The notes under the pieces: model-generated
What the model saw: the letters and a program-made list of their open reading frames with translations, nothing else
The model's database searches: none
Told to the model about the DNA's origin: nothing
In this document: piece by piece, positions 1 to 64,000 of the stretch
Layout: every line of letters begins with the position of its first letter
Position numbering within the stretch: the stretch's first letter is position 1
Translations under genes and position numbers: made by a program
From: Candidatus Sericytochromatia bacterium
GTDB taxonomy: Bacteria > Cyanobacteriota > Sericytochromatia > S15B-MN24 > UBA4093
Assembly (NCBI GenBank): GCA_036676985.1
Contig: JAKFBU010000001.1
Location: 64,001 to 128,000, forward strand
Length of the DNA: 64,000 nucleotides
Direction: 5' to 3'

Positions 1-2
1 TC

Positions 3-554
3 CTGGCCCTCATCACCGACCAGCCCTACGGTCTCAGCCGCCCCCGCTACATCCTCTACTGGATGGGACCGTCGACGGGCCAGCTGCGCGGCCGCGAGAC
101 CGGGGACGACCTGACCGTCCATCCGCTCTATCGCCTGGAGGCCTCGCCGTCCAGCAACGTCGCGGTCGCAAACCCCACCTCTTGGTACACCTTCGGCAAC
201 GCGATCAGCACCACGGCCGCGACCTCGGGCATCTACATCACCCTCCGGACGGGCTCCACCTCCACCATCCAGGACTTCTGGAGCAACGGGGTGCGCCGCA
301 ACTCGGTCACCGTCAACTACCGCCTCAACAAGATGGCCGACATCGTCATGGGCCGGGACATCAACGGTCCGTTCACCATCCGCAACGAGCACCCGTTCAG
401 CAATGCCTCGCTCCTGAGCCCCTACTCGGCGACCGTCTCCATCTCGACCTCCCGCGTCGGCAACTCCGGCAGCGTGCGGGGCAACAACGTGGACGTCTAC
501 ACCTTGACCACCAATGCCTATGCCCGCAACATCCCGCTTCCCCAGCAGAACTAA
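3..554 (+). CDS. 5'-truncated protein, probably a minor pilin/pseudopilin (PilW-like) of the adjacent cluster
   Basis: Frame is open from the window edge; Asn/Thr/Ser-rich beta-type sequence; directly upstream of two prepilin-motif genes. Confidence 0.5.
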   Translation: MALITDQPYGLSRPRYILYWMGPSTGQLRGRETGDDLTVHPLYRLEASPSSNVAVANPTSWYTFGNAISTTAATSGIYITLRTGSTSTIQDFWSNGVRRNSVTVNYRLNKMADIVMGRDINGPFTIRNEHPFSNASLLSPYSATVSISTSRVGNSGSVRGNNVDVYTLTTNAYARNIPLPQQN

Positions 555-570
555 GGAGGGCATCGTGCGC

Positions 571-1386
571 ATGAGGCAGTCCGACGCGGGGTTCACCCTC
601 ATCGAGGTCGCGGTCGCCGCGACCCTCATCGCGACCGTGCTCTTTGGCATGGGATCGGTCATGATGAACTACACCAACGCCCGCAACAAGGTCAGCGGCC
701 TGGCCGTCGCCCAGAACATCGTCCAGGCCGAGATCGACGACGTGCTCATGCACACGCAGATCGAGAACAGCCTGGTGAGCGACACCCGTGGTCGCAGCCG
801 CCCGGTCTACCTCGAGAACGGCAGCGCGAGCGTCCTGGTCTCCAACTACTGGTACCTCAACTTCCCGCGTTTCCCGACCAACCCGGTCATCGACCACAAC
901 ACCCAGGGCCAGACCTGGGGCATCAGCGTGGACAGCCTGGAGAGCCGCTTCGGCTCCACGCCCGGCAACCTGTATAACGCGGGCGGCACCCGCATCGCCG
1001 GTGCGAGCCCCGAAGACGAGCAGATCGCCTACATCGCGCGCCTGCAACTGTACGGAGCCCTCGGCCCGGTGAACAACGTAGAGACCTACATCAACGGGGC
1101 GACGTCGTCGGCCAACCCGAACGGCCAGTTCGTCGACACCATCACACGGCCCGCCTACCTGATCGCTGACACCTGCATCAACCAGGGCGGGGCCGCCATC
1201 GACAACTCGGACTCCGACGCCAACTTCAACAACTACCGGATCAAGATCCTGGTGGTGCGCGTGTACAACAAGAAGTACTACTTCGACGACAACGGCAACC
1301 GGGCCTCTTTCATCAAGCCCACGGGCGGCACCAAGCCCGAGATCACCCACAGCTACGCCGTGCTCAACGGTCGGATTCGGCTCTAA
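571..1386 (+). CDS. Prepilin-type N-terminal cleavage/methylation protein (PilV-like minor pilin)
   Basis: MRQSDAG|FTLIEVAVAATLIATVLFG class III signal with Glu5; AAGGAGG RBS at 553-559 (GTG at 565 is an alternative start). Confidence 0.85.
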   Translation: MRQSDAGFTLIEVAVAATLIATVLFGMGSVMMNYTNARNKVSGLAVAQNIVQAEIDDVLMHTQIENSLVSDTRGRSRPVYLENGSASVLVSNYWYLNFPRFPTNPVIDHNTQGQTWGISVDSLESRFGSTPGNLYNAGGTRIAGASPEDEQIAYIARLQLYGALGPVNNVETYINGATSSANPNGQFVDTITRPAYLIADTCINQGGAAIDNSDSDANFNNYRIKILVVRVYNKKYYFDDNGNRASFIKPTGGTKPEITHSYAVLNGRIRL

Positions 1387-1397
1387 GGACGGTGCAC

Positions 1398-3356
1398 ATG
1401 GTTCGGCAGCGGAAAGACCGGAAGAACGAACAGGGCTTCACCCTCGCCTTCACGATCATGCTCACGGTCGTGCTCAGCCTGGCGGCCGTGGCCATCATGG
1501 CCAAGGTCTTCGTCAGCACGCGGCAGTCCGGCTTCACCAAGGAGCGGCAGAACACCATGGACGCCGCGGTGATCGGCCTGAACATGGCGCTGGACGAGAT
1601 CTCTCCGGGCCTGGACCGCATGCGCAACGTCGTCTGGACCTCCGCGCCGTCGGACGTGAACGCCGGCGGCAACATCTATCCGCTCGCCACCTACACCCAG
1701 ACCCAGATGACGGCGGCCGGGGCGTCGACCAGCACCCCCGTGCGCCAGCTCAGCATGGTGGCCAACATCCGCAACTGGGAGGCCTTCGCCAACTGGTCCG
1801 GCACCACGACGGCCGACTGGAACAAGGGCTGGGCCTACGTCGCAAGCGCCTCGACGGTCCAGTACTTCGACGCCGCACCGGGACAGACGGGCCGCGCCAC
1901 GGTCAGCATCGGCAACGAGAACACGACGGGCGCCTACTGGTACAAGCAGATCGAGCCCAAGCCCCCAGTCCTCACGAACGGGGGCCCGGACGTGCCGGTC
2001 CTGCCGAACGGCAGCAAGATCTGGCCCAACGCCCGCGGCGGCGGGATCTACGGCAACGAGTACCCCTACGGCGTCTTCTGCCAGCCGGTCTTGCGCAAGG
2101 TCTTCCAGGTCCGCCAGAACCCCATCGTGCGCGTGGCGGTCTACGTCCGCCTTTCCCTGCAGGATTACTACGGCCCCGAGATCGCCGGCGGCCAGGTGAC
2201 CTACCGCAACGTGGGACTGGACGGACGAACCATCCCCACCGGTACGCCCGGGATGGATGCGGCCTCGGCCTCGTTCGACGGTCGCAACTTCCTCGAGACC
2301 AACGCCGTCACATTCTCGATCTTCGCTGTCAGCGAGGGGTCCGGCGACTCGAAGGGCGTTCGTATCCACCAGGCACTGAACATCAACCTGGGCGGCGCGG
2401 AGTACATTTCCGGGGCCTCGCCGCGGCTATCGAACGGGCAGAACATGAATGCCAACGGCCTCGAGAACGTCAACCGCCTGTTCCTGGCGGGCGGCGGCGC
2501 GACGCCGTATGCGCATCGCTTGATCCCCTACTTCGCCCCGACGCTCGATACGCCGAGCGGCAACAACCAGCTGACGGCCTACTCGTCGATCACGGGCCAG
2601 GTCTATCCGGCCTCGTCGGATCTGAGCTTCAACTTCGCGACACGCCCGGCCACCGAAAGCGTCGTCTTCCTGTATGAGCACATCAAGCTCGTCGGCGCCG
2701 ACAACGCCAACGTCGTCTTCCTGATCGAGCAGATTCCGCCGGGCGTCAACGGGACGAACCGCTACTGGCGCCGGCGGCTGCTGTTCGACGGCCCGCGAGG
2801 CTTCAGCAGCCCCCTCTGGGAACAGTTCGTGGGTCAGGGCTACAACGCGAACCAAGCCATGATGTTCAATCGGGCCTCCTACTCCATCGACCCATGGACC
2901 AGCACGGCGGGCTTCCCGTCCATGCTCTACTGGGCCAACAAGGTCGCGAGCAACCTGGCCGGCAACCTGGTCCCCATCGCCCCGGGCGAGGAGCACTTCT
3001 TCGCCCCCAGCAACCTGGACCGGACGGATGCCCAGCGCTATCCCTTCACGGCCCGGCTGGACCGGTTCGGAACGTTCACCGTCGGTACGCAGTCGGCGAC
3101 GGACTTCGGAGTGCCGGCCGCCGACGCGCGAGGCGACGTCGTCACCTGGCCGAACAACCCCCTGCTCGACTACCGAGGCACCCGCCTGGCCGCGAGCATG
3201 CCATGGCAAGGCCCGACGGTCCCGGTCTCGACGGCCGTGGCGACGGTCTCCTACGTGGCGACGACCTGGCCCAAGAATGCCTGGTCGACCATCTGGACAG
3301 GCCAGGGCGGAGGCATCGGCCTGCCCTTCACGGCGGCGACCTGGAGCGTGTTCTAG
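1398..3356 (+). CDS. Large PilX/GspK-like minor pilin
   Basis: KNEQG|FTLAFTIMLTVVLSLAAVAIM class III signal lacking Glu5 (PilX/GspK hallmark); long Asn/Gly/Thr-rich C-terminal region. Confidence 0.7.
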   Translation: MVRQRKDRKNEQGFTLAFTIMLTVVLSLAAVAIMAKVFVSTRQSGFTKERQNTMDAAVIGLNMALDEISPGLDRMRNVVWTSAPSDVNAGGNIYPLATYTQTQMTAAGASTSTPVRQLSMVANIRNWEAFANWSGTTTADWNKGWAYVASASTVQYFDAAPGQTGRATVSIGNENTTGAYWYKQIEPKPPVLTNGGPDVPVLPNGSKIWPNARGGGIYGNEYPYGVFCQPVLRKVFQVRQNPIVRVAVYVRLSLQDYYGPEIAGGQVTYRNVGLDGRTIPTGTPGMDAASASFDGRNFLETNAVTFSIFAVSEGSGDSKGVRIHQALNINLGGAEYISGASPRLSNGQNMNANGLENVNRLFLAGGGATPYAHRLIPYFAPTLDTPSGNNQLTAYSSITGQVYPASSDLSFNFATRPATESVVFLYEHIKLVGADNANVVFLIEQIPPGVNGTNRYWRRRLLFDGPRGFSSPLWEQFVGQGYNANQAMMFNRASYSIDPWTSTAGFPSMLYWANKVASNLAGNLVPIAPGEEHFFAPSNLDRTDAQRYPFTARLDRFGTFTVGTQSATDFGVPAADARGDVVTWPNNPLLDYRGTRLAASMPWQGPTVPVSTAVATVSYVATTWPKNAWSTIWTGQGGGIGLPFTAATWSVF

Positions 3357-3419
3357 GACCGACGGCAAGCGGAGGATCTGCTAGACTGGGGCCACCTTGC
3401 GCGTCATAGGAGGCCCCGG

Positions 3420-4148
3420 ATGATCCCCCTGCACGACGACATCCCCTCGCCACGAGTTCCGGTCGTCAACTATGCCCTCATCGTCTTGAACGTCGTGGCC
3501 TTCCTGCACGAGCTCACGCTCGGGCCGGCCATCGAGGCGTTCTTCCGGCAGTGGGCGGTCGTTCCGCGCGAGGTGACGACCGCCTGGCTGCAGCTGACCC
3601 ATGGCGTCATCCAGACGGACGTGTGGCTGACGGTGCTGACGGCCATGTTCCTGCACGGGGGATGGCTGCACCTGTTGGGGAACATGCTCTCCCTGTGGAT
3701 CTTCGGGGACAACGTGGAGGGGCGGCTCGGCCACGTGGGCTTCCTGCTCTTCTACCTGTTCGCGGGGGCGGTGGCCACCCTCCTCCAGGTGGCCGTCAAC
3801 CCCATGAGCACGATCCCGAACCTGGGGGCGAGCGGGGCGATCGCGGGCGTCCTCGGCTGTTATCTCATCCTGTTTCCGGACGCCCGGGTCCTGACGCTGG
3901 TCCCGCTGGGCTTCTTCCTCACGACCATCCGCATCTGGGCCTGGATCTACCTGGTGCTGTGGTTCGCCATCCAGGCCGTCCAGGGCGTCTCCATGCTCGC
4001 GCCCGCCCGGGCCGACGTCGGGGGCGTGGCCTGGTGGGCGCACATCGGCGGGTTCGTGGTCGGGATCGCCGTGGGGGTCGCGAGCCGGGCCACGCGTAGG
4101 CCGCCGCCGCGCAACCCCTATGCGGATCGGTGGTACTCGAACCGCTAG
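3420..4148 (+). CDS. Rhomboid family intramembrane serine protease
   Basis: MFLHGGWLHLLGNM, GASGAIAG (catalytic Ser) and AWWAHIGGF (catalytic His); AGGAGG RBS. Confidence 0.95.
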   Translation: MIPLHDDIPSPRVPVVNYALIVLNVVAFLHELTLGPAIEAFFRQWAVVPREVTTAWLQLTHGVIQTDVWLTVLTAMFLHGGWLHLLGNMLSLWIFGDNVEGRLGHVGFLLFYLFAGAVATLLQVAVNPMSTIPNLGASGAIAGVLGCYLILFPDARVLTLVPLGFFLTTIRIWAWIYLVLWFAIQAVQGVSMLAPARADVGGVAWWAHIGGFVVGIAVGVASRATRRPPPRNPYADRWYSNR

Positions 4149-4891
4149 GGCTCTTCCTCGGGGGGCGGAGTGGGCGTCGGCCCCTGGTAGTCGAGATCCA
4201 GGTTGCGCCGCTCGCTGGTGCCCGTCCCGCCGCCGCCGGCATCCAGCTCCACCTCCCACTGGTAGTTGCCGGGCTGGGTGGCCTGGTCGAGGGTGGTCAC
4301 GGGCGTGGTGGTCCAGCCGCTCGTCCAGATGGGATCGGGCTTCGTCACCCCGGCGCTGCGGTCGTAGATCCGCACCCGGTAGTGCGACGCCTCGCGGTGC
4401 GTGTGCCAGTGGAAGGGCAGCGGGAACGTCTTGGAGTAGGTGTTCGACTTGCCCGACTCCGGGTAGATGAGGCCGTTGTAGGCCACGTCGAAGGGGGCGA
4501 GGCGCGCCCCGCCACCGCCGATGCTCACGTCCTTGGTGATCCAGCTCCCGACGTGCTTGGGCCCGATCTGCGTGCCGCCCACGAGCACCACCGAGGAGGC
4601 CAGGTCGAAGCGCACCCGGTACTGGCCGCCCTTGAGGCGCTCGAAGCGGTACTGGCCCGTGGAGTCGGTGGTCGAGACGGCGGTCGCGCCGTTCACCTGG
4701 TAGGCCGTCCAGCGCTCGTTGGCGACCGTCTGCAGGCTCACGGTGATCCCGGAGGCGGGCTTGCCGTCGAAGCGGACCTCGCCGACGATGACGCCCGCGG
4801 GTACCCCGCTCAGGAGGTCGCAGCCCGAGGCCAGCCCCAGGAGAACCGGCGCCGCGAGCCACGCCATGCGCCAGCCCCGCGCCGCCCGCAT
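4145..4891 (-). CDS. Lipoprotein with carboxypeptidase-regulatory-like (Ig/prealbumin) domain
   Basis: Lipobox LASGC; TTDSTGQYRFERLKGGQYRVRF motif; start is approximate. Confidence 0.7.
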   Translation of the reverse strand: MRAARGWRMAWLAAPVLLGLASGCDLLSGVPAGVIVGEVRFDGKPASGITVSLQTVANERWTAYQVNGATAVSTTDSTGQYRFERLKGGQYRVRFDLASSVVLVGGTQIGPKHVGSWITKDVSIGGGGARLAPFDVAYNGLIYPESGKSNTYSKTFPLPFHWHTHREASHYRVRIYDRSAGVTKPDPIWTSGWTTTPVTTLDQATQPGNYQWEVELDAGGGGTGTSERRNLDLDYQGPTPTPPPEEEP

Positions 4892-4919
4892 GGCGACGTC
4901 CGTGGAAGGGTCCTGCCCG

Positions 4920-6437
4920 CTAGAAGTCCGTGCCGGTCGAGATGGCGTACCCGATGCCATCGTAGTCACCCATCAGGACGTTCGACTGCATGTTCAGCTC
5001 GAAGGTGAGGCTGGGCATCAGGGGGTTCGGAATGCCGAGCTGCACCGTCCAACCCGCCTTGGTACCCAGGAGCGAGCCCGGGCCCTGCTGGCCATTGGCG
5101 GCGAAGATGGTCTCGGGCTCCTTGGCGCCCACCAGCACCGACGGGATCCAGCCCTGGGCCGGGTAGAAGAAGTAGCCCGTGGGGATGATCTCACCGGTGG
5201 TCATGTCCGCGTCGGACTTGTAGGTCATGCCCAGGCACAGCTCGGAGCCGCCGAAGGGGCTGGTGATGAAGTTGACGCCGGCCTTGGGCGTGATCTTGGT
5301 GCCGGAGTAGGTCATGCCGCCCTGCAGGCTCAGGCCCAGCTTGTCGCTGCCGAGGTTGAGGGCCGCGGCCGCGTGGTAGGTGGGGTCGCCTTCCAGGTTG
5401 ACGTTGCCGATCGAGTTGTGGTCGGCGTCGGCCACCAGGCGCACGTCGCCGAGACCTCCCAGGTCCAGGGAGGCGCCGCCGTAGACGAACTGGGTGTTCA
5501 CGCCGAGGCCGTAGCCGAGGGCACCGGTCTTGAACTTGGCGCCGATGCCGATGTCGTTGCTTCCGAGCCGCACGGTGTTGCCAGACGGCCCCGAGAGGCC
5601 CGAGCCGATGATGCCGTCCCCGTAGTGGCTGGCGAAGCCGCCCAGACCCACCAGCGCCCCGCCCGGAAAGAAGCCCACCCGGAAGCTCGCGTCGCCCAAG
5701 GACGGGATCTTGGTGGTGATGCGGGTGTTGGCGTTGAGGTACATCAGGCCGTCCGGCAAGCCCTTGTCCTTCAGGTCGCCGCGCGTGAAGACCGGCGTAC
5801 CGCCCGAGGCCGCGGCCGGCTTGCCGCCGCCGATGGAGGCGCTGATGCTCGTGTTCTCGTCGATCTCGCTCGCGAACTTGACCTCGAAGCCCGAGGTGAC
5901 GTGCGGCTTGAGGCGATCCTCGGGATCGTCCTGCATGGTCACGCCGATCCAGCCGTGCACCTTGTCGCCGCCGCCGGCCTTGGACTTGAGGTCCTTGAGG
6001 GCCGACTCGACGGTCTTGGAGTTGTCCTCCAGCTGGACCAGGCGGGTGTGGAGGTCGCGCAGCTCCACCTTGAACTCGTCCTTGAGGCGATCGACCAGCT
6101 TGGCGTCCCCGGGCGTCGGGGGCGTGCCGCGGGTCTCCATGCTGTCCAGCCGGCTCATGAGGGTCGAGAGCACGGCCGCCAGCTCGTAGCGACTGACGGG
6201 CTTGGCGCCCCGGAAGGTCTTGTCGGGATAGCCGCCCATCAGGCGGTACTTCTCGACCAGGGACTGGATCGCGCCGTAGGCCCAGTGATTAGGCGCCAGA
6301 TCGACCAACTGCGCGACCTTGAGCATCCCCTTGGTGGCAGCAGCATCCGACTGGGCGACGGCCGGCGCCTGCAGCGCCAACAACGACACGGTGGCCGCCG
6401 CGGCAACGGTCAGGTGGCCCTGGAACCTCGGTCTCAA
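4920..6437 (-). CDS. S-layer homology domain outer-membrane porin-like protein
   Basis: Signal peptide; SLH motif DLAPNHWAYGAIQSLVEKY..GYPDKTFRG..VSRYELA; coiled coil; beta-rich C-terminus ending in Phe; TTG start after AGGAGG. Confidence 0.85.
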   Translation of the reverse strand: MRPRFQGHLTVAAAATVSLLALQAPAVAQSDAAATKGMLKVAQLVDLAPNHWAYGAIQSLVEKYRLMGGYPDKTFRGAKPVSRYELAAVLSTLMSRLDSMETRGTPPTPGDAKLVDRLKDEFKVELRDLHTRLVQLEDNSKTVESALKDLKSKAGGGDKVHGWIGVTMQDDPEDRLKPHVTSGFEVKFASEIDENTSISASIGGGKPAAASGGTPVFTRGDLKDKGLPDGLMYLNANTRITTKIPSLGDASFRVGFFPGGALVGLGGFASHYGDGIIGSGLSGPSGNTVRLGSNDIGIGAKFKTGALGYGLGVNTQFVYGGASLDLGGLGDVRLVADADHNSIGNVNLEGDPTYHAAAALNLGSDKLGLSLQGGMTYSGTKITPKAGVNFITSPFGGSELCLGMTYKSDADMTTGEIIPTGYFFYPAQGWIPSVLVGAKEPETIFAANGQQGPGSLLGTKAGWTVQLGIPNPLMPSLTFELNMQSNVLMGDYDGIGYAISTGTDF

Positions 6438-6863
6438 TGAACTGCCTCCTATTGGTCGCATGGTCTTTGCACCACGCTAGCGCTTCGCGCGCGGGCGATC
6501 TGTGATGAATGCAACCCCCGAGGCCCGGCTGGTCCACCGAAAGCTCGTAGGGCAGGCGATCTCCGGGGCATTATTCCGCACGGTAGGTCGGTTATAACAG
6601 GGCCCAGGTTAAAACTTGCTTTCCATCCAGGCTCCTGTCCGGGTCCAGACGAGCAAGGCCCCCGGGGCCGCGCGGGATCCCGCGCCGCTCCCCCCGGATC
6701 CGGCCCCTCGCCTGATCATGTTGCACGAACGGGCGAGCGCGCTTTCGGCGAACCTTCCATACCCCCGGAATGGCCCGGTTGCTACCCTGGGTCTCGACCC
6801 GGACCCAAGGGGTCATCGTTGCAGAGTCACCCAAGCGAACGCCCAAGAGGAGTGAGCCGACCC

Positions 6864-7079
6864 ATGGATGAGGAGCTGATCTGGTTGGAAGGTGGTCTCG
6901 AGACCCTCGAAGAGGCCTCGGAGGTCGACTGGCGGGACGTGTGCGAGCACTTCGAGAACGGCGAGTGCCTGCAGATGGGAGCGCCCTGTCCGGTGCGCGG
7001 CAACCTCCAGAGCGTCGCATGCCTCCTGGCCGACGAGGGGTTCGGCGAAGAGGAGGAAGAATGGCCCGAGGCCTCCTAG
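6864..7079 (+). CDS. Small acidic four-cysteine protein
   Basis: GAGGAG RBS upstream of ATG 6864; 71 aa with CEHFENGECLQMGAPCP...C; codon usage typical of the genome. Confidence 0.6.
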   Translation: MDEELIWLEGGLETLEEASEVDWRDVCEHFENGECLQMGAPCPVRGNLQSVACLLADEGFGEEEEEWPEAS

Positions 7080-7180
7080 GCCTCACAGGCGGGCGGAGTG
7101 CCGCCCAGGCTAGGCAACCGACCTGGCGGGAGGTATCATGGCGGGCACGATAGCGTGCATCCACCCGCGCGGAGGGCCTA

Positions 7181-8290
7181 GTGCTCGACGAGACGCCCGA
7201 CGTCCGCCTGGCGGACCTGGTTCGGACCACCCCCACCCTGCATCCCGAAGACAGTCTGAGCAAGGCGCTGCACCAGCTGCGCCTGTCTCCGGCCCACGCC
7301 CTGCCCGTCGTCGCCGATGGCCGGCTCCTGGGGGTGGTGGCCGAGGTGGACCTGCTGGAGGCCCTGCACCGCGCGGGGGGTTCCTTGGCCGCGGGGCTCG
7401 ACAGCGTGAGCGTCGCCGCGGCCATGACCCGCGAGGTGACCACCGGCAGCTCCCTGTCCTCGATCGCGAGCGCCTGGGAGACCATGGCCACGGGCCGCAT
7501 CAAGCTCCTGCCCGTCGTCGACGAGGCGGGGCGCTTCAGCGGGGTCGTCTCCCGCAACGACCTGTTGGCGGCCATGCACCGCGACCTGCGCCCGCAGGCG
7601 GTGGGCGGCCTCGCCACGCCGCTCGGCGTGTACCTCACCACCGGGGATCACCGGGCGGGAGCGGGCGACTTCGGCCTCTTCCTGACCGGGGTGGTCATGG
7701 CGCTCTGCCACCTGGTGGTCGTCAACGTGCTCGAGGGCTTCGCCCTGACGCAGGGCTATGCCCTGCCCGCCTGGCCCACGGCCGTCGCCGAGTTCCTGTT
7801 GTACCTCTTCCTGTTGCGCCTGACGCCGCTCTCGGGCTTCCATGCCGCCGAGCACCAGGTCGTGCACCTGATCGAGCGGGGCGAGCCCCTGGTCATGCGC
7901 AACCTCCAGCGCCAGCCCCGCGAGCATCCGCGCTGCGGCACCAACCTGGTCGCGCTCATCTTCGGCGCCCAGCTGCTCTTGCCCATCGCCACCAACCCGG
8001 CCGTGGCCATGGGCTCGGCTCTGTTGCTGTTTCTGGCATGGCGCCGCATGGGCTGGGCGTTCCAGCGCGCCTTCACCACCAAGCCCGCGAGCGAGTTGCA
8101 GCTGCGGAGCGCGATCGCCGCGGGCCGCACCCTGCTCGCGGCCTACGGGGCCCGTCCCAGCCACCGCGCCACGCGCCTCCAGCGCCTCTGGGCGAGCGGT
8201 TTCCTGCAGATGGTCGCGGGCTTCCTGGTGGTGCACCTCGTGGTACAATGCCTGAATGCGTTGTTCCCGCAACTCGGCGTGCTCGCTTGA
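7181..8290 (+). CDS. CBS-pair + DUF1385-like membrane putative metallopeptidase
   Basis: Two CBS motifs (LPVVADGRLLGVV, LPVVDEAGRFSGVV) followed by FHAAEHQVVH and HPRCGTN (DUF1385 motifs). Confidence 0.8.
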   Translation: MLDETPDVRLADLVRTTPTLHPEDSLSKALHQLRLSPAHALPVVADGRLLGVVAEVDLLEALHRAGGSLAAGLDSVSVAAAMTREVTTGSSLSSIASAWETMATGRIKLLPVVDEAGRFSGVVSRNDLLAAMHRDLRPQAVGGLATPLGVYLTTGDHRAGAGDFGLFLTGVVMALCHLVVVNVLEGFALTQGYALPAWPTAVAEFLLYLFLLRLTPLSGFHAAEHQVVHLIERGEPLVMRNLQRQPREHPRCGTNLVALIFGAQLLLPIATNPAVAMGSALLLFLAWRRMGWAFQRAFTTKPASELQLRSAIAAGRTLLAAYGARPSHRATRLQRLWASGFLQMVAGFLVVHLVVQCLNALFPQLGVLA

Positions 8291-8313
8291 TTTCAGGCTG
8301 AAAGGATCTCGGA

Positions 8314-9405
8314 ATGACTGACCTGCAGCGGTATCTCTTGGTCGCAGCAATTATCGCGGTGCTGATCCTGATCCATGAGGCCGGCCACTTCCTGTGCGCC
8401 AAGGCGCTGCGGATCCCGGTGCGCGAGTTCGCGCTCGGGTTCGGCCCCAAGCTGTTCGGCTTCCGCTGGAACGAGACGGACGTGCGGCTCAACTTGCTGC
8501 CCTTGGGCGGCTACTGCGCCTTTCTCGACGACGACAAGACCGGCGAGTACGCCGAGGACGATCCGCGCCTCCTGCGCAACCGGCCCGTGTGGCAGCGCTT
8601 CATCGTCGTCAGCGGCGGCGTGTTCTTCAACTACGTCTCGGCCTTCTTGATCCTGCTGGTCACGGCCTTCACCATCGGCTTCGTGCAGTTCAAGGTCGGC
8701 GACCTCCAGGTCACGCAGGTCATGCCGGCGCAGCCCGCCGAGCAGGCTGGGTTCAAGGCCGGCGACAAGGTGATCTCGGTCGGCGCCAAGTCCATCGAGG
8801 CCCCCGACGACTTCATCGCCGCGGTGCGCGAGCGCGCGGGCCAGCCGACCCAGGTCGTGGTCGCGCGCGGGAGCGAGCAGCAGACGCTGACGGTCACGCC
8901 CAACGCCCAGGGCAAGATCGGCGTCGGCATCCAGCCCAGTTACGTGTCGCGCGAGTACAAGCGCCCCGACAACCCGTTCATGGCGGCCGTCGGCACCACC
9001 GGCCACATGACCGTCCAGACCGTCGACGGCTTCGCCAAGCTCGTCACGGGCAAGATGAACGTCAACGACCTGGGCGGCGTCATCGAGATCGGCCGCGCGG
9101 GCGCCTACGTCGCCAAGAACGACGTGCGCGACATGCTGAGCTTCATGGCCCTCATCTCGATCGGCCTGGCGGTCATGAACGTGCTGCCCCTGCCCGCCCT
9201 CGACGGCGGCCACATGGTCTTCCTCCTGATCGAGGCCATCCGGCGCCGTCCGGTGCCCAAGCGCATCGAGGAGCCCATCCAGCAGGGCGGCCTGGTGCTC
9301 CTCCTGGGCCTCATGACCCTCCTGCTCGTCAAGGACATCGTCCGACCCATCAAGTACCCCGAGCTGCCGAGCCCGAGCCCGGCGGTGTCCGCCCCCCAGA
9401 AGTAA
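8314..9405 (+). CDS. rseP: RIP metalloprotease RseP (M50) with PDZ domain
   Basis: HEAGH, LPLGGYC, PDZ region, NVLPLPALDGGH. Confidence 0.93.
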   Translation: MTDLQRYLLVAAIIAVLILIHEAGHFLCAKALRIPVREFALGFGPKLFGFRWNETDVRLNLLPLGGYCAFLDDDKTGEYAEDDPRLLRNRPVWQRFIVVSGGVFFNYVSAFLILLVTAFTIGFVQFKVGDLQVTQVMPAQPAEQAGFKAGDKVISVGAKSIEAPDDFIAAVRERAGQPTQVVVARGSEQQTLTVTPNAQGKIGVGIQPSYVSREYKRPDNPFMAAVGTTGHMTVQTVDGFAKLVTGKMNVNDLGGVIEIGRAGAYVAKNDVRDMLSFMALISIGLAVMNVLPLPALDGGHMVFLLIEAIRRRPVPKRIEEPIQQGGLVLLLGLMTLLLVKDIVRPIKYPELPSPSPAVSAPQK

Positions 9406-9456
9406 CGGAACCCACCTCGCCCGCACCGTCGTCCTCGCATCGAAAGGATCCCGTCC

Positions 9457-10758
9457 GTGACTCAAGCCGCTCATCCCACCACCCGCTCCCAGGCCCTGTG
9501 GGCCGAGGCCCAGACCCTGATGCCCGGCGGCGTCAACTCGCCGGTGCGCGCGTTCAAGTCGGTGGGCGGCGATCCCGTCTTCATCGACCGGGCCGAGGGC
9601 GCCTACATGTGGGACGCGGACGGCAACCGCTACGTGGACTACATCGGTAGCTGGGGCCCCATGATCCTCGGCCACGGCCACCCGGCGGTCAAAGAGGCGC
9701 TGCATGCGGCCCTCGAGCGCGGCACGACCTACGGCGCGCCCTCTGCCGGCGAGGTGGAGCTTGCCAAGCTCATCTCTGAGGCCGTGCCCTCCATCGAGAT
9801 GGTGCGGCTCGTCAACTCGGGCACCGAGGCGACCATGAGCGCCCTGCGCCTGGCGCGCGCCTTCACTGGCCGCGAGAAGATCGTCAAGTTCGTGGGCTGC
9901 TACCACGGCCACGCGGACATGCTCCTGGTCCAGGCCGGCAGCGGCGTGGCGACCCTCGGCCTGCCCGACAGCCCGGGCGTGACCAAGGGGGCCGTCGCAA
10001 GCACCCTGACGGTGCCCTTCAACGATCCGGCCGCCCTCGACGCGGTCTTCGCGGCGAACGCCGACTCGATCGCGGCCGTGATCGTGGAGCCCGTGGTCGG
10101 CAACGCCGGCACCCTGCCGCCCGAGCCGGGCTTCCTGGAGCACCTGCGGGCCGTGACGAGCCGCTACGGCGCGCTGCTCATCTTCGACGAGGTCATGACG
10201 GGCTTCCGGGTCGCTTACGGCGGCGCCCAGGAGCGCTACGGCATCAAGCCCGACCTGACCTGCCTCGGCAAGGTCATCGGCGGCGGGCTGCCGGTGGGCG
10301 CCTACGGCGGCCGCAAGGACATCATGCAGCTGGTGGCACCCGCGGGCCCCATGTACCAGGCGGGCACGCTCTCGGGCAACCCCATGGCCACCGCCGCGGG
10401 CATCGCCACCCTCAAGGTCCTGCGCGAGCCCGGCACCTACGAGAAGCTCGAGGCCGCGACCAAGACCCTCACGGCCGGCCTGAAGGAGGCCGCGGACGCG
10501 GCGGGCGTGCCCGTCACCATCAACCAGGTGGGGGCCATGTTCACGCTGTTCTTCGCCGCGGGCCCGATCAAGGACTGGGACACGGCCAAGGTCGCGGACA
10601 CGAGCAAGTTCGGCGCCTACTTCCGCGCCATGCTGCAGGCGGGCGTGTACCTCGCCCCGTCCCAGTTCGAGGCCGCCTTCATGTCGCTCGCCCACACCGA
10701 TCAGGAGATCGAACTCACCCTGCGGGCCGCCCGCGCGGCCTTCAACAGTCTGAGGTAA
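9457..10758 (+). CDS. hemL: Glutamate-1-semialdehyde 2,1-aminomutase
   Basis: [47 protein letters not shown]. Confidence 0.98.
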
Positions 10759-10763
10759 CGCCC

Positions 10764-11417
10764 ATGAGACGCTTCGCCCTGGCCCTGTTGGGGGCCGTCC
10801 TGCTCACGGCCTGCTCGGAGTCTCCGACGGCGGTTGTGCCCCAGACGAACCCCCTGCCCGGGGCGAAGCTCACCTCGGCCTACGGGCCCCGGACGCACGA
10901 CCCCATCACGGGCAAGGCGCTGGTGGACGGCCATCACGACGGCCACGACCTGGCCGCGGCCGCCGGCACGCCCATCCGGGCCTCCAAGGAAGGCAAGGTG
11001 ACGTTCGCGGGCACCCGGGGCGGCTACGGCAAGGCCGTGATCCTCTCCCATGCGGAAGGCTGGAGCACCCTCTACGGCCATGCGAGCAAGCTCGCGGTCC
11101 AGGAGGGCCAGACGGTCCGCGCCGGCCAGGTCATCGCCTACGTGGGCAGCACCGGCCACTCGACCGGCCCCCACTTACACTATGAGCTGCGCCGCAACGG
11201 CGTGGCCATGGACCCGGGCCTCGCCTGGCTCCCGGGGCCTCAGGCCGCCAAGGCCTCGAAGGTCGCCAAGGGCAAGGTGATCGCCAAGGGCAAGGCGATC
11301 GCCAAGCGTCCCGCCGTGAAGCAGGCCGTGAAGCCGGCCATCAAGCAGGTGGCAAAGAAGTCCGCCCCCAAGAAGGTCGCCAAGTCGACCTCCAAGGTGG
11401 CCCTCCGAGGCACCTAA
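10764..11417 (+). CDS. M23 family peptidase lipoprotein with Lys/Ala-rich tail
   Basis: Lipobox LLTAC; HDGHD, LYGHA and GHSTGPHLHYE M23 motifs. Confidence 0.9.
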   Translation: MRRFALALLGAVLLTACSESPTAVVPQTNPLPGAKLTSAYGPRTHDPITGKALVDGHHDGHDLAAAAGTPIRASKEGKVTFAGTRGGYGKAVILSHAEGWSTLYGHASKLAVQEGQTVRAGQVIAYVGSTGHSTGPHLHYELRRNGVAMDPGLAWLPGPQAAKASKVAKGKVIAKGKAIAKRPAVKQAVKPAIKQVAKKSAPKKVAKSTSKVALRGT

Positions 11418-11559
11418 CAAAACCAGGCATGTGTCGCCGATGGCCGCCTTCCGGCGGCTTGAAGGAACAGTTTCGTTAGGCGCTCGCAGCCGCTGAGCGC
11501 GTTAGGCGCCGCCCGATCAGAGGTAAAATGACCGAGCGATCGTCTGGGCGGAGGAGCAC

Positions 11560-11841
11560 ATGCCACGAGCTTTTCGGATCGGGACCCTGGTCGTCGCCCT
11601 CATGCTGATCGGCTGCACGGATCCGGCCTCCCTGCCCAACGAGATCCTGGCGGTCGACGACCGGGTCAACACGAACATGCCCGTGACCGAAGAACGGGGC
11701 CACCGCACCGTCGGCGTCATCGTCATGTCGGGCGTCACGCGCCCTCTGCCGACGCCCTCGCCGCGCCCCACTCCGCTCGCCGCGCCCACGCCGGCTCCGA
11801 CGCCCTCGCCGAGCCCGAGCGGTCCGATCGTCCTGCCTTAA
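11560..11841 (+). CDS. Small lipoprotein with Pro/Thr/Ser-rich tail
   Basis: GGAGGAG RBS; lipobox LIGC. Confidence 0.65.
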   Translation: MPRAFRIGTLVVALMLIGCTDPASLPNEILAVDDRVNTNMPVTEERGHRTVGVIVMSGVTRPLPTPSPRPTPLAAPTPAPTPSPSPSGPIVLP

Positions 11842-11974
11842 CAATAAGAGACAACTCTTCGTAAATCAGGTAAACTGGGGTTCTGTGCACCGGCCCGCAA
11901 CGACGCGGGCCGGGGTCCTTGTCGTGCCGGACCGTTCGACCGGGGCGCTGAAGCCCCAGGAGGCCTCGACTCAC

Positions 11975-13570
<1,596 letters not shown>

Positions 13571-13583
13571 CCCGAACCCCCGC

Positions 13584-13611
13584 AAAAAGGCCCCGCCAGG
13601 CGGGGCCTTTT
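13584..13611 (+). terminator. Intrinsic terminator after pckA
   Basis: AAAAGGCCCCGCC-A-GGCGGGGCCTTTT hairpin with U-tract. Confidence 0.85.
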
Positions 13612-13664
13612 CTCGTTTGCGTGGTAAGATCCTTGCGTCACCTCGCTTCCCGTTGGAGGACGCC

Positions 13665-14153
13665 ATGCGCCTGCGCACCCTGCTGCCCCTGATGGTGGTC
13701 GCGATCGCCGCCTGCCAGACCGAGATCTACCCCGAGGCCCCCACGGTCCCCGCCCGCACCACGACCGGGGCCACCCCCGAGCCGGGCGGTACTGCCACCA
13801 AGCCGGAGCCCGGCTTCGAAGGCGGCCAGGTGGTGGCGAGCGGCCAGGGCTGGCTGGAGTTCGCCCCCCTGGAGAGCGCCAACAACTCGGGACGGGTCTT
13901 CTTCGCCTTCTTCCCCTACGACTCGCAGCTGCGCACCGCGGGCCCGAGCTCCTCGGTGACAGGAACGGCCGTCATGACGGACTCGACCGGCGCCAAGGAG
14001 ACCAAGGCCCTCCAGTTCTACGCCGACACCTCGAGCACGCCCGTCACCTACTGCTGGCCGACGCTCGTCTCCAAGCGCACCTACACGATCCATGCCACCC
14101 TCAAGGTCGACGGCGAGACCTACGAGGGGGACTTCACGTACCAGGCAAAGTAG
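13665..14153 (+). CDS. Hypothetical lipoprotein
   Basis: GGAGG RBS; lipobox IAAC. Confidence 0.75.
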   Translation: MRLRTLLPLMVVAIAACQTEIYPEAPTVPARTTTGATPEPGGTATKPEPGFEGGQVVASGQGWLEFAPLESANNSGRVFFAFFPYDSQLRTAGPSSSVTGTAVMTDSTGAKETKALQFYADTSSTPVTYCWPTLVSKRTYTIHATLKVDGETYEGDFTYQAK

Positions 14154-14259
14154 CAACACCCCCTCCACCTTTGGCCAAACTGCCCGAAGGTCTTGGCGAC
14201 TCTGCTGTATAGCATGGGCGCCAGGCTCCGCGTGGGCCTTAGCCGGACGGAGGAGGAGC

Positions 14260-14952
14260 ATGAGCAAGTTTGCGAGGCCGCTGGGTGCGGCGCTCACCGG
14301 AATCGTCGCAGGGGCGCTCCTTGGCAGCCCCGCCTGGGCCCAGGTCCCCGCCGAGCCCTACTCGCCGGCCCGGTACACAAGCCCCAAGCCGAGCGGGGCC
14401 ATCGGGACCTTCGCCTGGTACGCCAACGGGAACTACACGTCGGGCCCCACGAACCTGGTGGGCAACGCCTTCCTGCCCGGGCTCGCCATGAACGTGTGGT
14501 TCACGCCCTGGCTCTCGGCGGGCGTCTGGGCCACCACCGGCGTCTTCGGCGGCACCTTGGGTCCGGTGGCCTCCCCCTTCACCAACGCCGAGGCCGAGAT
14601 CAAGGCCAAGATCTTCCAGACGGGCGGCGGCACCTTCGGCTCGGCCCTCACGGCCGACCTGGGCGGTGTCGTCCGCACCGTCGGCGTGGGCAGCGGCACC
14701 TCTCCCAAGCTGGGGGCGATCTTCGACATGAACCTGCCCGCGCGCTTTGCCCTGCAGGCCCGCCTGGATTGGGCCCCGTGGCTCTTCGTCAACGGCTTGC
14801 AGACCAACGTCTTCGACTACAAGCTGGGCCTCGGACGGCCGCTCTTTCCGGGCATCGGGCTCGACTTCGGCGTGCGCGGCCAGACCGCCGTGGCTCCCGA
14901 CAGCCTGCTCAGCCTGAACGGCCCGTATCTGGGCGTGGGGTGGGTCTTCTAG
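14260..14952 (+). CDS. Putative outer-membrane beta-barrel protein
   Basis: GGAGGAGGAG RBS; signal peptide ending AWA; amphipathic strands; C-terminal YLGVGWVF beta-signal. Confidence 0.75.
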   Translation: MSKFARPLGAALTGIVAGALLGSPAWAQVPAEPYSPARYTSPKPSGAIGTFAWYANGNYTSGPTNLVGNAFLPGLAMNVWFTPWLSAGVWATTGVFGGTLGPVASPFTNAEAEIKAKIFQTGGGTFGSALTADLGGVVRTVGVGSGTSPKLGAIFDMNLPARFALQARLDWAPWLFVNGLQTNVFDYKLGLGRPLFPGIGLDFGVRGQTAVAPDSLLSLNGPYLGVGWVF

Positions 14953-15077
14953 ACGCCGTTCCCGAGCCGTTAAATTGAGGTTTAGCTTGCGCTAAGCTTT
15001 GGGGCCAAATCACAAGTCCCATGCCTCCCTGCCGGATAAGGAGATCACGAATCCTCGTCCGTAGGGAGGCATAGCGT

Positions 15078-15998
15078 ATGAGTGGCGGTCTGATCTCATC
15101 CCTGTTTGGCGCGAAGGCGGCTCCGAAGGACTGGCAGCCCCGATCCTTCCGCTCGCCCGAGCCGGATCCCGAACCGCAAGGGCAGGCCTCGCGCGATCGC
15201 CTCGAGCTGAGCCGTCCGGCGACCCCGGCGCGCGCTCCCCAGGCGCCATCCAGCTTCCGCAACGCCCGGTTCTCCGGTGACGACCTGAAGGCGGTGCTCG
15301 CGGGCGGCGTCCTCAAGTCCGGCGCCTCCGGCGAGGGCGTCAAGGCCGTGCAGCAGGCCCTCTCGGACCTCGGGTTCGCCCTGGAGGGCGGAGCCGACGG
15401 CGCCTTCGGCGGCAAGACCGCCCAGGCCCTCCGGAACTTCCAGGCGAGCCAGAAGCTGCCCAAGACCGGCGTGCTCGATGCGGCCACCCTGCGCGCCCTC
15501 GACGAGGTCGCCCCGGCCCCCGGCCTCAAGGCCTGGGAGGATCCCAAGCTCTCGCCCAAGGCCTTCGAGCAGCCCCAGGTGGTGCGCGGCAAGATGAGCC
15601 GCATCGTGGTGGGCACCGAGCAGCACCGCGCCTTCATGTTCGATGCCAACGGCAAGCTCCAGAAGATCTACCCCATCGCGGACGGCAAGGTCGAGTCGGA
15701 CACCAAGCCCGGCATCAAGGTGGTGGACGGCAAGCTCGCCGACCCCAGCGGCATCGCCCGGCAGCTGTGGCCGGAGTCCGGCGGCAAGGCCTTCGGCACG
15801 CGCCTGGTCGGTCTCTCCTGGCTCAACGAGAAGACGGGCAAGACCAGCCACAGCGGCGAGGAGCTGCACGGCACCTTCGCTCGCGACTCGATCGGTACGG
15901 ATGCCTCGCATGGCTGCATGCGCCTCTTCAACGAGCACATCGAGGAGGTCTACCAGCAGGTCAAGGTGGGCGACGTCGTGGTGGTCCGCAAGAGCTAG
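15078..15998 (+). CDS. L,D-transpeptidase (YkuD) with peptidoglycan-binding domain
   Basis: PG_binding_1 motif (VKAVQQALSDLGF..DGAFGGKTAQALRNFQ); catalytic LHGT...SHGCMRL. Confidence 0.92.
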   Translation: MSGGLISSLFGAKAAPKDWQPRSFRSPEPDPEPQGQASRDRLELSRPATPARAPQAPSSFRNARFSGDDLKAVLAGGVLKSGASGEGVKAVQQALSDLGFALEGGADGAFGGKTAQALRNFQASQKLPKTGVLDAATLRALDEVAPAPGLKAWEDPKLSPKAFEQPQVVRGKMSRIVVGTEQHRAFMFDANGKLQKIYPIADGKVESDTKPGIKVVDGKLADPSGIARQLWPESGGKAFGTRLVGLSWLNEKTGKTSHSGEELHGTFARDSIGTDASHGCMRLFNEHIEEVYQQVKVGDVVVVRKS

Positions 15999-16096
15999 AT
16001 CCGCCCCGGACGGGACTCTCGCCCGCCCCTTCCCCGCATGAAGGTCGTTGGCTGCCGCACGAAGCCTAACGAACTTTTAAGCTTGCGGAAAGATGG

Positions 16097-16125
16097 TTGA
16101 CTTCCGCTGCTCGGCGCGATACGAT
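16097..16125 (+). promoter_or_regulatory. Sigma70 promoter of tRNA-Asp
   Basis: TTGACT-N17-TACGAT just upstream of the tRNA. Confidence 0.75.
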
Positions 16126-16138
16126 ACAGGAGTCGCTT

Positions 16139-16212
16139 GGGGTTGTAGTTCAGTTGGTTAGAATGCGGCCCTGTCAAGGCCGAGGTCGCGGGTTCGAGCC
16201 CCGTCAACCCCG
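16139..16212 (+). tRNA. tRNA-Asp(GTC), CCA not encoded
   Basis: GGGGTTG/CAACCCC acceptor stem; anticodon arm CGGCC-CTGTCAA-GGCCG; GGTTCGAG T-loop. Confidence 0.97.
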
Positions 16213-16223
16213 CTCAAGCACAT

Positions 16224-16258
16224 CGTCCCCGACGCTTCGGCGTCGGGGACGGTTTTTT
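16224..16258 (+). terminator. Intrinsic terminator after tRNA-Asp
   Basis: CGTCCCCGACGC-TTCG-GCGTCGGGGACG followed by GTTTTTT. Confidence 0.92.
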
Positions 16259-16361
16259 GTTTCTCCTGGTACGAACGCCTGGACGCCGGGAATACAAGGG
16301 GCAGCTCCCCCAGCCGCCGGGCGTCCTGGCGGCCGGCACGAAAGATGAGGTGGATCGGTCC

Positions 16362-17465
16362 ATGCGCGCCCTTCGCCGCTGGCAACTCGCCGCCCTGACC
16401 CTCATGTCCCTCGGCACCCTGCCCCTCATCGGCTGCGACGCCCTCCAGACCGGCGCCCTGCCGGGCGCCACCACGAGCGCCAAGCCGGCCCTCAAGCTGA
16501 CGATCCTGGGGGACTTCGCCCCCCTGCGAACGACGAGCGCGGACTCCCGGTTCGGCCGGATCGAGATCCGGGGCGGCGACAAGCTCGCGCCCCGCATCCT
16601 GAAGCGAGCGGAGCTCGCGGCGGCCCTCAAGGGCACCAAGCCGCTGGACGGCGTGAGCATCACGAACTCCGAGCTGGTCGTGACCTACGAGGAGCTGGAA
16701 CCCGGCGACTACACCCTCGCCGTGATGCTCTACGACCAGGCCGAAGGCGGCACCAAGCTGAGCGACAACGCCTTCGACAAGAAGCTGGAGCTCGGCGTGC
16801 TCGAGGCCGTGCGGCTCGACCTGTCGGCGGCGGTCGCCGCCACCGTCCCCACCCCCACGCCGAGTCCCGCGCCGGCGGCCGCCGCCCCGCGCGGCGACCT
16901 CGAGGCCCGCGTGGACCTCCTGCCGAACGGCGACGGCCAGGCCCATCCCGTCACGCTGAACGGCGGCCTGCTGGCGCACTTCCAGGTCCCGACCGCCGCG
17001 AACTCCAGCTGGCAGTACGAGGCCACCCAGTCGGTCTTCACGGAGCTCGGCCCCTACGCGCGCACCGAGACGCTCACGCTGACGGCCGTATCAGCAAGCA
17101 GCCTGCGAGCCAACGGCACCATCGCGGGCACGCTCTACACCAACCGGGTCTTCGCGCCGTGGAGCGACTTCCACCGCCTCCTGGGCTTCGCCACCCTGGG
17201 CGACGCGGCCCTGCAGACCACCGGGGCGACCCGCTCGTTCGCGGTGGGCGCCCAGACTCACGTCGGGACCCACTACTTCCTCACGACGCAGGGCTTCGAG
17301 GACGAGGACGCCACCGTCAACTGGCCATCCTACCCGCTCTCCCATTCGATCGACCTGTGGTACGAGCCGGGCGTCGGGCTCTTGGCCTCCGACGACACCG
17401 TCTACCTCGAGGACGGCCGCGTGATGAAGGGCATGAGCGTCCGACTCAAGTCGTTCGGCCAGTAG
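16362..17465 (+). CDS. Hypothetical lipoprotein
   Basis: Lipobox LIGC; GAGG RBS; first gene of a three-lipoprotein operon. Confidence 0.75.
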   Translation: MRALRRWQLAALTLMSLGTLPLIGCDALQTGALPGATTSAKPALKLTILGDFAPLRTTSADSRFGRIEIRGGDKLAPRILKRAELAAALKGTKPLDGVSITNSELVVTYEELEPGDYTLAVMLYDQAEGGTKLSDNAFDKKLELGVLEAVRLDLSAAVAATVPTPTPSPAPAAAAPRGDLEARVDLLPNGDGQAHPVTLNGGLLAHFQVPTAANSSWQYEATQSVFTELGPYARTETLTLTAVSASSLRANGTIAGTLYTNRVFAPWSDFHRLLGFATLGDAALQTTGATRSFAVGAQTHVGTHYFLTTQGFEDEDATVNWPSYPLSHSIDLWYEPGVGLLASDDTVYLEDGRVMKGMSVRLKSFGQ

Positions 17466-17474
17466 GAGGTCCGC

Positions 17475-18455
17475 ATGTCGATCACCCCCATCCTGTCGCT
17501 CCTGTCCCTGCTCGGCCTCGTGATCCTGGCCGGCTGCACGGCCGTTCCGACCCTCATCGGCGGCGCCGGCGGGGCCGACGCGCTCGGCACGGCCCAGGTG
17601 ACCCTCGCCGCCTGGGGACGCAGCACGCAGGCGACGGCCGAGGACGTCTCGACGGTGTCCATCAGCGTCTCGCCCAAGGGCGGCAACCCGTTTTTCGGCC
17701 GCACGCTGATGGTCCCGAGCGCCTCCTTCAGCGCCGGCACGGCCACGGCCCGTTTCTCCGGCCTCTCGGTCGGCACCTGGCAGGTCTCCGCCAAGGCCCT
17801 CGGCGCCGCGGGTCAGAACCTCGGGTCGGCCACCGCGGACGTGGCCGTCACCTCAGGCCAGACCTCCCAGGTCACGCTGCCCATCAAGCTCGCGCCCACC
17901 AGCGGCCTGCAGCTCCAGGTCGGGCTCCGCGAGAAGGTCGTGCGCTGGAACGCCGCCATGCCGGCGGCCAGCGAGTCGGCCGCCACGGAGCTCGCGTTCC
18001 TCCAGACCGCGGGCCTGGAAAATGACGGCAACCGCTGGGAGTACGTCCTGAAGAACGACGCGGGAACGCATGCCGCCGTCTACACCGTGGCCTTCGATGG
18101 CCTGACGGGCAACAACTACCTGCGCGTGGAGGTGGCAGGGCGTGCTCCTCACCGCGTGAAGCTGAGCGACGGGGGCGCGAGCGCCCAGGAAGCCCAGCAG
18201 AACGATCTCTACTACCTGCCCGGCACGGCCCGGCTGGTGGCGACGGGCTCCGAGTCCGTCGCGGGCCAGTCGCGCCCCTTCCGGAAGTTCCGCTTCAGCG
18301 TCGACTACCCCTACACCGACGGCCGGACGGTGGCCGTGCAGGTCGAGCGCTGGGTGGCCCCCGACGTCGGGAGCTACCGGGAAGCGGTCACGGAGTCCTT
18401 TCCCGATGGGGAACTGGCCACCAGCTCGCTCGAGCTCGTGACCTACGCGTTCTAG
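17475..18455 (+). CDS. Hypothetical lipoprotein with Ig-like N-terminal domain
   Basis: AGGAGG RBS; lipobox LAGC; FSGLSVGTWQVSAKA Ig-like strand pattern. Confidence 0.8.
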   Translation: MSITPILSLLSLLGLVILAGCTAVPTLIGGAGGADALGTAQVTLAAWGRSTQATAEDVSTVSISVSPKGGNPFFGRTLMVPSASFSAGTATARFSGLSVGTWQVSAKALGAAGQNLGSATADVAVTSGQTSQVTLPIKLAPTSGLQLQVGLREKVVRWNAAMPAASESAATELAFLQTAGLENDGNRWEYVLKNDAGTHAAVYTVAFDGLTGNNYLRVEVAGRAPHRVKLSDGGASAQEAQQNDLYYLPGTARLVATGSESVAGQSRPFRKFRFSVDYPYTDGRTVAVQVERWVAPDVGSYREAVTESFPDGELATSSLELVTYAF

Positions 18456-18464
18456 GAGGAAACG

Positions 18465-18905
18465 ATGCGCAAGCGCCTCATCGCCATCGGATGCTGCCTC
18501 GCGGCCGCCGGCTGCGCCGTGGTCCCCACCGACGCCCCGATCTCCCTGGGCACCCTGGAGGCGAGCGTGACGCTCGGGGGCTTCCAGACCCAGGGCGTGG
18601 CCTCCGACGTCGCCCGCGTCCGGTGCGCGGTCGTGCAGGGCGCCCAGACGCAGAACCAGGAGCTGCCCGCCTCCTCGCTCGCCAGCCAGGCCTTCCTGTT
18701 CCAGCTGGCCGAAGGCACGGCGAGCGTCGCCGCCGACGCCTACAAGGCCGACGGCAGCTTCCTGGGGGGCAGCTACGCGATCGTCGGGATCCGCAGCGGC
18801 CATGTCACCATGCTGCGGACCACCATCGTCCTCGACAACCCCGACAACTCGTCGTTCCGCCCCTTGCTCCCCCTGCCCATCCAGGGGGCGACCGTCTCGC
18901 TGTGA
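18465..18905 (+). CDS. Hypothetical lipoprotein
   Basis: AGGAGG RBS; lipobox AAGC. Confidence 0.75.
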   Translation: MRKRLIAIGCCLAAAGCAVVPTDAPISLGTLEASVTLGGFQTQGVASDVARVRCAVVQGAQTQNQELPASSLASQAFLFQLAEGTASVAADAYKADGSFLGGSYAIVGIRSGHVTMLRTTIVLDNPDNSSFRPLLPLPIQGATVSL

Positions 18906-19018
18906 GGCTCTTAACAGCCGACAAACGTTTCCCTCCGCTTAACCTTAAATCGAGCAAGAACGCGGCTTGACCTCCCGATAACCCTCTCACGGCCCCCTTG
19001 GCCTGAGAGGGTTTTGGC

Positions 19019-21367
19019 ATGTATCGGCACCCGCGCAGCATGACCGCCACGTTGAACCGCGATCGCTTCCAGCGCTCGCGCACCGTGCCGCTGTCATTCG
19101 ACGGCGGGCTCGGGGCCCCCGTGCCTCCGGGCATGGTGCCGGACGCCTCGGGCGAGCGCATGTCCCTCGCGGCGAGCCCGCTGGCCTCCTCCAAGCAGCT
19201 CGCGGAGCTTGCGGCCGATACCGATCCCCAGCTGCGGTCCATGCTCGCCCACCGTCAGGACATCCCCGCCGAGGCGCTGCATGCCCTCGCCGCGGATGAG
19301 AGCCCCCTCCTGCGCGCCCGGATCGCCAAGCGCCTGGACCTGCCCGCGTCGGTCGCCGCCAAGCTCGCCCACGATCCCGAAGAGCTCGTTCGTCAGGCGC
19401 TCGCCGGCAACCCCATGGTCCAAGAGCCCGTGCTCCAGGCGCTCGCCAACCACCCCGACCTCGACTCCGAGACCATGCAGCGCCTGCTCGAGCACCCCAA
19501 GTGCGGAGCGGCGCTCGTGACCCGCTTCTGCCGCGCCGCCGATCCCCAGGTGCGCCGCATGGCAGCCAGCCACCCCAAGGCCGACCGCGAGATCCTGCGC
19601 GTGCTCGCCCTCGACCTGGAGCCTGAGGTCCGTCAGGCCGTCTACCAGCATCCGTCCGCCGACGCGAGCGTCCTCGAGGCGCTCGCCATGGACCAGGACC
19701 CGCGCATGCGCGCCCGGCTGGCGAGCGATCGCCGCACGACTGAATCGACCCTGGAGCGCCTGGCGGTCGATCCCGACCCGGGCGTGCGCCTCGCGGTGGC
19801 CCGTTCGCCGCGCACCAACGGCCACCTCCTGCGCGTACTCTCCGAGGACGCCGATCCGCGCGTCCAGGAGGCCGTCGTGAGCCACCCGCTCACGGGCGCC
19901 TCGGCGCTCGCGACGCTCGCGGTGCGCGCCGTGCCGCACGTGCGCCGGGCCATCCTGGATCACAAGCAGGTGGTCGCCTCGGTCCTCGAGACCCTCGCCG
20001 AGGATCCCGAGCCCTCCATCCGGGCCGCCCTCGCCGCCCACCCCCACCTGCCGGCGTCCGCCCGCGAGAGGCTCGCGCGCGATCCCGAGCTGGAGGTCGC
20101 CCGGGCGATCGCCCAGTCCCCCTTCCTCTCCGCCGAGGCCCTCGCGCGGCTCGGCGAGCGCGACGACGCCTTCCTGCGCGCCATGGTGGCCCGCCACCCG
20201 GCCACCCCGCAGGAGACGCTCACGCGCCTCGCCTACGACGCCGATCCCGACGTGCGGCGCAACATCCTCCTCCACCCGCAGGCCACGCCCGCGGCGGTGG
20301 CGACCGCGCTCGCGGGCGAGCCCCTCGATCCCGAGATCCTGCGCCAGATCGCTCAGGCGGGGACCACGGGCCTCGCGACCCTCGCCTTCCTCGCCCGCGA
20401 CGAGCACGATTCGCTCCTGCGCTACTACGTGGCCATGAACCCCAACGCGGCCCTCGAGACGCTCGAGCTCCTGGCCCGCGACCACGTCTCCGAGGTCCGT
20501 ACGGCGGTGGCCTTCCACCCGGCGGTCTCCCCGGAGCTCCTGCGCCGGCTGGCCATCGACGAGAACCCGCGCGTGCGCTACGGCGTCGCCGCGCACGCCA
20601 AGGCCCCCGAAGAGGCCCTCACGACGCTCGCCACGGACGTGCAGCGCGAGGTGCGCTGGGCGGCCCTCAACAACCCTTGCCTGAGCTACACGGCGCTCCT
20701 GGCCGTGGCCTCGGACCCGGACCTGCCCGAAGAAGCCTGCTGGGACATGCTCGCCATGCCGCAGATGGGGCCCATGAGCCTCATGGCGATGCTCGGCGTC
20801 GCGAGCGTCGAGATCAAGCAGGCCATCACGCGGCATCCCGCCGCGGACTCCCTGGTACAGGCGGCGCTGGCGGCGGACCCCTCCCCGGCGGTGCGCCAGG
20901 CCCTGCTCGAGCAGCCCAACCTGTCGGCCCAGGCCATGGACCAGCTCGCCACCGACCGGGACAAGCGGATCCGCATGAAGGTCGCGCTGCGCGGCGACCT
21001 GTCGGAGGGGGCGGCCTGCGCGCTGGCGGCGGATGCGGCCTTCGAGGTGAAGCGGGCGCTCTTGGCGAACCAGCACCTGGGCCCGAAGGCGCTCATGGTC
21101 CTCATGGAGGACGAGCGCGTGGACGTCCGCTACGCGGCCGTGACCCATCCGCGCGTCACGCCCAAGGTGGCGGAGCGCGCCGCCGAGGACGAGAGCTGGG
21201 CCGTGCGCGAAGCGGCCGCCCAAAGCGGCCGTCTGGGGCGCAAGGTGCTCGCGCGGCTCGCCAAGGATGCCAACGGCTGGGTGCGCCGCGCCGCCAAGGG
21301 CGCTCGGGGCGCGGATCTCCTCGAGCCGCTGCGGCGCGCTCAGCTCGCCACGGAGCTAAGCCGTTAA
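19019..21367 (+). CDS. Leucine-rich-repeat-variant / HEAT-like repeat protein
   Basis: Many ~24-aa units of form LxxLAxDxxxxVRxAVAxHPxxP across about 700 aa. Confidence 0.9.
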   Translation: MYRHPRSMTATLNRDRFQRSRTVPLSFDGGLGAPVPPGMVPDASGERMSLAASPLASSKQLAELAADTDPQLRSMLAHRQDIPAEALHALAADESPLLRARIAKRLDLPASVAAKLAHDPEELVRQALAGNPMVQEPVLQALANHPDLDSETMQRLLEHPKCGAALVTRFCRAADPQVRRMAASHPKADREILRVLALDLEPEVRQAVYQHPSADASVLEALAMDQDPRMRARLASDRRTTESTLERLAVDPDPGVRLAVARSPRTNGHLLRVLSEDADPRVQEAVVSHPLTGASALATLAVRAVPHVRRAILDHKQVVASVLETLAEDPEPSIRAALAAHPHLPASARERLARDPELEVARAIAQSPFLSAEALARLGERDDAFLRAMVARHPATPQETLTRLAYDADPDVRRNILLHPQATPAAVATALAGEPLDPEILRQIAQAGTTGLATLAFLARDEHDSLLRYYVAMNPNAALETLELLARDHVSEVRTAVAFHPAVSPELLRRLAIDENPRVRYGVAAHAKAPEEALTTLATDVQREVRWAALNNPCLSYTALLAVASDPDLPEEACWDMLAMPQMGPMSLMAMLGVASVEIKQAITRHPAADSLVQAALAADPSPAVRQALLEQPNLSAQAMDQLATDRDKRIRMKVALRGDLSEGAACALAADAAFEVKRALLANQHLGPKALMVLMEDERVDVRYAAVTHPRVTPKVAERAAEDESWAVREAAAQSGRLGRKVLARLAKDANGWVRRAAKGARGADLLEPLRRAQLATELSR

Positions 21368-21374
21368 ACAGGCC

Positions 21375-21403
21375 TTTACCTCCGCGGAGTTGTTTGCTAT
21401 GAT
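21375..21403 (+). promoter_or_regulatory. Sigma70 promoter of initiator tRNA
   Basis: TTTACC-N17-TATGAT with extended -10 TG. Confidence 0.65.
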
Positions 21404-21414
21404 GAGTCCATCGT

Positions 21415-21490
<76 letters not shown>

Positions 21491-21493
21491 TAG

Positions 21494-21526
21494 CCGGCCC
21501 ACCGAAAGGTGGGCCGGTGACTTTTT
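21494..21526 (+). terminator. Intrinsic terminator after tRNA-fMet
   Basis: CCGGCCCACC-GAAA-GGTGGGCCGG then TTTTT. Confidence 0.8.
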
Positions 21527-21549
21527 GGGCGCCTGGCCGCCTCAAGCAG

Positions 21550-21577
21550 AAGCCCCCCTGCGAGGCAGGGGGGCTTT
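21550..21577 (-). terminator. Hairpin terminator for the cytochrome c gene
   Basis: AAGCCCCCCTGC-GAG-GCAGGGGGGCTT immediately after the stop. Confidence 0.7.
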
Positions 21578-21590
21578 GTCCGGGAAGACC

Positions 21591-22088
21591 TTACTGGCGC
21601 AGGGCCTTGACCTGCTCGGGCGTGACCGCGCCGCCCGTGTTGCCCCAGCTCCCACGCTCGTACGTGATGACCGCGGCGATATCCTCGTCCGAGAGCTGCG
21701 AGAACGGCGGCATGGCGCCGTTGTACTCCTGACCCTTGACCTTGATGGGGCCCGACAGGCCGTTCAGCACGATCTTGATGTGATCCTCGGCGGGACCATT
21801 GGCCTGCTCGGCGCCCGCGATGGGCGGGAAGGTCCCGGCCATGCCCTCGCCGTTGGCCTGGTGGCACGAAGCGCAGTTCGCGGTGTAGACCTGCTCGCCC
21901 TTGGCCATGAGATCGCCGGCCGGCGCAGCCGCCTGGGTCGCGGGGGTCGCCTCGCCCGCAGGGGCCTCGGCGGTGGTCGAGGGGGTCGCTTCGCCGGTCG
22001 TGGCAGCCTCTTCCTTGGGCTGGCAACCGGTCAGCGCCAGGGCAAGCGACAGGCTCAGGCCCACGACGAGGTGCTTGGTACGAATCAC
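21591..22088 (-). CDS. Monoheme cytochrome c lipoprotein
   Basis: Lipobox LTGC; CASCH heme motif; YNGAMPPF axial Met. Confidence 0.93.
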   Translation of the reverse strand: MIRTKHLVVGLSLSLALALTGCQPKEEAATTGEATPSTTAEAPAGEATPATQAAAPAGDLMAKGEQVYTANCASCHQANGEGMAGTFPPIAGAEQANGPAEDHIKIVLNGLSGPIKVKGQEYNGAMPPFSQLSDEDIAAVITYERGSWGNTGGAVTPEQVKALRQ

Positions 22089-22147
22089 TCGGGTTCCTCC
22101 TTTGCGATGGTGCGGCCGACAGGCCGCGGGTACGTTGATTGGACGCT

Positions 22148-24928
22148 CTAGCCCGTGTTGCGAAGACCTGCGGCAATGCCCGTGATGGTCAAGGCCAGGG
22201 CCTGGTCCAGCAATTCGTCGGGGCCTTCCCCGGCGCGCTTGCGGCGCAAAAGCTCGACTTGAAGGTGATTCAAGGGATCGACGTAGGGGTTGCGCAGCCG
22301 AATCGAGCGCGCCAGCACCGGCATGTGATCCAGGAGCTCATGCTGTTCCGAGATTGAGAGTACCATATGGCGCGTCCGCTCGTACTCGGTCTCCAGGGTC
22401 TTGAAGATCCGCGGACCGGCTCCGCCACTCAATCCGGCGTACAATCGCGCGATGCCCAAGTCGGCTTTGGACAGGCTCACCTCCAGGTTGTCCACCAGGG
22501 CCTCGAAGAAGGACCACTCCCGGTACCAGCGGCGCAGGATCTCGAGCCCGCCCGCGTGGCGATCGCAGAAGCCCTCGAGCGCCGTTCCCACCGCATACCA
22601 GCCCGGCAGGAGGCAGCGGTTCTGGATCCATGAAAAGACCCAGGGGATGGCCCGCAGGGACTCGACGCCGAACTCCTTGCTGCGGCGCGGAGGCCGCGAG
22701 CCGATCTTGAGCTGCTCGATCTCGGCGATGGGCGTGACCTCGCGGAAGAAGCGCACGAAGCCCGGATCGTCGAAGACCAGGGCCCGGTAGGCCTCGTAGG
22801 CCATCTGCGAGAGGTCCGAGAACATGGCGTCGCGCTCGGGGTCCGCCACTTCCAGCTCGGGATAGTACACGGTGGCCTCCAGGGTCGCCGTCACCATCTG
22901 CTCGAGGTTCCGGTCCGCGAGCACGGGCTGGGAGTACTTCCAGCCGAGCACCTCGCCCTGCTCGGTGATCTTGAGGTCGCCCTGCACGGTACCGGGGGGC
23001 TGGGCCAGGATGGCGCGGTGGGTCGGCCCGCCGCCGCGGCTGATGGACCCGCCCCGGCCATGGAAGAGGCGCAGCCGGATGCCGTGCTCCCGGGCGATGC
23101 GCGCGAGCGCCCGCTGGGCCTGGTAGAGCTCCCAGTTGGAGGTGAGGAACCCGCCGTCCTTGTTGCTGTCCGAGTAGCCGATCATGATCTCCTGCACGTC
23201 TCCCCGTGCCCGCAGGGCCGCCCGGTAGGTCGGGTTCAGCAGCAGCGTGTGGAAGACCTCGGGCGCGGCGCGCAGGTCCGGGATGGTCTCGAACAGGGGC
23301 ACCAGGTCGATGGCGCACTCGGCGGTGCCGTCGGGACGGCGCCGGAAGATGCCCGCGTCCTGCAAGAGGGCGAGGACCTCCAGGAGGTCGCTCGGGGCCT
23401 CGGTCATGCTGACGATGAAGGCGTCGAAGGCCTCGGGGCCAAACTCGCGCACGGCATGCGCGAGGGTCATCGCCGTCTGGCGGGCCTCCGCGACCTCGGG
23501 AGGCAGGGGGTAGTCCTGCCACAGCAAGGGCCGCGAGGTGGCGAAGTAGCGCCCGAGGGCCTCCTGGCGCCCGGCCTCGTTGCGCTGGGCATAGTCGTCG
23601 CAGAGGCCCGCCTCGCGCAGCATCACGTCGAGGGCCGCCCCGTGCACCTTCGAGTTCTGGCGCACGTCCAGGGACGCGAGGGCGAAGCCGAAGGCGTCCA
23701 CCTGCCGTCGCAGCTTCGCGAGTTCCTGATCGGCCACGAGCCCCAGGCCATGCTCGCGCAGGCAGCGATCGACCAGCGAGAGGTCGGATGCGAGCGCCCG
23801 CGCATCCGGATACCGTCGCACGTCATCCCCCGCGAGCGTGGCCATCAGGCGATCGCGCATGAGCGTGAACAGCTGACGGTAGGGCTCATGCGCGTTGCGG
23901 GTCCGCACCTCCAGGAGCCGCTCGGGAAAGAGGGTCCCCAGCGCCTCGATGGCCTCGTGGAGAGGCGAACAGATGCCCACCTGCCGGTCGGAGATGGAGT
24001 AGCGGGTCCACAGGCCGTCCAGGGCACGGGCGTAGGTGTGGACGATCTCCGAGCGCAGGCGCTCGAGCGTTTGCCAGGTGACGTCATGGGTGACAAAGGG
24101 GTTGCCGTCGCGATCGCCCCCGATCCAGGTGCCCATGCGGACGAGCGTCGGGAGGGGGAAGGTCTCGCCGGGATAGACCTCGGCGAGGGCGCGCCGGAGG
24201 GCGCGGTGGAGCTCCGGGACGGCGTCGATGAGCGTCGCCCGGAAGTAGACGAGCGCGCTCGTCAGCTCGTCGGCGACCGTGGGGCGGCGCTCGCGGATCT
24301 CGTCGGTCTGCCAGAGCGTGGTGAGCTCGCTGAGCACGGCCGCGTCGATCTGCTCGAGCTCCGCGGGCGTCTGGCGGCACGCGTCCCGGTCGTAGAGGAG
24401 GTGGCCGAGCCGCATCCACTTGCTGAGCACCGTCTTGCGGTAGGGCTCGGTGGGGTGTGCGGTGACGACCAGACCGAGCCGGACCTGCTCGAGGGCGCGG
24501 CGGAGGTCCTCGGGGCTCACCTTCGCCGCGCGTAGGCCGTGCAGGGTGGCCAGGAACGAGCCGGGCTGGGGCGGGGCCGTGGGATCCTGCATGAGCTCCA
24601 GGCGGCGGCGCACCCGGTGGTGCTGCTCGGCGGCGTTCACCAGGCCGAAGTAGATGCCGAAGGCCCGGGTGATGCCGAGGGCCTCGGACAGGTCGAGCTT
24701 GCGGACCACCGACACGATGGCCGCCTCGTTCTCGGGAGTGGGCTCGGCCCGGTAGCGCTTGGAGAGGTGGCGCAGCTCCTCTTCGCGCTCGTAGAGCGCG
24801 ACACCCGCCTGCTCTCGAATCGTGCGTCCGAGGAGCTCGCCCAGCCAGCGGACGTCGTCGCGCAGCGGCTGGTCCTTCTCCCGGGCGTCCTGGGACAGGT
24901 CGTGGGTCGGAACGGGCTGTCTCGCCAT
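22148..24928 (-). CDS. ppc: Phosphoenolpyruvate carboxylase
   Basis: [61 protein letters not shown]-terminus. Confidence 0.98.
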
Positions 24929-25005
24929 CTTCCCCTCGTCGATGCGTCATCCCCCTCGCGGAATGTAACGCATTGTATCAGAGTTCGACCGAGGGGTCGC
25001 TCGAC

Positions 25006-26367
25006 CTAGAAACGCTTGCCCAGATAGCGCTCGAGGAGGGCCGGGGAGAGGGCGTTGGCCGTGGCGATCGCCTGGTAGGTATCGGCCGCCTCCGTCCGAA
25101 GGCGAGTCAGGGCCTTGTCGCGGCGGTCGATGGCAAAGAGTCCGAACTTCGGCTCGTAGGAGCCCCACTCGTAGTTGTCCGTCAGGCTCCAGTGCATGTA
25201 GCCGAACACCGGGATGCCCTCGGCCATGGCGCGCCGCAGCTGGGCGAGGTGGTTGACGATGAAGGCCGAGCGGGTCCACTGGTCCTTGCGGGGGCGATCG
25301 CCGTCGGTGGCCATCCCGTTCTCCGCGATGAAGAGGGGCAGCTTGTAACGGCCGTACAGCTCCTTGCAGATCCAGTACATGCCCTCGGGATAGACCGACC
25401 AGTTGGCGTGGTTGGGGATCTTGGGCAGGTCGCCGGGCGAGACGGGGTAGTAGTAGTCGAAGGCCACGTAGTCGAGGGCCGGCTTGGCCCCCTCTTGATC
25501 GAAGCCCATGGCCGCGTCCAAGAGGGCGGTGTCGTCGGGGCTGAAGCCCTCCTCACGGACCTCGGTGCCGCCGCGCATGCGGAAGACGAAGGGGTTCAAG
25601 GAGACCTTGCAGTCGGGGCGCACGGCGTGCAGCTCGGTGTAGGCGAGGCGGTGGGCCTGCGCCATGCGGTCGAGAACCGTCTTGTAGGCCATGGGGTTGC
25701 GCTTGCCGGGCGGGAAGATGCCGAGCAGGTACGCGTTGATGGCGAGGGTGTTGGGCTCGTTGAGGGTGATCCAGTACTGGACCTTGTTGCCGTACTCCCG
25801 GGCGGCCAGGGCCGCGAAGCGCCGGAACTCGGTGAGGGTCTCGGGGCTCTCCCAGCCGCCGGGACCACCGCCCAGCGGCTCGTCCAGCCATGCGGGGTAG
25901 GAGAAGTGGCTGAGGGTCACGATGGGCGTGAGGCCGCGCGCCAGGGCGTTGTCGATGACGGCGTGGTAGTGGGCGACGGCGTCCCGGTCGATCTGGCCGC
26001 GCACGGGCTCGATGCGGGACCACTCCAGGCTCATGCGAAAGGCATTGAGGCCGAGGCTCCTGGTGAGGTCCAGGTCCTCGCCGAAGCGGCGGTAGTGGTC
26101 GGTGGCCACACCGCTCTTCTCCTTGGCCCGACCCTGGGCCTCCCAGACGGCCCAGTTGGAGGTGGTGTCGTTGCCCTCGTACTGGTAGCCCGCGGTCGCA
26201 ACTCCCCACATGAAGCCCTTGGGGAAGGGCTGCTCGGCGCCGGCGGCGCCCTTGGAGCGGGCGAAGACGGCCGCGTCCTGGGTCGTCCGCAGGCCAGGTG
26301 TCTGCCCACACGCGACGAGCAGGAAAGTGAGGACGAGCGTAAGCGACGCGGCGAGCCGTAGGCGCAT
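25006..26367 (-). CDS. Glycoside hydrolase family 1 lipoprotein
   Basis: FPKGFMWGVATAGYQYEG, TLNEP (acid/base), IAENG (nucleophile), WSLTDNYEW; lipobox LVAC. Confidence 0.93.
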   Translation of the reverse strand: MRLRLAASLTLVLTFLLVACGQTPGLRTTQDAAVFARSKGAAGAEQPFPKGFMWGVATAGYQYEGNDTTSNWAVWEAQGRAKEKSGVATDHYRRFGEDLDLTRSLGLNAFRMSLEWSRIEPVRGQIDRDAVAHYHAVIDNALARGLTPIVTLSHFSYPAWLDEPLGGGPGGWESPETLTEFRRFAALAAREYGNKVQYWITLNEPNTLAINAYLLGIFPPGKRNPMAYKTVLDRMAQAHRLAYTELHAVRPDCKVSLNPFVFRMRGGTEVREEGFSPDDTALLDAAMGFDQEGAKPALDYVAFDYYYPVSPGDLPKIPNHANWSVYPEGMYWICKELYGRYKLPLFIAENGMATDGDRPRKDQWTRSAFIVNHLAQLRRAMAEGIPVFGYMHWSLTDNYEWGSYEPKFGLFAIDRRDKALTRLRTEAADTYQAIATANALSPALLERYLGKRF

Positions 26368-26492
26368 CGGGACCTCCAAGACGTTCAAGGCGCGTTAACT
26401 GACGCCTAAGAGTTGGTATCGTCCCGGCGTCCCCGGATCTTGCGTGGGGCAGGAGTGTCGCCTAGCGAGCGGATCTCCGGTATGATGGGACC

Positions 26493-26816
26493 ATGAAACG
26501 CTCGTTGTCTTCCCGCCTCATTGACGTCATGGTCCTGGAGCCCCTGCTGTTCATGGGCCTCCTGGCGATCGCCTCCCGGCTGCCGGGTATCTCCCCGGTG
26601 GACCTCGCCGTCGGCCTCCTGATAGGCTCCGCGGCGACGGTCATCAACGTGCTCGGGCTGTGGCTCTTCGTCTACATCCGGCTGCCGGCCATGGAGATCG
26701 GCGGGATGGCCAAGGTCCTCTGGGGCCTGGTGCTCTTCGTCGGGGCCCCGGTGAGCATTCCCTGGTTCTACTGGCGCTTCTTGCGCCGGGAGTTCCTGCC
26801 CGGGGCGCAGGCCTAG
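26493..26816 (+). CDS. Small membrane protein
   Basis: Three hydrophobic segments; fills the gap between two minus-strand genes. Confidence 0.6.
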   Translation: MKRSLSSRLIDVMVLEPLLFMGLLAIASRLPGISPVDLAVGLLIGSAATVINVLGLWLFVYIRLPAMEIGGMAKVLWGLVLFVGAPVSIPWFYWRFLRREFLPGAQA

Positions 26817-27391
26817 TGGAGCTTTTCCTGCCGTAGCAGCATGTCGACGGCCCAGGCCACCTTCTTGGCCCGCGTCTCTGGCCGCCGGGCCGTGTGGATG
26901 CGGTGGTAGAAGGCGTACTGGTTGGTCTTGTTGAGGCTCTCGTAGAAGGCCTTGGCCTCGGGATTCGCCTCGAGGGCCGCCACGAACTCCTCGGGCAGCT
27001 CCATGGTCCGGGCGCCGTCGTAGGCGGCCTCCCACTGACCGTTGGCCTTGGCGGCCTCGACGGCGGCGAGGCCCGCGGGCTGCATCCGACCGGCCGCCAC
27101 GAGGCGCGCCACGTGGTCACGGTTGACCTTGGACCAGATGGACCGAGCCTTGCGGGGCGAAAACCGCTGCAGGAAGCTCTCGGCGTCGCCCGCCGCCTTG
27201 GTGCTGTCGATCCAGCCATAGCACAGGGCTTCGTCGAGCGCTTCGGCGTAGGTGACGATGAGCCGACCGCTACCCTTCTTGTAGAGGCGCAACCACAGGC
27301 CCGGCGAGTCCGTATGGTGTCGGTCCAGCCACTCGCGCCAGGCCGCCTGGGTCTCGAAGGCCAAAACCGGAAGGCCCTTGAACTCCTCCAC
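26813..27391 (-). CDS. YdeI/OmpD-associated family protein
   Basis: EALDEALCYGWIDS, FSPRKARSIWSKVN, ARRPETRAKK. Confidence 0.92.
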   Translation of the reverse strand: MEEFKGLPVLAFETQAAWREWLDRHHTDSPGLWLRLYKKGSGRLIVTYAEALDEALCYGWIDSTKAAGDAESFLQRFSPRKARSIWSKVNRDHVARLVAAGRMQPAGLAAVEAAKANGQWEAAYDGARTMELPEEFVAALEANPEAKAFYESLNKTNQYAFYHRIHTARRPETRAKKVAWAVDMLLRQEKLH

Positions 27392-27392
27392 C

Positions 27393-28808
27393 CTACACCT
27401 CCGCCGGCGTGGCCACCGGGCCGAGCGTCGCCTTGACGATGGCGTCGTAGAGGCGGTTCACGCCCATGACCTCGAGCCCCTTGGGCAGGCGCAGGGTCTT
27501 GTCGTCCAGGCTATGCGACGGCACGATGGCCTTGGTGAAGCCGAGCTTCGCCGCCTCCTTGAGGCGCGCCTCCAGCCCGTTGATGCCCCGCACCTCGCCG
27601 TTGAGGCCCACCTCGCCGAGGGCGATCGCCTCGGGCGCCAGGGCCACGTCCCGCATGCTGGACGCCACGGCCAAGGCCACGCCGAGATCGCCCGCAGGCT
27701 CCTCGATGGAGAGGCCGCCCACCACGTTCACGTAGACGTCGAACTTGGAGAGGGGCAGGCCCACCCGCTTCTCGAGCACCGCGAGGATCTGCACCATGCG
27801 GTTGTGCTCGATGCCCGTCGCCGCCCGGCGGGGGCTCGCGAGGGTGCTCGGGCTGACGAGCGCCTGGATCTCGACCAACAGGGGGCGAGTGCCCTCCATG
27901 GTGGAGACGATGGCCGAGCCCGTCGTCTCCTTGGTCCGCTCGGCGAGGAAGACGGCCGACGGGTTCAGGACCTCCATGAGGCCCGCCTCGTGCATCTCGA
28001 AGAGGCCCACCTCGTTGGTGGAGCCGAAGCGGTTCTTGACGGCCCGCACCAGCCGGTAGCTCTTGAAGCGATCGCCCTCGAAGTAGAGGACGGTGTCCAC
28101 CATGTGCTCGAGCACGCGCGGGCCCGCGAGCGTGCCCTCCTTGGTGACGTGGCCGACGATGCAGAGGCTGATGCCCTGGTCCTTGGCGAGGCGCATGAGC
28201 GCGCCCGTGGCGCTGCGCACCTGGGACACGGAGCCAGGCGCCGAGTTGAGGTCGGGATCGTAGATGGCCTGGATGGAGTCGATGACGGCCCAGTCGGGCT
28301 TGACCTCGGCGAGGGTCGCCGCGATCACCTGCAAATCGGTCTCGGCGAGCACGTAGAGGTCGTCGCTGTCAGCCCCCAGGCGACCGGCGCGCATGCGGAT
28401 CTGGCGCGCGGACTCCTCGCCCGAGACGTAGAGGACCTTCTTTTTGCCGGCCGAGAGGCGCTGGGCCACTTGCAGCAGCAGCGTCGACTTGCCGATGCCG
28501 GGGTCTCCGCCCAACAGCACCAGGGAGCCCGGCACGATGCCGCCGCCGAGCACGCGATCCAGCTCACCGAGCCCCGTGCTGAAGCGCTCCTCGTTCTTGA
28601 GGGAGACGTCCCGGAGGCGGGTGGGCGCGGCCGCCCGCGCGATGGGATTGAAGGCCTGGGCGGCCGCCTTGTTGCCGTTGGGGACGGGCGAAGCGACGGC
28701 CTCCTCGACCAGGGAGTTCCAGGCGCTGCATTCGGGGCACTTGCCCATCCAGCGCGGCTGCTCCGATCCGCAATCCTGACAGACGTACTTGGTCTTGAGC
28801 TTGGCCAC
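27393..28808 (-). CDS. radA: DNA repair protein RadA/Sms
   Basis: CQDC..CPEC zinc finger, GGDPGIGKST, KNRFG motif, Lon-like C-terminal domain. Confidence 0.98.
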   Translation of the reverse strand: MAKLKTKYVCQDCGSEQPRWMGKCPECSAWNSLVEEAVASPVPNGNKAAAQAFNPIARAAAPTRLRDVSLKNEERFSTGLGELDRVLGGGIVPGSLVLLGGDPGIGKSTLLLQVAQRLSAGKKKVLYVSGEESARQIRMRAGRLGADSDDLYVLAETDLQVIAATLAEVKPDWAVIDSIQAIYDPDLNSAPGSVSQVRSATGALMRLAKDQGISLCIVGHVTKEGTLAGPRVLEHMVDTVLYFEGDRFKSYRLVRAVKNRFGSTNEVGLFEMHEAGLMEVLNPSAVFLAERTKETTGSAIVSTMEGTRPLLVEIQALVSPSTLASPRRAATGIEHNRMVQILAVLEKRVGLPLSKFDVYVNVVGGLSIEEPAGDLGVALAVASSMRDVALAPEAIALGEVGLNGEVRGINGLEARLKEAAKLGFTKAIVPSHSLDDKTLRLPKGLEVMGVNRLYDAIVKATLGPVATPAEV

Positions 28809-28917
28809 CCGCGGCGCTCCCTTCCTACTCGATTAAATGTTCGAGAGCATTATCCCATGAGGACGGGGGGTTTGTCGTGGGCCGAGGATGGCTCGCCTGG
28901 GGCGGTGGTTGCCTTTC

Positions 28918-29066
28918 ACCCCCCCTTCCCCCCCTGCTTCGCAAGGGGGGCTTTAGGAGACGGCCACCTGGCGGTGGCAAATTCCTCGTGGGCCACTCAC
29001 ACCAAAACTCCTGCGCAGCAGGACTCTTTATGCCCCCCTTGCGAAGCAGGGGGGGAAGGGGGGGGT
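28918..29066. repeat. Inverted pair of ~34-bp palindromic repeats (REP/MITE-like)
   Basis: ACCCCCCCTTCCCCCCCTGCTTCGCAAGGGGGGC at 28918-28951 and its near-exact reverse complement at 29032-29066. Confidence 0.75.
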
Positions 29067-29120
29067 CAACCGAGCTTCGAATGCGACGGCAAGCGGATCC
29101 AAACGGTCGAATCCAGGATC

Positions 29121-30002
29121 CTAGATCTCGCCCCGCCACCCGGCGCCATGCCGCTCGAAGGCGGCATGTACAGCCGCTTCCACCTCGGCGGGCAGCGCCC
29201 CCCGCTCGACCATCGCGACGTTGGCCGCGAGGTTGTCGCGCGACGACGTGCCCATGATGGCGCTCGACACCCCCGGCTGGAAGGCCGCGAAACGCAGGGC
29301 CAGCTCCGCCCAGCCCACCTCTCCGGGCGAGAGGGCCATCTCCTGCATCCGCAGCCAGTAGACCTCCGCGTAGTGGCCCTCGGGGCGCATGGGAAAGCGC
29401 CAGGGCGCGTTGGCCAGCGGCCGCTTGGCGATGACGCCCATCCCGCGGGCCGCGGCGTCCGGGATGATCCCCCGCAGGCTCGCCTGGTCGAACAGGTTCA
29501 CGGAGGTCTCGATGGCCCCGAAACGACCCGAGGAGACCGCGAAAGCCAGGTCCTCGTTCTCGCCCGAGTAGCCCATCACGCGCACCTTGCCGGCTTGGAC
29601 CGCGGCCTCGAGCGCCGGGATCACGTCCGAGTGCTCCAGCACGTGCCGCGGGCACGAGTGGAACAGCATCACGTCGATCCGGTCGGTCCGCAGCACCCGC
29701 AGGGCGCGGTCCACCCCGGCCGTGATGCAGGCGCCCGTCCAGTCGGGGACGCCCGGGATGCCGTAGCCGCACTTGGTGGCGAGCACGAACTCCTCGCGCC
29801 GGTGCGCGAGGTGGCGCCCGATCCGCTCCTCGGCGAGCCAGTAGCTCGGAGCCGCATCGAACAGAGTGATGCCCAGGTCCAGGGCCTCGTTCAAGAGGCG
29901 CCCGGCCTGGGCATCGTCCATGCGTGGGTCCCCGATGTGGCCGGCCCCGAAGCCGAGCGCCGAGACCGAAAGCCCCGTGTTGCCGAAGGGACGGCGGAGC
30001 AC
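29121..30002 (-). CDS. Aldo/keto reductase
   Basis: LRRPFGNTGLSVSALGFG, FDAAPSY, ATKCG, LRVLRTDRIDVMLFH; GTG start overlaps the upstream stop. Confidence 0.93.
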   Translation of the reverse strand: MLRRPFGNTGLSVSALGFGAGHIGDPRMDDAQAGRLLNEALDLGITLFDAAPSYWLAEERIGRHLAHRREEFVLATKCGYGIPGVPDWTGACITAGVDRALRVLRTDRIDVMLFHSCPRHVLEHSDVIPALEAAVQAGKVRVMGYSGENEDLAFAVSSGRFGAIETSVNLFDQASLRGIIPDAAARGMGVIAKRPLANAPWRFPMRPEGHYAEVYWLRMQEMALSPGEVGWAELALRFAAFQPGVSSAIMGTSSRDNLAANVAMVERGALPAEVEAAVHAAFERHGAGWRGEI

Positions 30003-30862
30003 TAGCCCTTCACGCCGCCCGAGGTGAGACCCGAGACGATGTAGCGCTGAAGCAACAGCATGACGACCACCACCGGCAGCGAGATGACGATGGACATGGC
30101 CGCGAACTGGCTCCAGGGCTTGAAGGTGCCGTACTGACCCACCATGCCGTAGAGGGCCATGGCGAGCGTGAAGGTCTTGGGGCTCTCGAGCATGGTCCAA
30201 GCGAGGATGATCTCGGTCCAGCCCGTCATGAAGCCGAAGAGCGCCGTGACCGCCACCGCGGGAGCCGAGAGGGGCAGCACGATCTGCCAGAAGGTCTGCG
30301 AGCGGGTGCAGCCGTCGATGAGGGCCGCCTCCTCCAGGTCCTTGGGGACCGTGTCGAAGTAACCCTTCAGGTTCCAGATGGCGAAGGGCAGGGTGCCCGC
30401 CGCGTACGCCACCATCAAGCCGATAAGAGAGGTGCGGATGTGCAGCGCCGACAAGAGGACGTAGAGGGGGGCCAAGGAGGCGATCGCCGGGAACATCTGC
30501 AGCACGATGAAGGTCATCAGGCCGAAGCGGCGCCCGGGGAACTTGAAGCGCGAGAAGGCGTAGGCCGCCGACGCCCCCAAGAGGATGCCGAAGGCCGTCG
30601 TGCCGAAGGAGACGAGCACGCTGTTGCCCAAGAGCTGCCAGAAGGTGACGCCGTCGATCTCGGTGGGGTTCGAGAGGATCTGCTGGAAGGCCTCGAACGA
30701 GATGCGGCTCGGAAATAGCTTGAGCTCGGTCGGGCGAGCCACGGAGCTCGGATCCAGGGCCATCGACACGACCCATAGCACCGGGAACATGCTGAAGAGA
30801 CAGAAGGCGATGAGCACGAGGTGGGTCAGGCCGAGCCCGACGACGTTTTGCTTGCGTGCCAT
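30002..30862 (-). CDS. Carbohydrate ABC transporter permease (MalG-like)
   Basis: EAA loop DLEEAALIDGC; C-terminal GLTSGGVKG. Confidence 0.93.
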   Translation of the reverse strand: MARKQNVVGLGLTHLVLIAFCLFSMFPVLWVVSMALDPSSVARPTELKLFPSRISFEAFQQILSNPTEIDGVTFWQLLGNSVLVSFGTTAFGILLGASAAYAFSRFKFPGRRFGLMTFIVLQMFPAIASLAPLYVLLSALHIRTSLIGLMVAYAAGTLPFAIWNLKGYFDTVPKDLEEAALIDGCTRSQTFWQIVLPLSAPAVAVTALFGFMTGWTEIILAWTMLESPKTFTLAMALYGMVGQYGTFKPWSQFAAMSIVISLPVVVVMLLLQRYIVSGLTSGGVKG

Positions 30863-30866
30863 GCCT

Positions 30867-31844
30867 TTAGACCTCCTCGGTCGCCTTGGTCAGGCGCAGG
30901 TTCAGGAGCGTGAAGCCCAAGAGGATGAAGAAGATGATCACCGCGAACGCGGAGCCCACACCGTACATGCCGGAGTCGACCAGCTTGTAGGCCTGGGTGA
31001 TGAGGATCTCCGTCTTGCCCAGGGGGTTGCCCTGGGTGACGAAGTAGATGACGTTGAAGTTGTTGAAGGTCCAGATGAAGCCCAGCATGATGGCGGGCAC
31101 CATGGCCGGCCGCAGCATGGGCACCGTGACGGTGAAGAACTGCTGGATGGGGTTTGCCCCGTCGATGTCGGCGGCCTCGTAGAGGTCCGAGGGGATGGCC
31201 TGCAGGGCCCCCGAGGCGACCATCATCATGAAGGGGAAGCCGAGCCAGATGTTGACCATCAAGACGGCGTAGAAGGCATGCGGGAACTGGCCCAGCCAGT
31301 CCACGTTGGTCTGCATGGCGCTCGCCATCGACGCCAGCACTCCGCCGAGGCCGCCGTCGCCGAGGCTCTTGGCCATGGAGCCGAGCCCCTTGGCCCACCC
31401 CTTGATCATGAGGTTGATGGCGCCCGACTCGGTGTCGAACATGTTCTTCCAGACCAGGCTCGTCACGTAGGTGGGCACCGCCCAGGGCAGGATCAAGAGG
31501 GCGCGGTAGAGCTTGACGCCCTTGAGACCCGGGCGGTTGATGAGCATCGCGAGGCCCACGCCGACCGAGACGTGGAAGACCAGGTTCGCGATCGTCCACA
31601 GGAAGTTGAAGCCCAGGACGCTGACGAAGTTGAAGTCCAGGTAGGGCGCGTGGCGCAGGATGTCGATGAAGTTCTGCACGCCCACGAACGACGGGTCCTG
31701 GTGGCGGATGTGGCGCGGGCTGAAGTTGGTGAAGGCCATCCACACCCCGTACAGCAGGGGGTAGAGGGTGATGACCGCCATGACGATCGCCGCCGGGGCG
31801 ACGAAGCGGTAGGCGAGGGTCGATTCCTTGATGTCGCGCTTCAT
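30867..31844 (-). CDS. Carbohydrate ABC transporter permease (MalF-like)
   Basis: LYEAADIDGA, FNNFNVIY. Confidence 0.93.
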   Translation of the reverse strand: MKRDIKESTLAYRFVAPAAIVMAVITLYPLLYGVWMAFTNFSPRHIRHQDPSFVGVQNFIDILRHAPYLDFNFVSVLGFNFLWTIANLVFHVSVGVGLAMLINRPGLKGVKLYRALLILPWAVPTYVTSLVWKNMFDTESGAINLMIKGWAKGLGSMAKSLGDGGLGGVLASMASAMQTNVDWLGQFPHAFYAVLMVNIWLGFPFMMMVASGALQAIPSDLYEAADIDGANPIQQFFTVTVPMLRPAMVPAIMLGFIWTFNNFNVIYFVTQGNPLGKTEILITQAYKLVDSGMYGVGSAFAVIIFFILLGFTLLNLRLTKATEEV

Positions 31845-33052
31845 TGGTTCCGCACCGCCTCAATCTTGGCCGAGATGATCTTCTGGGCGTCCTGGATGGC
31901 CTGGGCAGCCGGCGCCGTATCGGTCATGACCTTCTCGATCGCCTGATCCATCGGCGCCCAGACCTCCTTCATCTCGGGGTTGGGCGGCATGGGGGTGCCC
32001 CAGCGCGCCTGCTCGGCAAAGGCCTGCAGGAGGTCGCCCTCGGGAATCTTGACGTCCCGCACCGCCGGAATGTGGCCCGCCTCCTGCTCGAACAGGAGGG
32101 CCACCTCGGGGCTCGCCATGAACGAGGCGAACTCCACGGCGCGCTTGCGGGCGGGCGCCTGGCTATTGGGGTTGAACATCAGGCACTTGATGCCCACGAA
32201 GGGCACCGCCGGAACGCCCTCCTCGACCATCGGCAGGGTGGCCACGCCGAGCTTGTCGCCGAAGACCTTCTGGTAGTCGCCCAGCGCCCAGGGACCGTTG
32301 ACGGTCATGGCGGCCTTGCCGTCGCGGAACAGGCTGTCCGCCCGGCCGTAATCGCTCTTGGCCGCGATGTAGGGGTGGGTCTTGAGGTCCTTGATGAGCT
32401 TCATCCAGCTCTGGGCTCCTGGCGTGTCGAGCTGGACGGTGCCGTCCGGCTTGAGGAGGCTGCCGCCCATGCCGAACAGGTAGCCCGCGGTGAAGAAGAA
32501 CTGGGTGTTGTAGGCGAGGTAGTAGTCGCCCTTCCAGTAGTCGCGGGAGTTGGCCTGGACGAAGAGCTCCTGCAGGGTGGCGGGGGGCTTCTGGACCAGA
32601 TCCTTGTTGTAGTAGAGGGCGAGGGTCTCCATGCTCTCGGGCAGCGCGTAGAGCTTGCCGTCGTAGCGCAGGGCCGAGAGGGCGACGGGCACGTAGCGGT
32701 CCGTCAATGCCTTGGGCACCACGCCGTCCAGCGGAGCGATGACCTCCGACTGAGCGAACTTGCCCACCCAGTCCGTGAAGCCGACCACCAGATCCGGACC
32801 GCCGTTGGCGGCCGTGGAGCGCAGGTACTTGTCCTGCAGCTTGTCGGAGGGGACCTGCAGGGCCACCACCTCGGTGCCGGGGTTCGCCTCGCGGTAACGG
32901 GCGATCGCCTTCTTGAGGGCGGAAAGCTCGGCGCCGCCCCAGGGGTGCCAGAGAGTGACGGAAGACTGGGCGGAGGACTGATCACAGCCCGTCAGCGAGA
33001 GCATGACGCCCATGAGGGGGACCGCAAGAAAGCGCTTGGCTTGTCTGAACAC
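31841..33052 (-). CDS. Maltose/maltodextrin-type extracellular solute-binding lipoprotein
   Basis: Lipobox LTGC; GGPDL, YDGKLYALP, LYYNKDL, NGPW, MPPNPEMKEVW. Confidence 0.9.
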   Translation of the reverse strand: MFRQAKRFLAVPLMGVMLSLTGCDQSSAQSSVTLWHPWGGAELSALKKAIARYREANPGTEVVALQVPSDKLQDKYLRSTAANGGPDLVVGFTDWVGKFAQSEVIAPLDGVVPKALTDRYVPVALSALRYDGKLYALPESMETLALYYNKDLVQKPPATLQELFVQANSRDYWKGDYYLAYNTQFFFTAGYLFGMGGSLLKPDGTVQLDTPGAQSWMKLIKDLKTHPYIAAKSDYGRADSLFRDGKAAMTVNGPWALGDYQKVFGDKLGVATLPMVEEGVPAVPFVGIKCLMFNPNSQAPARKRAVEFASFMASPEVALLFEQEAGHIPAVRDVKIPEGDLLQAFAEQARWGTPMPPNPEMKEVWAPMDQAIEKVMTDTAPAAQAIQDAQKIISAKIEAVRNQ

Positions 33053-33254
33053 GCCTGCTCCTAGCTCTGGAGGGAGGGGGAGGGCACCGACGCCGGTTGC
33101 CTCTTTATATCACGCAAAAACAACGAGCGTCAACGCGGCAAACCGCGGAATTACGGCCTCCCGGCCAAGTTTATCGATCCGACAGGCGAGGGATTGTTAT
33201 ATAATATGAACCATTGCTAAGGGATGTAAATGCACTAACTGCGAGGGTTTCGTC

Positions 33255-34097
33255 ATGAATGCAAAGGGATCCCACCTGATCTCCACAGCCACTGGCGACC
33301 CCACTGGCCCTACTCCCGATCTGCTGCTCCAGCTGGCCCTGCTCAACCGGGCGCTCGGCGAGCAGCTGTCCATGCTGCAGCAGCAGTACGAGTCGGTGGA
33401 CGCCGACGTGCTCGCCAACATCGGCCATGAGCTGCGGACGCCCCTGACCATCATCCAGGGCCTCTCCGAGATCCTGCTCGACGAGCTGGGCAACGGCAAG
33501 CTCGACCCGGAGCAGCACCAGGACTTCCTGCGCCAGATCCACCGGGCCTCGGTGTCCCTCGGCAAGCTCATCGAGACGAGCATCATGCTCACCAAGATCA
33601 ACTCCGGGCACCTGACGCTCCACATGCAGCCCCTCAACGTCGCCGAGGCCATCGAGCGGGTCATCAGCCAGTACGGCGAGGAGCTGAGCGCCAAGGAGCT
33701 GCGCGTCGAGATCCTCAGCCCCTCCGACCTGCCCCTGGTATGGGCGGACGGCTTCTGCCTCGAGCTCGCCCTCCAGGCCCTCTACGACAACGCCATCAAG
33801 TTCAACCACCCGGCCGGCGCCATCACCTGGTCCCTGCGCTGCGAGGGCGAGTTCGTCGAGGTCGCCGTGACGGACTCGGGCGTGGGCATCCCCCCGGAAA
33901 AGCTCGCGTCCCTCTTCGCGGTCTTCGGCCAGCTCGAGAGCGGCCCGACCCGGCGGTTCGGGGGGCTCGGCCTGGGCCTGCCGCTGGTGCGCAAGCTCCT
34001 CGAGAGCCTGGGCGGCGACATCTCGGCCCAGAGCGCCGGGCTCAACGCGGGCGCCACCTTCACCTTCACGCTGAAGCAGGCGTCTATGGTATCTTAA
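33255..34097 (+). CDS. Soluble histidine kinase (HisKA + HATPase, no evident sensor domain)
   Basis: H-box HELRTPL, N-box DNAIKF, DSGVGI, GGLGLGL. Confidence 0.9.
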   Translation: MNAKGSHLISTATGDPTGPTPDLLLQLALLNRALGEQLSMLQQQYESVDADVLANIGHELRTPLTIIQGLSEILLDELGNGKLDPEQHQDFLRQIHRASVSLGKLIETSIMLTKINSGHLTLHMQPLNVAEAIERVISQYGEELSAKELRVEILSPSDLPLVWADGFCLELALQALYDNAIKFNHPAGAITWSLRCEGEFVEVAVTDSGVGIPPEKLASLFAVFGQLESGPTRRFGGLGLGLPLVRKLLESLGGDISAQSAGLNAGATFTFTLKQASMVS

Positions 34098-34138
34098 GGG
34101 CACCTCGCGCCCGAGATCCGCGCCGCAAAGGGGACCCT

Positions 34139-34900
34139 GTGACCATCCTCGACGAGATCCTCGCCTCCAAGGCCCGTGAAGTTGCCGCCATGCCGACTCC
34201 GCCGGCCTCGACCACCGGTCCCGCCCGCAGCCTGATCGACAGCCTGCGGCACCACGGGCCCGTGGCCCTCATCGCCGAGATCAAGCACAAGTCCCCCAGC
34301 CGCCCGATGATCCGCGAGGACTTCGACCCGCCCTCCATGGCCCGGGCCTACGAGGCAGGCGGGGCCGCCGCCCTCTCGGTGCTCACGGACGGCCCCTACT
34401 TCGGCGGCAGCCTGTCCGACCTCCAGGCCGCCCGCGCCGAGGTCGCCCTGCCCGTCCTCCGCAAGGACTTCCTCATCGACCCCCGGCAGGTCCACGAGGC
34501 GCGCGCCGCGGGCGCCGACGCCGTCCTGCTCATCGCAGCGGCCCTCGACGACGACGCCTTGCGCCGCATGGCCGCCACCTGCTGCGAGGTGGGCGTCGAG
34601 TACCTGCTCGAGGTCCACACCGCCGAGGAGATGGACCGGGCTCTCGCGCTCGGGGCTCCGCTCGTCGGCATCAACAACCGAGACCTCAAGACCTTCCAGC
34701 TGGACCTGCAGGTCACCCGCGAGCTCGCCCAGCGGGCCAAGAATGCCGAGCGGCCGCCCTTTCTGGTCAGCGAGAGCGGAATCTACACCTCCGACGACCG
34801 CCGGCTGCTCGAGAGCTGGGGGATCGGGGCGATGCTCGTCGGAGAGAGCCTCTTGCGCAAGCCCGACCTGCGTGAGGCCGTCCAGCACCTGCTCGCATGA
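34139..34900 (+). CDS. trpC: Indole-3-glycerol phosphate synthase
   Basis: IAEIKHKSPS, LSVLTD, LRKDF, GINNRDL, VSESGI; GTG start. Confidence 0.97.
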   Translation: MTILDEILASKAREVAAMPTPPASTTGPARSLIDSLRHHGPVALIAEIKHKSPSRPMIREDFDPPSMARAYEAGGAAALSVLTDGPYFGGSLSDLQAARAEVALPVLRKDFLIDPRQVHEARAAGADAVLLIAAALDDDALRRMAATCCEVGVEYLLEVHTAEEMDRALALGAPLVGINNRDLKTFQLDLQVTRELAQRAKNAERPPFLVSESGIYTSDDRRLLESWGIGAMLVGESLLRKPDLREAVQHLLA

Positions 34901-35520
34901 CCCGGATCAAGATTTGCGGCCTGACCCGGCCCGAGGACGTGCGGCTCGCGGTCGCCTCCGGGGCGGACGCCGTGGGCTTCGTGCACGTGCCCCGCTCCAA
35001 GCGCCATGTGGATAGCCATGGCATCGCCGGGCTGTGCGCCGCGGCCGGGCCCATGGTCGCGCGGGTGGCCGTCGTCGCCGACCTGCCCCTCGAAGAGGCC
35101 CTCGCCCTCGCCACGAACGCCCCCCTCACGGTGCTCCAGCTGCACGGTCAGGAGTCGCCCGACTACGTGCGGGCCCTGCGCGATCGCCTCGACCCCAAGG
35201 TCGCCCTGTGGCGAGCCGTGCGGGGGGACTCGGCGGACGCCCGCCGGGAGGCCCAGGCCCTCACGAACGTGGTCGAGGCCCTCTTGCTCGACTCGGATGG
35301 CGGCGGCAGCGGCACGCCGTTCGACTGGGCGAGCGCCGAGGGTTTCCGCCCGTCCTGTCCCGTCATCCTGGCGGGCGGCCTCACGGCCGACAACGTGGCG
35401 GAGGCCATCCGGCGCCTCTCGCCCTATGCCGTCGACGTCTCGAGCGGCGTCGAGTCGGCGCCGGGACTCAAGGACGCCGCGCGGATTCATGCTTTCTTCA
35501 CGGCGGTGCGGGCCGTCTAG
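34897..35520 (+). CDS. trpF: Phosphoribosylanthranilate isomerase
   Basis: IKICGLT, QLHGQE, GGGSGTPFDW, LAGGL, VDVSSGVE. Confidence 0.97.
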   Translation: MTRIKICGLTRPEDVRLAVASGADAVGFVHVPRSKRHVDSHGIAGLCAAAGPMVARVAVVADLPLEEALALATNAPLTVLQLHGQESPDYVRALRDRLDPKVALWRAVRGDSADARREAQALTNVVEALLLDSDGGGSGTPFDWASAEGFRPSCPVILAGGLTADNVAEAIRRLSPYAVDVSSGVESAPGLKDAARIHAFFTAVRAV

Positions 35521-35571
35521 ACGTTTTTGCCCTCCGGCGGCCGGGTATACGACCAGCCGGGAGGACCTAGC

Positions 35572-36660
35572 GTGCGTGCGATTGACCTAGACAAGGCCCA
35601 ACCGGGAATGGTGCTCGCCAAGAGCATCTACTCGGCGGATGGGCGCCCCTTGCTCCGCGAGGGAACGGCCCTGACGGACCGCTACATCACCGCCCTGCGG
35701 TCGATGAAGTACAGCTTCATCTACGTGGTGGACCCCCACGCGCCCGAGATCCAGATTCCCGACACCATCCACGAGGAGCTGCGCCAGGAGGCGATCGCCA
35801 TCATCCGGCAGACCTTCGGCGAGCCGGGCGCCCAGCAGCCGCCCAAGCTCGGGGCCCACATCCAGGCCGTGTCCCAGGTGGCCAAGCAGATCGTCGAGGC
35901 GATCCTGGCCAACCGGGACATCTCCATCCAGATGGCCGACATCAAGAGCCACGACAACTACACCTTCGCCCACAGCGTGAACGTGTGCGTCATCGGCACC
36001 ATCCTGGGCGTCCGCCTGGGCCTCGATCAGGTGCGTCTCAAGGACCTGGCCCTCGGCCTCATCATGCACGACGTCGGCAAGCTGGGCGTGCCCCGCGAGA
36101 TCCTGGAGAAGCCGGGCAAGCTCACCGAGACCGAGTTCGAGCAGATGAAGGAACACTGCCGGGCGGGCTTCGACACCATGCGCGGCCTATCGAGCATCTC
36201 GGCCCACGCCAAGATCGTCATCCTCCAGCACCACGAGAAGTACGACGGCACGGGCTACCCCAAGGGCCTGCAGGGCGAGGACATCCACCTCAACGCCCAG
36301 ATCGGGGCCATCGCGGACGTCTACGACGCCCTGACCTCCGATCGGGTCTACCGCAAGCGCCTGATGCCCCACGAGGCCATCGAGTACCTCATGACCAACG
36401 CCGGCACCCACTTCAGCGAGAACCTGGTGGCGACCTTCGTCTCCAGCGTGGCTCCCTACCCGCCCGGCACCTACCTGCGCCTCTCCACCGGCGAGGTGGG
36501 CGTGGTCATGCACGTGGACATGAAGCTCGCGAGCCGCCCCATGGTCAAGCTCATCCAGAGCGCCGAGGGTCAAACGCTCCAGGGCGCGGACGTCAAGGTC
36601 GTCGACCTCAAGCGTACGCCCGGCGTCACCATCACCAAGGTCCTCACCGAGCTCTCTTGA
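35572..36660 (+). CDS. HD-GYP domain cyclic-dinucleotide phosphodiesterase
   Basis: HSVNV, HDVGK, HHEKYDGTGYP, ADVYDAL. Confidence 0.93.
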   Translation: MRAIDLDKAQPGMVLAKSIYSADGRPLLREGTALTDRYITALRSMKYSFIYVVDPHAPEIQIPDTIHEELRQEAIAIIRQTFGEPGAQQPPKLGAHIQAVSQVAKQIVEAILANRDISIQMADIKSHDNYTFAHSVNVCVIGTILGVRLGLDQVRLKDLALGLIMHDVGKLGVPREILEKPGKLTETEFEQMKEHCRAGFDTMRGLSSISAHAKIVILQHHEKYDGTGYPKGLQGEDIHLNAQIGAIADVYDALTSDRVYRKRLMPHEAIEYLMTNAGTHFSENLVATFVSSVAPYPPGTYLRLSTGEVGVVMHVDMKLASRPMVKLIQSAEGQTLQGADVKVVDLKRTPGVTITKVLTELS

Positions 36661-36713
36661 GGTGCGATCGCTCAGAGGGTAGACTGGCAGAGCCCAGCTA
36701 CCCGGAGGATCGC

Positions 36714-37601
36714 ATGAACTACCTGGAAATCGCCGTCACCGTCCCCGCTCACGTGGCCGAATCGGTCGCATGGGCCCTGACCGAGCAGGGCCTGCCCGGC
36801 GTGGTCATCGAGGAGCGCAAGCCCGGCGAGGCGGCGCGCGAGACCTCCACCCTCAAGGCCTACTTGCCCGAGATCCCGACGGCCGTCTCCCTGGGCGACC
36901 TGCGCACCGCCATCTCGCGGACCCTCGAGAGCACGGCTCCCGGCGCGACCTTCGAGGTCGCCACCCGGACCGTCCCCGAGGAGGACTGGGCCACCAGCTG
37001 GCAGCAGTACTGGCACGTCCAGAAAATCGGCGATCGCCTCGTGGTCCGTCCCTCGTGGGAGGAGTACGAGCCGGCTCCCGACGAGGTCGTCATCACCCTC
37101 GACCCCAAGCAGGCCTTCGGCACGGGCACCCACCCCACCACGCGGCTGTGCATGCGCATCCTCGAGCGAGTGGCCGCCCGGGGTCCTTTGGGCACGGTCT
37201 TCGACGTGGGCGCGGGCTCGGGCATCCTCGCCATCGCGGCCCTCCTGCTCGGCGCCCCCGAGGCCGTCGCCGTGGACACGGACCCGGTGGCCGTCGCGGC
37301 CGCTGAGGAGAACGCCGAGATCAACCAGGTCACCGACCGCATGCGCAACCTGGTAGGCAGCTCGGACGCCTGGGAGGGCCAGGCCCCCATCGTCTTCGCC
37401 AACATCCTCGCCGAGGTCATCATCGAGATTGCCCAGGACCTCTACGACCACACGGCACCCGGCGGCACGCTCATCGCCTCGGGCATCATCGAGCGAAAAG
37501 CCGACGCCGTGGAGCAGAAGCTCCAGAGCGTCGGCTTCGAGGTCGTGAGCCGCGAGCAAGAGGGTGAGTGGGTCGGGATCGAGGCAAAGCGCCCCGGCTA
37601 G
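36714..37601 (+). CDS. prmA: Ribosomal protein L11 methyltransferase
   Basis: EEDWATSWQQYW, LDPKQAFGTGTHPTT, DVGAGSGIL, ANILAE; GGAGG RBS. Confidence 0.95.
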   Translation: MNYLEIAVTVPAHVAESVAWALTEQGLPGVVIEERKPGEAARETSTLKAYLPEIPTAVSLGDLRTAISRTLESTAPGATFEVATRTVPEEDWATSWQQYWHVQKIGDRLVVRPSWEEYEPAPDEVVITLDPKQAFGTGTHPTTRLCMRILERVAARGPLGTVFDVGAGSGILAIAALLLGAPEAVAVDTDPVAVAAAEENAEINQVTDRMRNLVGSSDAWEGQAPIVFANILAEVIIEIAQDLYDHTAPGGTLIASGIIERKADAVEQKLQSVGFEVVSREQEGEWVGIEAKRPG

Positions 37602-38248
37602 TCCCCGATCGAGCCCTCGGCGGTCAGTCGTCCGGTGCCCTCGGCGTTGGTCTTGCCCTTGCCGGCGACGAAGTAGAACTGCTCGGCGTTCGGCCCGATC
37701 ATGGCCACGCCGTAGCCGTTCATCCGGTATGAATAGAGGCCATAGGCGTCATCCGCACTGATGTTGCTCAGCTCGTGCAGCCACAGGTAGCGGCTGCCGC
37801 TGCCGCTCGGGTCCCGCCGGAAGTAGTACATGCGGCCGCGATCCAGCACCGTCGGGGTGGGTGAGCTGAAGGCCGTGCCGCCGGCGGCCGTGCCGATCTC
37901 GGTCATGCTGCCGACGGCGTCGTTGCCCTGGATGAAATCCTGTTGATCGACCGTGCCGGCGGAGACCGTAAAGGTGCCGCCCCACGGGCTCTTGTTGAAA
38001 TCGTCCGGCCGCCGGGTCTTCCACACGGTCCGGAGCTGGCCCATGCTCGGCAACGCGAAGTTCCGCTGCTCCATCTCCTCGACGAGGAGCGCCAAGGTTT
38101 GCAGTTTTTCCTTGGCTGCCGTGTTCGCCGCATTCAGCTTGGTCTGCTGGTACAGGACCACTGCCCCCGCGAGGACGATCACACCGATCACGATGGCCAA
38201 CGAGACCTCGATGAGGGTAAAACCGGCTTGTCGTTCGGCTTGGCGCAT
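37598..38248 (-). CDS. Type IV pilin-like protein
   Basis: RQAG|FTLIEVSLAIVIGVIVLAG class III signal; strong RBS. Confidence 0.88.
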   Translation of the reverse strand: MRQAERQAGFTLIEVSLAIVIGVIVLAGAVVLYQQTKLNAANTAAKEKLQTLALLVEEMEQRNFALPSMGQLRTVWKTRRPDDFNKSPWGGTFTVSAGTVDQQDFIQGNDAVGSMTEIGTAAGGTAFSSPTPTVLDRGRMYYFRRDPSGSGSRYLWLHELSNISADDAYGLYSYRMNGYGVAMIGPNAEQFYFVAGKGKTNAEGTGRLTAEGSIGD

Positions 38249-38378
38249 ATCCCCCCTCTAACATTTCTGTAACAGGCAACTTTACTATACCCCAAGTGGG
38301 CTGAATCTCAATAGCTGAGCCATTACAGATCCTAATGACGTCCTCGACGCTCGACTGGTTAAGCAAGCGTGTGTTACC

Positions 38379-39215
38379 ATGCCCCTTATGCGGAGCCAAC
38401 TCCTCGAACGAACCGTCCTCTGTCTCTTCCTGGCCTTCCAGGGGGTTCCGGCCCTGGCCGCGGAACCGGAGGCAGTCCCGGACGCCAGCGTCTCCATCGA
38501 CGCCACGTCTTCCCTCCAGGCCGCCACCGCCTCAAATCCCGTCATCGTGCCCTTCGTCATGGCGGAGGACACCCAGGGCCGTCCGGGCTCTTCACGAGTC
38601 TGGATCAAGGGCAAGGTAGCCTTGAGCTTCGACGAGGATCGCGGGGTCAAGGCCAAGCTGCTGGCTGATCGACTCGCCACGCTGCAGAAGCGCGGCCTGC
38701 TGCAACCCGACCGGATCATGCCCGGTCGCCGGGGCAAGCTCTACGTCGTGAGCCTGGGGCGCGAGGATCTCCTGACCTTCGACGAACGGTTCGCCCGTCG
38801 CCAGGACGTGGCCCCCACCACCCTGACCATGCGCTACGTCAACCAGCTCCGCTCGGCGCTCGGCGGTCGCGACCTCCAGGACCACATGGTCAAGACCGCC
38901 TCGCGCGGCGGCTATCCGGCCCGGATCGGGCTCGCTTCCTGGTACGGCGGCTATTTCCACGGTCGCCGGGCGGCGGACGGCTCGCGCTTCAACCAGAACG
39001 ACTTCACGGCCGCCCACAAGAGCCTGCCTTTCGGCACCATGCTCGTGGTCACCAACCTCACGACCCAGAAGAGCACGGTCGTCCGGGTCACGGACCGCGG
39101 GCCCTACGTCCATGGGCGCATGCTGGACCTGAGCAAGGCAGCCGCCAAGGCCATCGGGCTCGTCCAAATGGGCGTCGGCAAGGTCCGCATCACCATCTTC
39201 AAGCCCAAGTCCTAA
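38379..39215 (+). CDS. rlpA: Septal ring lytic transglycosylase RlpA family protein
   Basis: GLASWYG, TAAHKSLPFGT, VRVTDRGP, LDLSKAAA (DPBB domain). Confidence 0.9.
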   Translation: MPLMRSQLLERTVLCLFLAFQGVPALAAEPEAVPDASVSIDATSSLQAATASNPVIVPFVMAEDTQGRPGSSRVWIKGKVALSFDEDRGVKAKLLADRLATLQKRGLLQPDRIMPGRRGKLYVVSLGREDLLTFDERFARRQDVAPTTLTMRYVNQLRSALGGRDLQDHMVKTASRGGYPARIGLASWYGGYFHGRRAADGSRFNQNDFTAAHKSLPFGTMLVVTNLTTQKSTVVRVTDRGPYVHGRMLDLSKAAAKAIGLVQMGVGKVRITIFKPKS

Positions 39216-39216
39216 C

Positions 39217-39795
39217 ATGCGGCTCCGCTTCGAGCGAAGCGCGCTGCATGACTGGCTCGTGAGCCGCGGGGCGCCGGCCGCCCGGGCGATCGCCCCTGTC
39301 TCCTCCCGTATCCCCATCGAGCGCCCGGAAGCCCGGGAGACGGCCTTTCGGCTTGTCCGGGAGGGCCTCGCCTATGCCTGCTACTGCACGCCGACAGAAC
39401 TTGCGGCCATGCGTACGCATCAGGAGTCGCACGGCCGGCCGATGCGCTACGATCGCCGCTGCCTGAGCCTCTATGCGGAGCACCGGGCGGACTACGAGGC
39501 CGCCGGTCGAAAGTCCTGCGTGCGCTTTCGCGTGCCGGAAGGCGGGAGGATGGTGCTGGCGGACCTGCTGCGGGGCGAGGTCACGATCCCGCTCGACGAC
39601 TTGGAGGACTTCGTCCTGCTGGACGCCGAAGGACGTCCCGGCGAGGCCATCGGGGCGGTCCTGGACCACGCGCGGAACGGCGTCACCCACGTGGTGCGGG
39701 ACGAAGACCGCTGGTTGCAAATGTCCCGGGAGCTATTGCTCTACGATGCGCTGGGATGGCAGGCCCCTCGATACGCCCACCTGCGCATGGATTGA
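39217..39795 (+). CDS. Truncated glutamyl-tRNA synthetase-like protein lacking HIGH and KMSKS motifs
   Basis: GLAYACYCTPTEL, YDRRC, VRFRVP, DLLRGEV, DFVLL, GVTHVVRDED and YAHL align by eye to the GluRS core. Confidence 0.75.
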   Translation: MRLRFERSALHDWLVSRGAPAARAIAPVSSRIPIERPEARETAFRLVREGLAYACYCTPTELAAMRTHQESHGRPMRYDRRCLSLYAEHRADYEAAGRKSCVRFRVPEGGRMVLADLLRGEVTIPLDDLEDFVLLDAEGRPGEAIGAVLDHARNGVTHVVRDEDRWLQMSRELLLYDALGWQAPRYAHLRMD

Positions 39796-39869
39796 CGGGC
39801 GCGAGTCGTTCCGGAAGCCAGCGAGTGGCTACCCTGGCCCCCGCATTCGCGAGGGTGACCCCACGTTCG

Positions 39870-40013
39870 CGGGAATGACGGGAGCGCCTACTCACGCGCT
39901 GGGACAGGATACTCGAGTCCTTGCACTTGAAGGGTAAGCCTAAATAGGCAACTCGCGTAATTACACGTGAATGGTGAGCCTGAGTTGGTAACTCGCGCAC
40001 CCACAACAACCGT
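39870..40013 (-). ncRNA. ssrS: Probable 6S RNA
   Basis: Closing stems GGGUGCGC/GCGCUCCC and GCUCAC/GUGAGU, central bubble, CGAGUU/GACUCG stem and branched terminal hairpins; lower-GC intergenic location; ends approximate. Confidence 0.55.
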
Positions 40014-40046
40014 TCACACTGAGGCTCTCGAAGTGCGAACGACTCC

Positions 40047-40880
40047 TTATTCCCCGTCCGTCGGCGGCTTCTTGAACCCGCCGAACTTCGATAGGAACCC
40101 CGGAGCCATGTCCTGGGCCTTCTTGAGCAGACCGCTGCCCCGATCCTTGAGTCCTGGAGCGGCCTCCTGGGCCTTACGCAGCATGTCCACGCCTCGGTCC
40201 AGAAGGGGCTCGAAGGCTGCCAGCTGCGGCGTCTCCTTGACCACCTTGGAGAGCTTGTCGATGGCGGCCTCCCCGAGCGGCTCGGGGGTTGCCGGGACGG
40301 GCGACGGTGGCGGAAGGGGCTGGGTGAAGGACGGCTTCTTCATCGGCGGGAACATTTTCCCGAGGAGCGGCCGACCGGCGAACACCACCGAGAAGTTGTA
40401 CAGCGGATAGAGGCTGCCCCGGAACTTCGAGAGGCTGAACCCCTCGACCTTCCCCACCTCCAGCTGGGCGGTCTCGAACTGCGCGAGGGCGTCCTGCGCC
40501 TCCAGGAGGGACTCCTCGGCGAGGGCGAACTGCCGCACGAGGATCTGGGCCTTGCGGCGCAGCTCGGTATCCTCCATGAACTGCACGCCGATCTCCAGGG
40601 TGTAGGCCTGCTCGTTCTCGATGACGCCCGTGAAGATCCGGCTCATGTCCTCTTCGGCGGCGCCGATGGACGCGATCGCCCGATCCAGGACCCGGATGCG
40701 CGGCCGCATGGTGTTGACGACGCGCTCGCCATGCTCGACCTCGGTCGCCAGCACGTGGCGGTGGAGGATCTGCTCGCCGCCGGGCGGCAACGGAGCGAGC
40801 GGGCCCGAGGTGGACATGAAGCCATCCAGGGGAGTGGTGCCGCGCGTCCGGGGGCCCCCCGGCTGATTGGGAAACGTCAT
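40047..40880 (-). CDS. Hypothetical protein
   Basis: Long ORF with genome-typical codon usage; GGAGG upstream of the MTFPN start. Confidence 0.7.
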   Translation of the reverse strand: MTFPNQPGGPRTRGTTPLDGFMSTSGPLAPLPPGGEQILHRHVLATEVEHGERVVNTMRPRIRVLDRAIASIGAAEEDMSRIFTGVIENEQAYTLEIGVQFMEDTELRRKAQILVRQFALAEESLLEAQDALAQFETAQLEVGKVEGFSLSKFRGSLYPLYNFSVVFAGRPLLGKMFPPMKKPSFTQPLPPPSPVPATPEPLGEAAIDKLSKVVKETPQLAAFEPLLDRGVDMLRKAQEAAPGLKDRGSGLLKKAQDMAPGFLSKFGGFKKPPTDGE

Positions 40881-40975
40881 GCGATTCCTCCGCACCGACC
40901 ATCGGCAAGCAGTGGATCTTGTACCCCGAACGACGGCTGGCTACGCGGGTCTTGCGGGTATGGGGGCCTATCGCG

Positions 40976-42820
40976 TCAGAGACTCAGGACCGGCTGGGAT
41001 CCGAAGACGGCGAGCGCCAGGGGTATTTTGCCCAGCGGAGCACTCACCTGGATGCCCTGCACCAGGGGACGCACCTCCTCGAACATCTCGCGGGCGATGC
41101 GCACGCCCTCGAGAGCCGCCTCGCCGCGCGCGTCCGCCGCGGCCATGCGCTCCAGCACCGACGGCGGGATGACGACGCCTGGGACCTCGTTGCTCATGAA
41201 CTCGGCGTTGCGGTAGCTCGCCAGCGGCCAGATCCCCGCGATGATGGGCAAGTTGAAGCCCTCGACCCGCTCCAGGAAGGTCTTGAGCTGCTCCACGTCG
41301 AACACCGGCTGGGTGATGGCGTACTGCGCGCCCGCCTCGACCTTCCAGGCGAAGCGCTTGAGCTCGTGCTCGAGATCCAGGGCCGCCGGGTTCACGCCCA
41401 CGCCGTAACAGAAGGCCGTCGGCTTGCCGATGGGATTGCCGCCGAGATCCAGTCCATGGTTCAGGCGGTTGACCATGTTGGAGAGGCCGATGGAGTCGAT
41501 GTCGAAGACGGCCGTCGCCTGCGGATAGGGGCCCATCTTGGGCGGATCGCCTGTCACCAACAGGAGGTTGCGCAGGCCGAGTGCCGCCGCCCCCAGCAGG
41601 TCGCTCTGCATGCCGAGGAGGTTGCGATCGCGGCACGTGTAATGCACCACCGCCTCGATGCCTTCGCGCTCGATGAGCTGCGAGGTGGCCATGGCCCCCA
41701 TGCGGCTCTGGGCCCGGGGGCCGTCCGGCACGTTGATGGCGTCCACCCCCGCGTCTCGGATGAGGCGCACGCCCTCCAGCATCGCCGCGGGGTCGCAGCC
41801 CTTGGGCGGCATGATCTCGACGGAGGTCACGAACTCGCCACGGGCGAGCTTCGCGGCGAAGCGCGATCGCTCGGCCAGAGGCACCGGCTCGACGGTCGGC
41901 AGCTCGGGGTCCAGCACCGAGAGGTGCGCTCCCTCGCGGCCCGGGGACAGGGCCCGAGCCGCATCGGCCATCTGGCGGACGTGCTCGGGGGTGGTGCCGC
42001 AGCAGCCTCCGATGAACTTCACGCCCGCCTGAATGAGGCGCTTGGCATACTTGGCCATGTAGTCGGGGCTCGACATGTACATCTTGCGGCCGTTGATCTC
42101 GCGGGGCATGCCCGCGTTCGGCTGCGCCGAGAGCTTCTTGTCGGTCGCCTGGGCCAGCTTCTCGACGGCCTCCAGGATGGTGGCGGGGCCGACCGAGCAG
42201 TTGAGGCCGATGACATCCGCTCCCCAGCGGTCGAGCATGCGCGCGGCATCCGCGGGGTCCGTGCCGTAGCTGGTCTTTCCGTCGTCCTGGATGGTCATCT
42301 GGGCGACGATGGGCAGGTCCGTCTGGGCGCGCACGGCGCGGATGGCCTGCTGGATCTCGCGCAGGTCCGAGAAGGTCTCGAGCACGAAGAGGTCCACGCC
42401 GCCCTCGACCAGGCCCGCGACGGCCTCGGCGAAGAAGGCCTCGGCCTCGTCCTCGGAGGTGGGACCGTAGGGCTCCAGGCGAATGCCCAGGGGGCCGATG
42501 GCGCCCGCCACGAAGAACTCGTCTCCTGCCGCCTGGCGGGCGATCTCGGCGGCGCGGCGGTTGATGAGGCGCACCTGGTCACCGATGCCGTAGCCGTCCA
42601 GGTGGGGCCGGGTCGCGCCGAAGGTGTTGGTCTCGATGATCTCGGCGCCCGCCTTGAGGTACTCGCGATGGACCTCGCGGACCAGATCCGGCTCCTTGAG
42701 GTTCAGCTCGTCGTAGCAGCGGTTGATGAACACGCCCTTGGAGTAGAGCATGGTCCCCATGGCGCCGTCGAAGACGGCGACCCGGTCCTCTTCCAGCAGC
42801 TTCCGGAAGTCGCGGCCCAT
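40976..42820 (-). CDS. yitJ: Bifunctional homocysteine S-methyltransferase / methylenetetrahydrofolate reductase (YitJ-type)
   Basis: DGAMGT, GLNC and GGCCGTTP followed by an MTHFR domain (CRDRN, TGDPP, ITQPVF). Confidence 0.93.
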   Translation of the reverse strand: MGRDFRKLLEEDRVAVFDGAMGTMLYSKGVFINRCYDELNLKEPDLVREVHREYLKAGAEIIETNTFGATRPHLDGYGIGDQVRLINRRAAEIARQAAGDEFFVAGAIGPLGIRLEPYGPTSEDEAEAFFAEAVAGLVEGGVDLFVLETFSDLREIQQAIRAVRAQTDLPIVAQMTIQDDGKTSYGTDPADAARMLDRWGADVIGLNCSVGPATILEAVEKLAQATDKKLSAQPNAGMPREINGRKMYMSSPDYMAKYAKRLIQAGVKFIGGCCGTTPEHVRQMADAARALSPGREGAHLSVLDPELPTVEPVPLAERSRFAAKLARGEFVTSVEIMPPKGCDPAAMLEGVRLIRDAGVDAINVPDGPRAQSRMGAMATSQLIEREGIEAVVHYTCRDRNLLGMQSDLLGAAALGLRNLLLVTGDPPKMGPYPQATAVFDIDSIGLSNMVNRLNHGLDLGGNPIGKPTAFCYGVGVNPAALDLEHELKRFAWKVEAGAQYAITQPVFDVEQLKTFLERVEGFNLPIIAGIWPLASYRNAEFMSNEVPGVVIPPSVLERMAAADARGEAALEGVRIAREMFEEVRPLVQGIQVSAPLGKIPLALAVFGSQPVLSL

Positions 42821-42822
42821 GG

Positions 42823-45800
42823 CTACACCGTCTCCTTGGCGAGGCGCGGGTGCGCGCTGACCCGCTCGCCGCCCTGCTGGCGGATGGCGTAGTACTTGGC
42901 CTCGGGATGGTGGAGTACCACGGCCACCGTGGACTGCTCGGGCACCAGCTGGCAGCTCTCCGTGAGCGTCATGCCGATGGCCTCGGTGATGGGCATCAGA
43001 TCAAAGAGCTTGCGGTGGTCGTCCAGGTCCGGGATGGCCGGATAGCCCCAGCTGTACCGCTTGCCCTGCCCGGGCCCGAGGGCGAGCTCCTGCTTGATGT
43101 GGCGGTGCGCCACCTCCGCGAGGGCCTCGGCCGCCTCGACCGAGAGACCGTGGATGAAGTAGGCCTCCGAGTAGTCGCCCGCGGCCTGCAGGCGCTCGTT
43201 GAGCTCGGTGGAGCCGGGGCCCATGGTCACGGCCTGGAAGGCCACCACGTCGAGCCTGCCCGAGTCCGTCGAGGCGAAGTAGTCCGCGAGGCACAGGTGC
43301 TCGCCTTCCGGCTGGCGCGGGAACTCGAAGACGGTCTTGACGACCGAGCTCTCGGGCGATTCGTACACCAGGAGCCGGTTGCCCTCCGACTGGCAGGGGT
43401 AGTAGCCGTAGACGACCCGGGGCGTGAGGAAGCCTTCCTTCTTGGCACGGGCCTTGAGGGCCTCGAGGCGCGGCTGGAACTCGGTGGCGAGCAGCTTCTC
43501 CCACTCGGCGCCGTTGGTCGCACGCGCACCCCACGAGAGCCTGAAGAGGCTCTTGAGGTCGAGGCAGTCGAAGACCCGGTCCAGGGGGATCTGCTCGATC
43601 ACCCGGTGGCCCCAGAAGGGCGCCTCGGGGATGGCCACGTCCGTGCGCACGGCCGAGCGCACCGCGGGAGCCGCGGGCACCACGGCCGTCGCTTTGGGCT
43701 TGGCCGCGGCCGCCAGGGCCTCCCGGTGGATCTTGGAGACGAAGGTGTCCCGGGTCTCGGGGTTGGTGAGCTGGTCGACGATGGAGAGACCCTCGAAGGC
43801 ATCGTTGGCGTAGAACACGCCCGCCTCGTAGGGAACGCCGTCGGCCGTGAGGTCGATGCGCCGTCCGAAGCTGCGGTTGATGGCCGCCCCGCCCACGATC
43901 ACGGGGAACTTGAGGCCGCGCTTGTGGAGCTCGTCGACGCACGAGGGCATCTGCTTGGAGGTCGAGACCAGGAGGGCCGAGAGGCCGATGGCGTCCGCCT
44001 CCACCTCGAGGGCCTTCTCGATGATGGTGTTGACGGGCACCTGCTTGCCCAGGTCGTAGACCGTGTAGCCGTTGTTGGTGAGGATGGTGTTGACGAGGTT
44101 CTTGCCGATGTCGTGCACGTCGCCGTACACCGTCGCGAGCACCACCTTGCCCTTGGTGTAGCCTTCCTTCTTCTCGAGGAACTGCTCGAGGTAGGCGACG
44201 GCCTTCTTCATGACCTCGGCGGACTGCAGCACGAAGGGCAGGATGAGCTCGCCCCGGCCGAACTTGTCGCCCACGTCCTTCATGGCGGGCAAGAGGACCG
44301 TGTTGAGGACCGTGACCGGGTCCTTGGCCTTGAGGACCTCGTCGATCCGGTCCTCGATGCCGTCCTTCTTGCGGTGCAGGATCTGGTAGTGGATCCGCTC
44401 CTCGGCCGTCATGCCCTCGGTGGGATCCTCGACGGGCCCCGAGGAGGCGGCCGCCTTGTTATCCTCGAAGTACTGGATGAAGCGCTGCAACGCGTCCGGC
44501 GTGCGGTTGTGGACCAGGTCCTCGGCGAGCTCGCGCTGCTCGGCGGGGATCTCGGCCAAGGGCGTGATGTGCGCCGGGTTCACGATGGCGAGGTCCAGGC
44601 CCGCCTGCACGCAGTGGTGCAGGAAGACCGAGTTGAGGACACCGCGGGCATGCGGGGCGAGGCCGAAGCTCACGTTCGAGACGCCGAGCACCGTGAGGAC
44701 GCCGGGCAGGGCCTCCTTGATGAGGCGGATGCCCTCGATGGTCTCCTTGGCCGAGTCCTTGAACTCGTCGTCGCCCGTGCTGAGGGTGAAGGTGAGGTCG
44801 TCGAAGATGAGTGCCTCGGGCTTGAGGCCATACTCGCCCACCACGATGTCGTGGATGCGGCGGGCGACCTCGAGCTTGCGCTCGGCGGTCTTGGCCATGC
44901 CGACCTCGTCGATGGTGAGGGCCACCACCGCCGCGCCGTGCTCGAGCACGTGGGGCAGGATGGCGTCGATGCGGGTGCGGCCGTTCTCGAGGTGCACGGA
45001 GTTGACGATGGCGCGGCCGGGATAGGTCCGGAGCGCCTCGAGGAGCACGGCGGGCTCGGTCGAGTCGATCATCAGGGGCGCCTCGACGCCGGCTGCGAGC
45101 TTCTTGACCACCTTGCGCATCTGCTCGGCCTCGTCGGCCCGCTCGGTGAGGGCCACGCAGACGTCGAGCACGTGCGCGCCGCCGTCGACCTGCTCGCGGG
45201 CGACCTCCTGCACGCCGTCGTAGTCCTCGGCGAGGAGGAACTGCTTGAGCTTGCGGCTGCCCTGGGCGTTGACGCGCTCACCGACCAAGAGCGGCTTGGG
45301 GTCCTGGTGCAGGCTCGTCGAGCGGATGGCGCTCGCGACGTACGGCTCGCGCGAGGCGACCCGCGGCTTGGGGGTGAGGCCCGCGACGGCCTCGACCACG
45401 GCCCGGATGTGGGCCGGGGTGGTGCCACAACAGCCGCCCACGACGTTCACGCCGTACTGTGCGACGAACTCGCGCAGGGCCGCTGCCATGGGCGCGGGCT
45501 CCAGGGGATAGACGGCCTTGCCGTCGACGTTGAGGGGCAGGCCCGCGTTCGGGATGATGGAGACGGGCTTGGTGGCGCGCTCGGCGAAGACCTGCACGGG
45601 GCCGCGCATGTGCTCGGGGCCCGTCGAGCAGTTGAGGCCGATGACGTCCACCGGCAGGCTCTCGAGGATGGCGATCGCCGCCCCCACGTCCGTGCCGAGC
45701 AGCATGCGGCCGCTGGTGTCGAGCGTGACCTGGACCTGCAAGGGAACGCGGTTGCCGGACTTCTTGAAGTAGCGCTGAATGCCGGCGATCGCCGCCTTCA

Positions 45801-46308
45801 CCTCCAGGATGTCCTGCGAGGTCTCGACCAAGAGCACGTCGCAGCCACCCTCGACCAGGGGGGCGGCCTGCTCCTCGAAGATGGCCGCCAGCTCCTCGAA
45901 GGTGATGTTGCCGAGCGTCGGGTCGTCCGAGCTCGGCAGCATGCCCGTGGGGCCGATGGAGCCCGCCACGAAGCGCGGCTTGTCCGGGGTGCTGTAGCGG
46001 TCCGCCACCCGGCGCGCGAGCTGGGCCGCCTGGAAATTCTGCTCGTAGGTGAGGTGCCCGAGGCCGTACTCCTCGAGCTTGGGGCGGTTGCCGCCGAAGG
46101 TGTCCGTCTCGAGGACGTCGCAGCCGGCCTCCATGTAGCTCGCGTGGACCTGCTCGATCACCTCGGGCTTCACGAGCACCAGGTACTCGTTGCACCCCTC
46201 CTTGCCCCCATAGTCCTCGGCCGTCAGGTAGAAGTTCTGGATCGAGGTGCCCATGGCCCCGTCATAGACGAGGATGCGACGCTCCAGCTCGGACAGGTAT
46301 CGGCTCAT
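42823..46308 (-). CDS. metH: Cobalamin-dependent methionine synthase
   Basis: DGAMGT, GGCCGTTP, VGERVNAQGS, B12 motif GDVHDIGKN, RYSWGYPA activation domain. Confidence 0.97.
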   Translation of the reverse strand: MSRYLSELERRILVYDGAMGTSIQNFYLTAEDYGGKEGCNEYLVLVKPEVIEQVHASYMEAGCDVLETDTFGGNRPKLEEYGLGHLTYEQNFQAAQLARRVADRYSTPDKPRFVAGSIGPTGMLPSSDDPTLGNITFEELAAIFEEQAAPLVEGGCDVLLVETSQDILEVKAAIAGIQRYFKKSGNRVPLQVQVTLDTSGRMLLGTDVGAAIAILESLPVDVIGLNCSTGPEHMRGPVQVFAERATKPVSIIPNAGLPLNVDGKAVYPLEPAPMAAALREFVAQYGVNVVGGCCGTTPAHIRAVVEAVAGLTPKPRVASREPYVASAIRSTSLHQDPKPLLVGERVNAQGSRKLKQFLLAEDYDGVQEVAREQVDGGAHVLDVCVALTERADEAEQMRKVVKKLAAGVEAPLMIDSTEPAVLLEALRTYPGRAIVNSVHLENGRTRIDAILPHVLEHGAAVVALTIDEVGMAKTAERKLEVARRIHDIVVGEYGLKPEALIFDDLTFTLSTGDDEFKDSAKETIEGIRLIKEALPGVLTVLGVSNVSFGLAPHARGVLNSVFLHHCVQAGLDLAIVNPAHITPLAEIPAEQRELAEDLVHNRTPDALQRFIQYFEDNKAAASSGPVEDPTEGMTAEERIHYQILHRKKDGIEDRIDEVLKAKDPVTVLNTVLLPAMKDVGDKFGRGELILPFVLQSAEVMKKAVAYLEQFLEKKEGYTKGKVVLATVYGDVHDIGKNLVNTILTNNGYTVYDLGKQVPVNTIIEKALEVEADAIGLSALLVSTSKQMPSCVDELHKRGLKFPVIVGGAAINRSFGRRIDLTADGVPYEAGVFYANDAFEGLSIVDQLTNPETRDTFVSKIHREALAAAAKPKATAVVPAAPAVRSAVRTDVAIPEAPFWGHRVIEQIPLDRVFDCLDLKSLFRLSWGARATNGAEWEKLLATEFQPRLEALKARAKKEGFLTPRVVYGYYPCQSEGNRLLVYESPESSVVKTVFEFPRQPEGEHLCLADYFASTDSGRLDVVAFQAVTMGPGSTELNERLQAAGDYSEAYFIHGLSVEAAEALAEVAHRHIKQELALGPGQGKRYSWGYPAIPDLDDHRKLFDLMPITEAIGMTLTESCQLVPEQSTVAVVLHHPEAKYYAIRQQGGERVSAHPRLAKETV

Positions 46309-46319
46309 TCCGTTCCTCA

Positions 46320-46355
46320 CAAAAAAAGATCCCCCCTTGGCATCAAGAGAGGATC
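46320..46355 (-). terminator. Riboswitch-controlled intrinsic terminator upstream of metH
   Basis: Minus strand GATCCTCTCTTG-ATGC-CAAGGGGGGATC-TTTTTTT. Confidence 0.85.
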
Positions 46356-46363
46356 GCGCTTCC

Positions 46364-46467
46364 ACTTATTTCTCGGGGGTTTTCCCCGCAGGAATTGGCA
46401 CCTTCTCGGTAGTACCGAGGGTTGCCGGGCATCATCGGGCCAGTCCCTCCGCCATCTCTCAATAAGC
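46364..46467 (-). promoter_or_regulatory. SAM-I (S-box) riboswitch
   Basis: Minus strand CTTATTGAGAG..GGAGGGACTGGCCCGATGA..CCCGGCAACC..GGTGCCAATTCCTGC..GAAATAAG; upstream of metH. Confidence 0.95.
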
Positions 46468-46498
46468 AACGTATTCAGTTGTCAACTTTATATTCGGC

Positions 46499-46548
46499 AG
46501 GATATCAGCTCCCTTGAGCGCCGTCAAACCCGCGTTTGACGGCGCTTT
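46499..46548 (-). promoter_or_regulatory. metH promoter overlapping the hairpin after leuS
   Basis: Minus strand TTGACG-N17-TATCCT (46527-46499); -35 lies inside the AGCGCCGTCAAAC/GTTTGACGGCGCT hairpin. Confidence 0.55.
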
Positions 46549-46556
46549 GAGGAAAG

Positions 46557-48980
46557 CTACTTGACCACCAGGTTGACCAGGCGGCCCGGGACCACGATCT
46601 CCTTGACGATGGTCTTGCCCTCGAGCTGATCGCGCACGCCCTCGGTGTCCTTGGCCTTGGCGAGAACGTCGCTCTGGTCGGCATCCGCCGCCACCACGAC
46701 CTTGCCGCGGATCTTGCCGTTGATCTGGATGGCGAGCTCGACTTCCTCTTCGACGGTCATGGCCTCGTCGTACTCGGGCCAGGTCCGGTAGGCGAGCGTC
46801 TCGGCGTGGCCCAGACGGCTCCACAGCTCCTCGGACAGGTGCGGCGCGAAGGGCGCCACCAGGAGGACCATGGACTCCACGATGGAGCGGGGCAGGACCT
46901 CGGCCTTGTAGGCGTCGTTGACGAGCATCATCAGGGCGCTGATGGCCGTGTTGAGGCGCAGGCCCTCGATGTCGCCGCCCACCTTCTTGATGGTCTTGTG
47001 CAGGCTGCGGTTGAGGTCGGGCGCCGCGGTGGCCGGCACGTCCTGGATGGCCGGGTTGAGGGTGTCCTCCTGGGTGACGACCAGGCGCCACAGTCGGTTC
47101 AAGAAGCGGTAGACGCCCTCGACGTTGGACATGTTCCAGGGCTTGGCGGCCTCCAGGGGCCCCATGAACATCTCGTACAGGCGGAGCGTGTCGGCGCCGT
47201 ACTTGGAGACGACATCGTCCGGGTTGATGACGTTGCCGCGCGACTTGGACATCTTCTCGTTGTTCTCGCCCAGGATCATGCCCTGGTTGAAGAGCTTCTT
47301 GAAGGGCTCCTTGGTCGAGACGACGCCGATGTCGTAGAGGACCTTGTGCCAGAAGCGCGCATACAGGAGGTGCAGGACCGCGTGCTCGGCGCCGCCGATG
47401 TAGAGGTCCACCGGCCCCCAGTACTGCTCGTGCTCCTTGCTGACGAGCTCGTCGGGGTTGCGGGCGTCCATGAACCGCAGGTAGTACCAGCACGAGCCGG
47501 CCCACTGGGGCATGGTGTTGGTCTCGCGGCGCACCACCTCGCCCGAGGGCAGGGTGACGTTGATCCAGTCATGGGCGTTCGCGAGCGGGCTCTCGCCCGT
47601 GCCCGAGGGACGGATCTCCTCGAGGTCGGGCAAGAGCAGGGGCAGGTCGTCCTCGGAGAGGGGCTCGACGCGGCCGTCGATGTGGTGCACGACGGGGATG
47701 GGCTCGCCCCAGTAGCGCTGGCGGCTGAAGAGCCAGTCGCGCAGGCGGTAGTTGACCTTCTTGCGGCCGACGCCCTTCTCCTCGAGCCAGGCGATCATCT
47801 TGGCCTTGGCCTCGTCGACGCCGAGGCCGTCCAGGAAGCCCGAGTTGACGTGCGGCCCCTCGCCGGCGTAGGCCTCGGTCTCGAGGTCGCCGCCCGCGAT
47901 GACCTCGAGGATGGGCAGCCCCATGGCCTTGGCGAACTCCCAGTCGCGCTGGTCGTGGCCGGGAACTGCCATGATGGCGCCCGTGCCGTAGGTGGCGAGC
48001 ACGTAGTCCGCGATCCAGACGGGCACGCGCTCGCCGTTGGCGGGGTTCACGGCGTAGGCGCCGGTGAAGGCCCCCGTCTTCTCCTTGGCGAGGTCCGTGC
48101 GCTCCAGGTCGCTCTTGCGGGCCGCCTGCTCGCGGTAGGCCGCGACGGCATCGAACTGCGCGGCGCTCGTGATCTTCTCGACCAAGGGGTGCTCGGGGGC
48201 GAGCACGCAGTAGGTGGCGCCGAACAGGGTGTCGGGGCGGCTGGTGAAGACGGTGAAGGACTCGTTGCTGCCCTCGACCTGGAACGTGATCTCGGCGCCC
48301 TCGGAGCGGCCGATCCAGTTACGCTGCATCTCGAGGACGCTCTCGGGCCAGTCGAGCTCGGCCAGGTCCTCGATCAGGCGATCGGCATAGGCCGTGATCT
48401 TGAGCATCCACTGCTTCATGGGCTTGCGGATGACGGGGTGGCCGCCGCGCTCGCTCTTGCCGTCGATGACCTCTTCGTTGGCGAGCACCGTGCCGAGCGC
48501 CGGACACCAGTTGACGGGCACCTCGGCGATGTAGGCGAGGCCCTTCTTATAGAGCTGCAGGAAGATCCACTGCGTCCACTTGTAGTAGTCGGTGTCGGTG
48601 GTGCTGAGCTCGCGGTCCCAGTCGTAGGAGAAGCCGAGGCTCTTGATCTGGCGCTTGAAGTTGGCGATGTTGCGCTTGGTGATCTCGCGCGGGTGCTCGC
48701 CGGTGTCGAGGGCGTGCTGCTCCGCGGGCAGGCCGAAGGCGTCCCAGCCCATGGGGTGCAGGACGTTGAAGCCCTTCATGCGCTTGTAGCGCGAGACGAT
48801 GTCGGTGGCCGTGTAGCCCTCGGGATGGCCCACGTGCAGGCCCGCCCCCGAGGGGTACGGGAACATGTCGAGGACGTAGTACTTGGGCTTGGACCGGTCC
48901 TCGGTCGTCTTGAAGGTCTTGTGGGCATCCCAATAGGCTTGCCACTTGGGCTCGATCAGGGCGGGATCGTACTTCGACAT
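46557..48980 (-). CDS. leuS: Leucine--tRNA ligase
   Basis: [14 protein letters not shown] (HIGH), KMSKS, editing-domain [12 protein letters not shown]. Confidence 0.98.
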
Positions 48981-49063
48981 AGGCTCCTCTACTCAACTCC
49001 GGGGGGCTTCATCATACCAAAGCCTGTGTGGCTTGGCACTCCGGCGAGGATCGAACGGGAGCC

Positions 49064-50791
49064 TCAGTCGCCCCGATCATCAGGTACCATCGGCCGCACC
49101 TCGAAGCTGTGCGAGCCGACCTCGAGCGTCCGCCACTCCGCCGGCACGACCCGCGGGCGGAACCGCTCGAGCGCCTCCTCGAGCTGCTCGCCCGTGACCC
49201 CTCCGTGGCGCGACGCCAGGAAGCCCACCCGGGTCCAGCCACGTGCCGACTCTTGGAACAGCGGGTAGGAGGCCCCATCGAGCAGGACGTACTCGTCCCC
49301 GCCGTCGGCATCGAGATCGACGGCCAGAAACACCACGGGTCGGCCGGATCGGTAGGCTCCGCCGATGAGCGGATCCCGTTGGCCGCGCTCGAAGAGGTAT
49401 CGTGCGAAGGCCTCGTCCAATACCTTTCCGGCCGGCACGATCCGGGTCCCGAGCCGGACCTCTTCCGCCGTGAGGGTGGCCGCCGGCCGGTTCGCGAGGG
49501 CCGCTGCCGCCAAGGAGCGGATCGCCGCCTCCCGGTGCTCGGAGAGGCGGACCAGGGCATCGTGGCCGTAGCGACCGCCATGCACGCGCAGGTAGCCGAA
49601 GTCGAAGTCCGACGGCGCCACCCGGCCGCTCACAAGGCGAGACACCTGGCTCGCGACGGAGACGCGCTCGGGATCGATGACGGGCGTGTTGACCAGGACC
49701 CCCAGCACCACCACCAGGACCGCCAGGCCCACGTTGAAGGCCGGCAGCCGGTCGGGCCAGGCCATCCGCCGGCTCACGACCGAAAAGGCGTAGGCGCATG
49801 CCCAGGCGCCGCCCACGAGGACCATGAGGCTCGCCAGCACCCGGTCCGTGCTCCAGCCGTATTGCTGGACGCGCAGCCCCAAGGACCACGCGCAGAGGAC
49901 CGTGAAGGCCGGCAAGAGGACTTGGGCCGCGGCGATCGCCCGCGCCAACCACGCAGGATAGGCTGGCCGCCGAACCTCGTCGGTGTAGGCGAGGGCCGTG
50001 AGGCCGAGGACCGCGAGCTGCAGCGCGAGCATCAGGACCGATGCGTGGCCCGTGTCCCAGATGGGCTGCAAGCCGGTGAACGGCAGGGTCAGCAGGAACG
50101 AGACCGCGATGAACGCGGCCAGGGGCGCGAGCCAGGCCGCCAGCTGGACGGGCACCTGCCTCACCCGCTCGAACAGGTCCTCCTGCCCTCGCAGGGCGCG
50201 GACCACCGCTCCGTAGCCCATGGCGGACACCGGCAGGATGAAGGCCTGCTGCGAGAAGACGAGCTCGAAGAAGCCGACGCCCACGACCCGGAAGAGCTGG
50301 GCCCACAGCATCAGGAGGGCCCACAGGAGTCCCTGGGCGGAGGCCGCGAGCCCCAGCGTGAGGACGTTGGCCACCAGCTGTCGCATGAACGCGCGGGGCC
50401 AAGGCGCCTCACCGGAGTGGCGGGCCTGGACCAGCGAGACCGCGAGTCCCCACCCCACGAGGAGGGTGAAGCCGAAGAGGGCCAGGCGCTCGAAGTTGCC
50501 TTCAGCCAAGGGCTTGAGGCCGAGCGCCCATCCCTGATACCAGCCCAGGCCCGAGAGCAAGAAGAGGCCGCCCCCTAGGCCGACGAGCGCACGATGGCCC
50601 CAGAAGCCGGCGGGGAAGAGGTGCAGCGTCAGCGGGCCCAGCAACAGGACCGCGACCACCGGCACGAGCACCGTCATGTGCGTCATCGGCGGAACGTTCC
50701 GCGCGAAGAGCTCGCCCGTGAGATAGAGGGCCGCGCCTTGCAAGAGGCCGATCAAGAGGGCGAGACGGAGGGTGGGAAGCGGTCGGCTCAT
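49064..50791 (-). CDS. DUF4153-like polytopic membrane protein
   Basis: About 10 TM segments; LPFTGLQPIW and RVQQYGWSTDR motifs. Confidence 0.75.
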   Translation of the reverse strand: MSRPLPTLRLALLIGLLQGAALYLTGELFARNVPPMTHMTVLVPVVAVLLLGPLTLHLFPAGFWGHRALVGLGGGLFLLSGLGWYQGWALGLKPLAEGNFERLALFGFTLLVGWGLAVSLVQARHSGEAPWPRAFMRQLVANVLTLGLAASAQGLLWALLMLWAQLFRVVGVGFFELVFSQQAFILPVSAMGYGAVVRALRGQEDLFERVRQVPVQLAAWLAPLAAFIAVSFLLTLPFTGLQPIWDTGHASVLMLALQLAVLGLTALAYTDEVRRPAYPAWLARAIAAAQVLLPAFTVLCAWSLGLRVQQYGWSTDRVLASLMVLVGGAWACAYAFSVVSRRMAWPDRLPAFNVGLAVLVVVLGVLVNTPVIDPERVSVASQVSRLVSGRVAPSDFDFGYLRVHGGRYGHDALVRLSEHREAAIRSLAAAALANRPAATLTAEEVRLGTRIVPAGKVLDEAFARYLFERGQRDPLIGGAYRSGRPVVFLAVDLDADGGDEYVLLDGASYPLFQESARGWTRVGFLASRHGGVTGEQLEEALERFRPRVVPAEWRTLEVGSHSFEVRPMVPDDRGD

Positions 50792-50861
50792 GGACGGATC
50801 CTTTCGGGCGACGGCAGCGCGCCATACCCTAAGCGTACCCGCAAGCGAGCCGAAATGGCGA

Positions 50862-52541
50862 CTAGCTGGGCGAGAGGTCCTCCGCCTCGGTGACATGCAC
50901 CGCGGGGAGCTCCTGCAGCCGTCCGCCCCGGGCCGCGTCGAGCTCCCAGAGGCGCTTGTTCTGGACCACCGACTCGACCCGCTCGATGCCGTCCTTGTTG
51001 AGGACCACCCGCACCCGGTGGTAGACGGGCTCCTCGAGGCGGCCGTCGCCGCCCACCTTGGTCACGCGGTAGATCACGTTGACGTGGTAGACCTTGGGCG
51101 CGAGCATCACCTCGAAGCGGCCCGTGCGGTCGTTGAAGCGCGACACCTTCACGTGCGGGTCCGAGAGGCGCTTGAGGAGGTTGGCCACCGAGTAGCGCAC
51201 GATGTGCTTCACGTGCATGCGCCGCACGTGCGTGGCGTGAATGGTCTTGGCCTCGAGCTTCATGGAATGGCGGTAGGAGAGGACCTCCTCCTCGCGCTCC
51301 TCGTCCAGGTCGATGGCGTGGCTGAACTCCCGGAGGCGCCTGATGTCCTCGGGTAGCTTGCGCTTGGCCTCGTAGCGGACCGTCTGGCGGCAGGTGCCGA
51401 TGGCGCGCTGGGACATGGGGTCGATGACCGTCAGCCGCTGATCGGGCAGGAGGCGCTGCACCTGGCTGGCCAGGTACTCCTTGAAGAAGTCCTTGATGCG
51501 GTCCTTGAGGATGTAGACCAGCACGATGGTGAGGATCAGCATCGCCGTGGAGACACCGTGCAGGTGCACGTTGACGTTGCGATCGCCGAGCGTGCTCCAG
51601 AAGGCCGCGAGAGCCGCACCGCAGGCCGCCACGATGCTGCGGAAGCGATGCACCTCGCGCACGGTGCGGATGTTGAGGTAGAGCACCTGCGCCAGGTACT
51701 TCTTGAGAGCACCCGTGCGATAGGTGTAGAGCTCCAGGCCCTCGGGCGAGTCGCTCGACAGCTGGATGAAGCCCTCCTCGCGACGGTACTCGGCCTCCTT
51801 GGCGCCGAGCCAGGTCAACCGCTCGTCGAAGCGGCTCAAGAGGGCATGCTCGACCGCGAGGAAGGCCTCGTGGATCTTGGCCAGGTTCTCGTCGAAGCGG
51901 TAGGTCAGGTACTCGTCCACGAGCCGCAAGGCGTCGAGCATCTTGCGAGAGAGGCTCGCCCGATTGTCGGAGTAGGAGCGGCGCAGGGCGCGGTACTTGA
52001 GGAGGACCGCATGCTCGCCCTCCAGGTGATCGACGATGTGGTCCATCAGCTCGGCCGCGGCCGTCGGGTTGTGGCGCCGGCGCGCGATTTCTTTCCCGAC
52101 CTCCCGGGCCTGCTTGCGCAGGTCGCGCCAGTTGGCGATGAGGATGGTGCCCAGGAGCTTGGCCTCGTTGATCGTCGAGCGCTCCAGCTTCTGGTCGATG
52201 CTGGGCTGCTCCACCAGCTGCTTGAGGTTGAAGCTGAGGATGTTGAGGGGGCTCAGCGGACTGAGCGGATCCGCGAGAGTCTGGCTGCTGAGGGTGGGCG
52301 TCTTGAAGCGCAGGTAGCTCAGGACGTCCTTGAAGAAGTCGTCCTTGCCGTAGCTGAGGGCCGACACGCCGAGGTTGGTGGGCAGGAAGTAGAAGGCGTC
52401 CACCCGGAAGTAGGCACGCCCGTCGGAGCCGGTCGCGCTCGGGCTCACGTCGTAGTTGAACGCGATCTCGAAGTGCTGCCGATCATGCAGATCGATCTGG
52501 CTGTCGAACAAGCGATTCGACCGAAGCGCCCCTTCTCCCAT
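50862..52541 (-). CDS. Hypothetical protein with two TM helices
   Basis: Long ORF, typical codon usage, YILKDRIK after a TM pair; start approximate. Confidence 0.75.
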   Translation of the reverse strand: MGEGALRSNRLFDSQIDLHDRQHFEIAFNYDVSPSATGSDGRAYFRVDAFYFLPTNLGVSALSYGKDDFFKDVLSYLRFKTPTLSSQTLADPLSPLSPLNILSFNLKQLVEQPSIDQKLERSTINEAKLLGTILIANWRDLRKQAREVGKEIARRRHNPTAAAELMDHIVDHLEGEHAVLLKYRALRRSYSDNRASLSRKMLDALRLVDEYLTYRFDENLAKIHEAFLAVEHALLSRFDERLTWLGAKEAEYRREEGFIQLSSDSPEGLELYTYRTGALKKYLAQVLYLNIRTVREVHRFRSIVAACGAALAAFWSTLGDRNVNVHLHGVSTAMLILTIVLVYILKDRIKDFFKEYLASQVQRLLPDQRLTVIDPMSQRAIGTCRQTVRYEAKRKLPEDIRRLREFSHAIDLDEEREEEVLSYRHSMKLEAKTIHATHVRRMHVKHIVRYSVANLLKRLSDPHVKVSRFNDRTGRFEVMLAPKVYHVNVIYRVTKVGGDGRLEEPVYHRVRVVLNKDGIERVESVVQNKRLWELDAARGGRLQELPAVHVTEAEDLSPS

Positions 52542-52725
52542 CCCCCTCCGCTCCCTTCGCGGCATAGACCCGCCTTTGGGTCTCTTTCATATACCCAATT
52601 CTCTCGCCATGCCGCTCTTGGGCGCTTGGGCGAATGGGCGAAGGGTTTCGTCGGATCCGGTGAGCGGAGCAAGCAAGCCACGGTGATACGATTCCCTGGT
52701 CGCTCGGACCCTGCCGGAGGTGCCC

Positions 52726-54204
52726 ATGCTCGAGACACTCACCCAGCTCGCCCTCACCTTCGTGATGATCGTGATCTACGCCGTCGTCTTCTGCCTGGTG
52801 TACGCCAAGGTGATGGGCGGCATGTTCAGCCGGGCCAAGTTCGATCCGACCAAGGAGACGAACCAGGACCTCCGCTTCACCGACGTGCTCGGCATCGACG
52901 AGGCCAAGCGCGAGGCGCAGGAGGTGGTGGACTTCCTCAAGAACGCCACCGAGTTCGAGAAGATCGGCGCCAAGATCCCCAAGGGCATCCTCCTGGTGGG
53001 CCCTCCCGGCACCGGCAAGACGCTCTTGGCCAAGGCGATCGCCAACGAGGCGGGCGTGCCCTTCTACTCGCTGTCGGGCTCGGACTTCGTCGAGGTCTTC
53101 GTGGGCGTGGGCGCGAGCCGCATCCGCAAGCTCTACCAGAAGGCGCGCAAGCACCCGGCGGCCATCGTCTTCATCGACGAGATCGACGCCCTGGGGCGCT
53201 CGCGCAGCATGAACCAGTTCGGCGGCCAGGAGGGCAACAACACCCTCAACCAGTTCCTCGTCGAGCTGGACGGGTTCGGGCGGGGCGGCAACGTCATCAC
53301 CATCGGCGCGACCAACCTCGAGGAGTCCCTGGACCCCGCCTTGCTGCGACCGGGCCGCTTCGACCGCAAGATCCACGTGGGCCTGCCCGACGTGAAGGGT
53401 CGCGAGGCGCTGCTCAAGCACTACACGAGCAAGGTCAAGCTGGACCGCGCGGTGGACCTCAAAGCCCTGGCCCGAGCGGCCACCCACATGAGCGGCGCGG
53501 ACATCGCGAGCGTCGTCAACGAGGCCTCGATCCTGGCCGTCCGCGAGCAGCGCAACCAGGTCCGGCACGAGGACTTCTCACGGGCCATGGAGCGCCTCGG
53601 CATCGGCCTCGAGAACGCGGGCCGGGTGCTCAACACTCACGAGCGGCAGGTGGTGGCCTACCACGAGGCGGGCCATGCCCTGGTCAACCTCCAGACCCAG
53701 CCCCACAAGCGCCTCCACAAGGTCTCCATCATCCCGACGGGGCGCCATGCGCTCGGCTACACCTGGTCGGTGGAGGTCGAGGACAAGCACCTGGTCACCA
53801 AGGAGGAATACATGGCGGAGCTCGCCGTCCTCATGGGCGGCCGGGTGGCCGAGGAGATGGTCTTCGGGCAGGTGACGAGCGGGGCGCACTCGGACATCAA
53901 GCGCGCCACCAAGATCGCGGAGCTGCTCGTCTGGGAGCTCGGCATGCGCAGCGAGTCGCCCATCAACTACAAGGAGCTGAGCATCTCCGAGGCGACGCGC
54001 CAGCGGCTGGACCGCGAGGTGGAGCACCTCCTGCAGGAGGCCTACGACCAGGCCCGCGAGATCCTGGTGGAGCGCCGGAGCGACCTGGAGCGGCTGGCCA
54101 AGGGCCTCCTGGACCACGAGGTCCTCTACGAGCAGGACGTCTACGCCGTCCTGCACGGGCGCCGGCCCGAGCGCGAGGGGGGCCGCGGCGAGTGGGTCGC
54201 TTAG
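52726..54204 (+). CDS. FtsH-like ATP-dependent zinc metalloprotease (short, single TM)
   Basis: GPPGTGKT, FVEVFVGVGASR, IFIDEIDA, ALLRPGRFDR, HEAGH. Confidence 0.93.
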   Translation: MLETLTQLALTFVMIVIYAVVFCLVYAKVMGGMFSRAKFDPTKETNQDLRFTDVLGIDEAKREAQEVVDFLKNATEFEKIGAKIPKGILLVGPPGTGKTLLAKAIANEAGVPFYSLSGSDFVEVFVGVGASRIRKLYQKARKHPAAIVFIDEIDALGRSRSMNQFGGQEGNNTLNQFLVELDGFGRGGNVITIGATNLEESLDPALLRPGRFDRKIHVGLPDVKGREALLKHYTSKVKLDRAVDLKALARAATHMSGADIASVVNEASILAVREQRNQVRHEDFSRAMERLGIGLENAGRVLNTHERQVVAYHEAGHALVNLQTQPHKRLHKVSIIPTGRHALGYTWSVEVEDKHLVTKEEYMAELAVLMGGRVAEEMVFGQVTSGAHSDIKRATKIAELLVWELGMRSESPINYKELSISEATRQRLDREVEHLLQEAYDQAREILVERRSDLERLAKGLLDHEVLYEQDVYAVLHGRRPEREGGRGEWVA

Positions 54205-54218
54205 TCCCATAATTTGAA

Positions 54219-54246
54219 AGACGGCCCGCCAATTGGCGGGCCGTCT
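54219..54246. terminator. Hairpin between convergent genes
   Basis: AGACGGCCCGCC-AATT-GGCGGGCCGTCT. Confidence 0.7.
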
Positions 54247-54259
54247 CGCGTTGAAGCGT

Positions 54260-54478
54260 CTAGGGGGTGGGCTCACCCTCGGCGGGTACGTCGACCGTGC
54301 GCCGGGCGGGCGTCTGCCGGGGGGGCGCGGCTCGGAGCTCGCTCGGGTCGTAGTTGCGCGTCCCCGTGCCGTGGTAGGTGTGCGTCGTGATGAAGGCCGC
54401 CTCGACGACGACACAGCCGGACGTGACCGTCAGGGTCACGGTCGCGAGCACCATCATCAGCCAGCCACGTAAGCGCAT
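54260..54478 (-). CDS. Small lipoprotein
   Basis: AGGAGG RBS; lipobox TSGC. Confidence 0.65.
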   Translation of the reverse strand: MRLRGWLMMVLATVTLTVTSGCVVVEAAFITTHTYHGTGTRNYDPSELRAAPPRQTPARRTVDVPAEGEPTP

Positions 54479-54723
54479 ACGTCCCTCCTGAGGAGCTTAT
54501 CGGCTCCCGGGGACGAAAATGACCTTAAGCTCTCATGGAGTTTTAGTTATCTTGGCGGCGATGGCGGGCCAAGCGGTGGCACGGAGCCCGATCGAGCCGA
54601 TGGGAAGGATTTTGCACGCAAGCGATCGCGCGGATCCTCCGAAGACATTAAGAATAGGTTGTGACCGCTCGCTCGGCCATGGCGCCGAGGCAGCGATGAT
54701 TCAGCGATAAAGGGGCACTGACG

Positions 54724-55689
54724 TTGAAAGCCACTACGAAGGCACTGATTCCCGCCGTCCTGGCGGCGACGTTCCTGGCGACGGCCTGCGGACCCATCCT
54801 CATGACCCCCAAGGGCGCCTCGGAGAGCCAGGTCACGGCCCTGGGCTCGGATCTGCCGAACGAGATCTTCCAGGGCGAGTCCGCGGTCATGGTCGGCGCG
54901 GGCGACATCGCCTACGAGGGCCCGGGCGCCGAGGCGACGGCCAAGCTGCTCGACCGCATCCCGGGGACGATCTTCGCCCTGGGCGACAACGCCTACCAGA
55001 CCGGGTCGCCCGACGAGTTCGCGCGCTACTTCCATCCCACCTGGGGCCGACACAAGCATCGCATCCGCCCGGTCGTCGGCAACCACGAGTACCGCACGCC
55101 CGGGGCCGCCGGCTACTTCGACTACTTCGGGGCGGCGGCGGGCGATCGCACCAAGGGCTACTACTCGTACGACCTCAACGCCGACTGGCACATCATCGTG
55201 ATCAACTCCTGCTCCGAGGGCGACGACGCGGCCAAGGACAAGCTGACGACGAGCTCTCCTCAGTACCAGTGGCTCGCGCAGACCCTCGACGCCCACCGCC
55301 ACCAGAACGTGGCCGCCATGTGGCACCACCCGCGCTACAGCAGCGGCGCCCACGGGGACAACGACGAGACGGACGCCGTCTGGCGGCTCTTGCACGACAA
55401 GGGCGTGGACATGGTCCTCTGGGGCCACGATCACCACTACGAGCGTTTCGATCCCGCGAATGCCGAGGGCAAGCGGGACGACCAGAAGGGCATGCGCTCG
55501 TGGGTCGTCGGCACGGGCGGCAAGAACCACTACCCATTCTTCAAACTCCCCAAGCGCATCACGGCCGTCCGCGACGCCGGCTCCTTCGGCGTCCTCAAGC
55601 TGACGCTCTTCAAGAAGGGCTACGAGTGGGAGTTCATCCCCATCGCGGGCGAGAAGTTCACGGACCAGGGCCGCTCCCTGGTTCGTTAG
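54724..55689 (+). CDS. Calcineurin-like metallophosphoesterase lipoprotein
   Basis: GAGDIA, LGDNAY, GNHEY, WHHP, GHDHHYER; lipobox ATAC. Confidence 0.92.
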   Translation: MKATTKALIPAVLAATFLATACGPILMTPKGASESQVTALGSDLPNEIFQGESAVMVGAGDIAYEGPGAEATAKLLDRIPGTIFALGDNAYQTGSPDEFARYFHPTWGRHKHRIRPVVGNHEYRTPGAAGYFDYFGAAAGDRTKGYYSYDLNADWHIIVINSCSEGDDAAKDKLTTSSPQYQWLAQTLDAHRHQNVAAMWHHPRYSSGAHGDNDETDAVWRLLHDKGVDMVLWGHDHHYERFDPANAEGKRDDQKGMRSWVVGTGGKNHYPFFKLPKRITAVRDAGSFGVLKLTLFKKGYEWEFIPIAGEKFTDQGRSLVR

Positions 55690-55704
55690 ACGCTAACTAG
55701 TCCA

Positions 55705-55746
55705 GCACGAAGCGGGCAGTTCGGGTGCGAACTGCCCGCTTCGTGC
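55705..55746. terminator. Perfect 19-bp stem-loop separating the phosphoesterase from the precursor gene
   Basis: GCACGAAGCGGGCAGTTCG-GGTG-CGAACTGCCCGCTTCGTGC. Confidence 0.7.
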
Positions 55747-55854
55747 GGTCGATCCAGTAGAAAACGAAGATTTAATGGAGGTTTATCGAAGTTTTGGAGA
55801 CATTTGGCGCATATGAATACTAGCAAGTAAAAACGCTGCCGTAAGGAGTCTGTC

Positions 55855-56529
55855 ATGCGCATCAACCCGAATGATCCCGGCTTGCGTCTGCCGAAGCCTG
55901 TCGCTCCGTCGCAGGCGCCGCAGGCGCCAGCCGCCTCGGAGTCCGGCGCCGCCAAGCCCGTGCTCGATGCCGCCACGATTTCCCCGCAGGCCAAGCCCTC
56001 GAAGTTGGGCCTCCCGGAAGCGGAGATTCGCCTCCCCGACCCCATCCACCCGCCGCACAAGATGCGGGCGGATGATCCGACGCCGGGTCCGAGGGGCCCC
56101 ATCAGGCCGCCCATCATCAAGCGGTGCTGGGATGATCCGACGCCCGGCCCCAAGGGTCCGATCAAGCTGCCGCCCGTCATCGTCAAGCGGCGCGCCGACG
56201 ATCCGATTCCGGGTCCCCGGGGCCCCATCAAGATCAGGATGGACGACCCGACTCCGGGGCCCATCAAGCCGCCCATCTACAAGTTCCGGGCCGACGATCC
56301 CCTCCCTTCGGGCCCCATCAAGGAGCCGCCCATCTTCAAGAAGCGCGCGGACGATCCGATCCCCTCGGGCCCAATCAAGGAGCCTCCGATCTACAAGTTC
56401 CGGGCCGACGATCCGATCCCTTCGGGCCCCAAGGACCCCATCGGTAAGCCGCCCATCTTCAAGAAGCGCGCGGACGATCCGGCTCCCGGTCCCATCAAGA
56501 TCAAGATGGATGACCCGAAGCCCTTGTAG
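55855..56529 (+). CDS. Putative multi-core RiPP (graspetide) precursor
   Basis: AAGGAG RBS; ~60-aa non-repetitive leader then nine K-x-x-x-D-D-P units in Pro/Gly linkers; adjacent ATP-grasp gene. Confidence 0.8.
   Translation: MRINPNDPGLRLPKPVAPSQAPQAPAASESGAAKPVLDAATISPQAKPSKLGLPEAEIRLPDPIHPPHKMRADDPTPGPRGPIRPPIIKRCWDDPTPGPKGPIKLPPVIVKRRADDPIPGPRGPIKIRMDDPTPGPIKPPIYKFRADDPLPSGPIKEPPIFKKRADDPIPSGPIKEPPIYKFRADDPIPSGPKDPIGKPPIFKKRADDPAPGPIKIKMDDPKPL
56035..56520 (+). repeat. Imperfect coding tandem repeats of the precursor cores
   Basis: Recurrent GACGATCCG..GGCCCCATCAAG..CCGCCCATC(T)..AAG units; cores 5/7 and 6/8 are near-identical. Confidence 0.9.
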
Positions 56530-56538
56530 CCGCAAGCC

Positions 56539-57477
56539 GTGGCGACCGTGAAGCGGGTTGGCCTCGTCTACGGCGAGGAGGATCGGCACATCCGGGCCCT
56601 GGCGGCCGAACTCGAACGCCAGGGCCACGAAGCGGTAGACATTGACGCCTCCGAGCTCTCGGCGGCGTCACTGTTTTCGCTGCGTCAGGATGCCGCCTTC
56701 CTCGGGAACCGTCCCATGGCTGAGCTTTCGGCCGTCTTTCTGCGCAGCATCCTGAGCGCCTTGCCGGGCGTGTACCTCGCAGAAGGCGAATACCGCGTCT
56801 ATTCGGACTGGTACGAGAGCTACACCCTGGCAGCCGAGCGGCAGGCCCTCGTCATGGGCTGGCTGATGAACCTCCAGGAGTACGTCCCGTTCGTCAACCC
56901 GCTGCGGCTGGCGACCATGTCGCCCCTGAAGCCGGTGCAGATGGGCCAGCTCACGCGGGCCGGCATCCGCGTGCCCCGGACCCTGGTGTCGAACGACCGG
57001 CAGGAGATCGAGGCCTTCCGGCGCTCCGTGGGCGATACCATTTTCAAACCCCTGATGGGGGGGCGCTACTGCGATCGCCTGACGGACGAGGTCCTGCGCG
57101 AGGTCGACTGGGGGACCTTTCCCGCCGTGTTCCAGGAGTACGTGCCCGGTGAGAACGTCCGCATCTCGGCGTTGCCGGGCGAAATCCTCTCGGCCTGCGC
57201 GGTCTCGGGCGACGAGATCGACTTTCGGGCCGCCGAGGAGTTCATCGCGGGCCGCGAGCCCATGCGCGAGATCGACCTGCCCGACGACGCGCGCCGGATG
57301 TGCTGGAAGGCGCTCGAGGCCTGCGGCTTCTTGTTCTCGGGCATCGACCTCAAGGGTACGGTCGAGGACGGCTTCGTCCTGCTCGAATGCAACCAGCGTC
57401 CCGCCTGGCTCCACATCGAGGACGCGACAGGAGCACCGATCACGCGCGGCCTGGCCGCCTTCTTGGCGCGACTCTAG
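56539..57477 (+). CDS. RimK/MvdC-like ATP-grasp ligase (putative graspetide synthetase)
   Basis: KPVQ..AGIRVPRTLVSND, IFKPLMGG, PAVFQEYVPG, IDFR, FSGIDL, LLECNQRPAWLHIE. Confidence 0.88.
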   Translation: MATVKRVGLVYGEEDRHIRALAAELERQGHEAVDIDASELSAASLFSLRQDAAFLGNRPMAELSAVFLRSILSALPGVYLAEGEYRVYSDWYESYTLAAERQALVMGWLMNLQEYVPFVNPLRLATMSPLKPVQMGQLTRAGIRVPRTLVSNDRQEIEAFRRSVGDTIFKPLMGGRYCDRLTDEVLREVDWGTFPAVFQEYVPGENVRISALPGEILSACAVSGDEIDFRAAEEFIAGREPMREIDLPDDARRMCWKALEACGFLFSGIDLKGTVEDGFVLLECNQRPAWLHIEDATGAPITRGLAAFLARL

Positions 57478-57587
57478 GCTCCTGTTTCGGTAACTCGCCA
57501 AGTCCCAGGTGACGTCGAGGCAACTGGCGGGTGACGGCCCGTGCCAGGTGGGCTAGTATGGTCGCATCACGTTACAGGAGGGCGTCA

Positions 57588-58946
57588 ATGCTTCAAGCCA
57601 CCACGACGATTCCGACCGCTTCCGGGATGGGGGCGATCGCACCGGACCAGATCGAGACCTGGAAAGCCGATTTTGCCACCAATCCGACCCATCGCCTGGC
57701 CATGAATGCCTGTTCACAGGGCAACCTCGACGAGATTGCGCTCAACCGCCAGATCTTGGCCGGCATCGACTGGAACTTCTCCCATGAGGTGGCGAGCGGC
57801 GCCATCACGAACCAGAAGCGGGCAGGCTTTTGCTGGCTGTTCGCCAGCCTCAACTGGCTGCGCATCGACGTCATCTCGACGCTCAAGGTCGAGAACTTCG
57901 AGTTCTCCTACAACTACCTGATCTTCTGGGATCGCCTCGAGAAGGCCAACCGCTTCCTCACGGCCATGGTCGCGAACCGGGATCGGTCGTCGGACGACCG
58001 CCTGGTGGACTTCCTCCTGCGCGACCCGAGTCCGGACGGCGGTGAGTGGCACATGGTGGCCAACCTGATCCGCAAGTACGGCCTGGTCCCCAAGTCTGCC
58101 ATGGCCGACACCTTCAACCTGAGCGACTCGACGTATCTCAACAAGGTGCTCAACTACAAGCTGCGCGAGGCCACGGCCATCATCTTCGGGCTGCAGCGCA
58201 AGGGCGCCTCCGAGGCGGAGGTCGAGGGAGCCAAGCGCAAGGCGTTGTCGGAGATCTACCGGATTCTCTGCATCCTCATGGGGGAGCCGCCCCAGCGCTT
58301 CGACTTCTCGTACCGGGATAAGGACGAGAACTACCACGCGCACCGCGACCTGACGCCGCAGACGTTCTACGAGCAGTTCGTGGGCAAGGACCTGAACGAC
58401 TACGTCTGGGTGATGAGCTCGCCGCTCGAGAGCACGCCTTACCACCAGACCTTCTACCTGGAGCAGTTCAACAACGTGGTGGAGGGCAATCCCGGCGTCT
58501 TCCTGAACGTGCCCATGGAGACCCTCAAGGGTCTGGCCGTCAGCGCCCTGAAGGACAAGCAGGCGCTGCTCTTCGGCTGCGACGTGCTGCAGGCGTCCCA
58601 CCGGAAGATCGGCGTCATGGACCCGAGCATCCTCGATTACGAGCTGGTCTTCAACACCCCGTTCAAGATGGACCGGGCCCAGCGGATGCAGTTCCTCGAG
58701 GCGCGCCTGACGCACAACATGGTCATCCGGGGCGTCGATCTGGCGGACGATCAGCCGCTCAAGTGGAAGATCGAGAACAGCTGGGGAGACGAGCACGGTC
58801 AGAAGGGCTTCTTCATGATGACCGACGCCTGGTTCGACGAGTACGTCTACGCCCTGGTCGTGAACCGGCGCTACCTGGACGGCGAGCTGGCGACCCAGCT
58901 CGATCAGGAGCCGACCGCGCTCCCGCCCTGGCATCCGCTGGCCTGA
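57588..58946 (+). CDS. pepC: Aminopeptidase C / bleomycin hydrolase (C1B)
   Basis: ITNQKRAGFCWLFA (catalytic Cys), LTHNM (His), WKIENSWG (Asn); AGGAGG RBS. Confidence 0.93.
   Translation: MLQATTTIPTASGMGAIAPDQIETWKADFATNPTHRLAMNACSQGNLDEIALNRQILAGIDWNFSHEVASGAITNQKRAGFCWLFASLNWLRIDVISTLKVENFEFSYNYLIFWDRLEKANRFLTAMVANRDRSSDDRLVDFLLRDPSPDGGEWHMVANLIRKYGLVPKSAMADTFNLSDSTYLNKVLNYKLREATAIIFGLQRKGASEAEVEGAKRKALSEIYRILCILMGEPPQRFDFSYRDKDENYHAHRDLTPQTFYEQFVGKDLNDYVWVMSSPLESTPYHQTFYLEQFNNVVEGNPGVFLNVPMETLKGLAVSALKDKQALLFGCDVLQASHRKIGVMDPSILDYELVFNTPFKMDRAQRMQFLEARLTHNMVIRGVDLADDQPLKWKIENSWGDEHGQKGFFMMTDAWFDEYVYALVVNRRYLDGELATQLDQEPTALPPWHPLA
58874..58946 (+). repeat. 73-bp direct repeat, copy 1 (pepC 3' end)
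   Basis: Matches 63907-63979 at 69/73 positions by manual comparison. Confidence 0.92.
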
Positions 58947-59040
58947 TCGCGTCCTCGCGAAACCGGTCTCACCCGATGGGCTGCCCGATGACGGGCAGCC
59001 CTTCGTGTCTCGGGGCTCGACGGCCACGAGCGAAGGGGCG

Positions 59041-61308
59041 CTAATGCGGTAGCAGAGAGGTCACGAGATCCGCCAGGCGATCGCCGAAGCCGGAGGTGAG
59101 GCTCTCGGGGGGGGCTTGGCGCATGAGATGGAGCTTGCCGGTCCTCGCGAGCACCTCGTAATGCGTATGGCCCGTGGCATCCCGGTGGAAGCGCAGGCTG
59201 ACTCGGGCCTCTCCGACCTGGAGATTCTCGAGCGTCAGCTCGGGCAACCACTCGGGCAGATCGGGATCGACCACGAGCGTGTGGAGCGGAGCGAGGGGAA
59301 AGAGGCCCGTCAAAGCCTGGATCAAGAGGACGATCGCGCTCGATGACCAGCTCTGCGGGGCGTTGGACTGGGGGTAAATGCCGGGGTGCGGGTGCTCGCG
59401 GCTCCGCTGGTAGCCTCCGATGGCCTCGGGCAGGCGGTACTGATCGAAGATCTCGGTGGCGTCCAGGATCCCCCGCGCCAGGTCATGGAGCAGAGAGTTG
59501 AGTCCGTAACGCTTGAATCCGAGGGCGATGGAGGCGTTCTCCGACGGCCAGACGGATCCCAGGTGATAGGCGAACGGGTTGAAGGCCGGATGCTCGCTAG
59601 AGAGCGTGCGGATGCCCCAGCCGCTGAACATGTCCGGCGCCATCAGGCGGCCGGCCACGGCGGCCGCCTTGTCACGGTCCACGATGCCGCAGGCCAAGCA
59701 ATGTCCGGGGTTCGAGGCGATGTTCCGGACGGGCCGCTTGTCCGGGTCCAGCGCCTGGGCGAAGGTCTTTTCATCCGGCAGCCAGAACGCCTGATTGAAG
59801 CGGCGCTTCAGGTCCTGCGCCTGCGCCAGCAGCTCCCGTCCGCGCCCGTAGTCGCCCAGGAACAGGAAGACCAGTCCCATCAGCTGCTTGGCGGCGAAGT
59901 AGTAGCCCTGGACCTCGACGACCGCGATCGGGTTGGGCATCATCCGCCCGTCCTCATAGAGCAGGGCCTCCGGCGAATCCATCCACCCCTGGTTCTTGCC
60001 CCGCTTGTCGGCCTGGTGGGTCTCGTACTCGTAGAACCCGTCGCCGTCGATGTCGGCATCGCGGTCGATCCACTCGAGAACCGCCAAGAGGTTGGGCATC
60101 AGGTGCTGGATGAAGGCCCTATCGCCGGTCTGAACGAAGTAGGAGGCCGCGGAGATCAGGTACATCCCCGGGCCGGCATAATCGCCGTAGTAGCGGAGGA
60201 AGGGGTTGGCTCCCAGGAGCGCCAGCGGGCTCATTTTCGCCTGCTGGATGGTCCGGCCGGGCTGCTCGTCATGGGCGGGGTCGTAACGGGTGCCCAGGTA
60301 CCGCCCGAGCAGCTGGAGGGTGCCCTTCAACAAGAGGGGACTGGCGATGCTCGCCTGCCACCCGGTGGTCAGCGGGTCGCGCGCATACAGCTCCTGGTAG
60401 AGGGGGATCCCGGCGGCCGGGGTGTAGACCTCGTCTCCCTCGCCCTCATGGAGGGGCAGAGAGCCCAGATCGTAGAGCGAGCGGTCCCATGCCGCCTGGA
60501 CCTGGTGATTCGGCGTCTTGAGCGTCGCACACTGCTCGGACCAGGTCTCCCGCACCCGATCCAGGCGCGTGGAGCGCGAGTGAAAGGCCTCACAACCGTA
60601 GACGGGCTCGATGCGCTCGCCGAGAAAGAGCGGAATCACATCGAGGCACAGTCGGTGTCGCTGACGTGGCGCGAGGCGGACCCGATACACGACTTTCCCC
60701 GCGTCGAACCGGGGGCCGTCCTCATGGCGAGCAAACCGCAGGACGGTGCCATGCGGGAGCTGCGGATGCTGGTAGGTGAAGGTGAGCTCGCACCCGTCGG
60801 CCGCCTCGACCCACCGGGTGCTCACCTCCGCGTTCTGGAGGCGCAGCCCCCGGCCCTCGATGATCTCCTCCACGTCCGCGTAGTCCGCCCCGACCTCGAA
60901 GGCGAGCTCGACCTCGGTTTCGCGCAGGCCATGGTTGGTGACGAGCAGATCCTGGTGCATGCCGCCGCCCACGAAGCGGTTCACCTGGACGAGGATGGCC
61001 TTCTTCGCGATCTCGCCGCCGTCGCTCTCCGGATCGTCCGGCTCGGCGCCCGCCATGCGGCCAGCCGGCGTGGGGGCGGCGTAATGGGCGATCATCGAGT
61101 AGGAGTCGACCGGGTTGGCCGACACGAAGGTGGGCCGTTCGCCGTTGACGGTGAGCACCAGGCGGCAGAGAAAGCGCGTCTGACGAAAATAGAAGCCGTC
61201 GTGACCTCCATCGATCTGGCCATGGACGCTGGTCGCCACCACCGAGAAACCCGACGAGGCATACAGGCTCTCGGGAAACATCTGGAACCGGTTGAGCGCG
61301 ATACCCAT
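59041..61308 (-). CDS. Amylo-alpha-1,6-glucosidase / glycogen debranching family protein
   Basis: ELYARDPL, DEQPGRTI, NQGWMDS, YHLGSVWP, RLPE, PQSWSS; start taken at MGIALNRF. Confidence 0.88.
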   Translation of the reverse strand: MGIALNRFQMFPESLYASSGFSVVATSVHGQIDGGHDGFYFRQTRFLCRLVLTVNGERPTFVSANPVDSYSMIAHYAAPTPAGRMAGAEPDDPESDGGEIAKKAILVQVNRFVGGGMHQDLLVTNHGLRETEVELAFEVGADYADVEEIIEGRGLRLQNAEVSTRWVEAADGCELTFTYQHPQLPHGTVLRFARHEDGPRFDAGKVVYRVRLAPRQRHRLCLDVIPLFLGERIEPVYGCEAFHSRSTRLDRVRETWSEQCATLKTPNHQVQAAWDRSLYDLGSLPLHEGEGDEVYTPAAGIPLYQELYARDPLTTGWQASIASPLLLKGTLQLLGRYLGTRYDPAHDEQPGRTIQQAKMSPLALLGANPFLRYYGDYAGPGMYLISAASYFVQTGDRAFIQHLMPNLLAVLEWIDRDADIDGDGFYEYETHQADKRGKNQGWMDSPEALLYEDGRMMPNPIAVVEVQGYYFAAKQLMGLVFLFLGDYGRGRELLAQAQDLKRRFNQAFWLPDEKTFAQALDPDKRPVRNIASNPGHCLACGIVDRDKAAAVAGRLMAPDMFSGWGIRTLSSEHPAFNPFAYHLGSVWPSENASIALGFKRYGLNSLLHDLARGILDATEIFDQYRLPEAIGGYQRSREHPHPGIYPQSNAPQSWSSSAIVLLIQALTGLFPLAPLHTLVVDPDLPEWLPELTLENLQVGEARVSLRFHRDATGHTHYEVLARTGKLHLMRQAPPESLTSGFGDRLADLVTSLLPH

Positions 61309-61557
61309 CTCATCGACCTTTCGGCCCGGCGATCGCCAGGCGGCAACCACACCCATGGGGACCGTCTCCAAGCCGCCCATCCGGTCCACGGGGGGGCGGG
61401 GCGACAAGAACGCGCTGTCGTGGACCAAAGGACGAACCGATCCACGACGCGATGAAGGGCGCGAGGGTGCTGCAACTTGCCGGCGGGCGGCATGGCTCAG
61501 GGGCGGAACAGATGGGGGCAACAAATGGCCACCGCGATGATAGTCCCCCCATGGCCA

Positions 61558-61583
61558 CTTTTGCAATCTTTTTATGGCAAAAG
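61558..61583. promoter_or_regulatory. Palindromic operator-like site, copy A
   Basis: CTTTTGCAATCTTTTTATGGCAAAAG, AT-rich imperfect inverted repeat. Confidence 0.6.
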
Positions 61584-61686
61584 GTTCGAGGGCTTGCCCG
61601 CGCGAGCGGGTGGCGGCCCAACGCGGCTCGACGCGCCCCCCACTCGGCATCCGACCAGGAAGGCATCGTCACGCCCGCTTTTGAAG

Positions 61687-61732
61687 CTTTTGTAATATTT
61701 TTATTGCAAAAGACCGTAGGATGCGCTAGTAT
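61687..61732 (+). promoter_or_regulatory. Palindromic operator copy B overlapping the folE sigma70 promoter
   Basis: CTTTTGTAATATTTTTATTGCAAAAG (61687-61712); TTGCAA-N17-TAGTAT. Confidence 0.65.
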
Positions 61733-61836
61733 CCGGCTTACTCAGCAGGAAGCGGACGTTGGGCCGACGATGGGGGGATCCTGGCGAGCTGATTGGCGCG
61801 CCGATTGGCGGGTCGCAAGGCCCGAGGAGAGTGACC

Positions 61837-62418
61837 ATGGCGGTAGAGGTGCGCGTCGACGATCCCGTGGCGAGCGATGTGCTGGAGGCGATCAGGACGC
61901 TCCTGATCGCCATCGGCGAAGATCCCGACCGTGAGGGCCTGCGGGACACCCCGCGCCGCATGATGAAGAGCTGGACGGAGCTGTTTGTCGGCTACCAGCA
62001 GGACCCGGCGAGCATCCTCGCGACCACCTTCGACGAGGTCCAGGGTTACGGGGAGATGGTGGTGCTGAGAGACATCCCGTTTCACTCCACCTGCGAGCAT
62101 CACTGGCTGCCGTTCACCGGGGTGGCGCACGTCGCCTACCTGCCGGACAGGCGCGTGGTCGGGCTCTCGAAGCTGGCCCGACTGGTCGATTGCTTCGCGC
62201 GACGCCTCCAAATCCAGGAGCGCATGACCCAGCAGATCACCCGCTCCCTGATGGAGCACCTGGCCCCCCGAGGGGCCGCTGCGGTCGTGCAAGCGGCCCA
62301 TGGCTGCATGGCCTGCCGGGGCATCCGCAAAGAAGGCGCAACCATGGTCACCTCCTCGTTCGAAGGAGAGCTGCGGACTCCCGCGCCACGAGCGGAGTTT
62401 CTCGGTCTGATCCGGTAG
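61837..62418 (+). CDS. folE: GTP cyclohydrolase I
   Basis: GEDPDREGLRDTPRR, STCEHHWLPF, GLSKLAR, RLQIQER, HGCMACRG. Confidence 0.96.
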   Translation: MAVEVRVDDPVASDVLEAIRTLLIAIGEDPDREGLRDTPRRMMKSWTELFVGYQQDPASILATTFDEVQGYGEMVVLRDIPFHSTCEHHWLPFTGVAHVAYLPDRRVVGLSKLARLVDCFARRLQIQERMTQQITRSLMEHLAPRGAAAVVQAAHGCMACRGIRKEGATMVTSSFEGELRTPAPRAEFLGLIR

Positions 62419-62526
62419 TCGTGCGCCTGTGGAGAGGACCCGGTCTCGAGGGACGGGGTGGCGTGAGAGCGGGGTCTCGTGCGGCTGTCGCCGATCGCCC
62501 CGCAGACATGAAAGGAGTGGCCGACG

Positions 62527-62688
62527 ATGCGTCGATACCGTTGTACCGTGTGTGAGCACATCTACGATGAGGCCCAGGGGGATCCCGACTCGGGGATCGC
62601 GCCCGGGACGAAGTGGGAGGACATTCCCGACGACTGGAGCTGCCCGGAGTGCCAGGCGAGCAAGAGTGACTTCGTGCTCATCGAGTAG
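62527..62688 (+). CDS. Rubredoxin (53 aa, absent from the ORF track)
   Basis: [53 protein letters not shown]; AAGGAG RBS. Confidence 0.97.
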
Positions 62689-62697
62689 GAGGGGGCC

Positions 62698-63882
62698 ATG
62701 TCGCGCATCATCATCGTGGGGGCCGGCCACGCCGGGCTGACGGTCGCCAAGGAGCTCCTGACGCTTCGACCGGGGACCGCCATCAGCGTCGTGACGGCTG
62801 ACGACGGCCATCAGTACCCCAAGCCTCAGCTCTCGACCAGCCTTCGGCTCGGAAAACAACCCGATGCCCTGATCGTCCAGCGGGCGGAGGCGCTGGCGCA
62901 GCGGGGCCTGGAGATGATTCCGAGGACCCGCGTGACGGGCATCCATGCGGACGAAAAGCGCCTCCGGCTTCACGACGGACGGACGCTCGACTACGATCGG
63001 CTGGTGCTGGCGATCGGCGCGAGCCCCTTCATCCCGCCCATGGAAGGCTCCACCGAGCACGTCCTCACCATCAACCACCTCGACGACTATCGGCGGTTCC
63101 GCAATCGCCTGGTCCCCGATCGGCCCGTCGTGATCATCGGCGGGGGGTTGATCGGGATGGAGTTCGCGGCCGATCTGACGAGCGTCGGGTACCGGGTCCA
63201 CGTGGTCGATCCCGGGGCGGCGGCCCTGCCTCGGCTCTTGCCGCCCGTCGCCGCAGCGGCGCTCACGGATGCCCTCTCGCGGCAGGGCGTCACGTTTCAC
63301 TGGCAGCGCAGCGTGAGTCGACTGGAGGGCGGGCCCGGCGAGTTCCGGGCGACGCTATCGGACGGCTCGGTCCTCTCGTCCGGCACCGTGCTCTCCGCGG
63401 TCGGCCTGAGGCCCTCGCTCGACCTGGCACGCGCGGCAGGTCTACCCACCGCGCGGGGCATCCTGGTGGACGAGCACATGCGCGCAGCACCCGACGTCTA
63501 CGCCGTCGGCGACTGCGTCGAGCTGCCGGGCGAGCTCTACCTCCCGTTCATCAAGCCGATCACCGATACGGGGAAGTACGTCGCGCGGCGACTGGCAGGG
63601 AAGACCGAGGCCCCCATTGCCCTGCCCAACTACGCCATCGCCGTGAAGGTGCCGCAGTGGCCCGTGGCGAGTTCGACGCCCCTTCCCGGCGAGCACGGGA
63701 CCTGGGAGGAGAGCCGGGATGACGAGGGGACCTTCTCCCGGCTGATCAGCCCCGAAGGGGTCGTCCTCCGCCTCGTGGCGACGGGAAACCGGGCGCCGGA
63801 AGTTGCCAACCATCTCGCCCATCTGCCGCCGCTCCGCCCATCCAGCGCGGCGGCCCCTGGGCCCAGACCTCAGAGGGTGTAG
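62698..63882 (+). CDS. NAD(P)H:rubredoxin oxidoreductase (RubB/NorW-like)
   Basis: IVGAGHAG, YPKPQLS, IGGGLIGMEFA, VYAVGDC; directly after rubredoxin. Confidence 0.9.
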   Translation: MSRIIIVGAGHAGLTVAKELLTLRPGTAISVVTADDGHQYPKPQLSTSLRLGKQPDALIVQRAEALAQRGLEMIPRTRVTGIHADEKRLRLHDGRTLDYDRLVLAIGASPFIPPMEGSTEHVLTINHLDDYRRFRNRLVPDRPVVIIGGGLIGMEFAADLTSVGYRVHVVDPGAAALPRLLPPVAAAALTDALSRQGVTFHWQRSVSRLEGGPGEFRATLSDGSVLSSGTVLSAVGLRPSLDLARAAGLPTARGILVDEHMRAAPDVYAVGDCVELPGELYLPFIKPITDTGKYVARRLAGKTEAPIALPNYAIAVKVPQWPVASSTPLPGEHGTWEESRDDEGTFSRLISPEGVVLRLVATGNRAPEVANHLAHLPPLRPSSAAAPGPRPQRV

Positions 63883-63906
63883 CAGAACGGTCCCGCGACA
63901 GCCTCG

Positions 63907-63979
63907 CCTGGACGGCGAGCTGGCGACCCAGCTCGATCAGAAGCCCATCGCGCTCCCGCCCTGGCACCCGCTGGCCTGA
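63907..63979 (+). repeat. 73-bp direct repeat, copy 2 (orphan pepC 3' end)
   Basis: Encodes LDGELATQLDQKPIALPPWHPLA* versus LDGELATQLDQEPTALPPWHPLA* in pepC. Confidence 0.92.
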
Positions 63980-64000
63980 GCGCCTCACGGGGCAAAACGG

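Follow-up and report, generated by a model that had tools for sequence, protein, structure and literature searches.

A proline-rich repeat precursor and an adjoining ATP-grasp ligase from a Sericytochromatia bacterium probably form a corallotide-type graspetide cassette

What is made from a proline-rich open reading frame (ORF) that repeats a lysine-aspartate motif nine times and is followed at once by an ATP-grasp gene? This question is raised by a locus in the window analyzed here, a 64,000-nt stretch of a Candidatus Sericytochromatia contig, which the original prediction took for a graspetide system. The ORF coordinates agree with the layout that it described, namely, a 224-amino-acid (aa) Pro-rich ORF with an ATP-grasp gene 9 nt after its stop (Table 1), and the nine cores read exactly as it listed them (KMRADDP, KRCWDDP, KRRADDP, KIRMDDP, KFRADDP, KKRADDP, KFRADDP, KKRADDP, and KIKMDDP). 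Based on the analyses below, the locus is probably a two-gene, possibly three-gene, graspetide cassette of the corallotide type, in which the ligase most likely staples each repeat by a lysine-aspartate bond.

Table 1. Features of the putative graspetide locus, in window positions
Feature	Position	Strand	Basis or remark
19-bp GC-rich hairpin immediately past the stop codon of the metallophosphoesterase gene upstream	55704..55746	+	Sequence reading, folding
Shine-Dalgarno-like AAGGAG	55843..55848	+	6 nt ahead of the precursor ATG
Precursor ORF, 224 aa	55855-56529	+	ORF translation
Precursor leader, residues 1-68	55855..56058	+	No core inside
Precursor core region, residues 69-224 plus stop	56059..56529	+	Nine repeats
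ATP-grasp graspetide synthetase, 312 aa	56539..57477	+	GTG start, 9 nt past the precursor stop
Peptidase C1B (aminopeptidase C/bleomycin-hydrolase type), 471 aa	57531..58946	+	PF03051, E 8.4e-154

The precursor would be a ribosomally made, basic, Pro-rich polypeptide of 24 kDa, with a 68-residue leader ahead of nine K-x-R-x-D-D-P cores. Proline accounts for 57 of its 224 residues (25%) and for 15 of the 68 leader residues (22%), the longest Pro-free run in the leader being 9 residues; the start of the leader has no hydrophobic, signal-peptide-like character. The cores begin at residues 69, 89, 111, 126, 143, 162, 181, 203, and 215, within a repeat unit of the form [PV]-I-x-K-x-R-x-D-D-P-x-P-x-G-P-I that occurs in 9 copies at a spacing of 12 to 22 residues (Tandem Repeats Finder periods in the locus, 57, 66, and 114 nt). 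As originally predicted, only Lys and DDP are invariant (K1, D5, D6, and P7 in 9/9 cores, R3 in 7/9, and A4 in 6/9), and all nine cores fit K-x-x-x-D-D-P, with R, C, or K at position 3.

A reading of the repeat ORF as a shadow frame of overlapping minus-strand ORFs was rejected on the basis of GC3 and synonymous variation. GC3 is 0.858 in the precursor frame, 0.64 to 0.74 in three overlapping long frames, and 0.89 to 0.97 in the neighboring genes. In contigs from four other sequencing runs and three studies, 10 of the 14 listed precursor differences are synonymous (5 more differences lie beyond those 14), and none of the 14 alters a core K, R, D, D, or P; 12 of the 18 differences in the ligase are likewise synonymous. 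Given the GC3 values, the ribosome-binding site, and the 10/14 synonymous differences, the precursor ORF is a real frame, more than a chance product of GC-rich DNA, and its reading frame is under selection. None of the runs listed as holding the locus is an RNA run; that the locus is expressed is something we infer. Among 401 genomes searched in the window's phylum, only that of the window itself matched the DNA pattern RADDP-gap-RADDP, and none matched the reversed control pattern. The sole precursor relative detected aligns across ~75% of the query, and the same query in a genome search covers residues 110 to 212 and 54 to 188. When shorter precursor fragments were searched, none was found at E ≤ 1 among 621 candidates.

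The 65-nt segment that holds the upstream hairpin (55696-55760) folds at -43.9 kcal/mol, and an AT-richer stretch comes after the hairpin. A terminator consensus scan did not call this hairpin because no T-run follows it, and the terminator scan found no terminator-like site between the cassette genes. The hairpin probably ends the metallophosphoesterase transcript, in which case the cassette would be transcribed from a start of its own. Downstream, the C1B peptidase gene lies 53 nt from the ligase gene on the same strand, and neither gene was found in 9/9 genomes of the same family. The peptidase is a putative third member of the cassette and a candidate trimming peptidase. In a synteny check for insertion, the flanking glycosidase had many paralogs and the same-genus genome was split into 610 contigs, and the check yielded no borders.

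The best NCBIfam match of the ligase is TIGR04187 ("ATP-grasp ribosomal peptide maturase," GRASP_SAV_5884 subfamily; E 2.5e-23, residues 22 to 309), with MptN, MvdC, and RimK behind it. The score of this full-length match, 82.8 bits, is far under the curated cutoff of 350 and counts against the cassette reading; those that we scanned from corallotide-type and plesiocin-like loci likewise score far under the cutoff (84 to 108 bits). The MvdC and MvdD models gave E values of 1.6e-13 and 1.7e-7 and the RimK model one of 4.9e-11, and RimK, LysX, and GshB all ranked behind the RiPP maturases and PsnB. PsnB is also the closest solved structure (PDB 7drm, E 2e-33, residues 10 to 294), followed by an MvdD-like protein. 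A scan of genome contigs with the ligase as the query revealed no relative.

The motifs IDFR, LLECNQRPAWLHIE, and GAPIT occur where the original prediction placed them, at residues 227, 281, and 298. Ligase residues R69, R208, and D228-F229-R230 align with Arg72, Arg213, and DFR 233-235 of PsnB, for which the accessible part of a preprint describes Arg213 as the recognizer of the ring-forming carboxylate and also assigns roles to Arg72 and DFR (bioRxiv 10.1101/2021.03.09.434688). These positions are invariant in 7/7 close homologs. In a wider set of 47 homologs, R208 is invariant (47/47), conservation of D228 and R230 is at least 90%, and the ATP-grasp positions K170, Q199, D270, E283, and N285 are either invariant or conserved to at least that degree. 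PsnB Arg181, which serves in group-2a leader binding, aligns with an Asp. Complex prediction using the ligase (47-row alignment) and precursor residues 1 to 110 scored 0.00 and was counted neither for nor against.

The phylogenetic and neighborhood checks proposed in the original prediction were both run. The trees put the ligase on the graspetide-synthetase side, away from the RimK-like rows, and repeat ORFs do adjoin related ligases: ligases with 27 to 40% identity, from genomes within the same order and class, stand next to multi-core repeat ORFs. The nearest ligase with a visible neighbor (locus L002, 40% identity) is paired with a precursor carrying six copies of T-[LK]-R-[YW]-P-S-D-D, and TTxAxGEEG cores adjoin the ligases of loci L003, L004, L008, L009, L010, and L012. 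Based on the maturase and PsnB matches, the tree, and these neighboring repeat ORFs, the proposal of a graspetide-type pair whose ligase most likely macrocyclizes each core still holds, and by sequence the ligase is a graspetide synthetase rather than a RimK-type enzyme.

By contrast, the original view of the core as unlike any known motif did not survive, since K-x-x-A-D-D-P is the modified motif of corallotide, the graspetide of group 15 encoded by the cor cluster of Corallococcus exercitus (Carter et al., ACS Chem Biol 2026, March 2026; PMC13097080). According to the accessible portion of that report, the synthetase CorB forms a Lys9-Asp13 isopeptide in VIVKIVADDP, as determined by NMR and as carried by the tryptic fragment NPDDGVIVKIVADDPLR, and a K-to-A or D-to-A mutation abolishes the linkage. 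The bond made by CorB thus runs from Lys to the Asp at i+4, and the same Lys is then hydroxylated by a 2-oxoglutarate (2OG) oxygenase. One ring is formed per repeat, and the second Asp is described as staying free. The oxygenase, CorC, is a divergent, strictly co-occurring 2OG-Fe(II) enzyme (PF13640), and CorD has a beta-lactamase fold (PF00144). Corallotide is reported there as restricted to a single myxobacterial genus (PMC13097080). A literature text search for RADDP gave nothing relevant among the papers listed; the corallotide motif KIVADDP falls outside that string.

As far as the accessible text of PMC13097080 allows the comparison, both systems have a large precursor (~22 kDa for CorA and 24 kDa for the window's) with tandem K-x-x-A-D-D-P after [VP]-I-x, a Pro-rich, collagen-like but non-Gly-X-Y core region, and a TIGR04187-kind synthetase gene directly after the precursor. 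In each repeat of the window, too, a single Lys is predicted to act as donor to a single Asp acceptor at i+4, and the window's third core, VIVKRRADDP, is identical to VIVKIVADDP at 8/10 residues. However, the window has nine repeats rather than five and Arg rather than Val at position 3, and its 68-residue, Pro-rich leader, judged from its sequence, differs from the alpha-helical leader domain of ~86 residues in corallotide. The host belongs to another phylum, and a C1B aminopeptidase gene, rather than genes for CorC and CorD, accompanies the pair: no CorD-like beta-lactamase-fold protein (PF00144) is present among the seven ORFs scanned (50862-61650), and a CorC-like protein query had 0 matches in the window's genome (G000, 100% complete by markers). 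The PF13640 profile also had 0 matches in that genome and matched 2 of 14 control genomes. That the window lacks a partner of this kind also counts against the cassette reading, given that CorB depends on CorC to be fully active in vitro (PMC13097080).

Four Myxococcota genomes were found to encode precursors with K-[IV]-R-A-D-D-P cores adjacent to both a ligase and a PF13640 oxygenase, with the K-[IV]-R-A-D-[DE]-P repeats directly upstream of the ATP-grasp ligase and the oxygenase (loci L033, L059, L060, and L061); in genome G521, ligase and oxygenase are fused. Pattern matches in genomes G496 and G662 were dropped as chance matches in Arg/Ala-rich shadow frames. In the 42 Myxococcota cores, position 6 is E in 3 and L in 1, and D5 is constant within the arrays read, the search pattern used to collect these cores having itself required D5. 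When the leaders were read, no motif common to the window and Myxococcota precursors was seen. The window ligase is 27 to 30% identical to the ligases of the four corallotide-type loci (pairwise E 1e-22 to 4e-32), and two trees place it in a clade apart from theirs, to which it is not sister. An approximately unbiased (AU) test rejected the topology joining both clades (lnL lower by 54.95, p-AU 0.008), for a group that was named after the tree was seen and in a data set that does not contain CorB itself. Since the ligase is neither close nor sister to the corallotide-type ligases, transfer of the i-to-i+4 assignment rests on the precursor rather than on enzyme orthology. The core chemistry would therefore not be new in itself, being that of the corallotide repeat; what appears to be new is its context, with a two-gene form, no oxygenase, and another clade and phylum.

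These comparisons suggest how the cassette might work. The ligase would bind the precursor and, at the expense of ATP, convert the side chain of the first core Asp to an acyl phosphate, with R208 positioning the carboxylate and the D228-F229-R230 loop contacting the nucleotide. The Lys four residues upstream would then attack this acyl phosphate through its epsilon-amine, which would close a small isopeptide ring between Lys(i) and Asp(i+4). We infer each of these chemical steps and the choice of Asp. With as many as nine such cyclizations, the precursor would lose ~162 Da in all; the loss of up to 18 waters envisaged in the original prediction is unlikely because corallotide forms one ring per repeat. 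Unlike in corallotide, no 5-hydroxylation of the cross-linked Lys would be expected after cyclization, and the ligase would have to work without an oxygenase partner, since the genome has no PF13640 oxygenase. The C1B aminopeptidase may trim the leader, and the product would be a stapled polyproline or collagen-like polypeptide.

Other graspetide systems share parts of this arrangement. Plesiocin (PsnB, group 2) resembles it in the ligase, as PsnB is the closest solved structure and its Arg72, Arg213, and DFR loop are kept, and in having a multi-core precursor with Pro-rich linkers and a cassette of precursor and ligase only. In contrast, plesiocin cores (TTxxxxEE) form two Thr-Glu esters that give a hairpin, whereas the window core, with its single Lys and Asp-Asp pair, would be expected to give an amide, and the leader-binding Arg181 is replaced. 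Microviridin-type systems (TxKxPSDx[DE][DE]; MdnB/MdnC and MvdC/MvdD) come into view through the L002 partner, whose T-x-R-[YW]-P-S-D-D is microviridin-like; the window's K-x-R-x-D-D reads as this motif with Thr changed to Lys and P-S deleted. One ligase and one small predicted ring nevertheless differ from two ligases and a tricyclic cage. Because this nearest ligase with a known neighbor pairs with Thr cores, the amide-forming preference of the window ligase is an assumption. MyxF of the myxomiditide cluster (JACS Au 2026, PMC12848669), set beside the window by description alone, is an ATP-grasp ligase that makes small side-chain lactams on a repeated K-x-x-E, but, in the accessible part of that report, its ring runs from i to i+3 onto Glu and is an add-on to a microviridin core built by four cooperating ligases.

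Could the pair be a graspetide with a different ring pattern, with Lys joined to the second Asp (i+5) or a second ring from D6 to the Lys of a G-P-I-K linker? D6 is invariant in 9/9 window cores, Lys or Arg follows G-P-I in most linkers, and the ligase clade differs from that of the corallotide-type ligases. We nevertheless regard this as unlikely, given that the second Asp of corallotide stays free in the available account (PMC13097080) and that position 6 varies among the Myxococcota cores while D5, the pattern-required residue, is constant. Moreover, the G-P-I-K Lys is no general second donor, because it is the core Lys itself in two short window repeats and is replaced by Arg in two linkers. 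It is very unlikely that the locus is a decaying or silent remnant whose ligase is inactive without a CorC-kind oxygenase and whose precursor stays unmodified. CorB is indeed inactive in vitro without CorC unless present in 10-fold excess (PMC13097080, accessible portion), the genome encodes no PF13640 protein, and ligase and oxygenase are fused in G521. However, both ORFs are intact with catalytic residues kept, strain variation is mostly synonymous in both genes, and the ligase clade is separate from the partner-dependent clade.

The least probable reading weighed here is that there is no RiPP pair at all, the Pro-rich ORF encoding a structural or disordered protein and the ATP-grasp enzyme acting elsewhere, e.g., in RimK-like amino acid addition. 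Consistent with this reading, the glutathione-synthetase ATP-grasp domain (PF02955) is the sole Pfam match above its cutoff (25.6 versus 23 bits), the ATP-grasp_3 (PF02655) and RimK (PF08443) models fall just short of theirs, the seven ORFs scanned include no evident exporter or dedicated leader peptidase, and 224 aa is large for a RiPP precursor. Yet the RiPP-maturase models and PsnB outrank RimK, LysX, and GshB by many orders of magnitude, graspetide-synthetase-specific residues are kept, a gene pair (9-nt gap) with the same core recurs in distant bacteria, and CorA is a characterized substrate of equal size (PMC13097080).

The corallotide-type cassette, the reading that we prefer, has a bolder version, which we put forward tentatively. 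The window linkers, D-D-P-[IV]-P-S-G-P-I, resemble those of the Myxococcota, and therefore capture of a precursor module by a second ligase clade is a bolder, testable possibility. A ligase clade most closely related to makers of Thr esters on T-x-R-x-P-S-D-D might have switched to Lys. Separately from the CorB/CorC lineage, it might then have come to act on the corallotide core or have acquired the repeat module by transfer. The result would be a minimal, partner-independent isopeptide stapler that uses no oxygenase, has the aminopeptidase as its sole accessory, and places as many as nine Lys(i)-Asp(i+4) lactams along a Pro-rich polymer.

Lactams of the i-to-i+4 Lys-Asp type are made synthetically by chemists to constrain peptides, and the cassette, if active, would offer a simpler enzyme for installing them. 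It would also imply that a ligase from another clade can make the K-x-x-x-D-D-P staple by itself, that the staple is present in another phylum, and that it can dispense with hydroxylation. Which of the two is mobile as graspetides evolve, the core motif or the ligase, could then be tested on a natural example. Ramesh et al. reportedly defined 24 graspetide groups in 2021. The accessible portion of the corallotide report defines 43, among which groups 34 and 35 have long repeat precursors and groups 27, 28, and 35 consist of synthetase and precursor only (PMC13097080).

The precursor opens with 68 core-free residues, after which come nine cores (KMRADDP, KRCWDDP, KRRADDP, KIRMDDP, KFRADDP, KKRADDP, KFRADDP, KKRADDP and KIKMDDP, in that order), most with P-I-x or V-I-x before them and x-P-x-G-P-I after; the original prediction describes this protein correctly. 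In a window whose GC content is 0.64-0.72, the GC3 of the precursor frame is 0.858, versus 0.64-0.74 in overlapping long frames; AAGGAG is located 6 nt 5' of its ATG, and the upstream gene is closed by a 19-bp hairpin. The cassette of precursor and ligase was also found, at a divergence of a few percent, in contigs of four other soil and groundwater runs from three studies. Among the differences listed, 10 of 14 inside the precursor ORF are synonymous, as are 12 of 18 in the ligase; the four nonsynonymous precursor differences are A24S, A27P, H68Q and L150R, and the K, R, D, D and P of the cores are untouched. The GC3 value, the AAGGAG, the hairpin and the strain differences together mark the precursor ORF as a genuine coding frame.

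Features of the cassette, its surroundings and related loci (window positions unless a locus is named)
Feature	Coordinates	Strand	Description
Precursor	55855-56529	+	224 aa
Ligase	from 56539	+	312 aa; GTG start 9 nt past precursor stop
C1B aminopeptidase	57531-58946	+	53 nt past ligase; PF03051, E 8e-154
FtsH-like protein	52720-54204	+	494 aa; AAA plus M41 domains and a single hydrophobic segment at the N terminus
567-aa protein without Pfam family	50862-52565	-	Adjoins FtsH-like protein
Glycogen-debranching-like glycosidase	59041-61650	-	Adjoins C1B aminopeptidase
L002 precursor (G018:C401)	L002:503-1129	+	Six-unit repeat
Fused ligase-oxygenase (G521)	L061:2853-4520	-	556 aa; RimK-like ATP-grasp plus PF13640
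Second Archangiaceae MAG precursor (G061:C38)	L039:6611-7613	-	Ten K-[IV]-R-A-D-D-P cores

Pfam recognized only general ATP-grasp domains in the ligase, whose top NCBIfam match, over its full length, was TIGR04187, "ATP-grasp ribosomal peptide maturase" (E 2.5e-23; 82.8 bits, with a cutoff of 350), followed by MptN, MvdC, RimK, LysX, MvdD and GshB. The best match among solved structures was PsnB, the plesiocin macrocyclase (7drm; E 2e-33), ahead of an MvdD-like protein and then 5ig9. According to the PsnB preprint (bioRxiv 10.1101/2021.03.09.434688), graspetide synthetases conserve Arg213, Arg72 and the D(F/W)R loop, and Arg213 of PsnB escorts the ring-forming carboxylate to ATP. Alignment to 7drm places R208, R69 and D228-F229-R230 of the ligase at these positions; all are invariant across its seven closest homologs, and in a set of 47 homolog sequences R208 never varies. 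Members of the family are scarce: a search of 5.8 billion proteins found just five relatives at 48-78% identity, and the next representative in a 50%-clustered protein library stood at 36%. The window's own genome holds one TIGR04187-like gene.

A ligase homolog (E ≤ 1e-5) was detected in 14 of 61 related genomes, the window's own included, and in none of nine same-family genomes. Wherever flanks were readable, a multicore repeat ORF adjoined it: six T-[LK]-R-[YW]-P-S-D-D cores at locus L002, TTxAxGEEG repeats at L003, L004 and L008, repeats of that kind at three metagenome loci (L009, L010 and L012), and T-x-R-x-P-E-G-G repeats on the strand opposite to the ligase at L005-L007. Since ligase homologs sit by multicore repeat ORFs, the findings that the original prediction had named as telling against it, such as homologs without these neighbors, do not overturn it. 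The graspetide reading of the precursor-ligase pair is well supported by homology.

The nearest ligase to the window clade is that of L002 (40% identity); the precursor beside it carries a microviridin-like motif in tandem-repeat format, and between the precursor and ligase genes there is a separate tandem DNA repeat. At L005, L006 and L007 (genomes G012, G024 and G020), the repeat ORF (T-x-R-x-P-E-G-G-Q-P units) is convergent with the ligase, whose frame continues upstream through a conserved stretch (its end reads ...DLFVGLGNFDF[YF]TPGAA), perhaps a leader-like sequence fused onto the enzyme.

In Carter et al. (ACS Chem Biol 2026, PMC13097080), Corallococcus graspetide group 15 encodes the corallotide precursor CorA (~22 kDa, five "KxxxD" repeats), the TIGR04187 synthetase CorB, the PF13640 oxygenase CorC and the beta-lactamase CorD. 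CorB joins Lys9 to Asp13 of NPDDGVIVKIVADDPLR by an isopeptide bond, based on NOESY evidence, which is lost on K-to-A or D-to-A substitution; CorC, also an activator of CorB, afterward 5-hydroxylates the cross-linked Lys. The same paper describes an 86-residue helical leader domain, a collagen-like CD minimum and aggregation of the core, and a group found in Corallococcus only, with the oxygenase always co-occurring. Compared with VIVKIVADDP of corallotide, the third core in the window (VIVKRRADDP) is identical at 8 of 10 positions; therefore, the core motif was already known, and the earlier claim that it matched none does not hold. Because of the corallotide core chemistry, the most likely outcome predicted for the window precursor is a single lactam in each repeat, from Lys(i) to Asp(i+4).

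The precursor query matched a single protein, P0160, which is encoded in an Archangiaceae MAG and has six N-K-[VI]-R-A-D-D-P cores. At its locus (L033), an ATP-grasp ligase (TIGR04187, E 9e-24; 27% identity to the window ligase) is encoded 12 nt downstream of the precursor, and a PF13640 2OG-Fe(II) oxygenase comes after it. Of 401 genomes searched in the window's phylum, only the window's own contained a degenerate DNA pattern for RADDP-gap-RADDP; of 401 in the MAG's phylum, six did. Among these six, the matches in G496 and G662 were rejected as chance occurrences inside shadow frames, which leaves G061, G780, G598 and G521. A wider pattern, run on 201 genomes of the MAG's family, added G833.

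At least four Myxococcota genomes carry corallotide-type cassettes, in which a precursor with K-[IV]-R-A-D-[DE]-P repeats is followed directly by an ATP-grasp ligase and then a PF13640 oxygenase: L033 (G061:C8), L059 (G780:C9), L060 (G598:C36) and L061 (G521:C104), ligase and oxygenase forming a single ORF in the last; L073 (G833:C60) is a pattern match only. One of these genomes is labeled Archangiaceae; PMC13097080 confines the group to Corallococcus. No beta-lactamase was seen among the scanned flanking ORFs. The G521 fusion fits the experimentally reported CorB-CorC complex; the G521 precursor has two cores only and a long C-terminal part, with an M17 aminopeptidase just upstream. The L039 precursor frame is interrupted by an apparent frameshift, and no ligase was found within 5 kb of it. 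By eye, its neighbors are a gene for an ECF-type sigma factor and an ORF that looks kinase-like, with an anti-sigma zinc finger-like N terminus; by Pfam, the L060 cassette lies between sigma-70 region 4 and a combination of zf-HC2, Pkinase and TPR. These matching flanks hint at a regulatory link.

A FastTree phylogeny built from 93 ligases placed the window clade (support, 100) as sister (85) to a clade with L002, and the four Myxococcota ligases formed their own clade (99) inside another group with support of 96. IQ-TREE, on 42 rows without CorB, concurred on separate window and Myxococcota clades; a tree uniting them was worse by 54.95 lnL (p-AU 0.008), for a grouping picked once the tree had been seen. 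The label K-x-R-x-DDP on the five closest ligase homologs (P0002-P0006) is assumed. Because the linkers are also alike (D-D-P-I-P-S-G-P-I in the window, D-D-P-V-P-S-S-G-P-I in G061), we infer that the precursor module is homologous in the window and the Myxococcota and would be served by two ligase clades.

Neither a CorC-like protein nor PF13640 was matched in the window's genome (100% complete by markers), while control genomes did give matches. The precursor's leader is 22% Pro with Pro-free stretches of at most 9 residues, which on sequence grounds excludes a helical domain such as the one described for corallotide. Judged from the genomes, what is new at the window locus is the known corallotide core in an oxygenase-free setting, with a ligase clade, leader type and phylum other than those of corallotide.

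Like the ligase, the C1B aminopeptidase went undetected in all nine same-family relatives, and no terminator-like site was found between the two genes; our guess is that it is a candidate trimming enzyme. Upstream of the cassette are a lipoprotein-like metallophosphoesterase and the short FtsH-like protease; the latter adjoins the 567-aa protein, ~1.6 kb upstream of the cassette. The glycosidase has a 59%-identical paralog at G000:C75 in the window's genome, and every family member searched carries several paralogs at 31-37% identity.
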